A stretch of DNA of 64,000 bases from the human T2T-CHM13v2.0 reference genome, Homo sapiens: NCBI GenBank assembly GCA_009914755.4, contig CP068257.2, positions 37,728,001-37,792,000 of the forward strand. Direction: 5' to 3'. Both the position numbers and the translations under genes were made by a program. Position 1 is the stretch's first letter. Every line of letters begins with the position of its first letter. Positions 1 to 64,000 of the stretch are shown piece by piece. The notes under the pieces are model-generated. The model was not told the DNA's origin and did not search any database. It saw only the letters and a program-made list of their open reading frames with translations.

Positions 1-530
1 CCGTAAACAACTGTTTTTCCGGTCTACTTAGTGCCACATATTTTACACCTTTGTGCTTTTTACTGATGATTTTGTTGTTTAAAATGGCCCCCACGCATCT
101 TGTTCAAGTGCTATCTAATGTTGCTCAATTCAAGGCTGTGATGTGCCACACAGAGAACGTATGTGTTGGAGGGCTTTGTTCAGGTACAAATTACAGTGCT
201 ACTGGGTAGTGAGTTCGATGTGAATTTAACATACATTAAGGCATGTCTAAACAGAAATACACATGTAACAAAGTCACGTATTTTCAGTTGATGAAAATGT
301 TGTGATCAGAGGTTTGTAGGAACCCAATCCTGTACTTCCCCTATGTGAAAACGGTTTCATACTTGTGGCAGCCTTATATTAATAGAACACAGCTATAAAC
401 AAGGGAAACCAACTGTAATTTGGTAACATGTACTAGAAGGTCAAGTTCTTCCTTTAAAATCAGAACTAGATTAGCAATGTGATCTTATTATCACACAGTA
501 TTTGATGTATGGTTAGAATTAAGTAGTACA

Positions 531-836
<306 letters not shown>

Positions 837-1669
837 GGAATTAGGAAGTACAAGAAGTACAAGTTAAAAAAATAAACTGTGATTATAAATTTCTTAACTT
901 AGGAATAAGTAGTTTATAACTTAAGAATTTGATAAATATCAAATATAAACATCAAATACTTAAGTGATATCAAAATTTAAAAATCAATATACTAAATTAC
1001 TTATCTTTTCTAGCTTAGCTAATATAACAAACATAAAATAAAGGCCTGGCTTAACTGAATCTTGCAGTTCAGTTATTTTTTAAGAAACAGCTTCCAGGCT
1101 AGAGGAGTGCAGTAGTGCTCACAACAAATCAATCAAAACCTGTTACAGACTTCTTTGTTCCTTCTCTACTCCCACTGCTTCATTAATAAAAAAAAAAAGA
1201 CATCTTTTCCTCACAGCTTAAAACAATAAAGATTCAGCCTGGCTAACAGACACTGTCTCTAAGAATAAAGATTAATGACACTAGTCTTTTTATTTACTTG
1301 ATCTATGTTATTATTTAGACCTTTAAGAAAAATACAAACAAAAACATTTTCATTAGAAATGAAAGTGGGAAAAAAATGCCAGGAAAAATGCAAGTAAGGG
1401 GAATAAATTTTCAAAAATATATTTAAAAGCAACATCCAGAATATAAAAACAAAACAAAGATTGAATTATATCTGAAATTGAGCATATTAAAATTTCTTGC
1501 TCTTAAATAAGCCATTTACGTATTTACTTTCCAATAACATAAATCATAGAAAACCATTTGTCCAATCACTTTGGGATACCGTACAAAACTTTGTTCAATA
1601 TTATAATGAATACTGTTATCTGCTACAAAAAATGTACAATTTAGTATCTACTGTTCAGAGTCAAAGCAA

Positions 1670-1709
<40 letters not shown>
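1670..1709. repeat. (CA)n / (GT)n microsatellite, about 19 units
   Basis: Perfect dinucleotide run read directly; abuts the HMGN1 exon 5 donor on the minus strand. Confidence 0.95.
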
Positions 1710-1711
<2 letters not shown>

Positions 1712-1716
1712 CTGAC

Positions 1717-1845
1717 CTCCTCAGTCTTCGTTTCCCCGTTTTCCGCAGGTAAGTCTTCTTTAGTTTCTTGGTTAGCCACTTCGGCCTGTTTTCCCTTTGC
1801 TCCCCTTTTCCCTTTTGTTTGCACTTTTTTGTCTGAAGATTTATC
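1717..1845 (-). CDS. HMGN1: HMGN1 coding exon 5 (DKSSDKKVQTKGKRGAKGKQAEVANQETKEDLPAENGETKTEE)
   Basis: Reverse-complement translation matches HMGN1 residues 43-85. Acceptor ctatcatag|GAT and donor GAG|gtcaga are present; phase 0, 129 nt. Confidence 0.9.
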
Positions 1846-3629
1846 CTATGATAGAATAAGAATATATTTTAAGTACATGCTTTACTCCTTATTTACATTT
1901 TGTTTTACTTTTTCCCCTTCATGTCAGACAAGTAATGTGCCCAGTGGTGCTGACTTCATAGTAAGGTTTGAGAGAGGGACATCTCACACATGAGCGTGAA
2001 ACCCCAATCTTCAAGCTTATGAAAGGATCTCATTTTGTATAGACTGTATCCATAACAGCTGTCATATTAATGTCTATCACACATCAGTTGATACACCTAT
2101 TACATGAGACAACTTAAGGTCCACCCCAGTAATCAGGAAAACAACGTATGCTAAGGAGATTTTAATAGTACTTGCATGTCAAGCCTCATTAGACATATGA
2201 CAAATCCTAAAGCCCGAGCTATATTTCACCACTGTCGCCATCATCCACTATTCCCTACAGTTCCACATGACAGGACAATGTCATGAAGTTGAATACCGGA
2301 GGAGTCTCGTCGACCGTATTCCCACCCATCCCCAAATTTGTTGTGAACTTCAACAATACTGTCCTCACAAGACCTTAACCCTCACATTAAGACCAATCAC
2401 CTGAAAAAAAGCACCATGCCGTACGGTCAGGTTGACTATCCTGCTACAGTTAATCCCTTCATATCATATAATGAGGAACTAAAAGGATCAGTTTTGAATT
2501 TATCACTTTCATTTAGGTGTTTGAAGAATCTGAAAAGCACAGGTATTAATATGACCATACTAACTTGATACATTAAGTTCAAAATTTAAGCCATGTTAAA
2601 GAAACATAAAAATACTTTTAGATACCATCCATCAATACTGAGAAGAAAGCTTAACATTTATTCCTTGTTAGTAAGTATACAGCAGCAGCTAAATTAGTTT
2701 AGCCCCCAGCGGGTGGTATAAAAGACCCATACGGATACTGACCAATTACTTGAATTAAAGGGCCATAAAGACAAGCAAGTAGAGCTCACAACTTCAATGC
2801 TAACATGGGCGGAAAAATCACTGCAGGGTGTTCTGTACTAATAGTAGGATTCCACAGACAGCATAATGACTTTTAATACTTCAACATCCTTTGAGTAACA
2901 AATGATAAATGTATTTGAGACAAAACTGCTACTACACACATTGCTATCACAAAGTTTCACAATCACTTCTGTATTTAAGAACTACTCTTTTGTAGTCTGA
3001 TTTCTAAAGATTTCTCATTAATTTCATAATCATTCCAATACAAAAAATACAAAACTGGGAAACAGTTAAAATAGAATACATAATACCTTGGACTTGAAAT
3101 AATACCACGTGTAACCATTATCAGCTGAAAAGCTAGATTAAAAAAAAATCAATCAAGTTTCCCGAAGTATAATGTTTGGACCTTCAAAATATTTAGTTCT
3201 AGGGAAAGATACAAGTCAGAAGCACACACAGTGACAAGATATGCCTTGAAAACATGTCTACTGTGTAGTATGATAATCGATACACCAAGTGCTTACGTTC
3301 TGTTTAGACTTCAAAGTCTGATCAACCATGAAGTCAAAGGTGTATTACAGAAACGAGATGTAAAAATGAACAAATCCCTTCTGCCCTTTTTCCTTTTGGG
3401 AAAACTGACCTCATAGGCTCGTTCCTCAACAAACACTGACATGAAGACTTACCTGTTGGCCTCTCAATTACATCTGATGTCCCAAACCCACTGAGAGTAA
3501 AACTTGGAACTGTTTTCATTAAAAAATTCACTTTACAGTAGATCTCAAGATGGACAAAGATAAATAAGGAAAGAAACAAGAAAAATGTAAAGAGGGAAAC
3601 AGGCAGATATTTCAGCCAATTAGTTTAAA

Positions 3630-3655
3630 ACACACACACACACACACACACACAA
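3630..3655. repeat. (AC)n microsatellite
   Basis: Dinucleotide run in HMGN1 intron 4. Confidence 0.9.
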
Positions 3656-4865
3656 TAAAAAAAGATAGGTAATAGTATACTGCTCACGCCAACATTTTTA
3701 ACAAGGTCAGCTAATTTTTTAGGCCTTCAAGTTTCCGTGCTGTTCTAACTGTATACAGAGAATTACCACATGGTCTTCTGGTAATGAGAAATTTAAAGTT
3801 GAAAAATACTATTCTCATACCTTCCGTGAAGCTTTATTTTTAAAAGGATCACAAAAACAGAACTTTCTGTTAAAGAAAACATAGTTAATATTTTTACACT
3901 CAGCTCTGTAAAAAATTTAAATTAAAAAAGAAAAAACATCTTTGTTTTATACCTTTATTTAACAAGGACAAATTTAGTAATTATCCAACAACTCCTCAAT
4001 GTCAAGGAAATTAATCTTGCCTCTTCTGATGACTGCAGTGCTAAACTTCTACCTACACTTTTAGGAAAGAGGTGAAGGCATTAACAAAAATTTTTTTTGA
4101 GACTTCAAATAGCAAACTCTCACCTAAGTTTTGGATAAAAATTAATCACCCCGCGAAGAACATGTAGAGCTTTACAGGTTTCAATGCTATATCCAAACAC
4201 AAAGCTTATACTTGTTTTACACATGTTCTGCTTTTCCACCCTGCAAGTTATCAAACACACGTACACCCAAAGCCAACTTCATTCTACAGACCTGCAATTC
4301 GAATCATGCAATCACGAATTTGTTAGGGAGCAGCCAAAATCACGGTTTTGTATAACTGCTGATGAACACTTCCAGAGTAGTGGCGGTTATTTTCTCAGAG
4401 ATCACAACTTTTTACCTCCCCACCCCCACCCCGTAAAAAGGTTAAGGCTTCCCGAAGTTGGCTTGGAAACTGTATATATAAAAACTTACACGTTCCCTTT
4501 CTCCTGGCCTCGGTGCTATCTTGACTCTTTTATTGTCAAAAAAGGAAGTACAAGCACGAATTAAAAGCCAAGCACCAGCCACAATGTACGCAACGCAAAG
4601 AATAAATTTCCTTTGTAGACTTAATATTTAATATTTTTTGTCGTCCTAAGTCTCCTAACATCTGCAGCAGCATTAGTGTGATATAGTTCTATAAACCAGG
4701 ATGAATATATCCATTACATTTTTGCCTCGACCACTAGAAAAATTATTTACCGTAATTATTAAAGTATAAATAAAGCTCCAATAGCTAATCAAAATGGAAG
4801 CCCCGCATTAAGAAGCAGTGTAGCCTAAGGCCCCGCTGCATCCCAATGCGCGTTTCGAGGCTTAC

Positions 4866-4913
4866 CTTCGCTGCTGCCTTTTTCGGCTTCGCTTCCACTT
4901 TTGCAGGAGGTTT
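4866..4913 (-). CDS. HMGN1: HMGN1 coding exon 4 (KPPAKVEAKPKKAAAK)
   Basis: Reverse-complement AAACCTCCTGCAAAAGTGGAAGCGAAGCCGAAAAAGGCAGCAGCGAAG is flanked by ctttcag acceptor and gtaagc donor. Confidence 0.9.
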
Positions 4914-4995
4914 CTGAAAGGCAAAAGCAGCACTGAGCGTCCTCACCCGGGACGACCCGCGGAAAACGAACGGTTACGGGGCTCGCTTTACTTAC

Positions 4996-5025
4996 AGCTG
5001 ACAACCGCGCCGATCTCCTCTTGGG
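4996..5025 (-). CDS. HMGN1: HMGN1 coding exon 3 (PKRRSARLSA)
   Basis: Reverse-complement CCCAAGAGGAGATCGGCGCGGTTGTCAGCT with a polypyrimidine...ccaag acceptor and gtaagtaaag donor. Confidence 0.9.
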
Positions 5026-5118
5026 CTTGGAGAAAGAAAAAGGAGAGTCAGCGAGAAGAGAAGGCAGGCCAGCGGCTCACGGGAAACCCACCACCCCCCG
5101 CAGAAGGCCCGCACTCAC

Positions 5119-5151
5119 CTCTTCCTTGGCGGCGCCTTCGGCGGAGCTGAC
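5119..5151 (-). CDS. HMGN1: HMGN1 coding exon 2 (VSSAEGAAKEE)
   Basis: Reverse-complement GTCAGCTCCGCCGAAGGCGCCGCCAAGGAAGAG with tctccgcag acceptor and gtgagtgc donor. Confidence 0.9.
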
Positions 5152-5476
5152 CTGCGGAGACGGAGACGCACGAATAGAGGCGGGCCGCAGTCCCAGGACT
5201 CGCGGGCCCGCCCGGCCCCGAGAACAATGCCCGGCCGCGTGACGTCACGGCTTCCCGCCGCCCCGTTCGAATAGCCCCCTCAGCTCCCCCGGCCGCCAAA
5301 CGTTCCAGAACGCCCGCCCCCGCGGCCGCCGAGCGCTCGCCTGCCCGCCCGCCGGTCTCCAAGCGCCTCCCGGGCCCGTCGCCACCGTGGGTGCAACGGG
5401 GCCTGGGCCTCGCGGGGCCCGGCGGGGCGCCGGCGGCGGCTCCAGGGGGCGTGTGCGGGCCGCGGCCGCCGCTCAC

Positions 5477-5491
5477 CTTCCTCTTGGGCAT
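5477..5491 (-). CDS. HMGN1: HMGN1 coding exon 1 (MPKRK), start codon in Kozak context gccgccacgATGc
   Basis: Reverse-complement ATGCCCAAGAGGAAG followed by gtgagc donor. The five exons together reproduce HMGN1 residues 1-85. Confidence 0.9.
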
Positions 5492-6655
<1,164 letters not shown>

Positions 6656-7600
6656 TGAGAGCCGTGCGCGACCGTCTCCAGCACTCGCGGACCCCCAGAG
6701 GGCTGTTTTATTTTCTCCATAGCATTGATTGAATATATATCCTTATACATTCCATATATATCTCAGGAAGAATACACAAGGAAGTGGTACCAGCGGTTGC
6801 CTCTGGGGAAAAGTGGGAAGATTGAGGGTAAAATTTCCCTTTTCTCGTGTGTAATTTTTTTTCACTTTCCTATCTGCATGGATTACCTTAAAAAAATTCA
6901 ACATCAGAGAGTACCCAAGTTTGTGGCACAAGCATGTACTGAGCACCTGCCCTGTGGCAGGCACCGTGAAGTCCCTGGGGTAGAGAGAATCCAGGTTTGT
7001 ATCCCAAGCACTGGGTCTAGTAATTTAGTGGGGAGAGAAAGTACCCAATTGGCCTAGTAAAGAAAGGGGAAGCCATCGGCAGGGGGGGTCAGCATATTTC
7101 AAGGCATGCTGACTTGCTAGAGTGTGGCAGCCCACCAAGACCTTTAAAGTGGCAGGGATGGAGATACGAAAAATGGACGTAAAGATCAGGGAAAAGAGGC
7201 AGAAAAAAAGAAGAGCAGCCCGTCATGAAGTTCGATCATTATCCAAAGATTGAGGGATACTGCAAGGTCTTAAGCAAGCGAACTCTATGCTTTTGGACTT
7301 ACCTCATAAAGAACTTTCTCCCATAAGAACCGAAGATGCGCTAGGCCAGAGGTGACAACTGATGGTCCACAGGTGTTTTATTTGGCCTAGTTTTTTTTAA
7401 GTTGCCAACACAAACAAATGGAGCAGCCAGAACTCAAATGAAAAACTATTTGGCAGTAGATTCCACTACTCATCAGCATGGGGGTTTTGACCTGCTCCGT
7501 TTCTGACCTGACCCCTTCATAGGCAAACCTGTGGGTCTTTTGCTCCGTGGAAAGTCACCATAATGATGCTAACGACCTGATCAGCATAACACACTATAGC

Positions 7601-7680
7601 CCAGAACTGGATTCAAGCAATCCTCCTGCCTCAGGTTCCCAAGTGGTTGGAACTACAGGCATGTGCCACCATGTCCAATT
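7601..7680 (-). mobile_element. Alu fragment
   Basis: caagcaatcctcctgcctcag...actacaggcatgtgccaccatg. Confidence 0.6.
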
Positions 7681-8188
7681 GGCAGTATGTTTTAAACCTA
7701 AACAGACACTTTCAGGACTCAGTCATTCCACTCCTAGAAAGGTACACAACAAAAATGCTTATATATTTTCACCAGAAGACATGAAATAGAATATTTATAG
7801 CCGAAAAATTTGTTATAAGCCCAAACAGAGAGCAACCTAAACGCCAGTCAACAGAAGAATAGATGAATAAATGGAAGACCGTCAGCAATGAAAATGACCC
7901 ATATGCAACTACATACAACAATGTGGGTTAATTTTACTAGCATAATGTTGAGAGAAAGATACCAGATCCAAAAGTGTGTATACTGTGTGATTGTATTCAT
8001 GTAACGTACAAAAGCAGGCAAAACTAATCCAGTCTGTTAGAAGTCAGGTTAGTGCTTCCTGGTTGGGGTTGAGGTGGGGAGCTAGCGACTGGAGGAGAGA
8101 GCAATGGAAAAATTTGAGGGGCTGGCTATTCATGCTCGATTTCTTGATCTGGATGTTGGTTGCACTGTGTTCACTTCATGAATACTAA

Positions 8189-8536
<348 letters not shown>

Positions 8537-8861
8537 CCTATAGTGAAGTATTTTTTCAACATGTCAGAGTCAGAAATTTTCACTTACAAATTTAGCTCTT
8601 CCACTTCTCTTGGCGTCCTTTGGGCGTGCGTTCCACAGACTGCACTTGACCTTGTATCTTGTAAGGAGGTGTTCTTTCTCCAGCTGCCAAGGTTCCAGAC
8701 CTGCTGATTTCACTCCTTTGTATTTCCTACTGGGCTTCTGGAGGAATTTTAGTTTGTGATGCCCGCATATATGTGTAGGTTATATATAGATATCACCTTT
8801 TACATTTTCATTTAGTTTTGGACGATGTGTTTCTGTGATTCAAATTCCAAAGATTCCATTC

Positions 8862-9075
8862 TGGGCAACAACACAAGACCCCGTCTCTACAAAATTAAAA
8901 AAAAAAAAATTAGCTGGGTGTGTGGCACACACGTGCATTTCCAGTTACTCAAAACGCTGTGGTGGAAGGATCACTTGAGCCCAGGAGGTCGAGGCTGCAG
9001 TGAGCTATGATTGTGCAGTCCACTGCACTCAAGCCTGGGTGGCAGAGTGAAATCCTGTCTTAAAGGAAAAAAAAA
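8862..9075 (+). mobile_element. Alu SINE, 5'-truncated (right arm and linker)
   Basis: attagctgggtgtgtggcacacacg...gcactcaagcctgggtggcagagtgaaatcctgtcttaaaggaaaaaaaaa. Confidence 0.8.
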
Positions 9076-9690
9076 TTCCAAAGGAACAAAAAAATTTCCA
9101 GAGAAGTCTGCCTTCTGCTTCTGTTCCCCCTGGCTATCTACTTCTAAGAAGAAACCAATGTTGCTGCTTCTTAGGTATCCCTCTTGAGATATTTTGTGGA
9201 AGCAAATTAATATATGTTCTTTTCTTCCTCCTTTATTTTTACACTGTTTGGTACCCATGCATTTTCACTTAACAATAGAGATTGTTTTTTATCACTTCTT
9301 TACAAATTATTCTTTTTTTGTATTACTGCATTGTATTCCACCATATAGATGGAACAAACATTGTTAAAAATTGTGACAAAGTACATATAACATTTATCAC
9401 CTCAAACATTTTCAGTGAAAAGAAGAATGAAAATGAGTGAGGAAAGTTTATGAAACTTATGGGACAACTCAATGCAGCCAATATGTGCGTTATGGGAATC
9501 CAAGAAGGAGCACAGAAAGAGAAAGGGATGGAAAACTTACACTTGAGGAAATAATGACAGAAAAATTCCCAAATCTGGAGAGGAAAACAAACATCCATCC
9601 CCATGAAGCCTATAATACTGAAAATACTTGAGCATAATGAGGTTCTTGAGACACATAATCAACTTGTCAAAAGTCAAACACAAAGGATCT

Positions 9691-10145
<455 letters not shown>

Positions 10146-10516
10146 CTATACTTGGCAAAGCTGTCAGAAATCAAGCAGAGATAGACTTCCCAGACAAACA
10201 AAAGCTGAAGGAGTTCATCACCACTAGACCTGCTTTAGAAGAAATGCTAAACAGAGTTGTTCAAGTTCAAATGAAAGGATGCTAATTAGCAACATGAAAA
10301 CATATGAAGGTATAAAACTCACGGGTAAAGGTAAGTATAATCAAATTCAGAATATTCATACTGTAATGGTGGCATATAAATTTTAATTCTAGTATAAAAA
10401 AAGACAAAAGTATTATTATATAACTATAAAAATTGTTAGTGATTACACAGTATAAAAGATATACATTGTGATATCAATAAAATAAATGTGGGAGGGAAGA
10501 AGTAAAAGTGTAGAGC

Positions 10517-10822
10517 TTTTTTTTTTTTTTTTTTTTTTGAGACGGAGTCTCACTCTGTCTCCCAGACTGAAGTGCAGTGGCGTGATCTTGGCTCACCGCA
10601 AGCTCTGCCTCCCAGGTGCACACCATTCTCCTGCCTCAGCCTCCTGAGTACCTGGGACTACCGGCACCCACCACCACGCCTGGCTAATTTTTTTTGTATT
10701 TTTTTAGTAGAGACGGGGTTTCACCATGTTAGCCAGCATGGTGTCGATCTCCTGACCTCGTGATCCACCCGCCTTGGCCTCCCAAAGTGCTGGGATTACA
10801 GGCATGAGCACTGCGCCCAGCC
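10517..10822 (-). mobile_element. Alu SINE (AluY-like)
   Basis: T22 followed by gagacggagtctcactctg...ggcatgagcactgcgcccagcc. Confidence 0.9.
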
Positions 10823-11016
10823 AGAACTTTTATATGCAATTGAAAATATCAGCTTTGACTGTTATAAGTGTAAGATGTTTTATGTAAGCCTCATGGTAAT
10901 CACAAAGCAAAAACTGGTAGTAGATACACAAAAGACAAAGATAAAATAATCAAAGCATGCCACCACAAAAATCATGACATTAAAAGGAAGTAGTAAGAGA
11001 AGAAAGAAACAAAGGT

Positions 11017-11318
11017 GGCCAGGCGTGGTGGCTCACGCCTGTAATCCCAGCACTTTGGGAGGCTGAGGCTGACAGATGACTGGAGGTCAGGAGTTCAAGA
11101 CCAGCCTGGCCAATACAGTGAAACACCGTTTCTACTAAAAATACAAAAATTAGCCAGGCATGGTGGCACATGCCTATGATCCCAGCTACTCAGGAGGCTG
11201 AGGCAGGAGAATCACTTTAACCTAGGAGGCAGAGTTTGCAGTGAGCCGAGATCGTGCCACTACCCTCCAGCCTGGGTGACAGACTGAGACTGCATCTCAA
11301 AAGAAGGAAAAAAAAAAA
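11017..11318 (+). mobile_element. Alu SINE
   Basis: ggccaggcgtggtggctcacgcctgtaatcccagc...poly-A. Confidence 0.9.
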
Positions 11319-11431
11319 CAAAGGAACTACCAAACAGAAAACAATGAACAAGATGGTAGTGGTAAATCCTCCTATATCACTAATTACCTTAAATGAAAAT
11401 TGATTCATTTCTCCAATCAAAAGACATAGAG

Positions 11432-11605
11432 TGAGCCAGGCATAGTGGTGTGTGCCTGTAATCTCAGCTGTCAGCTGCTTAGAAGGCTGAGGCAGGAGAA
11501 TCCCTTGAGGCCAGGAGTTTGGGGCTGTAGTATGCTGTAAGTGTTCCTGAGAATAGCCACTACACTTTAGCCTGGGCAACATAGTGAGACTTAATCTCCA
11601 AAAAA
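11432..11605 (+). mobile_element. Alu-derived monomer-like fragment
   Basis: gagccaggcatagtggtgtgtgcctgtaatctcagc...tagcctgggcaacatagtgagact. Confidence 0.6.
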
Positions 11606-12152
11606 CAAAGACATAGAATGACTGAATGAATAAAAATTTAAAGATAGACATAGGCTGAAAGTGAAGGGATAGAAAAAGATACTCCATGCAAATGGTAATC
11701 AAAAGAGAGCAGGAGTGGTTATACCATCAAAAAAATATACTTTAAGTCAAGATGTCACAAGAGACAAAAAAGATCATTGTGTGATGAAGGGTCAAATGAT
11801 CAAGAGAATATAAGAATTGTAAATATGTATGCACCCTACATTAGAACACCTAAATGTATAAAACAAATATTAATGGAATTGAAGGATGAAATAGACAACA
11901 ATACAATAATAGTGGGAAATTTGAATACTTCACTTTCAACAATGGATAGATAATCTAGACAAAAAAGAGAAACAGTGGACTTGAACAACCACTATAACCA
12001 ATAGAGCGGACATACACAGAACATTCCATCTAACAGCAGCAGAACACACATCTTCTCAAATGCACATGTAACATTTCCTAGGATAGATCATATATTGGGC
12101 AGCGAAACAAAACTTTCCTTTTATAAAGTTTAAACAAATTTAAGAAAATTGA

Positions 12153-12456
<304 letters not shown>

Positions 12457-12731
12457 CTGAAGATTGAAATTATATCAAATATCTTTTTTCTCACCACAAT
12501 ACTATGAAACTGGAAATCAATAATAGGAGGAAAATTGAAAAACTCACAAATATGTGGAAGTTAAATAGCACACTCCTAAACAACCAATAGATCAAAGAAG
12601 AAATCAAATAAGAAAAAAAATCTTGAGACAAATTAAAATGGAAACACAACATACCAAAACTTACGGGATGCAGTAAAAGCTGTTCAAAGAGGGACATTTA
12701 TTGCACTAAACGCCTACATTAAGAAAAAAAG

Positions 12732-13035
<304 letters not shown>

Positions 13036-13064
13036 AGATCTCAAACATCTTAATATTCACCTCA

Positions 13065-13475
<411 letters not shown>

Positions 13476-14018
13476 TCAATGATAGTAATAGTTGGATTTT
13501 TAAAAAGATAAACAAGATTGGCAAACCTTTAGCTAGCCTAAGGATAAAAGAACACGCAAATAGATAAAATTATAAAAGAAAGAAGAGACATTACAGCAGA
13601 TACCACAGAAATACAAAGGCTCATAAGATACTACTATTAATAATTACATGCCAACAATTTGCATAACCTAGAAGAAATGAATAGATTCCTAGAAACGTAC
13701 ATCCTACCAAGACTGAACCATGAAGAAAGAAAAAATTTAAACGGATCAATATGGGTAAGGAGATTGAATCAGTAATCAAAATCTCCCAATGAAGAAAAGC
13801 CCATGATCAGATTGCTTCACTGGTCAATTTTACCAGACATTTAATGAAGAATTAATGCCAATCCTTCTCAAAGTCTTCCAAAAAACTGAAAAAAAAGGAG
13901 CGTTTCTAAACTCATTTTATGAGCCCATCATTGCCTTAATACCAAAGCCAGCCGTGGACACTGTAAGAAAAGAACATTACAGGCCAATATCCCTGATAAA
14001 CATAAATGCAAATAGAAT

Positions 14019-14385
14019 CTAAGCTGGTGGAAAAGTAATTGCGGTTTCAGACCATGAATTTTAAATAATTATAACTAGGCTCAAACACATCTTTGTTAAT
14101 CAAAATAGGAACCATTACAATCAACACATTTTTGCCAATGAGAAACAAGTTTGTCATTCCTTTGGTGTAAAAAATCCATGCTTTGGGATTCGGTGAACTC
14201 TTGGAAAGCATTTTCTGCATTTTGCTGGTTGTGGAAGTGTTTTTCATGCAAAAAGTTGTCGAGATGCTTGAAGGAGTGGTAGTCTATTGGCGGGAGGTCA
14301 GGTGAATATGGCGGATGAGGCAAAACTCTGTAGCCTAATTCATTCAACTTTTGAAGAGTTGGTTGTGCCACGTGCGGTAGGGAGT
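14019..14385 (-). mobile_element. Hsmar1 mariner DNA-transposon fragment (3' third of transposase plus terminal inverted repeat)
   Basis: Minus-strand ORFs at 14096-14371 and 14047-14247 encode mariner transposase C-terminal motifs (LPHPPYSPDLPPIDYHSFKHLDNFL...HNQQNAENAFQEF...SHWQKCVDCNGSYFD). The TIR-like sequence ggtggaaaagtaattgcggttt sits at about 14025-14048. Confidence 0.8.
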
Positions 14386-14515
14386 TGTATTAGTCCATTT
14401 TCACGCTGCTGATAAAGACATACCTGAGACTGGGTAGAAAAACAGGTTTAATTGGACTTACAGTTCTATGTGGCTGGGGAGGCCTCAGAATCATGGCGGG
14501 AGGCAAAAGGCACTT
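14386..14515 (-). mobile_element. MaLR LTR fragment (THE1/MST-like 3' end), reverse-complemented
   Basis: gtattagtccattttcacgctgctgataaagacatacctgagactgggta...acagttctatgtggctggggaggcctcagaatcatggcgggaggcaaaaggcac is the reverse complement of the THE1/MST consensus 3' end. Confidence 0.7.
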
Positions 14516-14516
14516 C

Positions 14517-14847
14517 TTTTTTTTGTTTGTTTTTGTTTGAGACAGAGTATCTCTCTGTTGCCCAGGCTAGAATGCAGTGGTGTGACCCCGGCTTACTGCA
14601 ATCTCTGCCTCCCCGGTTCTAAGCGATTCTCCTGCCTCAGCCTCTGGAGTAGCTGGGATTACAGGCACCTGCTACCATGCCCGGCTAATTTTGTCTTTTT
14701 TTTATTTTTATTTTTATTTTTTTTTTTAGTAGAAACAGGGTTTCGCCATGTTGGCCAGGCTGGTCTTGAGCTCATGACCTCAAGTGATCTGCCCTGCTTG
14801 GCCTCCCAAAGTGCTGGGATTACAGGCATGAGCCACTGTGCCTGGCC
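14517..14847 (-). mobile_element. Alu SINE with expanded A/T-rich linker
   Basis: Reverse-complement Alu; the linker is expanded to (TTTTA)n-like. Confidence 0.9.
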
Positions 14848-14920
14848 AGCACATTTTTAATCTAATTAGGAAACAACTAAATTCCACCTCAACTTTAGAT
14901 TGGACTTGGGCAGAAGACAG

Positions 14921-15100
14921 CTGTAATCCCAGCACTTTGGGAGGCTGAGGCTGACAGATGACTTGAGGTCAGGAGTTTCAGACCAGCCTGGCCAACACAG
15001 TGAAACACCATCTCTACTAAAAACACAAAAATTAGCCAGGCATGCTTGTGCATGCCTGTGATTCCAGCTACTTGGGAGGCTGAGGCATACAGGTATCAGG
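14921..15100 (+). mobile_element. Alu fragment, 5'- and 3'-truncated
   Basis: ctgtaatcccagcactttgggaggctgaggctgacagatgacttgaggtcaggagtttcagaccagcctggccaac... Confidence 0.8.
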
Positions 15101-16540
15101 TGAAGCACCTCTATGTTTTGAAAGGCACAATAATAGTCACCACCAGACTAGAACCTGTGATATGGGATTTTTGCCACCTCAACAATGTAGTGAGACCCTT
15201 TTATTAGCAGACCAGATGTGGATGGTATGGCAACATAATTTGCCAAAAATGGATGCCTACCCTTCTCCTTGGGGATGGTTATGGGCTTGCAGAACTCATG
15301 GCTGGCCGTACTTACCTTCTAACTGGACCGGAAGGTGTATGTGTGGTCACCGTTATCTCCCGGGATGTATCCTCACCAAATTGGACTCTCTCCCATCTAA
15401 CTGGGAAATTGTAAAGGCTCGCCATAGGCGACAAAAACAAGCATCTTGGTGGTTCTACCCCATGGCTATGTTTTCCTCACAGGCAGCTACCAAATTACAA
15501 GCTGAAGCCTTAGCCGAGCACACGGTTGCAGCTTTCAGTAATACATGCCATGCTGCCATGCCCTTACCATCCTGAGGAAACTTCTCAGATTAGGCAGGTA
15601 CCCTTACAAAACCGTATGGCTTTGGACATTTTAACAGCCGCCCCAGGAGGAACTTGTGTTTTGATCAAAACTAAATGTTGTGTGTATGTTCCAGACTATT
15701 CACATAACGTTACTCAGGCTATGAAAGCTTTAGACACTCATATCTCTGCCATTGATGCGCTATCAGTCGACCCTATATCGGCTTAGTTCCAACAACTGCC
15801 CAGTTCTTAGAAGGCCTTTCTGTTTAGTTTACTTGGAATTATTTTACTTATTTTGCTTTGCTATTGTGGAATATATTGCGGTTATATTCTTCGTGTAGGA
15901 ATGCAAGACAAGCTTACTTAAATTGGACCCTTATTAAGCTTCCAGATATGACCTTTTGTTGGAACTCAGAGTTATGAACACCCCTCATCATACTGATGCT
16001 TTCTGACTGAGCTCCTCTCTACCCTGAATGCAAGAGACCCAATAATTAGGCAGGAATATCGTCACCCCTATTCAGCCTGAAGGAGTTACAGAAGACAGAT
16101 CTTTGTCCCTCTGCAAACTTTAGGGTTAAGGGTCCTCTTGTAAAGGGAGGGGAGAAATATGTCAGAGGCGTTTGAACCAGAGCGACTCCATCTTGAGGGC
16201 TGTGTAAAATGAGGCTGGGACATGCTGAGCTGCATTCCCAGAAAGTCAGGTATTTCTAGCCTCTAGATGTTTACGGTTAAAGGAACAGATTGATAATGTT
16301 TACTAAAGTGACCCAGACTTAGGAATGTCCTGATATCCCAATATCTTGAGAACAGAAGCGTTCCTAATTTTGCTTTAAAGATAATAATATCAATTCTTGC
16401 AAAATGTAGTAATTAGGAAAATTAATCATTTATCACAAATCCTTGTAGCAGAGCACATCTCCCCATGATCTTTTTTTAATCCTATCTATAAATAAGTATT
16501 GTACCTAGGATGGACACATTCCTCCTCTGGTAACTTCCTT
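15100..16540 (+). mobile_element. Endogenous retrovirus remnant: gamma-retrovirus-like (class I HERV) env SU/TM 3' portion followed by probable 3' LTR; 5'-truncated
   Basis: ORFs at 15162-15575 and 15526-15786 encode env-like peptides including the immunosuppressive-domain motif LQNRMALDILTAAPGGTCVLI and the CX6CC motif C-VLIKTK-CC. Non-repetitive LTR-like sequence follows to about 16540. Confidence 0.65.
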
Positions 16541-16544
16541 CTTT

Positions 16545-16806
16545 CCTTTCTTTTTTTTGAGACAGGGTCTCGCTCTGTTGTCCAGGCTGGAGTGCAGTGA
16601 CGTGATCATGGCTTACTGTAGCCTCCAACCTCCTGGGCTCAAATAATTCTCTCCTTTCAGCCTCCTGAGGAGCTGGACTATAGGTGCATATCCCTATGTC
16701 TGGCTAATTTTTAAATTTTTTTGTGGAAACAGGGCCTCACTATGTCGCCCAGCCTAGTCTCAAACTCCTGGGCTCAAGCCATCGTCCTGCCTCAGCCTCT
16801 CACGGA
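16545..16806 (-). mobile_element. Alu SINE (AluJ-like, 3'-truncated)
   Basis: gagacagggtctcgctctgttgtccaggctggagtgcagtgacgtgatcatggcttactgtagcc... Confidence 0.85.
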
Positions 16807-16813
16807 CAAATGA

Positions 16814-17122
<309 letters not shown>

Positions 17123-17487
17123 TGACAAGGACACGCAATGGGGAAAGGCTGAAGCGGGGAGGATTACTTGAGTTCAAGACTTTGAGAAAACCAGCCTGGG
17201 CCACGTAAGGAAACCCCTATCTCTTTTTAAAAAAGTATTGTATACTAAAAGTTTGCTAAGAGAGTGGATCTTAATATGTTAAGTGTTTTTGTCACAAAAA
17301 TAGCAGAGATCATAATAAAGGAGGTGCAGTGAAACTGCGAGGGGATGAGTATGTTTATGGCCATGATGGTGATAATGGTTTCCCAAGTGTATACTTATCC
17401 CTAATCTCATCCAGATGTTTACATTCAATATGTATGGTTTTGATATGTTAATCATACCTGAATAAAGTGGTTTAAAAAGAAGAGTTG

Positions 17488-17787
<300 letters not shown>

Positions 17788-18249
17788 TCAAGCTTCCTGT
17801 CCTCATAGAACTTGTGCTCTAGCTTGAGAAGACAGACAATAAACCAGTAAACAGGATACTTTGACATGCCTTGAAGGAAGAAAACGCAGAGTTTAGCCTG
17901 AGAGGTTGAGATGTAGGATCGGGTTATCTTGAGACAGAGGAGACCAGGGGTACATAGTAAATTCACTTAGGCAATGAATGACTCGGATCTTGGCTGTAGG
18001 GATGGGGATCAGTGGTGGTGGTGGTGAATTGGGGATATATTTTGGTGGGGACTGACAGGACTCTTCAGTGAATCTAATGTGAGACAGAGCACAGAGACTT
18101 TTGGCTGTGAGCAATAGAACCCAAATTAGCATCAACCACGAGAAAGGAGATCATCTCCAACAATAGAAGATGGATGTGGGATTCATAATAGGCTTGCCCT
18201 GGGTCATAGATGCAGCAGCTTAATGGGTTATCACAGTCCCAAGTTATTT

Positions 18250-18582
<333 letters not shown>

Positions 18583-19701
18583 TGAGTTGGCTTCTTTCTC
18601 TGTCTGAAATGGAAATTCTAGGTGTCATATCCAGATTACAGCATCCAGACAAATAATGTCTCTTTTCTCAGAGTGTCAATCGATTGGCTTTTTTTACTGC
18701 TTAGAATGTAGTCACAGTCAGGGGGACTCGGATACCCTTTGGCCAAATCAGGCCCACCCCTGGAGTTGGGCCAGGAGTGGAGACAGTGGAAACCTGAACA
18801 AAATGAGGGCTGTGTCACAAAGGACAAGGAGAAGAGTTGATGTGGCCTGGTATTCAGCAGTATCCGCCAGGCTGTGTGGATGGGGAGCCATTTGCCCTGC
18901 CAGGGATGCAGAGAGTTTGAGAGGAAGCTGGTAGGTCTGGTGTTGATGCATTACATTTTGGGAAACATCCGGGTCCGGTAGGCAGTTGCAGCTACAGGCC
19001 TGGAGCTTAGGAGGAAGGAAATATTTGAAAGAAAAGAGATGTTCGGGCGAGAGCTGAAACCTCAGGCGTGTGGATGGGTCAAATGGGGAACATAAAATGC
19101 CTACACCTGGCAACTAGGGATGTCACCCATCGTCCTGATGAAGCAGTTTCAGTGAGTGGCAGGGCAGAAACGAAGCCAACGGAAGAGAGTGGAAGGGAAA
19201 GGAAGAAATGGGAAGAGCTCTGGATCCTACACTGCCGTGCTGGACCACACTGTTTCACAGGAAGCCCAGGGTCTGAGCTGGTTTGTCCATGTGATGAAGA
19301 CAGAAGATAAATAGGGGTAGGTGTGACCCAAGCCTGTGAGCCAAGGAGAAGGTATGAAGGGAGGTGATGGTCAGAACATGTGAATGCTCAGCGCTCATCA
19401 CTGTATTGGATATCCAGGCTGCTGCAGAAGGATGAGAAGCAAAGGATGCAAATGAGAGCAAAAACACAGGGCTTGACACAGCTTGTCTATCATCACTATG
19501 ATGGATGAGCTGGCCAGTGACACCCAAACACAATATACACATATAGCTCACCGTGCAGCATATGTTTCTAGCCTGTTTCCAAACTTTATGGATACATGAC
19601 TGTGTAATTAATTGTCATTAGATACGATGATTGGATTTCTGTTGTTACATGTATCCCTCTAACAGTCCACAGTGCTGATTGTTATTTTAAAAAGAACACA
19701 G

Positions 19702-20011
<310 letters not shown>

Positions 20012-20477
20012 GCTAAGCCAGCCATAAATTGGCCACATTGTTCTCTCCTAATCACAAATGAGGCCTGGTTTTCCAAATATGGAAAGGAAAGGCCCCTTGC
20101 TTCTCTCCCATATGGCTCAGCTTTTGTGGCTTCAAAGGATAATCACTCCCTCTAAGGGGCAGCCATTTAATATTCAAGACATGAGTGAAACCCCCCAAAA
20201 CCTACTCAAATATTAAGGGGCACTTGTTCTGCCTGACTCTTGAAATTACATGAACAAGCTAAAGGTTTCCCTGTCTCGGGTGAGCTATAAAAGCAGAGGC
20301 AATGGTACAGACATGTGTATCTGACATAGCCTGAGGGGCGATCCCTTCTTAAGCCTGCAGGAGGAAGCTGCCTTAAGTTTGATTAGATGTTGCCCTACGT
20401 CTGTGGTTTGGAGTGTTGGCCAGGATAATAACTAAAAGCAGAAAAAAATGTCATCTAAATGCTACTTTTACATTTTT

Positions 20478-20632
20478 CTTTTTTTGTTTTTGAGACTTAC
20501 TCTATCACTCAGGCTGAAATGCAGTGGTATGATCATAGTCACTGTAATTTCAAACTCCTGGGCTCAAGAGATCCTCCTACCTTGGCCTCCCAAAGCCCTG
20601 GGATTACAGGCATGGGCTTCCGGGCCCAGCCA
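20478..20632 (-). mobile_element. Alu-family monomer-like fragment
   Basis: gagacttactctatcactcaggctgaaatgcagtggtatgatc...ctcccaaagccctgggattacaggcatgggc. Confidence 0.6.
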
Positions 20633-21244
20633 AGGTCTTTATTATGACAGGATTTTGCATCATCTTCTTGTTGGTTTTATTGATCATATTTGCATGCTGC
20701 AAAATGCTTTTTCCATGGCACTCTGCCATGTGGTCAGCTCACCACCCTGAACTGTGTGTGAAGTACCATAAATTTAGGTTTGATCCAAAAAGGACTCTCT
20801 CATTATCAAAATGTGCCTGTTATGTTGCCTGGGCCAGCGAAGCTATTCTTTCCATTAATAGCTCTAAATGGAATGAGAAATCTTAGACTTGTAGGTTAGT
20901 CTATTTTACTTGTGTGTTTATTTTGAATACTTTCAAAATGTTTGGTGAAACTTAATTTGGAACATTCCAGGGTGTTCTCTCATCTCTGAGCCAACCTATA
21001 AAGAAAAGAGGAGAATTGTCTCTTCAGTGTATCACTCGTGGGGCTGTAGGGGAGGCAAGGAGATCACAGGTTGCATTTTTCTTTGGAAATTTTCTGACAC
21101 AGACCTATTAATCAGTCTAGCCTATTTTTTCCATGGGAGTGAGATGAAAAGAATGAAGTATATGAAATCCCTTATTAACCCTTGCATGCTCAATCTCCAC
21201 ACTAGATCAGGGCCTTCTGTATTTAATAGGATTCCATACTACTT

Positions 21245-21538
<294 letters not shown>

Positions 21539-21984
21539 TTACTTTTTTGAAAAAGTCTTAAATAATGCACACACCCCATTTTTATTTCATGCGTATCCTT
21601 CCTTTGTTTTATATTATTTACAAACAATATAATGTGCATCTGTAAACCTATCATCCAACTTGGAGCTAGGATGTGGACAGTTACCAAGATAAACTTATGT
21701 GTCCCTTCAAAATGCTTTGCATGCTTATAATTGTTTACAGTACTTACAGTTGTTTAGTTAAGCCATAAGAGAACAAGGTCTGGGCATATTTGGTTCATCA
21801 TCATATTTTACTCTGCAGTGAGTGAAGTATCTGATACCTAAAAGGCTTTAATATCTTTTTTAAAATATCTTTTTTTAGAGAAAAATGTAATTCTTGTAAA
21901 AACACGTATCATAACATTTACCATCTTAACGATTTTTAATTGTCCAGTTCAGTAGTGCTAAGTACTCATATTACGGTGGAACAG

Positions 21985-22200
21985 ATCTCCAAAACTCTAC
22001 CCATTAAACAACTTCTCATGTCCACGTCCCCCCAGTCCCCGGTAACCACTATTCCACTTTCTGTTTCTCAGTTTGACTACTTTAGATACCTCATACAAGT
22101 GGAATCGTACAATATTTGTTTTTTTTTTTTTTGTGACTGGTTTATTTCACTTAGCATAATGTTGCTGGGGTTCATCCATGTTGTAGCATGTCAGAATTTC
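21985..22200 (-). mobile_element. Old L1 3'-end fragment
   Basis: caagtggaatcgtacaatatttg...ttcacttagcataatgttgctggggttcatccatgttgtagcatgtcagaatttcc, the reverse complement of the L1 ORF2 C-terminal region. Confidence 0.6.
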
Positions 22201-22204
22201 CTTC

Positions 22205-23293
<1,089 letters not shown>

Positions 23294-23376
23294 TAAAAAT
23301 AATGTTTTTCTACCCAATTGGATATGCTGCTGGAAAGAATGATTTAATTTTTTTCTGAGAATGGAATATATTTTTC

Positions 23377-23570
23377 CCCCTTCCCTTCCCCCTTCTCTTC
23401 CCCCTTCCCTTCCCTTCCCTTTTTCCTTCCCTTCCCCCTTCCCTCCTCCCTTCCCTTCCCTCCTCTCTTCCCTTCCCTCTCCCTCCCCCTCCCCCTCCCC
23501 ATCCCCTCCTCCTTCCCCCTTTCCCCTCCCCTTCCCCCCTTCCCCCCTCCCCTCCCCTCGTCTCTTCTCT
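23377..23570. repeat. Polypyrimidine low-complexity / (CCCTT)n-(CCCCT)n-like simple repeat, about 190 bp
   Basis: Continuous C/T-only run (cccttcccttccctcc...). Confidence 0.9.
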
Positions 23571-23571
23571 T

Positions 23572-23825
23572 CTTGAGGCGGGGTCTCACTCTGTTGCCCA
23601 GGCTAGAATGCAGTGGTGTGACTATAGCTCACTGCAGCCTCCACCTCCTGGACTGAAGCCTCAAGCAATCCTCTCGCTGTAGCCTCCCGAGTCAGCTGGA
23701 ACTACAGGTGTATGCCATCATGCCTGGATAATTTTAAATTTCTTTGTAGAGACGGGGTTTCACCATTTACTTACCTAGACTGTCTCAAACTGCTGGGCTC
23801 AAGCGATGCACCTGCCTTGGGGGAT
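23572..23825 (-). mobile_element. Alu SINE (AluJ-like)
   Basis: gaggcggggtctcactctgttgcccaggctagaatgcagtggtgtgactatagctcactgcagcc... Confidence 0.85.
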
Positions 23826-23999
23826 TCTTAGTAAATCTACAGGGCTGTGCAACCATCACCACAATCCAGTTTTGGAACACTTAAATCACCTGGAAAAGAT
23901 CCCGCCTGTCCATCTGCAGCCAATCCTGGCCATAACTCCCGAAGCCCCAGGTAACCACTGATCCACTTTCTTTTACCGTAGCTTAAAATCTTCTGCCTC

Positions 24000-24205
24000 T
24001 GACTAGCCTGGGAAACATAATGAGACCTTGTCTCTACAAAAAATTTAAAAATTAGCTGGTCATAGTGTCATGTATCTCTAGTCCCAGCTACCTGGGAGAC
24101 AGAGGTGGAAGGATCGCTTGAGGCTGGGAGGCAGAGGTTGCAGTGAGTCGTGATTGAGCTACTGCACTGTAACTAGGGTGACAGAGCAAGACCCTGTCTC
24201 AGGAA
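24000..24205 (+). mobile_element. Alu right-arm fragment
   Basis: agcctgggaaacataatgagaccttgtctctacaaaaaatttaaaaattagctgg... Confidence 0.75.
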
Positions 24206-24585
24206 CACAACAAAACAACCTTCTGCTCTTCAAAGGACAGTGTTAAGAGAATGAAAAGACAAGCCACAGACTGGGATAAAATGTTTGCAAAACATATTAC
24301 AGATAAAGGATTTGTATACAGAATAAACTCAACATTATAATAGATAATAAACAACTCAGTAAAGAAAGGGGCAACAAAGATCTGAACAGATATTTCATCA
24401 AAGATATAAGAATGACAAGCATATGAAAATGTGTTCAATATTAGTAGTCATTAGGGAAATGCAAATATAGCAGAAAACTATAATGAGATACCATTACCCC
24501 TTATTAGAATGGCTAGATTGAAAAGACTGACACTACCAAGTATTGGTGAGGATGTGGAGGAACTGGAACTCCTGTGGTTGGTTGG
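24205..24585 (+). mobile_element. L1 ORF2 3'-region fragment
   Basis: ...cattagggaaatgcaaatatagcagaaaactataatgagataccattacccc...gaatggctagattgaaaagactgacactaccaagtattggtgaggatgtggaggaactggaactcc. Confidence 0.75.
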
Positions 24586-24587
24586 TT

Positions 24588-24886
24588 TGTTTGTTTGTTT
24601 TTGAGACGGAGTCTCATTCTGTCTCCCAGGCTGGAGTACAGTGGCATGATCTCTGCTCACTGCAACCTCTGCCTCCTGGGTTCAGGTGATTCTCTCACCT
24701 CAGTCTCCCCAAGTAGCTGAGATTACAGGTGCCCATCAACCAGCCCGGCTAATTTTTGTATTTTTAGTAGAGACAGGGTTTCACCATGTTGGCCAGGCTG
24801 GTCTTGAACTCCTGACCTCAGGTGATCCACCCGCCTTGGCCTCCCAAAGTGCTGGGATTACAGGTGTGAGCCACTGCGCCCGGCCG
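24588..24886 (-). mobile_element. Alu SINE (duplication copy 1)
   Basis: Alu body. Confidence 0.9.
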
Positions 24887-24945
24887 GAACTGGAACTCTT
24901 GTACGCTGTTAGTCACTGCTAGAGGGAATATAAAATGGTATAACT

Positions 24946-25255
<310 letters not shown>

Positions 25256-25296
25256 CTACTTTGCAAAAGAGGTTAGCAGTTTCTTGAAATACATTT

Positions 25297-25587
25297 CTTT
25301 TTTTTTGAGACAGAGTCTTGCTGTCACCCAGGCTGGAGTGTAGTGGTGCAATCTCGGCTCACTGCAAGCTCCGCCTCCCGGGTTCAAGCAATTCTTTCAC
25401 CTCAGTCTCCCCAAGTAGCTGAGATTACAGGTGCCCACTAACCTGCCGGCTAAGTTTTGTATTTTTAGTAGAGACAGGGTTTCACCATGTTGGCCAGGCT
25501 GGTCTTGAACTCCTGACCTCAGGTGATCTGCCCGACTCAGCCTCCTAAAGTGTTGGGATTACAGGCGTAAGCCACTGTGCCCAGCCA
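25297..25587 (-). mobile_element. Alu SINE (duplication copy 2)
   Basis: Alu body. Confidence 0.9.
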
Positions 25588-25645
25588 GAACTGGAACTCT
25601 CGTACACTGTTAGTCACTGCTAGAAGGAATGTAAAATAGTATAAC

Positions 25646-25944
<299 letters not shown>

Positions 25945-25979
25945 TTATACTACTTTGCAAAACAGTTTCTCAAAATACT

Positions 25980-26100
25980 TTTTTTTTAGGGATGGGGTCT
26001 CACTATGTTGCCGAGGCTGGTCACCAACTCCTCAGCTCTAGTAATCCTCTCACTGCAGCCTCCCAAGTACTGGGACTACAGGCACATCCATTGCTCTGGC
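25980..26100 (-). mobile_element. Alu fragment
   Basis: gggatggggtctcactatgttgccgaggctggtcaccaactcc... Confidence 0.6.
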
Positions 26101-26267
26101 TCATAAACCTTTTTTTTTTCCTTTTTTTTTTTTTTTTATAGGCAGGAGAACTGTATCTTCAAAAATGTCAATATAATAAAAAACAAAGAAAAGATATGGA
26201 AATGTTTCAGATTAAAGGAGGCCAAAGAGACATGTAAATTAAATAAAATACCTGACCCTGGATCTTT

Positions 26268-26646
<379 letters not shown>

Positions 26647-26698
26647 TAAAGTATTGTATTAATGTTAACATTACAGAAGTTGACAAATTATGTAAGAG

Positions 26699-26987
26699 GC
26701 CGGGCGAAGTGACTCACACCTGTAATCCCAGCACTTTGGGAGGCTGAGGTGGGTGAATCACCTGAGGTCAGGAGTTTGAGACCAGCCTTGCCAACATGGT
26801 GTAACCCCGTCTCTACTAAAAATACAAAAATTAGCTGGGAGTGGTGGCGCATGCCTGTAACCCCAGCTACTCGGAGGCTGAGGCAGGAGAATCACTTGAA
26901 CCTGGGAGACAGAGGTTGTAGTGAGCCAAGATTGCGCCACTGCACTCCAGCCTGGGTGACAGAGCAAGACCTTGTCTCCAAAAAAAA
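26699..26987 (+). mobile_element. Alu SINE
   Basis: ggccgggcgaagtgactcacacctgtaatcccagc... Confidence 0.9.
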
Positions 26988-27007
26988 TGTAAGAGTACAT
27001 TGTTAGT

Positions 27008-27010
<3 letters not shown>

Positions 27011-27046
<36 letters not shown>

Positions 27047-27110
27047 AGAGAGAAAGAATGAGAGAGCGAGAAGGAGAAAAGAATGAGAGAGAGAGAGAAA
27101 CAGAGAACAA
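27011..27110. repeat. Compound (CA)n then (GA)n-rich microsatellite
   Basis: acacacac... followed by agagagagagaaag... Confidence 0.9.
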
Positions 27111-27289
27111 GTCCCCAAAGAACCTTGGTCAACCCAGCTCTCCCCTTCTTGCTTGCGGTTCCCAGGCAGAATGTACCAAGATTGCAACATCCTGAGATAA
27201 AGAGGAACAACCCAGGCTCTCTCCACGATCCTCCTAGAACAGATGTCCTGCAACACTTGTGATCAGTTAAGTCAAGTCCTGGCCAGAGT

Positions 27290-27620
27290 ATAAAACCCAG
27301 AGTTGGGGGGTGGTGTGCTTTCTGAGTCCCTCAGCTGCAGTGTGAAGTGGAGCTCGTGCAGATGAGACTTCCTCTGTCCTATGCACCTTTCTTGAGGCTT
27401 GGGGACCAGCTCACCGTGGATCCTAGGCTTCTGTTGGCTTTTGCCGCCTTTCTGGGAGTAATAAAGTTGCTTTGCCTTACTTGTGTAAGTGTTCTATCTC
27501 CCTGGACTTATACTCGGACAGCTGGGTTTGTGCAAAATCTCCTAGCAAATGCAGGAATCTTAGCAGAAATTAACCAGGTGTTTAGAGCCCTCCCTTGGGA
27601 TTGGTAATCAGTGTGTGATG
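27290..27620 (+). mobile_element. Possible solo LTR-like element (unclassified)
   Basis: Non-Alu repeat-like sequence carrying an aataaagttgctttgcc poly-A-signal motif typical of LTR R regions. Family not recognised. Confidence 0.3.
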
Positions 27621-27725
27621 TTTCTCTCTCAGTGATTGACACTGGTGTATGGTATTCTGCTTAACAGAGGGAGAGAAAGAACATGAAGGAGCAAATGAAG
27701 TAAAATGAACTAGGTTAATCTAAGT

Positions 27726-28222
<497 letters not shown>

Positions 28223-28485
28223 AACTTTTCTACAAATTTGAAACTATTTTAAAATAAAAACTTTCAATATTTTAATTATTTTTAAAACGAAGATGGCATG
28301 GCATAAAATAAAAACAAATTTAAAAAGCAAACGAAAGTTTATTTAGAGATAAATTTCTGGGCATAGTGCTAAGCCTGTGAAAATTTATGGTCTAAATAAA
28401 GTTGGCTGCACTAATAACCATAAGATTAATTTTTAACCTATTGAACTTTACCTAATCAGAAGGCCTTGGTGTAAAATACGGACTA

Positions 28486-28818
<333 letters not shown>

Positions 28819-28997
28819 GGTTATCTGGTTTTAGCAATATTTTTCAAACTGAGGTGAAATTCATAGAAGATACAATTAGCCATTTTAAAGCATATAATTC
28901 AATGTCGCACAACACCATCTAGCAATATAAATAGTGCTGCCGTTTAGGATAATTTAATATTTGTATTTTAAAATGTTGCATAAATGCTTGTTCTTAA

Positions 28998-29317
<320 letters not shown>

Positions 29318-29352
29318 TACACTTCCATTTTATAACATTTTACTTTATTTAA

Positions 29353-29904
<552 letters not shown>

Positions 29905-30041
29905 TAATAGATGTACATATTTTGGGGATCCATTTGATCATTTGATACATTCATATAGTGTTAAAGATTAAAGCAGGTTTATTGAGATATCCATCACCTT
30001 AAATATTATCTTTTATACACACTTTTTAAAAACCTCATTAA

Positions 30042-30219
<178 letters not shown>

Positions 30220-31010
30220 TTAAGCATAGCAAAATAGTTCATATTACATTCTGTTTTTCTTTCAGATTAGCTATACACACACACAAAGGCTTAAAAATTC
30301 AGCTATACTAAAATGCAGTATTCCAAAAGACACCAATTCTTCATTCTTTGTTAGCCATCCTGGATTCTCAAACAGGCTGCCAACATACAGGATGACTGTA
30401 GGTGTCTCGCAGCTACTGAGCAATACGATGGCTGTAAAACGCGTGCATGTGAGGAATTGCCTGAGCTTAGTTCCTGCCAGTCAGCTACTGAAACAAACAC
30501 TGCAGATTTTACTTGATTCGCTCTGAATACTGATGCTTCCTAGTTCCTGGGGGAAAGATGGTCAGTCTGCTCTGTAATTCAACCTGTGTGTAATCATCAA
30601 TATGATCATCATTATTGTCATCTAGTAAAACCAAGTGGATAATGCTAAGAATAGGGAAAGTTTCAGTTCCCACTAAATTCCTTCTCTCTTTGTCGACTCT
30701 GTTTTCATAGGTTTTAGAATGAGTTGAGGCAAGCTCATTTTCACCTTGCATTTCAGTGCTGCCTTCTGGATGTGCTCTCTTGAATCTGCCTTGCGTTTGC
30801 TGCCCTCAGTAACTGACCCTGCTTCCCTCAGTTCTGATCACACTGCTGGTCAGTGCTGATGTTCCTTTGAGTCTCTGACTGAGATGTAGTCTCCCTGAAG
30901 AGACTTCAGCTCTCCAAACTCAGTCATGATTGGTTTAAAATTGATATAAAAGCCACCGATGAAGGGCTTGTTAGCCTGGCTCTCTGAAGTCCGACGAAGA
31001 AAGATTGTTG

Positions 31011-31328
31011 GCCAGGTGCGGTGGCTCACACCTATAATCCCAGCACTTTGGGAAGCCGAAGCGGGCAGATCGCCTGAAGTCAGGAGTTCGAGACCAGCCT
31101 GGCCAATATGGTGAAACCCTGTCTCTACAAAAATACAAAAATGAGCTGGGTGTGTTGGTGTGTGCCTGTAATCCCAGCTACTCAGGAGGCTGAGGCAGGA
31201 GAATCGCTTGAACCCGGGAAGCAGAGGTTTCAGTGAGCCGATACCAAGCCATTGCACTCCAGCCTGGGCAACAAGAGCGAAACTCCATCTCAAAAAAAAA
31301 AAAAAAGAAAAAAAGAAAAAAAAGAAAG
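31011..31328 (+). mobile_element. Alu SINE
   Basis: ggccaggtgcggtggctcacacctataatcccagc...poly-A. Confidence 0.9.
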
Positions 31329-31539
31329 ATTATTATGACAGAAGTCCTGGTACTTGTCTGCTCTGAACAAGAAGTGGTTTGACAAAAGCCCCCGCTGCTG
31401 CTTTCATTGGTATTTGCATTTTCTGACAGTTTTGCTCTGGGCTCAGATCCATTTGTAACACTGTCCCAATCTCTATCCCCTCCCCTCCACTTCTGTCCCC
31501 TCCCCTGCCCTCCACTTCCCTTTCCCCTCCCCCCCTTTT

Positions 31540-31825
31540 TTTTTGACAGGGTCTTGCTCTGTCACCCAGACTGGAGTGCAGTGGCGTGATCTTGGCTCAC
31601 TGCAGCCTCCGTCTCCAAAGCTGAAATGATTTTCTCTCTTCAGCCTCCTGAGTAGCTGGGACTATAGACATGTGCCACCATGTCCAGCTAATTTTTGTAT
31701 GTTTTGTAGACATGGGGGTCTCACTATGTTGCCCAGGCTGGTCTAGAGCTCCTGAACTCAAGTGATCCTCCTGCCTCGGCCTCCCAAAGTGTTAGGATTA
31801 CAGGTGTGAGCCACTGTGCCCGGTC
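31540..31825 (-). mobile_element. Alu SINE (AluJ-like), preceded by a (CCCCT)-rich run at 31450-31540
   Basis: Reverse-complement Alu. Confidence 0.85.
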
Positions 31826-32134
31826 CCAATTTCTATTTTCTACAGGGTGATTTTTTTTTTTTTAACTTGACAGTCTAGTGTGATAGTTGGATGGTGTTGG
31901 TAGCAGTTTGGACCTGCTGTATTCTTTTTCTTCTTCCACTGCTTTACTTGACTCAAGTCTTGAATTAAGGAATGAAACTTTTCTGTGTTCTCTGTCTCTT
32001 AAGAAGAAAGAGCTATAGCTGTTCTCCTGATAGACCTTCTAAAGTCTGTGTAAAGATCTTTTTTCCCTCTGTGAATTATATTCCTCAGAATAAGCAGTAT
32101 AGTTGTTTCTGAATTGGTAAACAACTTTTATTAT

Positions 32135-32422
32135 TTTATTTTCTTGAGACAGGGTCTTGCTCTGTTGCCCAGGCTGGAGTGTAGTGGTGCAATCACAGCT
32201 CACTGCAACCTCAACCTCCTGGGCTCAAGAGATCCTCGTGCCTCAGCCACCTGAGTAGCTAGGACTACAGATTTGAGTCACCATGCTCAGCTAATTGTTT
32301 TTTTGCAGAGACAAGGTTTCGCCAGGTTGCCCAGGCTAGTCTCATACTCCTGGGCTCAGTTGATCTGCCACCTTGGCCTCCCAAAGTGCTAGGATCACAG
32401 GCATGAGCCATCATGCCTGGCC
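32135..32422 (-). mobile_element. Alu SINE (AluJ-like)
   Basis: Reverse-complement Alu. Confidence 0.85.
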
Positions 32423-32600
32423 AACAACTTTGATTATTTAAGGTATAATGTAACCTTGTTGGCTCTAGTCTCTGAACTGTGTTTCTCATTGTAATAATGA
32501 TTCTAGCACTATTTTCCCCAAATATGTGCTTCTCCAAATGGTTTTCCTTCTTTTGCCTGAATTCACTACTATCTGATTGGCTTGCATAACCACTAAGTAA

Positions 32601-33035
<435 letters not shown>

Positions 33036-33069
33036 TGAATACCCATATCACATTGACCAGGAATTAATT

Positions 33070-33177
33070 GATTGTAGAGACGAAGTCTTGCTATGTTGCT
33101 CAGTGTGGTTTTGAACTCCTGGGTTCAAAACCCTCTCAAACTATTGGGATTACAGGCATGAGCTACCGTGCCCAGCC
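33070..33177 (-). mobile_element. Alu left-monomer fragment
   Basis: gagacgaagtcttgctatgttgctcagtgtggttttgaactcctgggttcaaaa...gggattacaggcatgagctaccgtgcccagcc. Confidence 0.65.
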
Positions 33178-34534
33178 TTTGACCAGGAATTTAAAATCCA
33201 CTTATTTTCATGATTTATATTGATTTCTGGCTGAAGCCAACACTCTTCACTGGATTTATTCAACTCACAGATTTCAATGTTTGGTTCCCTTCTTGTCCAC
33301 TTTAAGGTGCATTTTATGTGCAATAAAAGGTGTTCAGACATTTTAAAAAGATTCTCTTTGAAATTTTTTTAGGGACTCCTGAGCCTCTGACATATGTCCC
33401 AATTACCCTATTCTCAGGTCAGGCTGAGGTGGGGCATGTGCCTGGATCCATCGAACGGTGATTGATTGGAAGCAACTGATGTTATTTCTCCAGTAGTGCT
33501 TGGAAGCTTATGGTTTTCCTCTGGCAACCAACACCATGTTCATTAATAAACCAGTAATAGGCTTCTTCTCTGTGGAGTTTCTCTTGCTGCCATCTTGGTT
33601 CATTTTCACGAATGATTATGGTATTTACAGTAGGCAGAATACTGTCCCCCCACCATGTCCACAACCTAATCCCCAGCACATGTGAATATGTTACTTTTTG
33701 TGGCAAATGGACTTTGCAGATGTAGTTAAGTTAACAATTTTAAATGGAGAGATTATTTTGGTTTAGCCACATGGATCCAGTATAATCACAAAGATTCTTC
33801 TAGAGTGAAAGAGGGAAGCAGGAGAGCCAGGGAAGATGTAACAATGGAAGCAGGAGTCAGAGAACTGTGCCTGCTGGATTTGACAAGGAAGAGGGATGCA
33901 AGACCAGGAACGCAGGCAGCCTCTAGAAGCTGGAAAAAGCAAAGAAATGGATTCTCCCGTGAACCACCAGAAGGAACTCAGCTTTGCTTTTATTTTTAGC
34001 CCAATAAGACTCATTTCAGGTATCTTTCTCCTGGAACTGTGAGATAATAAAGTTAAGCCACTGAGTTCATGGTAATATGTTACAGCAGCATTAAGAAATG
34101 AACAGTCTTGTTCTTGTTATGAGCTTTGTTTACTATCTTAACCTGTGCTAGATGTAGATTGACTCATGCTGAAACACCCTGGCTCTCACATTGCTTTCCA
34201 TGTGTTGGAAGAGGGTCTCCGCCTTCCATTGTTGGTGCTTTTGTGAAGTGCTGCTCACAGGAAGCAACAGGAGAGGGTTGAGTTCTTCAGACTGGGTTGC
34301 CTGTGAAGCCCGGGTGCTGCTGCTTCTCTCCCACCGCTGCTGCAAAGTTGAGGACATGCTCCAGGGTTTTTTTTTTTTTTTTTTTTTGTTAGGAGTTCTC
34401 GACTGTCCAGGAATTAGGTAATCCTTTTCCTGAAGATAGGTGGCAGTGGGGTGTGGTAGTGGACTTCTCTTTAGCCAGAGGCAGAGACTGGGGGCGGGTG
34501 AAAGGGGTCCAGTGGGGTCGGGGCTGTCATCACT

Positions 34535-34846
34535 TTTCCTTTTTTTTTTCTTGTTTTTTGAGATTGAGTCTCTCTGTTGCTCAGGCTGGAGTGCAACAGT
34601 GTGATCTGGGCTCACTGCAATCTCCGCCTCCTGGGTTCAAGTGATTCTACTGCCTCAGCCTCTTGAGTAGCTGGGATTACAGGCGTGTGCCATGCGCCAC
34701 CACGCCCGACTAATTTTTGTATTTTTAGGAGAGATGGGTTTTCACCATGTTGATCAGGCTGGTCTCGAACTCCTGACCTCAGGTGATCTACCCACCTCGG
34801 CCTCCCAAAATACTGGGATTACAGGCATGAGCCACCATGCTTGGCC
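34535..34846 (-). mobile_element. Alu SINE with a clear 15-bp target-site duplication ctgtcatcacttttc
   Basis: The TSD is present at 34526-34540 and again at 34847-34861. Confidence 0.9.
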
Positions 34847-35066
34847 TGTCATCACTTTTCAAGAGGCAGTTTCTCCTTCTAAATCCATCTCAATCTCCAG
34901 TGAGAGAGGAGCCAGGAGCCTGGCTGCCGTGCTGCGTGGTCCATCCAGGTGGAAGGGAAGGCTATGGAGGAGAGCCAGACTCCTGCTCTTTGTTTTGGTC
35001 AGTTCAGAAGTCACTTAACCAATAAGTCCTTTCAGGGAAGGAATTCACTCTACCACTACAGAATAG

Positions 35067-35590
<524 letters not shown>

Positions 35591-35605
35591 GCATAATTAT
35601 TTTAA

Positions 35606-35900
<295 letters not shown>

Positions 35901-35997
35901 CAATCTTGCATCATTTTGATTAGGAATTAGTCCTCAGAAACCAGTCATGGCAGCATGGCAGAAGAGACAGTTGAACATGTCTTGCTTTATCCACTAG

Positions 35998-36293
<296 letters not shown>

Positions 36294-36649
36294 CACTTTG
36301 CATACATTTGAGTTGGGATTCTTTCGCTGCAAAACCTGATCTTCACCTAGATTCAGGTTAATTTATTAACTATTACTAATGATTGTGAACAGTGCATTCT
36401 ATTAAACTTATTTTTCAGGTATGCAGTTGTGTAAATTGGTTAGACTTACTACAGTGTTTAGATCTGGAACAAAAACGTAAGGCATTTTCCATGTAACTGC
36501 TTGGAACACGACAGTTACCTGCTACTATAAAAACGGTAGTTTTCTATTTATGGAAGAGTTTTTCTTAAACTTATCTAGAATTAAAAGTTAATTTAAAGAA
36601 AGTACTAATTATGACAAAAGCAGGGAGTCGTTAGCACTTGAAACCAGAG

Positions 36650-36970
36650 TTTGGTACTATGAGAAGGTTTTTAATTTTAAAAAGAAGGAAAAAAAGAAAC
36701 ACGGACGTCAGAAAACTGGTTCAGTAGGGATGGGTGCTAGAAGGCTACGGAACCGCCGAAGGCCCAGGAGAAACCCGGAACGTGTTAACCGCTCCAACTG
36801 GAGCCGGACGAAAAAACGGCCCCGCCTCCCGCGAGGGCGACGCAGTTCGCAGGCGCGTCGGCGCGCCTGTTCTGGGGCGCTTGGCTTCACCGCGCAGGCG
36901 CGGTCGCCGCTGTTGTTGTGGTCCCCATGGAGCTGCCGTAGCGGACCCAGCACAGCCAGGAGCGTCCGGG
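36650..36970 (+). promoter_or_regulatory. GET1: GET1 (WRB) CpG-island promoter and 5' UTR; island about 36700-37250
   Basis: CpG-dense, TATA-less, with a GC box ccccgcctcc at about 36822-36832, lying immediately upstream of the GET1 ATG at 36971. Confidence 0.7.
36927..36941 (+). other. Minimal upstream ORF (atg gag ctg ccg tag, MELP) in the GET1 leader
   Basis: Read directly; 30 nt upstream of and out of frame with the main ATG. It is only in the 5' UTR if the TSS lies upstream of 36927. Confidence 0.5.
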
Positions 36971-37072
36971 ATGAGCTCAGCCGCGGCCGACCACTGGGCG
37001 TGGTTGCTGGTGCTCAGCTTCGTGTTTGGATGCAATGTTCTTAGGATCCTCCTCCCGTCCTTCTCATCCTTC
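36971..37072 (+). CDS. GET1: GET1 (WRB) coding exon 1 (MSSAAADHWAWLLVLSFVFGCNVLRILLPSFSSF)
   Basis: ATG in context ccgggATGa; 34 codons followed by gtaagt donor. Matches the WRB/GET1 N-terminus. Confidence 0.92.
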
Positions 37073-38255
37073 GTAAGTGGCTGCCTGGCCTCCCAAGGGC
37101 CGGTGGGGATGCCGCCCCAGTCCCCCGGCGGGTCTGGCGTAGGTACAGGGGTCTCAACTGGGCGACTGAAGGCCGTAGTAGCGTCTTGGTTGGTCCGTAA
37201 GCTTTTTTGAGATAGTTGTTAGCGTCTAAAAGGTACGACGCTTTACCCCAAAATCAGACTTTCTGGGTTCTAGGGGGTTGGGAGAAACACCGGGCAACCC
37301 TGGACTCTTCTGGCTGTGGGTGGCGGCGGCGAACCTCACACTGGGAGTTCCTAGTGCCCCGCTGTCAGCCTCGTTTCCGTTAATCCTGGTTCCTAGAGGC
37401 ATTCGAGCAGCCCTCGGCCAGGGTTTCCCAGAGGCCTGGCGGGCGAAGTCAGCTGTTCCAGGTCCCGGAGAGATGGATCCTCGCGTCCAGGAGCCCACAT
37501 TCTTGGGGTGGGTAGGGTGGGAGACAGGTGTAGAGAGAATCTCAGTACAGCGTGATGCCTTCAGTATCCAAGGGAGCAACCAGGTTGGGGAACACTCTCT
37601 TTCTGCCAGGTAGTGAGTACATTACCTCTGTCTCACGGCTGCTGGGAGAGGCGAGTATTATCATCCCACCCTCCTTTACCTCCCGGAGGAGTCTGGCTCA
37701 AGAGAATTTAGTGGTGGCACTAAGTCATCCACCTAGTGACTGGAGGTGGAGATTTGATTGCCTTTTGGAGCAGGGATAGGGATTTGGTGGCAAATTGGAC
37801 AGGGCGTGGTGGGGTGTGGCCATGGAAGGCGGGGGTACCTTGGGAACTGTCCCCGAGAATGAGCGCCCTCCGTATGCCCACAGCAGAAATGAGGAGCTGT
37901 TGGGCAAAGGCGGAGTCCTCAAAGATTGGGCGCATTCGTTTCAGCGTTGTCTTGGAAAACAGTTCTTGCTTTTCTCTCCTAAGATAAATTGGTAGTAGTG
38001 GAGGATATTTTATTCCACCAGTATTCATTGAGTGCCTGTTTTGTGCAAAACTCTATTCTTACTCTCTCAATTGTCCTACTGTCTGCATTGTCCTGAGATA
38101 TAGGGAATTCTCTTTTAACCCCTGAGTCTCCTTCAGAATCTTTCCTGATGCTATCCAGTCTTTAAGATGATGTCTCAGGCATTGCATAAAAGACTCCTGA
38201 TGAGCTGGCCCATGCTCATCTTCTTGTTTTTAATTGTAAAATACACATAATATGA

Positions 38256-38989
<734 letters not shown>

Positions 38990-38999
38990 TAAACAACAA

Positions 39000-41146
<2,147 letters not shown>

Positions 41147-41340
41147 ACAATTTTTTTTTTTTTTTTTAACTTTTAAGTTCAGGGATACATGTGCGGGTTT
41201 GTTATATAGGTAAACTTGTGTCATGGGTGTTTGTTGTACAGATTATTTCGTCACCCAGTTATTAAGTCTAGTATTCATTAGTTATTTTTCCTGATTGTCT
41301 CCCTCCCACCCCCTATCCTCCACCCTCCAAAATAGAAAAA
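41147..41340 (-). mobile_element. L1 3'-UTR terminal fragment (primate L1-like), reverse-complemented with its poly-A as a leading T-run
   Basis: T22 then cttttaagttcagggatacatgtgcgggtttgttatataggtaaacttgtgtcatgggtgtttg..., matching the extreme 3' end of primate L1 on the opposite strand. Confidence 0.7.
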
Positions 41341-42215
41341 TTTGTTTTTAGAGGCCGGGTCTTGCTCTGTGACTCAGGACCTGTGGCCACATCCTGTGCT
41401 GCCTCATACAACCTTATGGCCTCTCTAACCTCAACCCAGTTAGCTTTCCTAAACCCATTTCCCTATGATTGTTAACACTTGTTGTTAGCCAGGTTCAGAA
41501 GGATAACATAATTATTATCCCAGCAGAGTACACCCACCCTGTAATCGGTAAGAGAGATGTTTGGCCTGGTCACTGGGTTTGTGGTGAGAGTCTGTGAAAA
41601 GCTGTAAGGAACGCGCTGGTCTTCAGTAGGGTCAAATGCTGCTCCTTCACCATCGTCAGAGGCTACTTCATCACAGCCTCTCTGATTTGAGGATTCAAGT
41701 GGGAAAGACTCATGACAAGCAGCAGAAAGTCGAATTGGGAAAACAGTGCCCTCAGGGATGGGGCCGCGCTCAGGTACTTAGATTATAACCTCCGTTGGGA
41801 TGTTTCTGAAGCTTTCGTCTTAGCAGAAGTTAGGGAGGCAGCACCCCGATCTCAGCACTCAGTCTAGGCCGCACTGGTCCCCGCACTGGTCTCCCCCCTC
41901 CCCCCGCGTGAGGCCTTAGGAGGTCTGAAGTATCAGAAGTCCTTGGGCCAGTTAAGCCTAGCAAGGTCCTGGGAGGCGATCTCAGCTGTCCGCTGCGGTG
42001 GGGGTGGGATGCCTGGTAAGGACACCAAGTCCGTGGTGTTGGCGTGGTTGGAATTTTCCTGGGATCGCTCCCTTCTCTTCAAGCTGGTCACGGGGACGCA
42101 TGGTTGAGAGCGCCTAGTTCATTCAGTAGGTGGTCCAGGACTTTCTTCAGCTATAGAGGGGAACAAAGACGCCTTTGGTGAGCACCGGCTCTGCAGCTCT
42201 GCGGGTGCAGGGGAG

Positions 42216-42625
42216 GTGTACTGCGTAGGTGCCCCAGGACTGGCGGGGGCTGAGGGTCCATGCGAACGGCACTACTACGCAGGCGTCGCAGGACTGGCCC
42301 GGGCTCAAGGTCCGTGCAAACTGCATGCACTGCGCAGGTGCTCCAGGACTCGCGCGGGGTCAAAGTCCATGCAAGCCGCACGCACTGCACAGGTGCCCCA
42401 GGACTGGCACGGGCTCAGAGTCCACGCATACCGCACACACTGCGCAGGCGCTCCAGGACTGGCGCGGGCTCAGAGTCTATGCAAACCGCATACACTGTGC
42501 AGGCGCCCTAGGACTGGCGCTGGCTCAGGGTCCCTGCGAGCTGCACGCACTGCGCAGGCGCCCCAGAGCTGGTGTGGGCTGAGTGGCCACACGAGCCACA
42601 TGCACTGCGCAGGCGCCAGGAGGCC
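42216..42625. repeat. GC-rich minisatellite: about 7.5 tandem copies of a 55-bp unit (gcaggcgccccaggactggcgcgggctcagagtccatgcaaaccgcacacactgc), CpG-rich
   Basis: Periodicity is seen directly: gcaggYgcYccaggactggcRcgggctca units recur every about 55 bp. The spurious repeated peptide ORFs at 42216-42704 reflect it. Located in GET1 intron 1. Confidence 0.9.
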
Positions 42626-43436
42626 CTTCCTCTCAATCCGAGCTTTGCAGATGAAGGACTCTGCGTGTGTTGCCTTCTGGGCTTACGGGCCGAGTGCCCT
42701 TTGAGATTCAACTTTTTCTAAATTATCCTTCACTTTCTGCTGTAAAGAGTGGCCACCTCCTTTTTCCTCTAGGGGACTGAAGCGAGAGGAGGATATTGCA
42801 GGGTTTGCCTCTGTGGTCATCTTCTTAGAGAGCACCCCCTCCGCCCCCACACCCTTTTCCTCAGAGCCGTTGCTTAGTGAGTCCCTGCCATGGACCAGGC
42901 TTGGGAATGGTCCCCAAGTATTAGTTTAGGAGGACGACTCTCTGCTTCACAGGACCTACCCCAGAATCCTGTGACTCAGAAGCGCGCTTGTGAAGTGCGC
43001 ATGTGCGGGCAGGGCCTCCAGTGGGGCTCTCGTGGGGGCAGCAGCCAAGGACTGGGGCTGGTGGCCTGGAGAGCTGCCCGCTTCTCCGCCCTTGCCGGTA
43101 GGGTTCCTGGCCGAGAGTGGCATCTGGGGCTGTTCAGGGTCTGGAGCTTCCTGAGTTGGAAGACCCTGTCCTCTGTGTTCAGGGACTCAGGGTGACCTGA
43201 GTTGGTGGTTCCTGGGTTTGCCTGCTCTACTGCTGGCAGGGACTAGCACGGGGTGTGCACGTTGTCATGCCATCAATTAATTCAGAGATTCACTTTTGTT
43301 CTAAAAATTAATATTTGCATTATTACATTTAGATTCATATTAAATCTTACACTGCATGATTCTAGAACATTTTAACACTTATACGTGGGTCTTGGATTAA
43401 CATTGATACATATTTGCAAATTTATACTTTAAAACT

Positions 43437-43735
43437 TTTTTTTTTTTAGAGACAGGGTCTCACTCTGTTGCCAAGGCTGTAGTGTGGTGGTGCCATCATA
43501 ACTCACAGCAGCCTCAACCTTTCGGGCTCAAGTGATCCCTCCCTCCCCGCCTCAGCCTCCTGAGTAGCTGGGGCCACACGGACCACAGGCGTGCACCACC
43601 ACACCTGACTAATTTTTAATTTTTTGGTAGAGATTGGGTCTTGCTATGTTGCCCCGCCTGGTCTCGAACTCCTGGGCTCAAACGATCTTCCCGCGTCAGT
43701 CTCCGAAAGTGCTGGGATTACTGCACTGCGCCTGG
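43437..43735 (-). mobile_element. Alu SINE (AluJ-like)
   Basis: Reverse-complement Alu. Confidence 0.85.
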
Positions 43736-44675
43736 CTCAGACAGTTTTTATTGTGCTTATACATGTAATAGATGTAATTATTTTTTCAAGCACCAGTTGT
43801 TTTTGTTAACCTTACAAAGCTGCCTTCAGTTTTCCTGAAGTTCACCCTTCTGCCTTCACTCACCTCCCATTCCTGAGTTGTTTTGTGTATTCCCTATAAT
43901 GCTAAATAATGTCTTGGAATCTCTTTTTCTTTTTAAAATATGGTTTTAAAAGTCAGATTTATTGAAGTGTAATTTGTATAAGGCGAAATTATCAAAAAGT
44001 CCTTAGCAGTGTCTGTAGATTTTCCTTGCTTTTGAAAGATAATTTTGTGATTCATCTAAGAGAATTTGGCCCATTCCTATTTCCTTCTCCAGAGTGGATC
44101 AGGCTGGAGTATAGCTCCTTCGGTTATAGTGCTGGGTAGTGGCCAGGGCAGAGGCACCACAAAGAGAGCTGGATTTGAACCCCCTACTCCCTGCGCAAAG
44201 GCTGCCAGAAGCTGCGCTGCAGTGAACACGCTGCGCATGAGCCCCTAGACCCCTCCACCCCCCCTACTCCCCACACTCCCCCCCCCCACTTTTGCCTCAT
44301 CACGCAGGCGCTGGTAGGCGGCATCACTGGGCGGGTCAGAAACCACGCGCATGCGCAGACACCCTCAGGCGACTGGCGGGTCGCGGCTTCCAAGCTCTAA
44401 ATGGAGAGTTGTCCCTACTGTGCGGCAGGCGGAGGAGACCTGTAAGCTGGAAGGGGGAGGGGGGGGGATCTGATTTATTGTGTGCCAGGCACACTTTAGA
44501 TACACTATAACATTTCGTCTTTATTAATCTATTTTTAAAATTTCGAAACAAACACAAATGTGCAGAAAAGTTATATACAGTCAATACCGATAACTGATTT
44601 TGTTTCCTGAACCATTTGGAAGTTGTCAACCCAAACCCCCTCATTCCGAGATACTTTGGTATTCAAAAGAATCTT

Positions 44676-44909
44676 GGGGGCCGGGCACAGTGGCTCACGC
44701 CTTTAATCCCAGCACTTTGGGAGGCCGAGGCTGGCGGATCGCTTGAGCTCAGGAGTTCACTGGCAACATAGTGAAACCGTGTGTCTACTAAAACTAAAAA
44801 AAAATTAGTCGAGTGTGGTGGTGCAGGCCTGTAGTCCCAGATGCTCAGGAGGCTCAGGTGGGAGTATCGCTTGAGCCCAGGAAGTCGAGGTTGCAGTGAG
44901 CCGAGATCT
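44676..44909 (+). mobile_element. Alu SINE, 3'-truncated
   Basis: ggccgggcacagtggctcacgcctttaatcccagc...gcagtgagccgagatc with no tail. Confidence 0.85.
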
Positions 44910-45639
44910 AATGCAGGCGTCAAGTACGTTACCACGATCTGATCCTCAGACCCCATGCAGGTTCCCCACGTTTCGCAGTAATGTCCTTAACAGGGAAAGG
45001 ACCCAGTTCGGAATCATGCATTGCATTTCCCGGCCTCTAGCCTCCTGTCTGGAGGAGTTTCCCAGTCTTCCCTTGACTTTCATGGCTGTCATTTGTGGGT
45101 GTCAGAGGCCAGTGATTTCGCAGAAGGGACGCCTACTGGCATGTCTGATACTTGGTAGGGATTTCTGAGAGGCAGTGCTGTGTTCTCATTGTGTCTCATC
45201 CGCTGGTGTGGGACTGGGATTTGGGGATGTTCGCTGATCCCTTGGGGTAGGTGCCAGAGGCGCCACTGAGGGATCTGGTCTTGGGGCGCCCGCGCAGTCC
45301 TTGGACTAGGCCTTCCCGGCAGATCTGCGGGCGCCACCTGGCGGTCACTGCCGACTCCTCCGTTGCGCTCCAGTCACCTCTCCCATCCCGGTGCCGTGGC
45401 CGGGCGGTTCCCTGGAGAGTGGACGGCTGGGGCTGGTGCAGGGAACAGGGGCCTGCGGGGGCTGCGCAGGCGGGCCTCCAGGTCATGCGGGGCCCCTCTG
45501 CTCACAGGGACCAGCCAGGCCAGCCTGGGGAGCGTGCTTCTTTGTTTATGTCTGTATTTCTCTGCCTATCTGTGGAAACCACAGATCTCCAATTGAAGCC
45601 AACACCACAAGATTCATTCTGCTTCTCTCCGAGACGCCT

Positions 45640-45705
45640 GCCTGCCTGCCTTCCTTCCTTCCTTCCTCCCTCCCTTCCTCCCTTCTTCCCTTCCTTCCTT
45701 CACCA
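45640..45705. repeat. (TTCC)n / (CCTT)n-like simple repeat
   Basis: cctgcctgccttccttccttccttcctccctcccttcc... Confidence 0.85.
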
Positions 45706-45717
45706 GGTTATGAAAGT

Positions 45718-46032
<315 letters not shown>

Positions 46033-47282
46033 GGCATCTTTCTAAGTGTCTTTGTTGAAAGTGAGAAGACTGGCTTCCGTTACTCTCAATATGTTTATTT
46101 CTGTGATCACCCTTTTGTAATTAATCTCTGGTGTCCACCGCCCACTGTTACCCAAGTGAATGCATGCCTCTCCCCACCTGGGCTCCGACCCTGGCAGGGT
46201 TCCTTCTTGTCTTGTATGTCTGTCTCCCTCACCCTACAGACCCTGACTCCTGTGTCAGGCTGCCCTTTCTTGGGGACCCCTGTATCACCATGCCTGGCCC
46301 TGATGCCTCTTGCCAGGGTGCCATTCTGTGGGAAGGCCCTCTGCACTGAGCTTGGGCACTGACATTCTGCCCTGGGCCCCTGCCTCACCACTGTTACCCT
46401 GCACCTGCACCTTGCTCTGCCCCGTCTAATCTAGGACTGAATTCTTCTGGGAGGGGAGAGGTTACATGTTCCCTGTCACTGGAATAACAGCTCTGGTGAT
46501 GGAATTGGTTTTCATTTCACAATTGCAATTTTATTTATAGTGAAACAGACAAACATTTGTATTGGAGCAAATTCATGGGCATATCTGTAAAAGGAAAAAT
46601 ATAGTTTGAATAGCAATTTGAATATGAGTTTTTTTTTTTTTTTTTTTGTGGTCGTTATAGGGAGCCGAAAAAGGCAGCAGAGGCTGGCTGTGTAGGTAGA
46701 GGGCAGCTTGCCCAGTTGGCAGAGGTGGGAGTAGGATGTTGGAGGAAGGTGTACCGGTTCTGTCTGGCCAAACCCATGCTGGAGTCACCTCAAAAGCAGT
46801 GGCAGGGGAGTTCCCTCAAGGGGCTGCTCCAGACTGCCTGGAGATGGGGCTGGCTTGGATTCCAAAGAAAGAAGCACTAAACGCCAGGGTGATAAGTCCA
46901 CAGCATTCATGACGGGAACTTACAAGAGCTGCGGCAGTCCCGGGACAGCCAGTGAGAGAAAGGGACATTTACCTAGGGCTGTCTGCCACCCGGGGGTTGG
47001 GGTATGGAGTGTATGTGGGAGTTTAAGGACTTTGTCATGGTGGGGCTAGTTTGTAGGTGTTTCTCAGCAGGATGAATCTCCCAGTGTTCTCCAGCAACAG
47101 CCTTTGCTCTTTATCAGTCCTGGGAACGTTCACGGCCGCAGTTTGCATTCAGTCCTGCAGGGACGCACACAACTGGCTGGGTCACAGAGTGGTCAGGGCA
47201 TAGACAGAAAGTAGCGGGGGACTGGGGAACCCTCCTGTGACCCGTGTTGGAAGGTGCTGATCCCCGTTGTCCGCCCTGCCAG

Positions 47283-47448
47283 ATGTCCAGGGTGCTGCAG
47301 AAGGACGCGGAGCAGGAGTCACAGATGAGAGCGGAGATCCAGGACATGAAGCAGGAGCTCTCCACAGTCAACATGATGGACGAGTTTGCCAGATATGCCA
47401 GGCTGGAAAGAAAGATCAACAAGATGACGGATAAGCTCAAAACCCATG
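47283..47448 (+). CDS. GET1: GET1 coding exon 2 (MSRVLQKDAEQESQMRAEIQDMKQELSTVNMMDEFARYARLERKINKMTDKLKTH + 1 nt)
   Basis: ccgccctgccag acceptor, donor G|gtactg. Frame is continuous with exon 1; encodes the coiled-coil region of WRB. Confidence 0.92.
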
Positions 47449-48353
47449 GTACTGTGTCCCTTGCAGCCTGGAGGCTTCATGAGAGCGGATGAATAGAGAA
47501 GTCTGTATGTGAAGATTAGTAGAATACATACTTTGCTTCTTGGATGTTCTGAATATTGATGGAAACTTAAGTTATCTGGAGGAAACTCAGTAATAAGTAT
47601 TACTTTCCTCTTATTTGCTGGTGAACCTTTGCTTTCTAAGCACAGAAATATCTAAGATCCTCTCAGATTTTCCTCAGAGCCAACTCTTTAAAATTTTAAG
47701 CTAACTCTTAAAAATTGTAGGTTTTCATTTTTAAATTCATCACTTTTCTGAGAGAAGCCCAGAAAAAAAGTCTCACAGTGGATTCCCAGAGGCTTTTGTT
47801 CCACTCTCTAGAAAAATGCCCAGCAGTGTCCTCTTCTGAGTGTCACCTCCCGGGTCCAGTGTCCTGTGATGAAGAGCGCTTTCTCAGGGCAGCCCGTGTG
47901 CTGAGGGACCCCGGTCACAGTGTGTGCACAGTCAGAGAGCTGTCTCTGTGGCTAGGAAAACAGACAGAGGGGCCTGTCCAGGCCCAGGACAAGCTGGACT
48001 CCCACCAGGGGTTCGTGTACTGTGCACACTGGGAAATAAGGAGGAAAATTTAGTCCTGTTGGTAAGTGGTAACTGTATTATACAAAGAATCTTTGATTTC
48101 ATGAGTCGTTTTAAGAGTTTTCAAAATTAAAGCTATTCAAATCTCAATCTGAGTCGGATACTATTTTAAATAATGGCATAATGAGATGGTGGGTGACTTA
48201 AAAATTCTATTTTATATTTTCTAAATATGTTGAGCGATTGTTCCATTTATAATCAGAAAGTGTATTATAAGGGAAAATAACATTTCTGTGTATTTGAATA
48301 TTTTGTTAATTTTTCAGGACTGACATAATTATTTATCCTGTTTTTCCTTTCAG

Positions 48354-48421
48354 TGAAAGCTCGGACAGCTCAATTAGCCAAGATAAAATGGGTGATAAGT
48401 GTCGCTTTCTACGTATTGCAG
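48354..48421 (+). CDS. GET1: GET1 coding exon 3 (VKARTAQLAKIKWVISVAFYVLQ)
   Basis: tttttcctttcag acceptor and CAG|gtaagtgt donor; phase 1 in, phase 0 out. Confidence 0.92.
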
Positions 48422-49750
48422 GTAAGTGTGCTAGAGCGTCAGCCGGGTCATTGGAGTTGGTGACCCCGGCCTCCAGAGCCGTGTCTGCAGATCCAGGGCT
48501 GGGAGTTCGGGCTGTTCCACCTTCAGCTGTCGTGTCGTGTGTCCCTGCCCACATGGAGCTCTAAACACTCTCGGTCTCTAAGTCAGACTAAAAGGAAGCC
48601 TTTCTCTTGAGGAGAGTTGTTAAAGTTTGGGACTTTTTGGCAGATGGACTGTGAAGTAAGTTCTCGGAGAGCTTTCACCATGCCTGCATCCCAGTGTGGT
48701 TTGAAGGGCCTGGTGGGATGAAGCGAGAGGCTTATAGATGACATCAGTTTTTTCTGAGATCTTCAATACTTTTGGCCCTTACTTGTTACCTGGTGTACTT
48801 CATGCACGCTCTCCACCCTCCAGGTAGAGAACCAGCTTTTCCGACTGGAATTGGCTTCTAGCCTCCCTGCCTGGGGCTTAACCCTCATAGCCTCTCCTGG
48901 AGCTGTTGGGCTCTGCTCTGCCCCGAGAGTGCAGTTGTGCTGCCCAGACACCTTTAGCAGCTGCCGTAAATATCCGAGTTGCAGTACCATGTGATCCGGT
49001 AACCAAGGCAAAGGATTCAAGCCCACCCCCAAAAAAGCTTAGTTTGGCAGGGTATATTGAAGGAAATTAATTCTGAGGCACTGTCATTTGCTAAGAGATA
49101 AGTTTCCGCAGACAAAGGAGTTAGGCCAGCAACCCTCTTTCATGTCTCTTCTGAGCGGCCTGTTCAAGCCAGGAAGGGGACAGATGACAATCGAAGGAAT
49201 GCTGTGGGGGGATGGAGGGAAATAAAGCATCCCCCACCATTGAAACTTACACAGGGCTCACCTCTGCGTCCCTTGCTAACACTGGTGTACGTGGGAGAAT
49301 TCACTATTTTTTCCAAGGATGGCTTTCGTCACTAATAAGGTGTGTTGAGCATACAGTCTGGCTACTCAAACGAGATACTCAGTGAGAAAAGCACACCCGT
49401 GTTATGGGAGACTTTGGTTAGTTTATCAGCTAATTTAAATTATGTGTAGATTGTGTTCATCCTAAAACAGTGAAATGCCAGTTCACATAGGAAGGCTCGC
49501 CTACTTGTTGGCAGTGTTCAGACATGCTGCTGAGCTCGTCTTTAATTTGACTTTCTCATTCAAGGTTTCACCAAGGGACATTAGTGGCTGTGCGTGCTCA
49601 TCTGTTGTCTGTGGGGACTGGGTTCCTAGGCTTGAGGTGCTCAGTCTGGAGAGTTTTCCTGGTTTTATTTTCGCATTTCCCTGTCCTCCCTTCTGTGTGG
49701 TCGGTTGTGTGATTGGCAGGCTGCTTTGCTCACCAGAGGTGTCTTTACAG

Positions 49751-49865
49751 GCTGCCCTGATGATCTCACTCATTTGGAAGTATTATTCTGTCCCTGTGGC
49801 TGTCGTGCCGAGTAAATGGATAACCCCTCTAGACCGCCTGGTAGCCTTTCCTACTAGAGTAGCAG
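49751..49865 (+). CDS. GET1: GET1 coding exon 4 (AALMISLIWKYYSVPVAVVPSKWITPLDRLVAFPTRVA + 1 nt)
   Basis: gtctttacag acceptor and G|gtaagaat donor. Confidence 0.92.
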
Positions 49866-50231
49866 GTAAGAATTTTCTGGAAGATGCAGTGGAAGAGTGT
49901 GAATAGGCTTATGTAGAGGTGTGTGGTAGAAGATTAAGTTAGCCTGACATCCTCCTCACCGTCCATTTAGTGAGCGGGGTTTTGTGTCTCAGCCTCACAT
50001 GAGGCTTCCCATGAAGAAACTGAGGTCTGAAAAAGTTACTTCACTTGTCCAGTGTCACCAAAATGTTAAGGAGCAAAGCTAGGATTCAGTCCTAGGTCTG
50101 TTTCCGGGATCCATGCCCAATACGTCAAGTCTGATACCCCATTGAAACACTAGCCGTAGTTCCAAAATTATGTATCTTTTCAATCCCTATTATGGTTGGC
50201 TTCTCTGTAGCACTTGCTGCTCCTGGCTATT

Positions 50232-50535
50232 CTTTTATTTTTTATTTTTTGAGACTGAGTCTCACTCCGTCACCCAGGCTGGAGTCAGTGGTGCGATCTT
50301 GGCTCACTGCAACAACCTCTGCCTCCCAGGTTCAAGCAATTCTTATGCCTCAGCCTCCCAACTAGCTGAAATTACAGGCATGCACTACCACGCCCAGCTA
50401 ATTTTTGTATTTTTAGTAGAGACAGCGTTTCACCATGTTGGCCAGGCTGGTCTCAAACTCCTGACCTTAAGTGATCCTCATGCCTTGGCCTCCCAAAGTA
50501 CTGAGATTACAGGCATGAACCACTATGCCCAGCCA
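50232..50535 (-). mobile_element. Alu SINE
   Basis: Reverse-complement Alu. Confidence 0.9.
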
Positions 50536-50634
50536 CGTTCTTTTATTTTTGAAGATAAATTTTTTTTAGATATTAAAAGTAGTACATGTCACTATAGAAT
50601 GATTAGAAATATAGCTATCAATTAAAAATCCCAG

Positions 50635-50935
50635 CTGGGTGCAGTGGCTCACGCCTGTAATCCTAGCACTTTGGGAGGCCAAGGTGGGCGGATTGCCTGA
50701 GCTCAGGAGTTTGAGACCAGCCTGGCCAACATGGTGAAACCCTATCTCTACTAAAATACAAAAAATTAGCTGGGCATGGTGGTGCGTGCCTGTAATTCCA
50801 GCTACTTGGGAGGCTGAGGTGTGAGAATCACTTGAATCCGAGAGGTTGCAGTGAGCTGAGATCACGCCAGTGTACCCCAGCCTGGGTGACAGAGTGAGAA
50901 TCTGTGTCAAATAAAATAAAATAAATAAAAAATAA
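50635..50935 (+). mobile_element. Alu SINE
   Basis: cagctgggtgcagtggctcacgcctgtaatcctagc... Confidence 0.9.
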
Positions 50936-51059
50936 GATTCCTATTAGCTTTTAATGCTGTGATATGTTTTTCTTTGCCTTTTTTTCCCCATTTATTTTGA
51001 TATAGTTAAGGTCACCTGGCACATCACATGTTGTGCCTCCTTTTTACTTTATAGGGTAA

Positions 51060-51440
51060 GCCTATTCCCACATGTTTTAGTTTGTTAGGGTTAAGTGAAA
51101 TACTATAAACTGGGTAGCTCATAAACAACAGAAATTTATTTCTCACTGTTCCGGAGGCTGGGGAGTCCAAAATCAAGGTGCCGGCAGATTTGGTGTCTGA
51201 TGATGGCCCATTTTCCAGTTCATGGATGGTGTCTTCTCACTATGTCCTTGCATGGTGGAAGGACAAGCTCCTTTAGGCCTCTTTTATAAGGGCACTAATC
51301 CCATTCACACGGACTCTGCCCTTGTGACTTAATCACCTCCCATAAGGCCCCAATTCTTAATGCCATCACTGTGGGGGGTAGCATATTAGCATATGAATTT
51401 TAGGGGGATACAAACATTCAGACCATAGCACCATATCAGT
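51060..51440. mobile_element. Ancient LTR-type interspersed repeat (MaLR/ERVL-like, family not determined)
   Basis: Characteristic string ...aactgggtagctcataaacaacagaaatttatttctcactgttccggaggctggggagtccaaaatcaaggtgccggcag...ataagggcactaatcccattcacac...ttaatcacctcccataaggccc...gaattttagggggatacaaacattcagaccatagca, common to a mammalian LTR repeat family. Confidence 0.55.
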
Positions 51441-51459
51441 ACATTTCTTTTCTTTTTTT

Positions 51460-51756
51460 TCTTCTCTTTTCTTTTTGAGGCAGGGTCTTGCTCTGTTGCC
51501 CAGGCTGGCAGTGGCACCCTCATAGCTCACTACAGCCTGGAACTCCTTGGCTCAAGCGGTCCTCCCACCTTAGTCTCCTGAATAGTTAGGATCACAGTTG
51601 CACACCACCATGCCCAGCTAATTAAAAAAAAAAGTTTTTTATAGAGATGGGGTCTTGCTTTGTTGCTTAGGTTGGTCCCAAACTCCTGGCATCAAGCAAT
51701 CCTCCCTCCTCAGCCTCTCAAAGTGCTGGGATTATAGGTGTGTCACCTTGCCTGGC
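51460..51756 (-). mobile_element. Alu SINE (AluJ-like)
   Basis: Reverse-complement Alu. Confidence 0.85.
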
Positions 51757-51950
51757 AAATTTCTTTATTAAGGAATTTTCAGTAGCTGTTCTTCATTTAG
51801 ATATCTCATTTGCAGATTTTCCTGATGAAGGATATTTATTCCGGTCCTGATTTTTTGCTATTAAAGATAATGCTGCAGCACACATACTTGCTGGTCTTTG
51901 GTTGTGATTTGTGATTATGTTAGAGGTGAATACTGTATCAAAAGGAATGA

Positions 51951-52250
<300 letters not shown>

Positions 52251-52698
52251 GAATGGCTGTTTCAAAGACTCCCAATTTAGCTACCACCCCTGTCCCCTTC
52301 CCCACCCTTTCCTTCCCCTCTCCTTTGTTTGACACAGCTGGGCCTAGGCCAGGAGCTCTGCACTGCGGCCAGAGAAGCATCCAGCCACCCTTCCATGCAT
52401 CCAGCAGGTCCATGGGTCACTCTTGCAGCCTGTCTTCCTGGACAGGGGGATATGTATGCCTCTCCATTATTGGTGGGGCAAGAAAGGCATAGGTAGACAT
52501 TGCTTTGTTTATAATGCTTTCTGAGAAAGGAAAAATAAATAATCTTACAGGTTTGGTTTTGGAATCTATTAATATCATAAATAGTAATGCACATCTCTCT
52601 GGCAGGAAAGGGAAATTCAGCCCAGGGTCCACCGTTCACTGCAATTCCTGCTTAGTAAAGAATACAGCCCTATGATTCTATAGAAAGTGACAAATTCG

Positions 52699-53324
<626 letters not shown>

Positions 53325-53460
53325 TCACTTCAGCCCAGCACTGCTCAAAAAGAATGGAAATACTCTCTTTGCTGTGAGTTAAAGACAGCAGAGACAGATG
53401 GGGGCAGCACTGCTGGTATGCGCTCTCATGGTGAATGTCTTTGTTTTCAGGTGGTGTTGG

Positions 53461-53534
53461 AATTACCTGTTGGATTTTAGTCTGTAACAAAGTTGTCGCT
53501 ATTGTGCTTCATCCGTTCAGCTGAACAGGAGGAT
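53461..53534 (+). CDS. GET1: GET1 coding exon 5 (GVGITCWILVCNKVVAIVLHPFS, stop TGA at 53532-53534)
   Basis: ttgttttcag acceptor. The five exons total 525 nt, giving 174 aa plus stop, identical to the WRB/GET1 protein as I recall it. Confidence 0.92.
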
Positions 53535-55150
53535 GGATACAGCCGCGAGGCTAAAAAACGGATTTCCTCTTCCTAGCTTAAAATCTGATTTACACTGTTT
53601 TGTTTTTTAAGAAACAAAAGTGCATAGTTTAGATTTTTTTTTTGTTGAATATGTTTGTTCTTGGACTTTATGAGAGAGTCTTATAAGAATCACGATTTTC
53701 TACACCTGTCATTGAGCCAAGAAAGTCCAGTTTATGACACGTATGTACTAGTGAACACCGTCCTCGATCTGTACGAAATGTGAAATGTTTAGGGACATCT
53801 CCATGCTGTCACTTGTGATTTGCCCTCTTATGTATTTTGGTCATATTGCCAACTGGAAAGTCAAAATTTTCTAACAACTTTAAGTAAGTTCTTTGAAGAC
53901 TTAGTGCTGTTTTTAATCCAGTTTAGAAAGTAACTTAATTTTAATACCACTACTAAAAATTCGAAAATTTCTTCTTTAATCACATTCAATATGGTTAAAA
54001 GAACAACACTAATTGACATTGCGTGGGCTTTTTCTCCCTTTGTTTAAAATGTCATTTGTTGAGCAAGAGTTGTATAGTATTATCTACTTACTTGAGGCTG
54101 TTAATTTTTCATTACAGTGTTTTGTAAATGTATCCACGAGACCATGATGCATTGTTTTGTGCTCAACTTGTGTTTTGTATTTAAAGCATTTTGAATGAAG
54201 TGTATTTTATAAGCATTTAATATTTATGCTCTTTAGAATGGAACACAGAAAACAAACCTTATAAGTCCTGATTAATCTGAACCAATAACCTGTGTGGCCT
54301 ACAAAGTATAATTCTATTAAATGTTCCTTAAAACACTTTTTTCTAATTAAAATCTTTGCAAATGCTTGTGTAACTTCCTGCCTTACAGCTACTTGTTTGC
54401 TGTGAGCCACCCGCAACTGACAAGTGGCTGTTAACTGAGTCACCATATCCCAGTAAAGCTGAATTTTCTCACTAGTTTCTGCAAGTTCATATTTGTACTC
54501 TTTTGTTTCCTAATGATCTAATAAGTAGTTTGTTGTTATTTTAGCTGATTGGACTGTGAGAAGACAAAGTGCTGTGGTCCTTTATTTATTGTCATGCTGA
54601 AGGCCACCACAGCAGCTTTTGGGTTCCACTTACTCAAACACACATGCACGCAGGCTTACCCAGCACCAAGTTTACTTAGCTTTAAGAAAGGACAGAGCAG
54701 GGAACGCAGCCACAGCCTGGTGGAGGAACTGGACACCAGCTTCCAGTGTCCGTCACCACACGGGATACATTTTGCCCACAAAGGATGAGAAGCCAACCTG
54801 GGGAGGAGATGAGAGTAGCACACGGAAGCTGCAGGAACTAGTCCTTCAGACGAAATATAGCACCAAGGGGGCACGTGCCTAACTCCCGTTTTAGTAAGCT
54901 GCAGGCAGAAATGATGGTGGACAGTCAACAGTGCACCGGCCATGTAGAGCGTGCCCAGGGAACTGCTGGGATCACTCATCCGCATACAGTGTCCATGATG
55001 ATACCCGTATCTCTTAAAGATATTCTCATTCAGTTGTTACAAGAATTTTGACAAATCTCACTGAGGCTAGAGGTAAAAATTTCTGGTTCACAGCTATTAA
55101 CTTTCCCCATGCGTGAATAGTTTGTGATGATTAAATAGGGGAAATGTAAA
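53535..55150 (+). other. GET1: GET1 3' UTR (extent uncertain)
   Basis: Non-repetitive AT-rich sequence after the stop codon. ATTAAA hexamers sit at about 54318, 54346 and 55121. No transcript data, so the poly-A site was not determined. Confidence 0.4.
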
Positions 55151-55196
55151 TGTCCTTTATGTTTCACATTATTGTGTTTTTTTAGAAATTATACAG

Positions 55197-55642
<446 letters not shown>

Positions 55643-56002
55643 TGATGAACACGGTGATGAATTCAGAAGATAGAGAAAGAGCTACAGTAAATGTGCATCT
55701 TACGACTCTTGTCCCCCAATTTCCCAAAGTTTTCCTCTGTTAACAGTTTTTTATGATTCTGCCAGTGATATTCCATGCATTTATGAATATTCATGCATGT
55801 GCTTTTAAGACATGTTTTAAAGGTATAAAAATAATACCTAAAAAGACAAAAGTAGTACCTATTTACTGTTTTTTTTTAAAAATGGAACTTGGGAAGTACA
55901 GAAAAGCAGCAAGGAAGAAAAACCTATGACTCCATAGAACTAGGGTGACTGGCGTTAGCATCTGTGCTTTTGTTTTTTGCATATATGTGTGTATAATGTT
56001 GA

Positions 56003-56320
<318 letters not shown>

Positions 56321-56496
56321 TGGGTTTTTGTTTTTATTTTAAAAATACTGGATATATTTTATAGCTTCACGTGAAAGCAGGTATCTCTTTGATTTAAAAT
56401 ACATCTAAAGCTCTCTTCATACCGATTTTGTCATAAATTTATGGTAAATCAAGCAGGGAAATTTTTAAATATACAAATCCATAATCTTTTTTTAAT

Positions 56497-56604
56497 TTTT
56501 TTTTTTTTTTTAAGTAGAGACAGGGTCTCACTATGTTGCCCAGGCTGGTCTCAAACTCTTGGGCTCAAGTGCTGGGATTACAGGTGTGAGCCACCATGCC
56601 CAGC
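56497..56604 (-). mobile_element. Alu fragment
   Basis: T-run, aagtagagacagggtctcactatgttgcccaggctggtctcaaactcttgggctcaagtgctgggattacaggtgtgagccaccatgcccagcc. Confidence 0.7.
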
Positions 56605-56745
56605 CCATAATCAATTTTTATTCATTTTATGTGCTGTTGCCACCATAAGGGGCTGGAATGCTAGGCAAACTGGTTTACTGTCCCCTGACCTGGGGGGGCT
56701 CTCTGGCCTTCCATAGTTTTTCTTACACAGTGCATCATGGGAGAG

Positions 56746-56765
56746 GTGTGTGTGTGTGTGTGTGC
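56746..56765. repeat. (TG)n microsatellite
   Basis: gtgtgtgtgtgtgtgtgtgtg. Confidence 0.9.
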
Positions 56766-57494
56766 ACGCGCACGTGCTGACAGCCCCCCGGAACCGGAGC
56801 TTTAGACTTAAAGCTTTCTCCCTTATGGTGGTGGTTTCCTTTCTTTCCCATCCTCATCTGAGCATTTAAAATACTATCTGTATGACTGATTTGTTGTGTC
56901 TGCTGTTGTGGTTTTGTTTCTCTTGTTGTAGATCCTTGTTTTGTGTGTGATAAAAGGTTATTTCAGTGATGACGCAAGTGCCTTTAGGGCCAGAGACTAT
57001 TCCTTGAGCTTTTCTGTACTCCTCCTGCATGCCTTCAGTCAGTACCCAAGAGTATTTAACTCACAATCACATAATGGTTTTCCACTAGAGCCGTGTATGG
57101 AGTCTGTTTTCTTTGCAGTTGAAATGTTAGCAATTAACAACCGTCAGGAGAATTTTCTAAGTGCTGCTCTCTTATAAGGCCTGCGGTATGGAGCACTTTG
57201 ATGACATCTCAGATTCAAAGCCATGTGTGACTGGTTTGAACACCATTGGAATCCCAGGCCAGGCAGCTCATCCTGTCTCTGGACCCAGGGTTCTTGTGTG
57301 GGTCGGCTTTCCTGCATGCATCTTTGGGTTCTAATGCGTATCAATCTATTGACACGCAGAGTGCTGACTCTTACTAGTGAATTCAATCATAAATAGCATG
57401 AATATTGTGTAGTTTTAGCCAATATTGTGGGAAAGGATATTGGACTCTAAAGGGTAGGGTAATCATTCCTTTATGTTGGCCAAATTCTTTTCCT

Positions 57495-57935
57495 GTATTT
57501 TTTTTTTTTTAGAGACAGGGTCTCATTCTGTCACCCAGGCTGGAGTGCAGTGACATGATCATAGCTCACTACAACCTCGTGCTCCTGGTCTCAAGTGATC
57601 CTCCAGCCTTGGCCTCCTGAGTAGCTGGGATTACAGGCATGCGCCACCATGCCTGGCTGTTTCTCATTTTTTATTTTTGTAGAGAGGAGGGTCTGACTGT
57701 GTTCCCAGGTTGGTCTCGAACTCCTGGACTCAAGTAATCCTCCTGCCTCAGCCTGCTAAGTAGGTGGGACAATAGGTGTGTACCACAACTTTGGACTAAT
57801 TTTTAAATTTTTGTAGAGACGGGGTCTTGCTATGTTGCCCAGGCTGGTTTCAAACTCCTGGCCTTAAGTGATCTTCTGCCTCAGCTTCCCAGAGTGCTGT
57901 GATTACAGGTGTGAGCCACTGTGTCCAGCCATTTT
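57495..57935 (-). mobile_element. Compound Alu-derived cluster (one Alu plus an additional monomer/partial copy)
   Basis: Three successive Alu-monomer-like blocks in the same orientation. Confidence 0.75.
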
Positions 57936-58689
57936 TCCTGAGTCTTTTTAAAAAATAGTTTTTATTAAATATTGAGAGGTATAAAATATTTAAAATATGT
58001 AAATTTTAAAGAATAAAAATACAATACAAATCTTTGTATCTTTCACCCAAGTTTTAGAAGAACCTTTGCGATCCCCACTGAGTAAAGGTAACACCACTGC
58101 TCTGAATTTTATCATTTCCTATTCGTCAGAGTTGTATCACATACTTGAATCTGTAAAAATACATTGTTTGGTTTCTCATGCTTTTCAGCACGCAGACATG
58201 TCTGTTTTTTTGCGCTTCACTTTACTGTGCTCTGTAGAGACTATATTTTTCACAAATTGAAGGTCTGTGGCAACCCTGCATCGAGCAAGTCTGTCAGCGC
58301 CGTTTATCCACAGCATGTGCTCACTTTGTGTGTGTGTGTCACGTTTTGGTAGTTCTCATAACATCTCATATTTTTTCGTTATTATATGTTATGGTGGTCT
58401 GTGATCAGTGATCTTTGATGTTACTACTGTAATTGTTTTGGGGCATCAAGAACTACACCCGTATGAGGCAGCAGATTTAATGTATAAATGTGTGTGTGCT
58501 GACTGCACCACTGACTTGGCCATTCCCGTCTCTCCCCCTTCCCCAGGGCTCCCTATTCCTTAAGACACAAAAATGTTGAAATTAGGGCAACATTGGCCCC
58601 TAATTTCAATAATAATGATGACCTCTAAATGTTCAAGTGCAAGGAAGAGTTGCGTGTCTTTCGTGCTAGCTTTTATTTTATTTAATTAA

Positions 58690-58977
<288 letters not shown>

Positions 58978-59916
58978 TGTAAAGAGTCTGAGTTCTTTAC
59001 TTACAATCTTTTAGTTCACTGAGCTGGAGACCCCAGGGAGGTCCCAGCATTGTATGGAAAACGGACCCCCTAACTTGGGCTGCCTGGGTTTTGTCCTCAG
59101 GAGGAGTCTGTGTTGCTCAGACATATTCGGCAAATGCCCTTTAGGCAGAAGCTTACTTTAGTGCTTTGCTTACTTATCTCCTTGGGTGCCTAATTTCTTT
59201 TCGTGTTTACCAGCTGAGCAGCTGATTTAGAAACGTTTTCTATAGTTGGTACAGCATTTTTAGCTTTTGTTACAGCAAGAGTGTTGGAGTACCTTCTCTC
59301 TCAGAGCTCAGGAAATGGATTTGTTTTTAAAAATCTTTTTTCCATGATCGTAAAGTTATGTTCATCATAGCAAACATGCGAAAGAAAGCCAGAGTAGAAA
59401 ACACTAAAAGTAAATTAAAAATTGGCCCCAATCTCATAATACTCAGAGATAAAAAGTTAGCATGTTAATCTGTTACCCTCTAACTTTTTTATTCATACAG
59501 TTAAGATGACTAGACAACAACAGGCTTAGATTGTATTTTTATTAAATTAGTTCTCTACACTTCTAAATATAGCTCTGATTTAATATCACGATGTGTGCTT
59601 TCATTGTGGGTGGGCATAAGAAAAGATCCCTTGGAAAATCCTCTGTCTGCTATGAAGCTGGAGTAGACACTGTCATGTTACTCAGCATACCATTTCCAGG
59701 AGTCCTTTTAATACATTTCTCCGGAATTGAGGCCACTATGTCATCTCACTTAATTTGCGTATTTCCCCTTATGAGCCTGTGAGAGCTCTCCCTCCCTGCC
59801 TCCCTTACTCCTTCCGTCCTCTTCTTTTCTATGTTATTCCACCTTGCTTTTCATAAACGATCAAAGCATATGCCAATTGTAGTATTTATCTCATCTTTGG
59901 TTTTATTATTTTTTAA

Positions 59917-60710
<794 letters not shown>

Positions 60711-61047
60711 TAAACAAGTTGCCCTTATAACTAAATGAAGTAAGCTAAATAAAGTGAGGCTGGGAGTATAGCCTCCTTTTTACAGTCCTAATTTAAAATA
60801 TCCTAAGTTTAGTAAATATATTAGTTAGGACTGAGCAGCTAGCTCGAATAAACACCAGCAGGGCCATGGTACTGTTTTATGGTTTTTAGAACAAGGTTAA
60901 CAGAAAAATGGTCAACATACAGGTATGCAACAAATCTCAATAAATGATACTGGATCTCAGGTGTACACAAGGAAAGCATCACCCACAAAGGCAGGACATT
61001 GGATACCCAGGTTAGCTGAATAAGAGAAACTCAAAAATGATTTTCAT

Positions 61048-61358
61048 GGCTGGGCACGGTGGCTCACGCCTGTCATTCCCAGCACTTTGGGAGGCTGAGG
61101 TGGGCAGATCACCTGAGGTCAGGAGTTCAAGACCAGCCTGGCTAACATGGCAAAACCATTTTTAGTCTCTAATAAAAATAGAAAAATTAGCTGGGTGTGG
61201 TGGTGCATGCCTGTAATCCCAGCTACTCTGTAGGCTGAGACACGAGAATCGCTTGAACCCCGGCAGGGCGGAGGTTGCAGTGAGCCAAGATTGTTATCAC
61301 TGCACTCCAGCCTGGGTGACACACTGAGACACTGTCAAAAAAAAAAAAAAAAAAAAGA
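61048..61358 (+). mobile_element. Alu SINE
   Basis: ggctgggcacggtggctcacgcctgtcattcccagc...A21. Confidence 0.9.
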
Positions 61359-61424
61359 TTTTCATGAAACTAAGCTTGGTAATCACTATATATATACACA
61401 CATACATACATATATGTATTTTTT

Positions 61425-61718
61425 TTTTTTTTTGAGATGGAGTCTCGCTCTGTCACCCAGGCTAGGGTGCAGTGGTGTTATTTTGGTTCACTGCAGCCTC
61501 TGCCTCCTGGGGTTCCAGCGATTCTCCTGCCTCAGCCTCCTGGGTAGCTGCCATTACAGGCATGTGCCACCACACCCAGCTGATTTTTTGTATTTTTAGT
61601 AGAGACAGGGTTTCACCATGTTGGCCAGGCTGGTCTCAAACTCCTAACCTCAGGTGATCCACCTACCTCGGTCTCCCAAAGTGTTGGGATTACTGGCGTG
61701 AGCCATGGCACCCAGCCT
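61425..61718 (-). mobile_element. Alu SINE
   Basis: Reverse-complement Alu. Confidence 0.9.
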
Positions 61719-61791
61719 ATTTTTTTTTTTTAGTAAAAAGAGTCTTTTGATCATATTGTTCCCTTTCAAAGCTGCTGCCACATTTTGTTTT

Positions 61792-62079
61792 TATTTTTTG
61801 AGACACGGTCTCACTCCGATTGCCCAAGCTAGAGTGCAGTGGCACGATCATGCTCACTGAAGCCTCGACCTGGGCACAAGTGATTCTTTGACCTCAGCCT
61901 CCCAAGTAGCTGGGACTACAGGCACACACCACCACACCTGGCTAATTCTTATAATTTTTGTAGAGACGGGGTTGTACCATGTTGGCCAGGCTGGTCTTAA
62001 ACTCCTGGACTCAAGTGATCCTCCCACCTTGGCCTCCTAAAATGCTGGGATTACAGGCAAGAACCACTGCATCTGGCCT
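61792..62079 (-). mobile_element. Alu SINE (AluJ-like)
   Basis: Reverse-complement Alu. Confidence 0.85.
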
Positions 62080-62466
62080 GCTTCCATGTTTTTAAGTTAC
62101 AATTCAACTCTATTGCTGATAAATTTTGTTGTGTAGGAGATGCATGTCTTGGGTTGACTAACTTAAGAGTTACTAGCTATGGAGTCCCACAGAATACTAA
62201 AACCATATAGTAAACCAGTCTTCCAGAAGATAATGGATGTTTCAGTTGTAAAGATGTAAATTTGTATTTGAAGTGTTATCATTGGCTAATATAAAATAGA
62301 TTTTTTACTAGATTAGCAATCAAACAAAAATTTAATTATCGAAAGTCAATTAAGTACTAAAACACACACATACATACACTCCCTCTCTCACACATTTCAA
62401 AAATAAGATGCAAGGCACATAAGCAGCATTATATCAAACCAGAATGCATTAGGATATTGATTATAT

Positions 62467-63219
<753 letters not shown>

Positions 63220-63417
63220 TTAGTGCTGTTTAAAATGAATGGATCTCTATTTCAAGATGGCATGTCTAGTACACTTACGTGCACCGCCTCACAAGCACAC
63301 TGAAATGACAGAAAAGGTAAGAAAATAGATGCATAGACAAAAGATTACAGAGAAAGGTGCTATTAACAAATGTGTTATGTTACAGTTTCTTGGAACTTCC
63401 CAAGCAGATGGGAATTA

Positions 63418-63850
<433 letters not shown>

Positions 63851-64000
63851 ACAGAACAGGACACAATGAGAACATTTTTCATCCATCCAACTGGCAAATA
63901 ATTTCTAGAGCTGGTGAGAAGATGGGGAAATTGGAATGTTTGGTCCCCACTGGTGGGTGTGTTGTTGGTACAGCATTTTTGGATGGCAATTTGGCAGTAT

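What the first reader, a model, noticed from the sequence alone, without database searches (positions are those of the whole stretch)
41750..43200. CpG-rich 55-bp tandem-repeat island in GET1 intron 1: candidate imprinted DMR / alternative promoter
About 5.3 kb downstream of the GET1 start there is a discrete GC/CpG-rich block that is not a transposable element. Its core at 42216-42625 is about 7.5 tandem copies of a 55-bp unit carrying 3-4 CpGs each, flanked by further CpG-rich unique sequence (cagaagcgcgcttgtgaagtgcgcatgtgcggg). Tandem repeats inside intragenic CpG islands are a recurring feature of germline imprinted DMRs. From memory, a maternally methylated DMR overlapping an alternative WRB promoter has been reported in WRB intron 1 at about this offset from the main TSS. 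The match between that position and this repeat is my inference, not something I can read from the sequence.
Basis: partly seen in the sequence, partly recalled or inferred. Interest (0 to 1): 0.6.

Follow-up and report, generated by a model that had tools for sequence, protein, structure and literature searches.

The report
Known imprinted WRB/GET1 intron-1 methylation mark

Summary
A 55-bp unit is repeated 7.3 times at 42220-42617, inside a modest CpG island at 42101-42600, 5.25 kb downstream of the GET1 start codon.

Published PCR primers place the window at hg19 chr21 = window + 40,715,340. The published maternally methylated WRB DMR then falls on 42170-42936, and the nanopore-defined DMR on 42066-43384. 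My CpG counts in these intervals (43 and 59) equal the published counts. The motif array described in 2016 (seven AGGYGBYSYAGGACT motifs spanning 388 bp) is found exactly, at 42128-42515.

So this is the known WRB:alt-TSS-DMR, and its repeat has already been described.

Corrections to the finding:
- The 3' flank is not CpG-rich (o/e 0.36).
- Units carry 3-6 CpGs.
- The RefSeq short-isoform first exon lies about 1.7 kb further downstream, near 44.4 kb. A different isoform (ENST00000380713) is the one reported to have its promoter on the DMR.

Small additions:
- The DMR has no ZFP57 hexamer.
- Three units carry the NRF1 consensus GCGCNTGCGC.
- Tandem arrays of 4.3-8.3 copies are present in all six anthropoids examined. 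Bear has non-periodic copies of the core and tree shrew one decayed copy.

Still open in the literature: germline versus secondary origin, and any effect on expression.

The parts
42066..43384 (.). Extent of parent-of-origin differential methylation seen with phased nanopore reads (hg38 chr21:39,385,480-39,386,798): maternal 0.93, paternal 0.42.
   Evidence: Akbari 2022 supplement. Mapped with the offset hg38 = window + 39,343,414. My CpG count is 59, as published.
42170..42936 (.). WRB:alt-TSS-DMR as catalogued (hg19 chr21:40,757,510-40,758,276; hg38 39,385,584-39,386,350).
   Evidence: Coordinates. Offset from primer mapping. 43 CpGs counted, the same as the published 43.
42221..42617 (+). 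Tandem array of a 55-bp unit (7 full units plus a 13-nt start of an eighth). Consensus: CTGCGCAGGCGCCCCAGGACTGGCGCGGGCTCAGGGTCCATGCAAACCGCACGCA.
   Evidence: TRF, unit alignment, self-BLAST. The published motif AGGYGBYSYAGGACT hits 7 times over exactly 388 bp (42128-42515), against 0 expected.
42128..42142 (+). Solitary upstream copy of the 15-nt motif. It is the first of the seven published motif positions and lies 99 bp before the regular array.
   Evidence: The surrounding sequence is only 48% like the unit consensus.
42263..42381 (.). Core reported as 70% methylated in one oocyte pool (hg19 40757603-40757721). It has 12 CpGs and o/e 0.94.
   Evidence: PMC4839675 discussion. CpG count.
42442..42451 (-). 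NRF1 consensus GCGCNTGCGC (read as GCGCCTGCGC on the minus strand) in unit 5.
   Evidence: Consensus taken from PMC10810270.
42552..42561 (-). NRF1 consensus in unit 7.
42607..42616 (-). NRF1 consensus in the partial eighth unit.
42426..42686 (.). Published HhaI/BstUI methylation-assay amplicon (CGI-2). It contains the informative SNPs rs2299739 (42547, a CpG-creating G/A) and rs2244352 (42633).
   Evidence: S1 Table of PMC4839675. Exact primer matches. Bases read.
42700..42815 (.). CpG-poor stretch between the array and the candidate exon. It is conserved in tree shrew (about 76%) and partly in bear. It may be core regulatory sequence older than the array.
   Evidence: BLAST to L007 and L008. 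The sequence is visible.
42907..43097 (+). Candidate alternative exon, followed by a GT at 43098-43099. It is the ortholog of the first coding exon of a Colobus angolensis GET1 isoform. It is non-coding in human, with in-frame stops including TGA at 42972-42974.
   Evidence: tblastn of the P0049 N-terminus gives 81% identity and E = 2e-25. Exon limits in Colobus L001 are 13245-13424. Alignment. The human exon limits themselves are inferred.
44347..44441 (+). First exon region of the RefSeq short isoform (NM_001146218 / ENST00000380708). The published exon-1 tag lies at 44375-44407, a perfect GCGCATGCGC site lies at 44347-44356, and a likely GTAAG donor starts at 44442. This is about 1.7 kb downstream of the array.
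   Evidence: Tag from S1 and S8 Tables, mapped. Sequence. NRF1 site. The exon start and the donor are inferred.
36971..37072 (+). GET1 exon 1 coding part (residues 1-34), inside the canonical unmethylated promoter island (36701-37500, o/e 0.85).
   Evidence: The CGI-1 primers map to 36779-37038.
47283..47447 (+). GET1 exon 2 (residues 35-89). It marks the 3' end of intron 1, which holds the DMR.

Best explanation
The block is the human WRB:alt-TSS-DMR, a small intragenic CpG island in intron 1 of GET1/WRB. Its core is a tandem array of a 55-bp unit seen in all six anthropoid primates examined.

**Shown in the literature.**
- In somatic tissues the maternal copy is methylated and the paternal copy is largely unmethylated.
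- The mark is absent from sperm and from androgenetic moles.
- It is lost in multi-locus imprinting disturbance.
- Both alleles become methylated in pluripotent stem cells.

**Most likely mechanism (inferred).**
1. The island lies 5.3 kb inside the transcription unit of a housekeeping promoter. In growing oocytes it is therefore transcribed through and methylated de novo, as at other maternal DMRs. In sperm it stays unmethylated, like other CpG islands.
2. After fertilisation the difference is kept.
3. On the paternal allele the unmethylated island is open chromatin and serves as a weak alternative promoter for minor GET1 isoforms. It may be bound by the methylation-sensitive factor NRF1, whose consensus sits in several repeat units.
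4. On the maternal allele, methylation shuts this promoter.
5. The main GET1 promoter is unaffected, so total GET1 output looks biallelic.
For: **Identity.**
- The primer-derived offset is consistent at 13 mapped sequences.
- All published intervals overlap the array.
- CpG counts equal the published counts: 43 and 59.
- The published 7-motif, 388-bp array is reproduced exactly.

**Parent-of-origin methylation (literature).**

**Hypermethylation in hESC/iPSC.**

**Intragenic position downstream of an unmethylated CpG-island promoter.**

**CpG decay.**
- CpG o/e is 0.70 in the array, against 0.85 at the main promoter and 0.22-0.31 in the surrounding intron.
- Consensus-CpG positions diverge 2.2 times faster than other positions, mostly to TpG/CpA (Fisher p = 0.003).
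- Both fit methylation in one germline only.

**Alternative promoter.**
- Allelically imbalanced ATAC peak in neurons at window 42237-43126, assigned to ENST00000380713.
- Colobus exon orthologous to 42907-43097.
- GET1 is listed as paternally expressed by Zink, as compiled.

**NRF1.**
- Three exact GCGCNTGCGC sites in the array, and one at each other promoter-like island in the window.
- NRF1 binding is blocked by CpG methylation.

**Biallelic total expression.**
Against: - Oocyte methylation is low or variable in the published data: 17.5% on average, and 11.5% against 49.9% in two pools. Two studies therefore class the DMR as secondary or somatic.
- The paternal allele is not clean (0.42 methylated in nanopore data).
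- There is no ZFP57 hexamer (TGCCGC) in the DMR of human or of any primate examined. ZFP57-mutation patients keep the mark. So the usual maintenance route is not evident.
- Imprinted expression has not been demonstrated for any specific isoform. Docherty saw mostly biallelic and sporadically opposite monoallelic expression, and Alves da Silva saw biallelic expression.
- I could not verify the TSS of ENST00000380713.
- No NRF1 binding data were available. NRF1 motifs are common in CpG-island promoters, so their presence is weak evidence.
Confidence: 0.9

Rival explanations
1. Secondary (somatic) DMR. The array is not reliably methylated in oocytes. The maternal allele acquires methylation after fertilisation, directed by some other maternal mark, so the array is not a primary germline imprint.
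For: Okae 2014 classed it as secondary, with 17.5% mean oocyte methylation (reported). Akbari 2022 labels it 'Somatic' with no ZFP57/ZNF445 binding. There is no TGCCGC hexamer.
Against: A 119-bp core is 70% methylated in one oocyte pool, and blastocysts show 38%. [quoted passage not shown] The 2024 consensus statement lists it as 'Oocyte_gDMR'.
Confidence: 0.3
2. Functionally inert imprint. The parent-of-origin methylation is a by-product of transcription through an intragenic CpG-rich repeat, and it controls no transcript.
For: WRB and ten neighbouring genes are biallelic in many tissues. The RefSeq short-isoform exon-1 tag, which lies at about 44.4 kb rather than on the DMR, has 16 reads or fewer per RNA-seq run. 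Docherty saw mostly biallelic expression. The 2024 statement marks the locus as not clinically associated.
Against: Allelic chromatin accessibility at this element in neurons. GET1 is listed as paternally biased by Zink. Active and repressive histone marks coincide here as at MEST. Array, NRF1 sites and CpG richness are kept in six anthropoid genomes representing roughly 40 million years of divergence (my estimate of the age).
Confidence: 0.3
3. Genotype-driven allele-specific methylation. The methylated allele is determined by a cis variant (a SNP or the repeat copy number), not by the parent of origin.
For: A tandem repeat with CpG-SNPs (rs2299739 is a CpG-creating variant inside unit 6) could in principle produce sequence-dependent methylation. 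The paternal allele is partly methylated (0.42).
Against: Reciprocal uniparental disomy, an androgenetic mole, trios, and trisomy 21 of known parental origin all show that the methylated allele is the maternal one. Four independent genome-wide studies and phased nanopore data agree.
Confidence: 0.02
4. The block is a transposable-element or satellite remnant, and its CpG richness and repeats are only relics of that element.
For: I could not run a repeat-library search. Alus flank the block (about 40.1-40.5 kb and from about 43.44 kb).
Against: There is no second copy of any part of 41600-43400 in the 64-kb window. A published whole-genome scan found the array nowhere else. The flanks are orthologous in tree shrew and bear, and the core motif is present in bear at the same position. 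This indicates old unique sequence amplified locally.
Confidence: 0.03

Closest known systems
WRB:alt-TSS-DMR (Court 2014; Docherty 2014; Alves da Silva 2016; 2024 MLID consensus list)
   Same: It is the same locus. Coordinates, CpG counts, assay primers, SNPs and the 7-motif, 388-bp array all coincide.
   Different: Nothing differs in substance. I describe the array as a 55-bp unit with six ancestral CpGs and an NRF1 consensus. The 2016 paper described a 15-nt motif at regular spacing and proposed SPDEF.
SNU13 (NHP2L1):alt-TSS-DMR and L3MBTL1:alt-TSS-DMR, small maternally methylated DMRs at alternative promoters of housekeeping genes
   Same: They were discovered in the same screens. Each is an intragenic island downstream of a biallelic main promoter, and each is hypomethylated in multi-locus imprinting disturbance.
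   Different: For NHP2L1, isoform-specific monoallelic expression was shown directly (exons 2-4 monoallelic, exons 1-4 biallelic). For WRB it was not.
Classical maternal germline DMRs with tandem repeats (for example KvDMR1, IGF2R:Int2-DMR, PEG3 and SNRPN regions)
   Same: All are intragenic CpG islands. All contain a tandem direct repeat, are maternally methylated, and sit at the promoter of a paternally active transcript. This comparison rests on established knowledge, not on tests made here.
   Different: The classical DMRs carry several ZFP57 TGCCGC sites, control gene clusters and cause disease when lost. This one has no TGCCGC, is unaffected in ZFP57 patients, has no cluster effect, and has the 55-bp array only in anthropoid primates among the genomes examined. 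Published cross-species methylation conservation is listed for monkey and chimp only.
Clusters of methylation-sensitive NRF1 sites in repeats (subtelomeric TERRA promoters, young retrotransposon promoters)
   Same: These are repeated CpG-rich units that each carry GCGCNTGCGC. Their activity is blocked by CpG methylation (titles and abstracts).
   Different: NRF1 binding at the WRB array is untested. Only 3 of about 8 units keep an intact site in human.

Membership tests
WRB:alt-TSS-DMR (specific published locus) | Lies at hg19 chr21:40,757,510-40,758,276 (hg38 39,385,584-39,386,350). | tested here: met
   Thirteen published primers or tags map uniquely with one offset. The interval is window 42170-42936, and the array at 42221-42617 lies inside it.
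WRB:alt-TSS-DMR (specific published locus) | Contains 43 CpGs (59 in the nanopore-defined interval). | tested here: met
   Counts of 43 and 59 equal the published values.
WRB:alt-TSS-DMR (specific published locus) | Contains seven AGGYGBYSYAGGACT motifs spanning 388 bp. | tested here: met
   Seven exact hits at 42128-42515, which is 388 bp, against 0 expected by chance.
Imprinted maternally methylated DMR | About 50% methylation in somatic tissue, with the methylated allele always maternal. | not testable with these tools
   Literature only: UPD, mole, trio, trisomy-21 and phased nanopore data.
Imprinted maternally methylated DMR (germline class) | Methylated in oocytes, unmethylated in sperm, and maintained through preimplantation. 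| not testable with these tools
   The literature conflicts. Sperm methylation is 0.45%, oocytes range from 11.5% to 49.9% (70% in the core), and blastocysts show 38%. It is classed 'Somatic' and 'Oocyte_gDMR'.
Imprinted maternally methylated DMR (germline class) | A CpG island inside an oocyte-transcribed unit, downstream of an active promoter. | tested here: met
   The position in intron 1, 5.25 kb downstream of the GET1 ATG and its promoter island, is shown. Transcription in oocytes is assumed.
Imprinted maternally methylated DMR (germline class) | ZFP57 recognition hexamers (TGCCGC), which are typical but not obligatory. | tested here: not met
   There are 0 hexamers in 42066-43384 and 0 in the orthologous regions of five primates. 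This fits retention of the mark in ZFP57 patients and 'None' for ZFP57/ZNF445.
Imprinted maternally methylated DMR | An associated transcript expressed from the unmethylated (paternal) allele only. | not testable with these tools
   The evidence is equivocal. Total WRB is biallelic, Zink lists it as paternal, and accessibility is allelic in neurons.
CpG island (Gardiner-Garden and Frommer criteria) | At least 200 bp, GC at least 0.5, CpG o/e at least 0.6. | tested here: met
   Region 42101-42600 has GC 0.65 and o/e 0.65. The full 41750-43200 block fails (o/e 0.53), and the 3' flank has o/e 0.36.
Alternative promoter / TSS | A transcript 5' end inside or next to the block. | tested here: inconclusive
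   A preprint assigns the ATAC peak at window 42237-43126 to the promoter of ENST00000380713. A Colobus gene model has its first coding exon orthologous to 42907-43097. No human transcript or CAGE data were available here. The RefSeq short-isoform exon 1 is at about 44.4 kb.
NRF1 binding-site cluster | Matches to GCGCNTGCGC. | tested here: met
   Three exact matches in the array, against 0 expected in window shuffles. Actual binding was not testable.
Transposable element / satellite | Similarity to a dispersed repeat family. | tested here: inconclusive
   There is no other copy in the window. Rfam finds nothing in the block. No repeat library was available. A published genome scan found no other locus.

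The most novel reading that the evidence does not exclude
The 55-bp array is a local amplification, seen in anthropoid primates, of an older NRF1-site-bearing promoter element. Bear has the core motif at the same spot without periodicity, and tree shrew has one CpG-decayed copy. Multimerised, methylation-sensitive NRF1 sites would then do two things on the paternal allele: hold it open as a weak alternative GET1 promoter, and protect it from de novo methylation. That would give a ZFP57-independent way of keeping a parent-of-origin difference, and it would tie the origin of this primate imprint to the repeat expansion. The one paper that analysed the array proposed SPDEF and did not mention NRF1.
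Probability: 0.25. Interest if true: 0.4.

Novelty: already known. Interest (0 to 1): 0.12.

Why it matters
The locus is the only catalogued imprinted DMR on chromosome 21. [quoted passage not shown] It adds nothing new about the locus itself.

Three questions remain open and are modest in scope:
- Is the mark laid down in oocytes or later?
- How is it kept without ZFP57 sites?
- Does it control a minor GET1 isoform?

The repeat's NRF1 consensus sites and its lineage-specific amplification give a concrete, testable handle on the last two.

Tried and rejected
- **Unit register.** My first unit register was off by one base, because unit 1 is 54 bp, and it gave misleading identities. I corrected it with MAFFT.
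- **hg38 offset.** My first hg38 offset was off by one. I corrected it using rs2299739 and the CpG counts.
- **ZFP57.** A search for TGCCGC found none in the DMR.
- **Rfam.** A whole-window scan found nothing in the block, only Alu-derived SRP hits and a snoU13 copy elsewhere.
- **Orthologous loci.**
  - I went through a homologue search instead.
  - Marmoset and capuchin products were not on record.
  - The tamarin hit was an intronless retrocopy and was discarded.
- **Paper searches.**
  - The DMR's formal name failed on syntax or returned nothing.
  - 'ENST00000380713' returned only the one preprint.
  - No paper on copy-number variation of the repeat was found.
  - The 2026 nanopore ageing paper mentions neither WRB nor GET1.
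  - No paper linking NRF1 to this DMR was found.
- **Rejected explanations.** Genotype-driven allele-specific methylation and a transposable-element origin (see rivals).
Full report
**1. What is in the sequence**

Tandem Repeats Finder reports one strong array in 40-45 kb: period 55, 7.3 copies, 78% matches, score 411, at 42220-42617. Self-BLAST of 41600-43400 against the whole window gives only the phase-shifted self-matches of this array (down to E = 6e-61) and nothing elsewhere.

After correcting the register (unit 1 is 54 bp), there are seven full units at 42221-42604, each 76-91% identical to their consensus. A 13-nt start of an eighth unit follows at 42605-42617. The consensus unit is CTGCGCAGGCGCCCCAGGACTGGCGCGGGCTCAGGGTCCATGCAAACCGCACGCA and has six CpGs. 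Real units keep 3-6 of them.

CpG statistics:

| Region | GC | CpG o/e |
|---|---|---|
| Array 42220-42617 | 0.68 | 0.70 (32 CpGs) |
| 42101-42600 (passes island criteria) | 0.65 | 0.65 |
| 3' flank 42626-43200 | 0.57 | 0.36 |
| Whole window | 0.45 | 0.39 |
| Canonical promoter island 36701-37500 | 0.62 | 0.85 |
| Surrounding intron | 0.46-0.51 | 0.22-0.31 |

**2. Where the window comes from**

A tblastn search with the recalled WRB and HMGN1 proteins finds:
- the five GET1 coding exons on the plus strand (ATG at 36971, exon 2 at 47283-47447, last coding exon ending near 53521);
- HMGN1 on the minus strand at 1.7-5.5 kb.

The exon 2 translation matches PDB chains named 'Tail-anchored protein insertion receptor WRB' and 'GET1' at E = 3e-29. 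The array starts 5,250 bp downstream of the GET1 ATG, inside intron 1.

**3. Mapping to the published DMR**

The literature search found 14 papers on a maternally methylated WRB DMR. The S1 Table of Alves da Silva et al. 2016 (PMC4839675) lists primers with hg19 coordinates. Thirteen of these sequences match the window exactly and uniquely. All of them up to 45.3 kb give the same offset, hg19 = window + 40,715,340. Using rs2299739 and the interval lists in Akbari et al. 2022, hg38 = window + 39,343,414.

| Published interval | Window coordinates |
|---|---|
| Court/Okae DMR, hg19 40757510-40758276 | 42170-42936 |
| Docherty DMR, hg19 40757691-40758208 | 42351-42868 |
| Oocyte-methylated core, hg19 40757603-40757721 | 42263-42381 |
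| Methylation-sensitive PCR amplicon | 42426-42686 |
| Nanopore DMR, hg38 39385480-39386798 | 42066-43384 |
| ATAC 'imprinted regulatory element' in neurons, hg38 39,385,651-39,386,540 | 42237-43126 |

Three independent checks agree:
- The 2024 MLID consensus statement lists WRB:alt-TSS-DMR with 43 CpGs. I count 43 in 42170-42936.
- Akbari lists 59 CpGs. I count 59 in 42066-43384.
- The 2016 paper describes 'seven tandem units' of AGGYGBYSYAGGACT 'encompassing 388 bp'. The pattern hits exactly seven times, from 42128 to 42515, which is 388 bp, with none expected by chance.

**4. What is known about it (literature, not tested here)**

- *Methylation by parent.* The maternal allele is methylated and the paternal allele is unmethylated in blood. 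An androgenetic mole is unmethylated, and hESC are hypermethylated.
- *Trisomy 21.* The ratio of resistant sites separates maternal from paternal trisomy 21 (68% against 34%).
- *Imprinting disorders.* The mark is hypomethylated in patients with multi-locus imprinting disturbance, but not in ZFP57-mutation patients.
- *Phased nanopore data.* Methylation is 0.93 on the maternal allele and 0.42 on the paternal allele. The table labels the DMR 'Somatic', gives 'None' for ZFP57/ZNF445, and lists conservation in monkey and chimp.
- *Pluripotent cells.* iPSC reprogramming methylates both alleles even when DNMT3B is defective.
- *Expression is unresolved.* Docherty saw mostly biallelic WRB with sporadic, opposing monoallelic cases. 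Alves da Silva found biallelic expression at 3'UTR SNPs and called the imprint 'uncoupled'. Zink is cited as listing GET1 as paternally expressed. A preprint found allelic chromatin accessibility at this element in neurons and assigned it to the promoter of ENST00000380713.
- *Germline status is also disputed.* Okae classed it as secondary, Alves da Silva argued for a germline DMR, and the 2024 statement lists 'Oocyte_gDMR'.

**5. The alternative promoter**

The exon-1 tag of the RefSeq short isoform (NM_001146218 / ENST00000380708) maps to 44375-44407, about 1.75 kb beyond the array. It sits in a separate small GC-rich block. A perfect GCGCATGCGC lies at 44347, and a GTAAG donor starts at 44442. 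That isoform therefore does not start in the DMR.

A different transcript probably does start there. Besides the preprint's statement, a predicted Colobus angolensis GET1 isoform (P0049) has a 60-residue N-terminus. Residues 6-58 align to window 42933-43091 at 81% identity and E = 2e-25. In the Colobus locus this exon is L001:13245-13424 and is followed directly by exon 2 in the protein.

In human the orthologous stretch (about 42907-43097) has in-frame stops, so it would be 5'UTR. It is followed by GT at 43098-43099. Gorilla, orangutan, siamang, Colobus and titi all have GC at that position.

I could not check human transcript annotation or CAGE, so the human exon limits are inferred.

**6. 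Sequence features bearing on mechanism**

- *No ZFP57 site.* There is no ZFP57 hexamer in the DMR or in any primate orthologue. This fits the ZFP57-independence seen in patients.
- *CpG decay.* Within the array, consensus-CpG positions differ from the consensus 2.2 times more often than other positions (0.25 against 0.11, Fisher p = 0.003). Of the 20 lost CpGs, 14 are now TpG or CpA. rs2299739 is itself a CpG/CpA polymorphism in unit 6. Together with the intermediate o/e, this is what methylation in one germline would produce. This is an inference.
- *NRF1 consensus.* The first 13 nt of the unit contain TGCGCAGGCGC, the reverse complement of the NRF1 consensus GCGCNTGCGC (PMC10810270). Exact matches remain at 42442, 42552 and 42607. 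The only other matches in the 64-kb window are in the HMGN1 island, the GET1 main promoter and just upstream of the 44.4-kb alternative exon. NRF1 binding is blocked by CpG methylation (PMC9729108). The 2016 paper proposed SPDEF and did not mention NRF1. NRF1 occupancy here is a hypothesis only.

**7. Comparative data**

I fetched orthologous loci through a homologue search and contig look-ups.

| Species | 55-bp copies (TRF) | Array CpG o/e |
|---|---|---|
| Human | 7.3 | 0.70 |
| Gorilla | 7.3 | 0.74 |
| Bornean orangutan | 4.9, plus degenerate units | 0.76 |
| Siamang | 6.6 | 0.73 |
| Colobus | 4.3 | 0.60 |
| Titi monkey | 8.3 | 0.70 |

Each of these six arrays keeps 1-3 NRF1 consensus sites and has no ZFP57 hexamer.

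In tree shrew and black bear the flanks are orthologous, but there is no 55-bp periodicity:
- Bear has three irregularly spaced copies of GCACTGCGCAGGCGCCCC, one of them as GCGCATGCGC. They lie in a CpG-rich stretch of 461 bp with 24 CpGs.
- Tree shrew has one decayed copy, with 1 CpG in 170 bp.

So the core motif predates primates. It was amplified into a regular array before the catarrhine-platyrrhine split. This is consistent with the published statement of 2-8 units since marmoset, and slightly extends it.

**8. Verdict**

Both the observation and the interpretation stand. The feature is the already known WRB:alt-TSS-DMR, including its repeat, so novelty is nil and interest is low.

The most likely mechanism is this:
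- Oocyte-specific methylation of an intragenic island, driven by transcription through it.
- A paternal allele that stays open as a weak, possibly NRF1-dependent, alternative promoter.
- An unaffected main promoter, which explains biallelic total expression.

This mechanism is largely inferred from the general model of maternal DMRs. It competes with two rivals in the literature: a secondary-DMR origin and a functionally inert imprint.

Noticed in passing
window 6224, 36892, 42442, 42552, 42607, 44347: The NRF1 consensus GCGCNTGCGC occurs six times in the 64-kb window, against 0 expected. One site lies in each promoter-like CpG block (HMGN1 island, GET1 main promoter, upstream of the 44.4-kb alternative exon) and three lie in the tandem array.
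   Followed up: partly
window 43098-43099; L002, L003, L004, L001, L005 orthologous positions: Human has GT directly after the candidate alternative exon. Gorilla, orangutan, siamang, Colobus and titi all have GC, and the Colobus gene model uses that GC as its donor. This may be a human-lineage change that strengthens the splice donor. It rests on single genomes only, and I did not check whether it is polymorphic.
   Followed up: partly
L008 (Ursus americanus) 5001-5153; L007 (Tupaia) 5714-5883: Bear carries three non-periodic copies of the repeat's core motif (GCACTGCGCAGGCGCCCC, one of them as GCGCATGCGC) at the orthologous position, in a CpG-rich stretch. Tree shrew has a single CpG-depleted copy. 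The element therefore predates the primate tandem expansion.
   Followed up: partly
window 42700-42815: A CpG-poor, AT-richer stretch between the array and the candidate exon is conserved in tree shrew (about 76%) and partly in bear. It may be an old regulatory core.
   Followed up: no
window 44423-45287: A second maternal DMR reported only by Zink (hg38 39387837-39388701) maps here. It covers the end of the 44.4-kb alternative exon and 'CGI-3'. It was not confirmed in the nanopore study (0 of 83 samples). The 2016 paper describes CGI-3 as differentially methylated between gametes but unmethylated in adult tissue.
   Followed up: partly
window 19409-19517: This stretch has 68% nucleotide identity (E = 9e-6) and 52% protein identity to GET1 exon 2, about 17.5 kb upstream of the gene. 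It looks like an old exon-2-like fragment or pseudogene remnant.
   Followed up: partly
window 1922-2028 (-): Rfam snoU13 match (70.9 bits against a gathering score of 46) next to an HMGN1 exon. It is presumably one of the many U13-like copies in the human genome.
   Followed up: no
window 40133-40472: A 162-bp unit is duplicated 2.1 times at 98% identity within Alu-derived sequence, about 1.7 kb upstream of the DMR block.
   Followed up: no
L006 (Saguinus oedipus): The tamarin 'GET complex subunit get1, partial' entry is an intronless 562-bp gene, that is, a processed GET1 retrocopy and not the orthologous locus.
   Followed up: no
window 45028-45046: The published CGI-3 forward primer (attcccggcctctagcc) does not match the window exactly. 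The window reads atttcccggcctctagcc, with one extra T. This is probably a typing slip in the table or a single-base indel. There is also a 1-bp shift in the hg19 offset between 45.3 and 53.6 kb.
   Followed up: no
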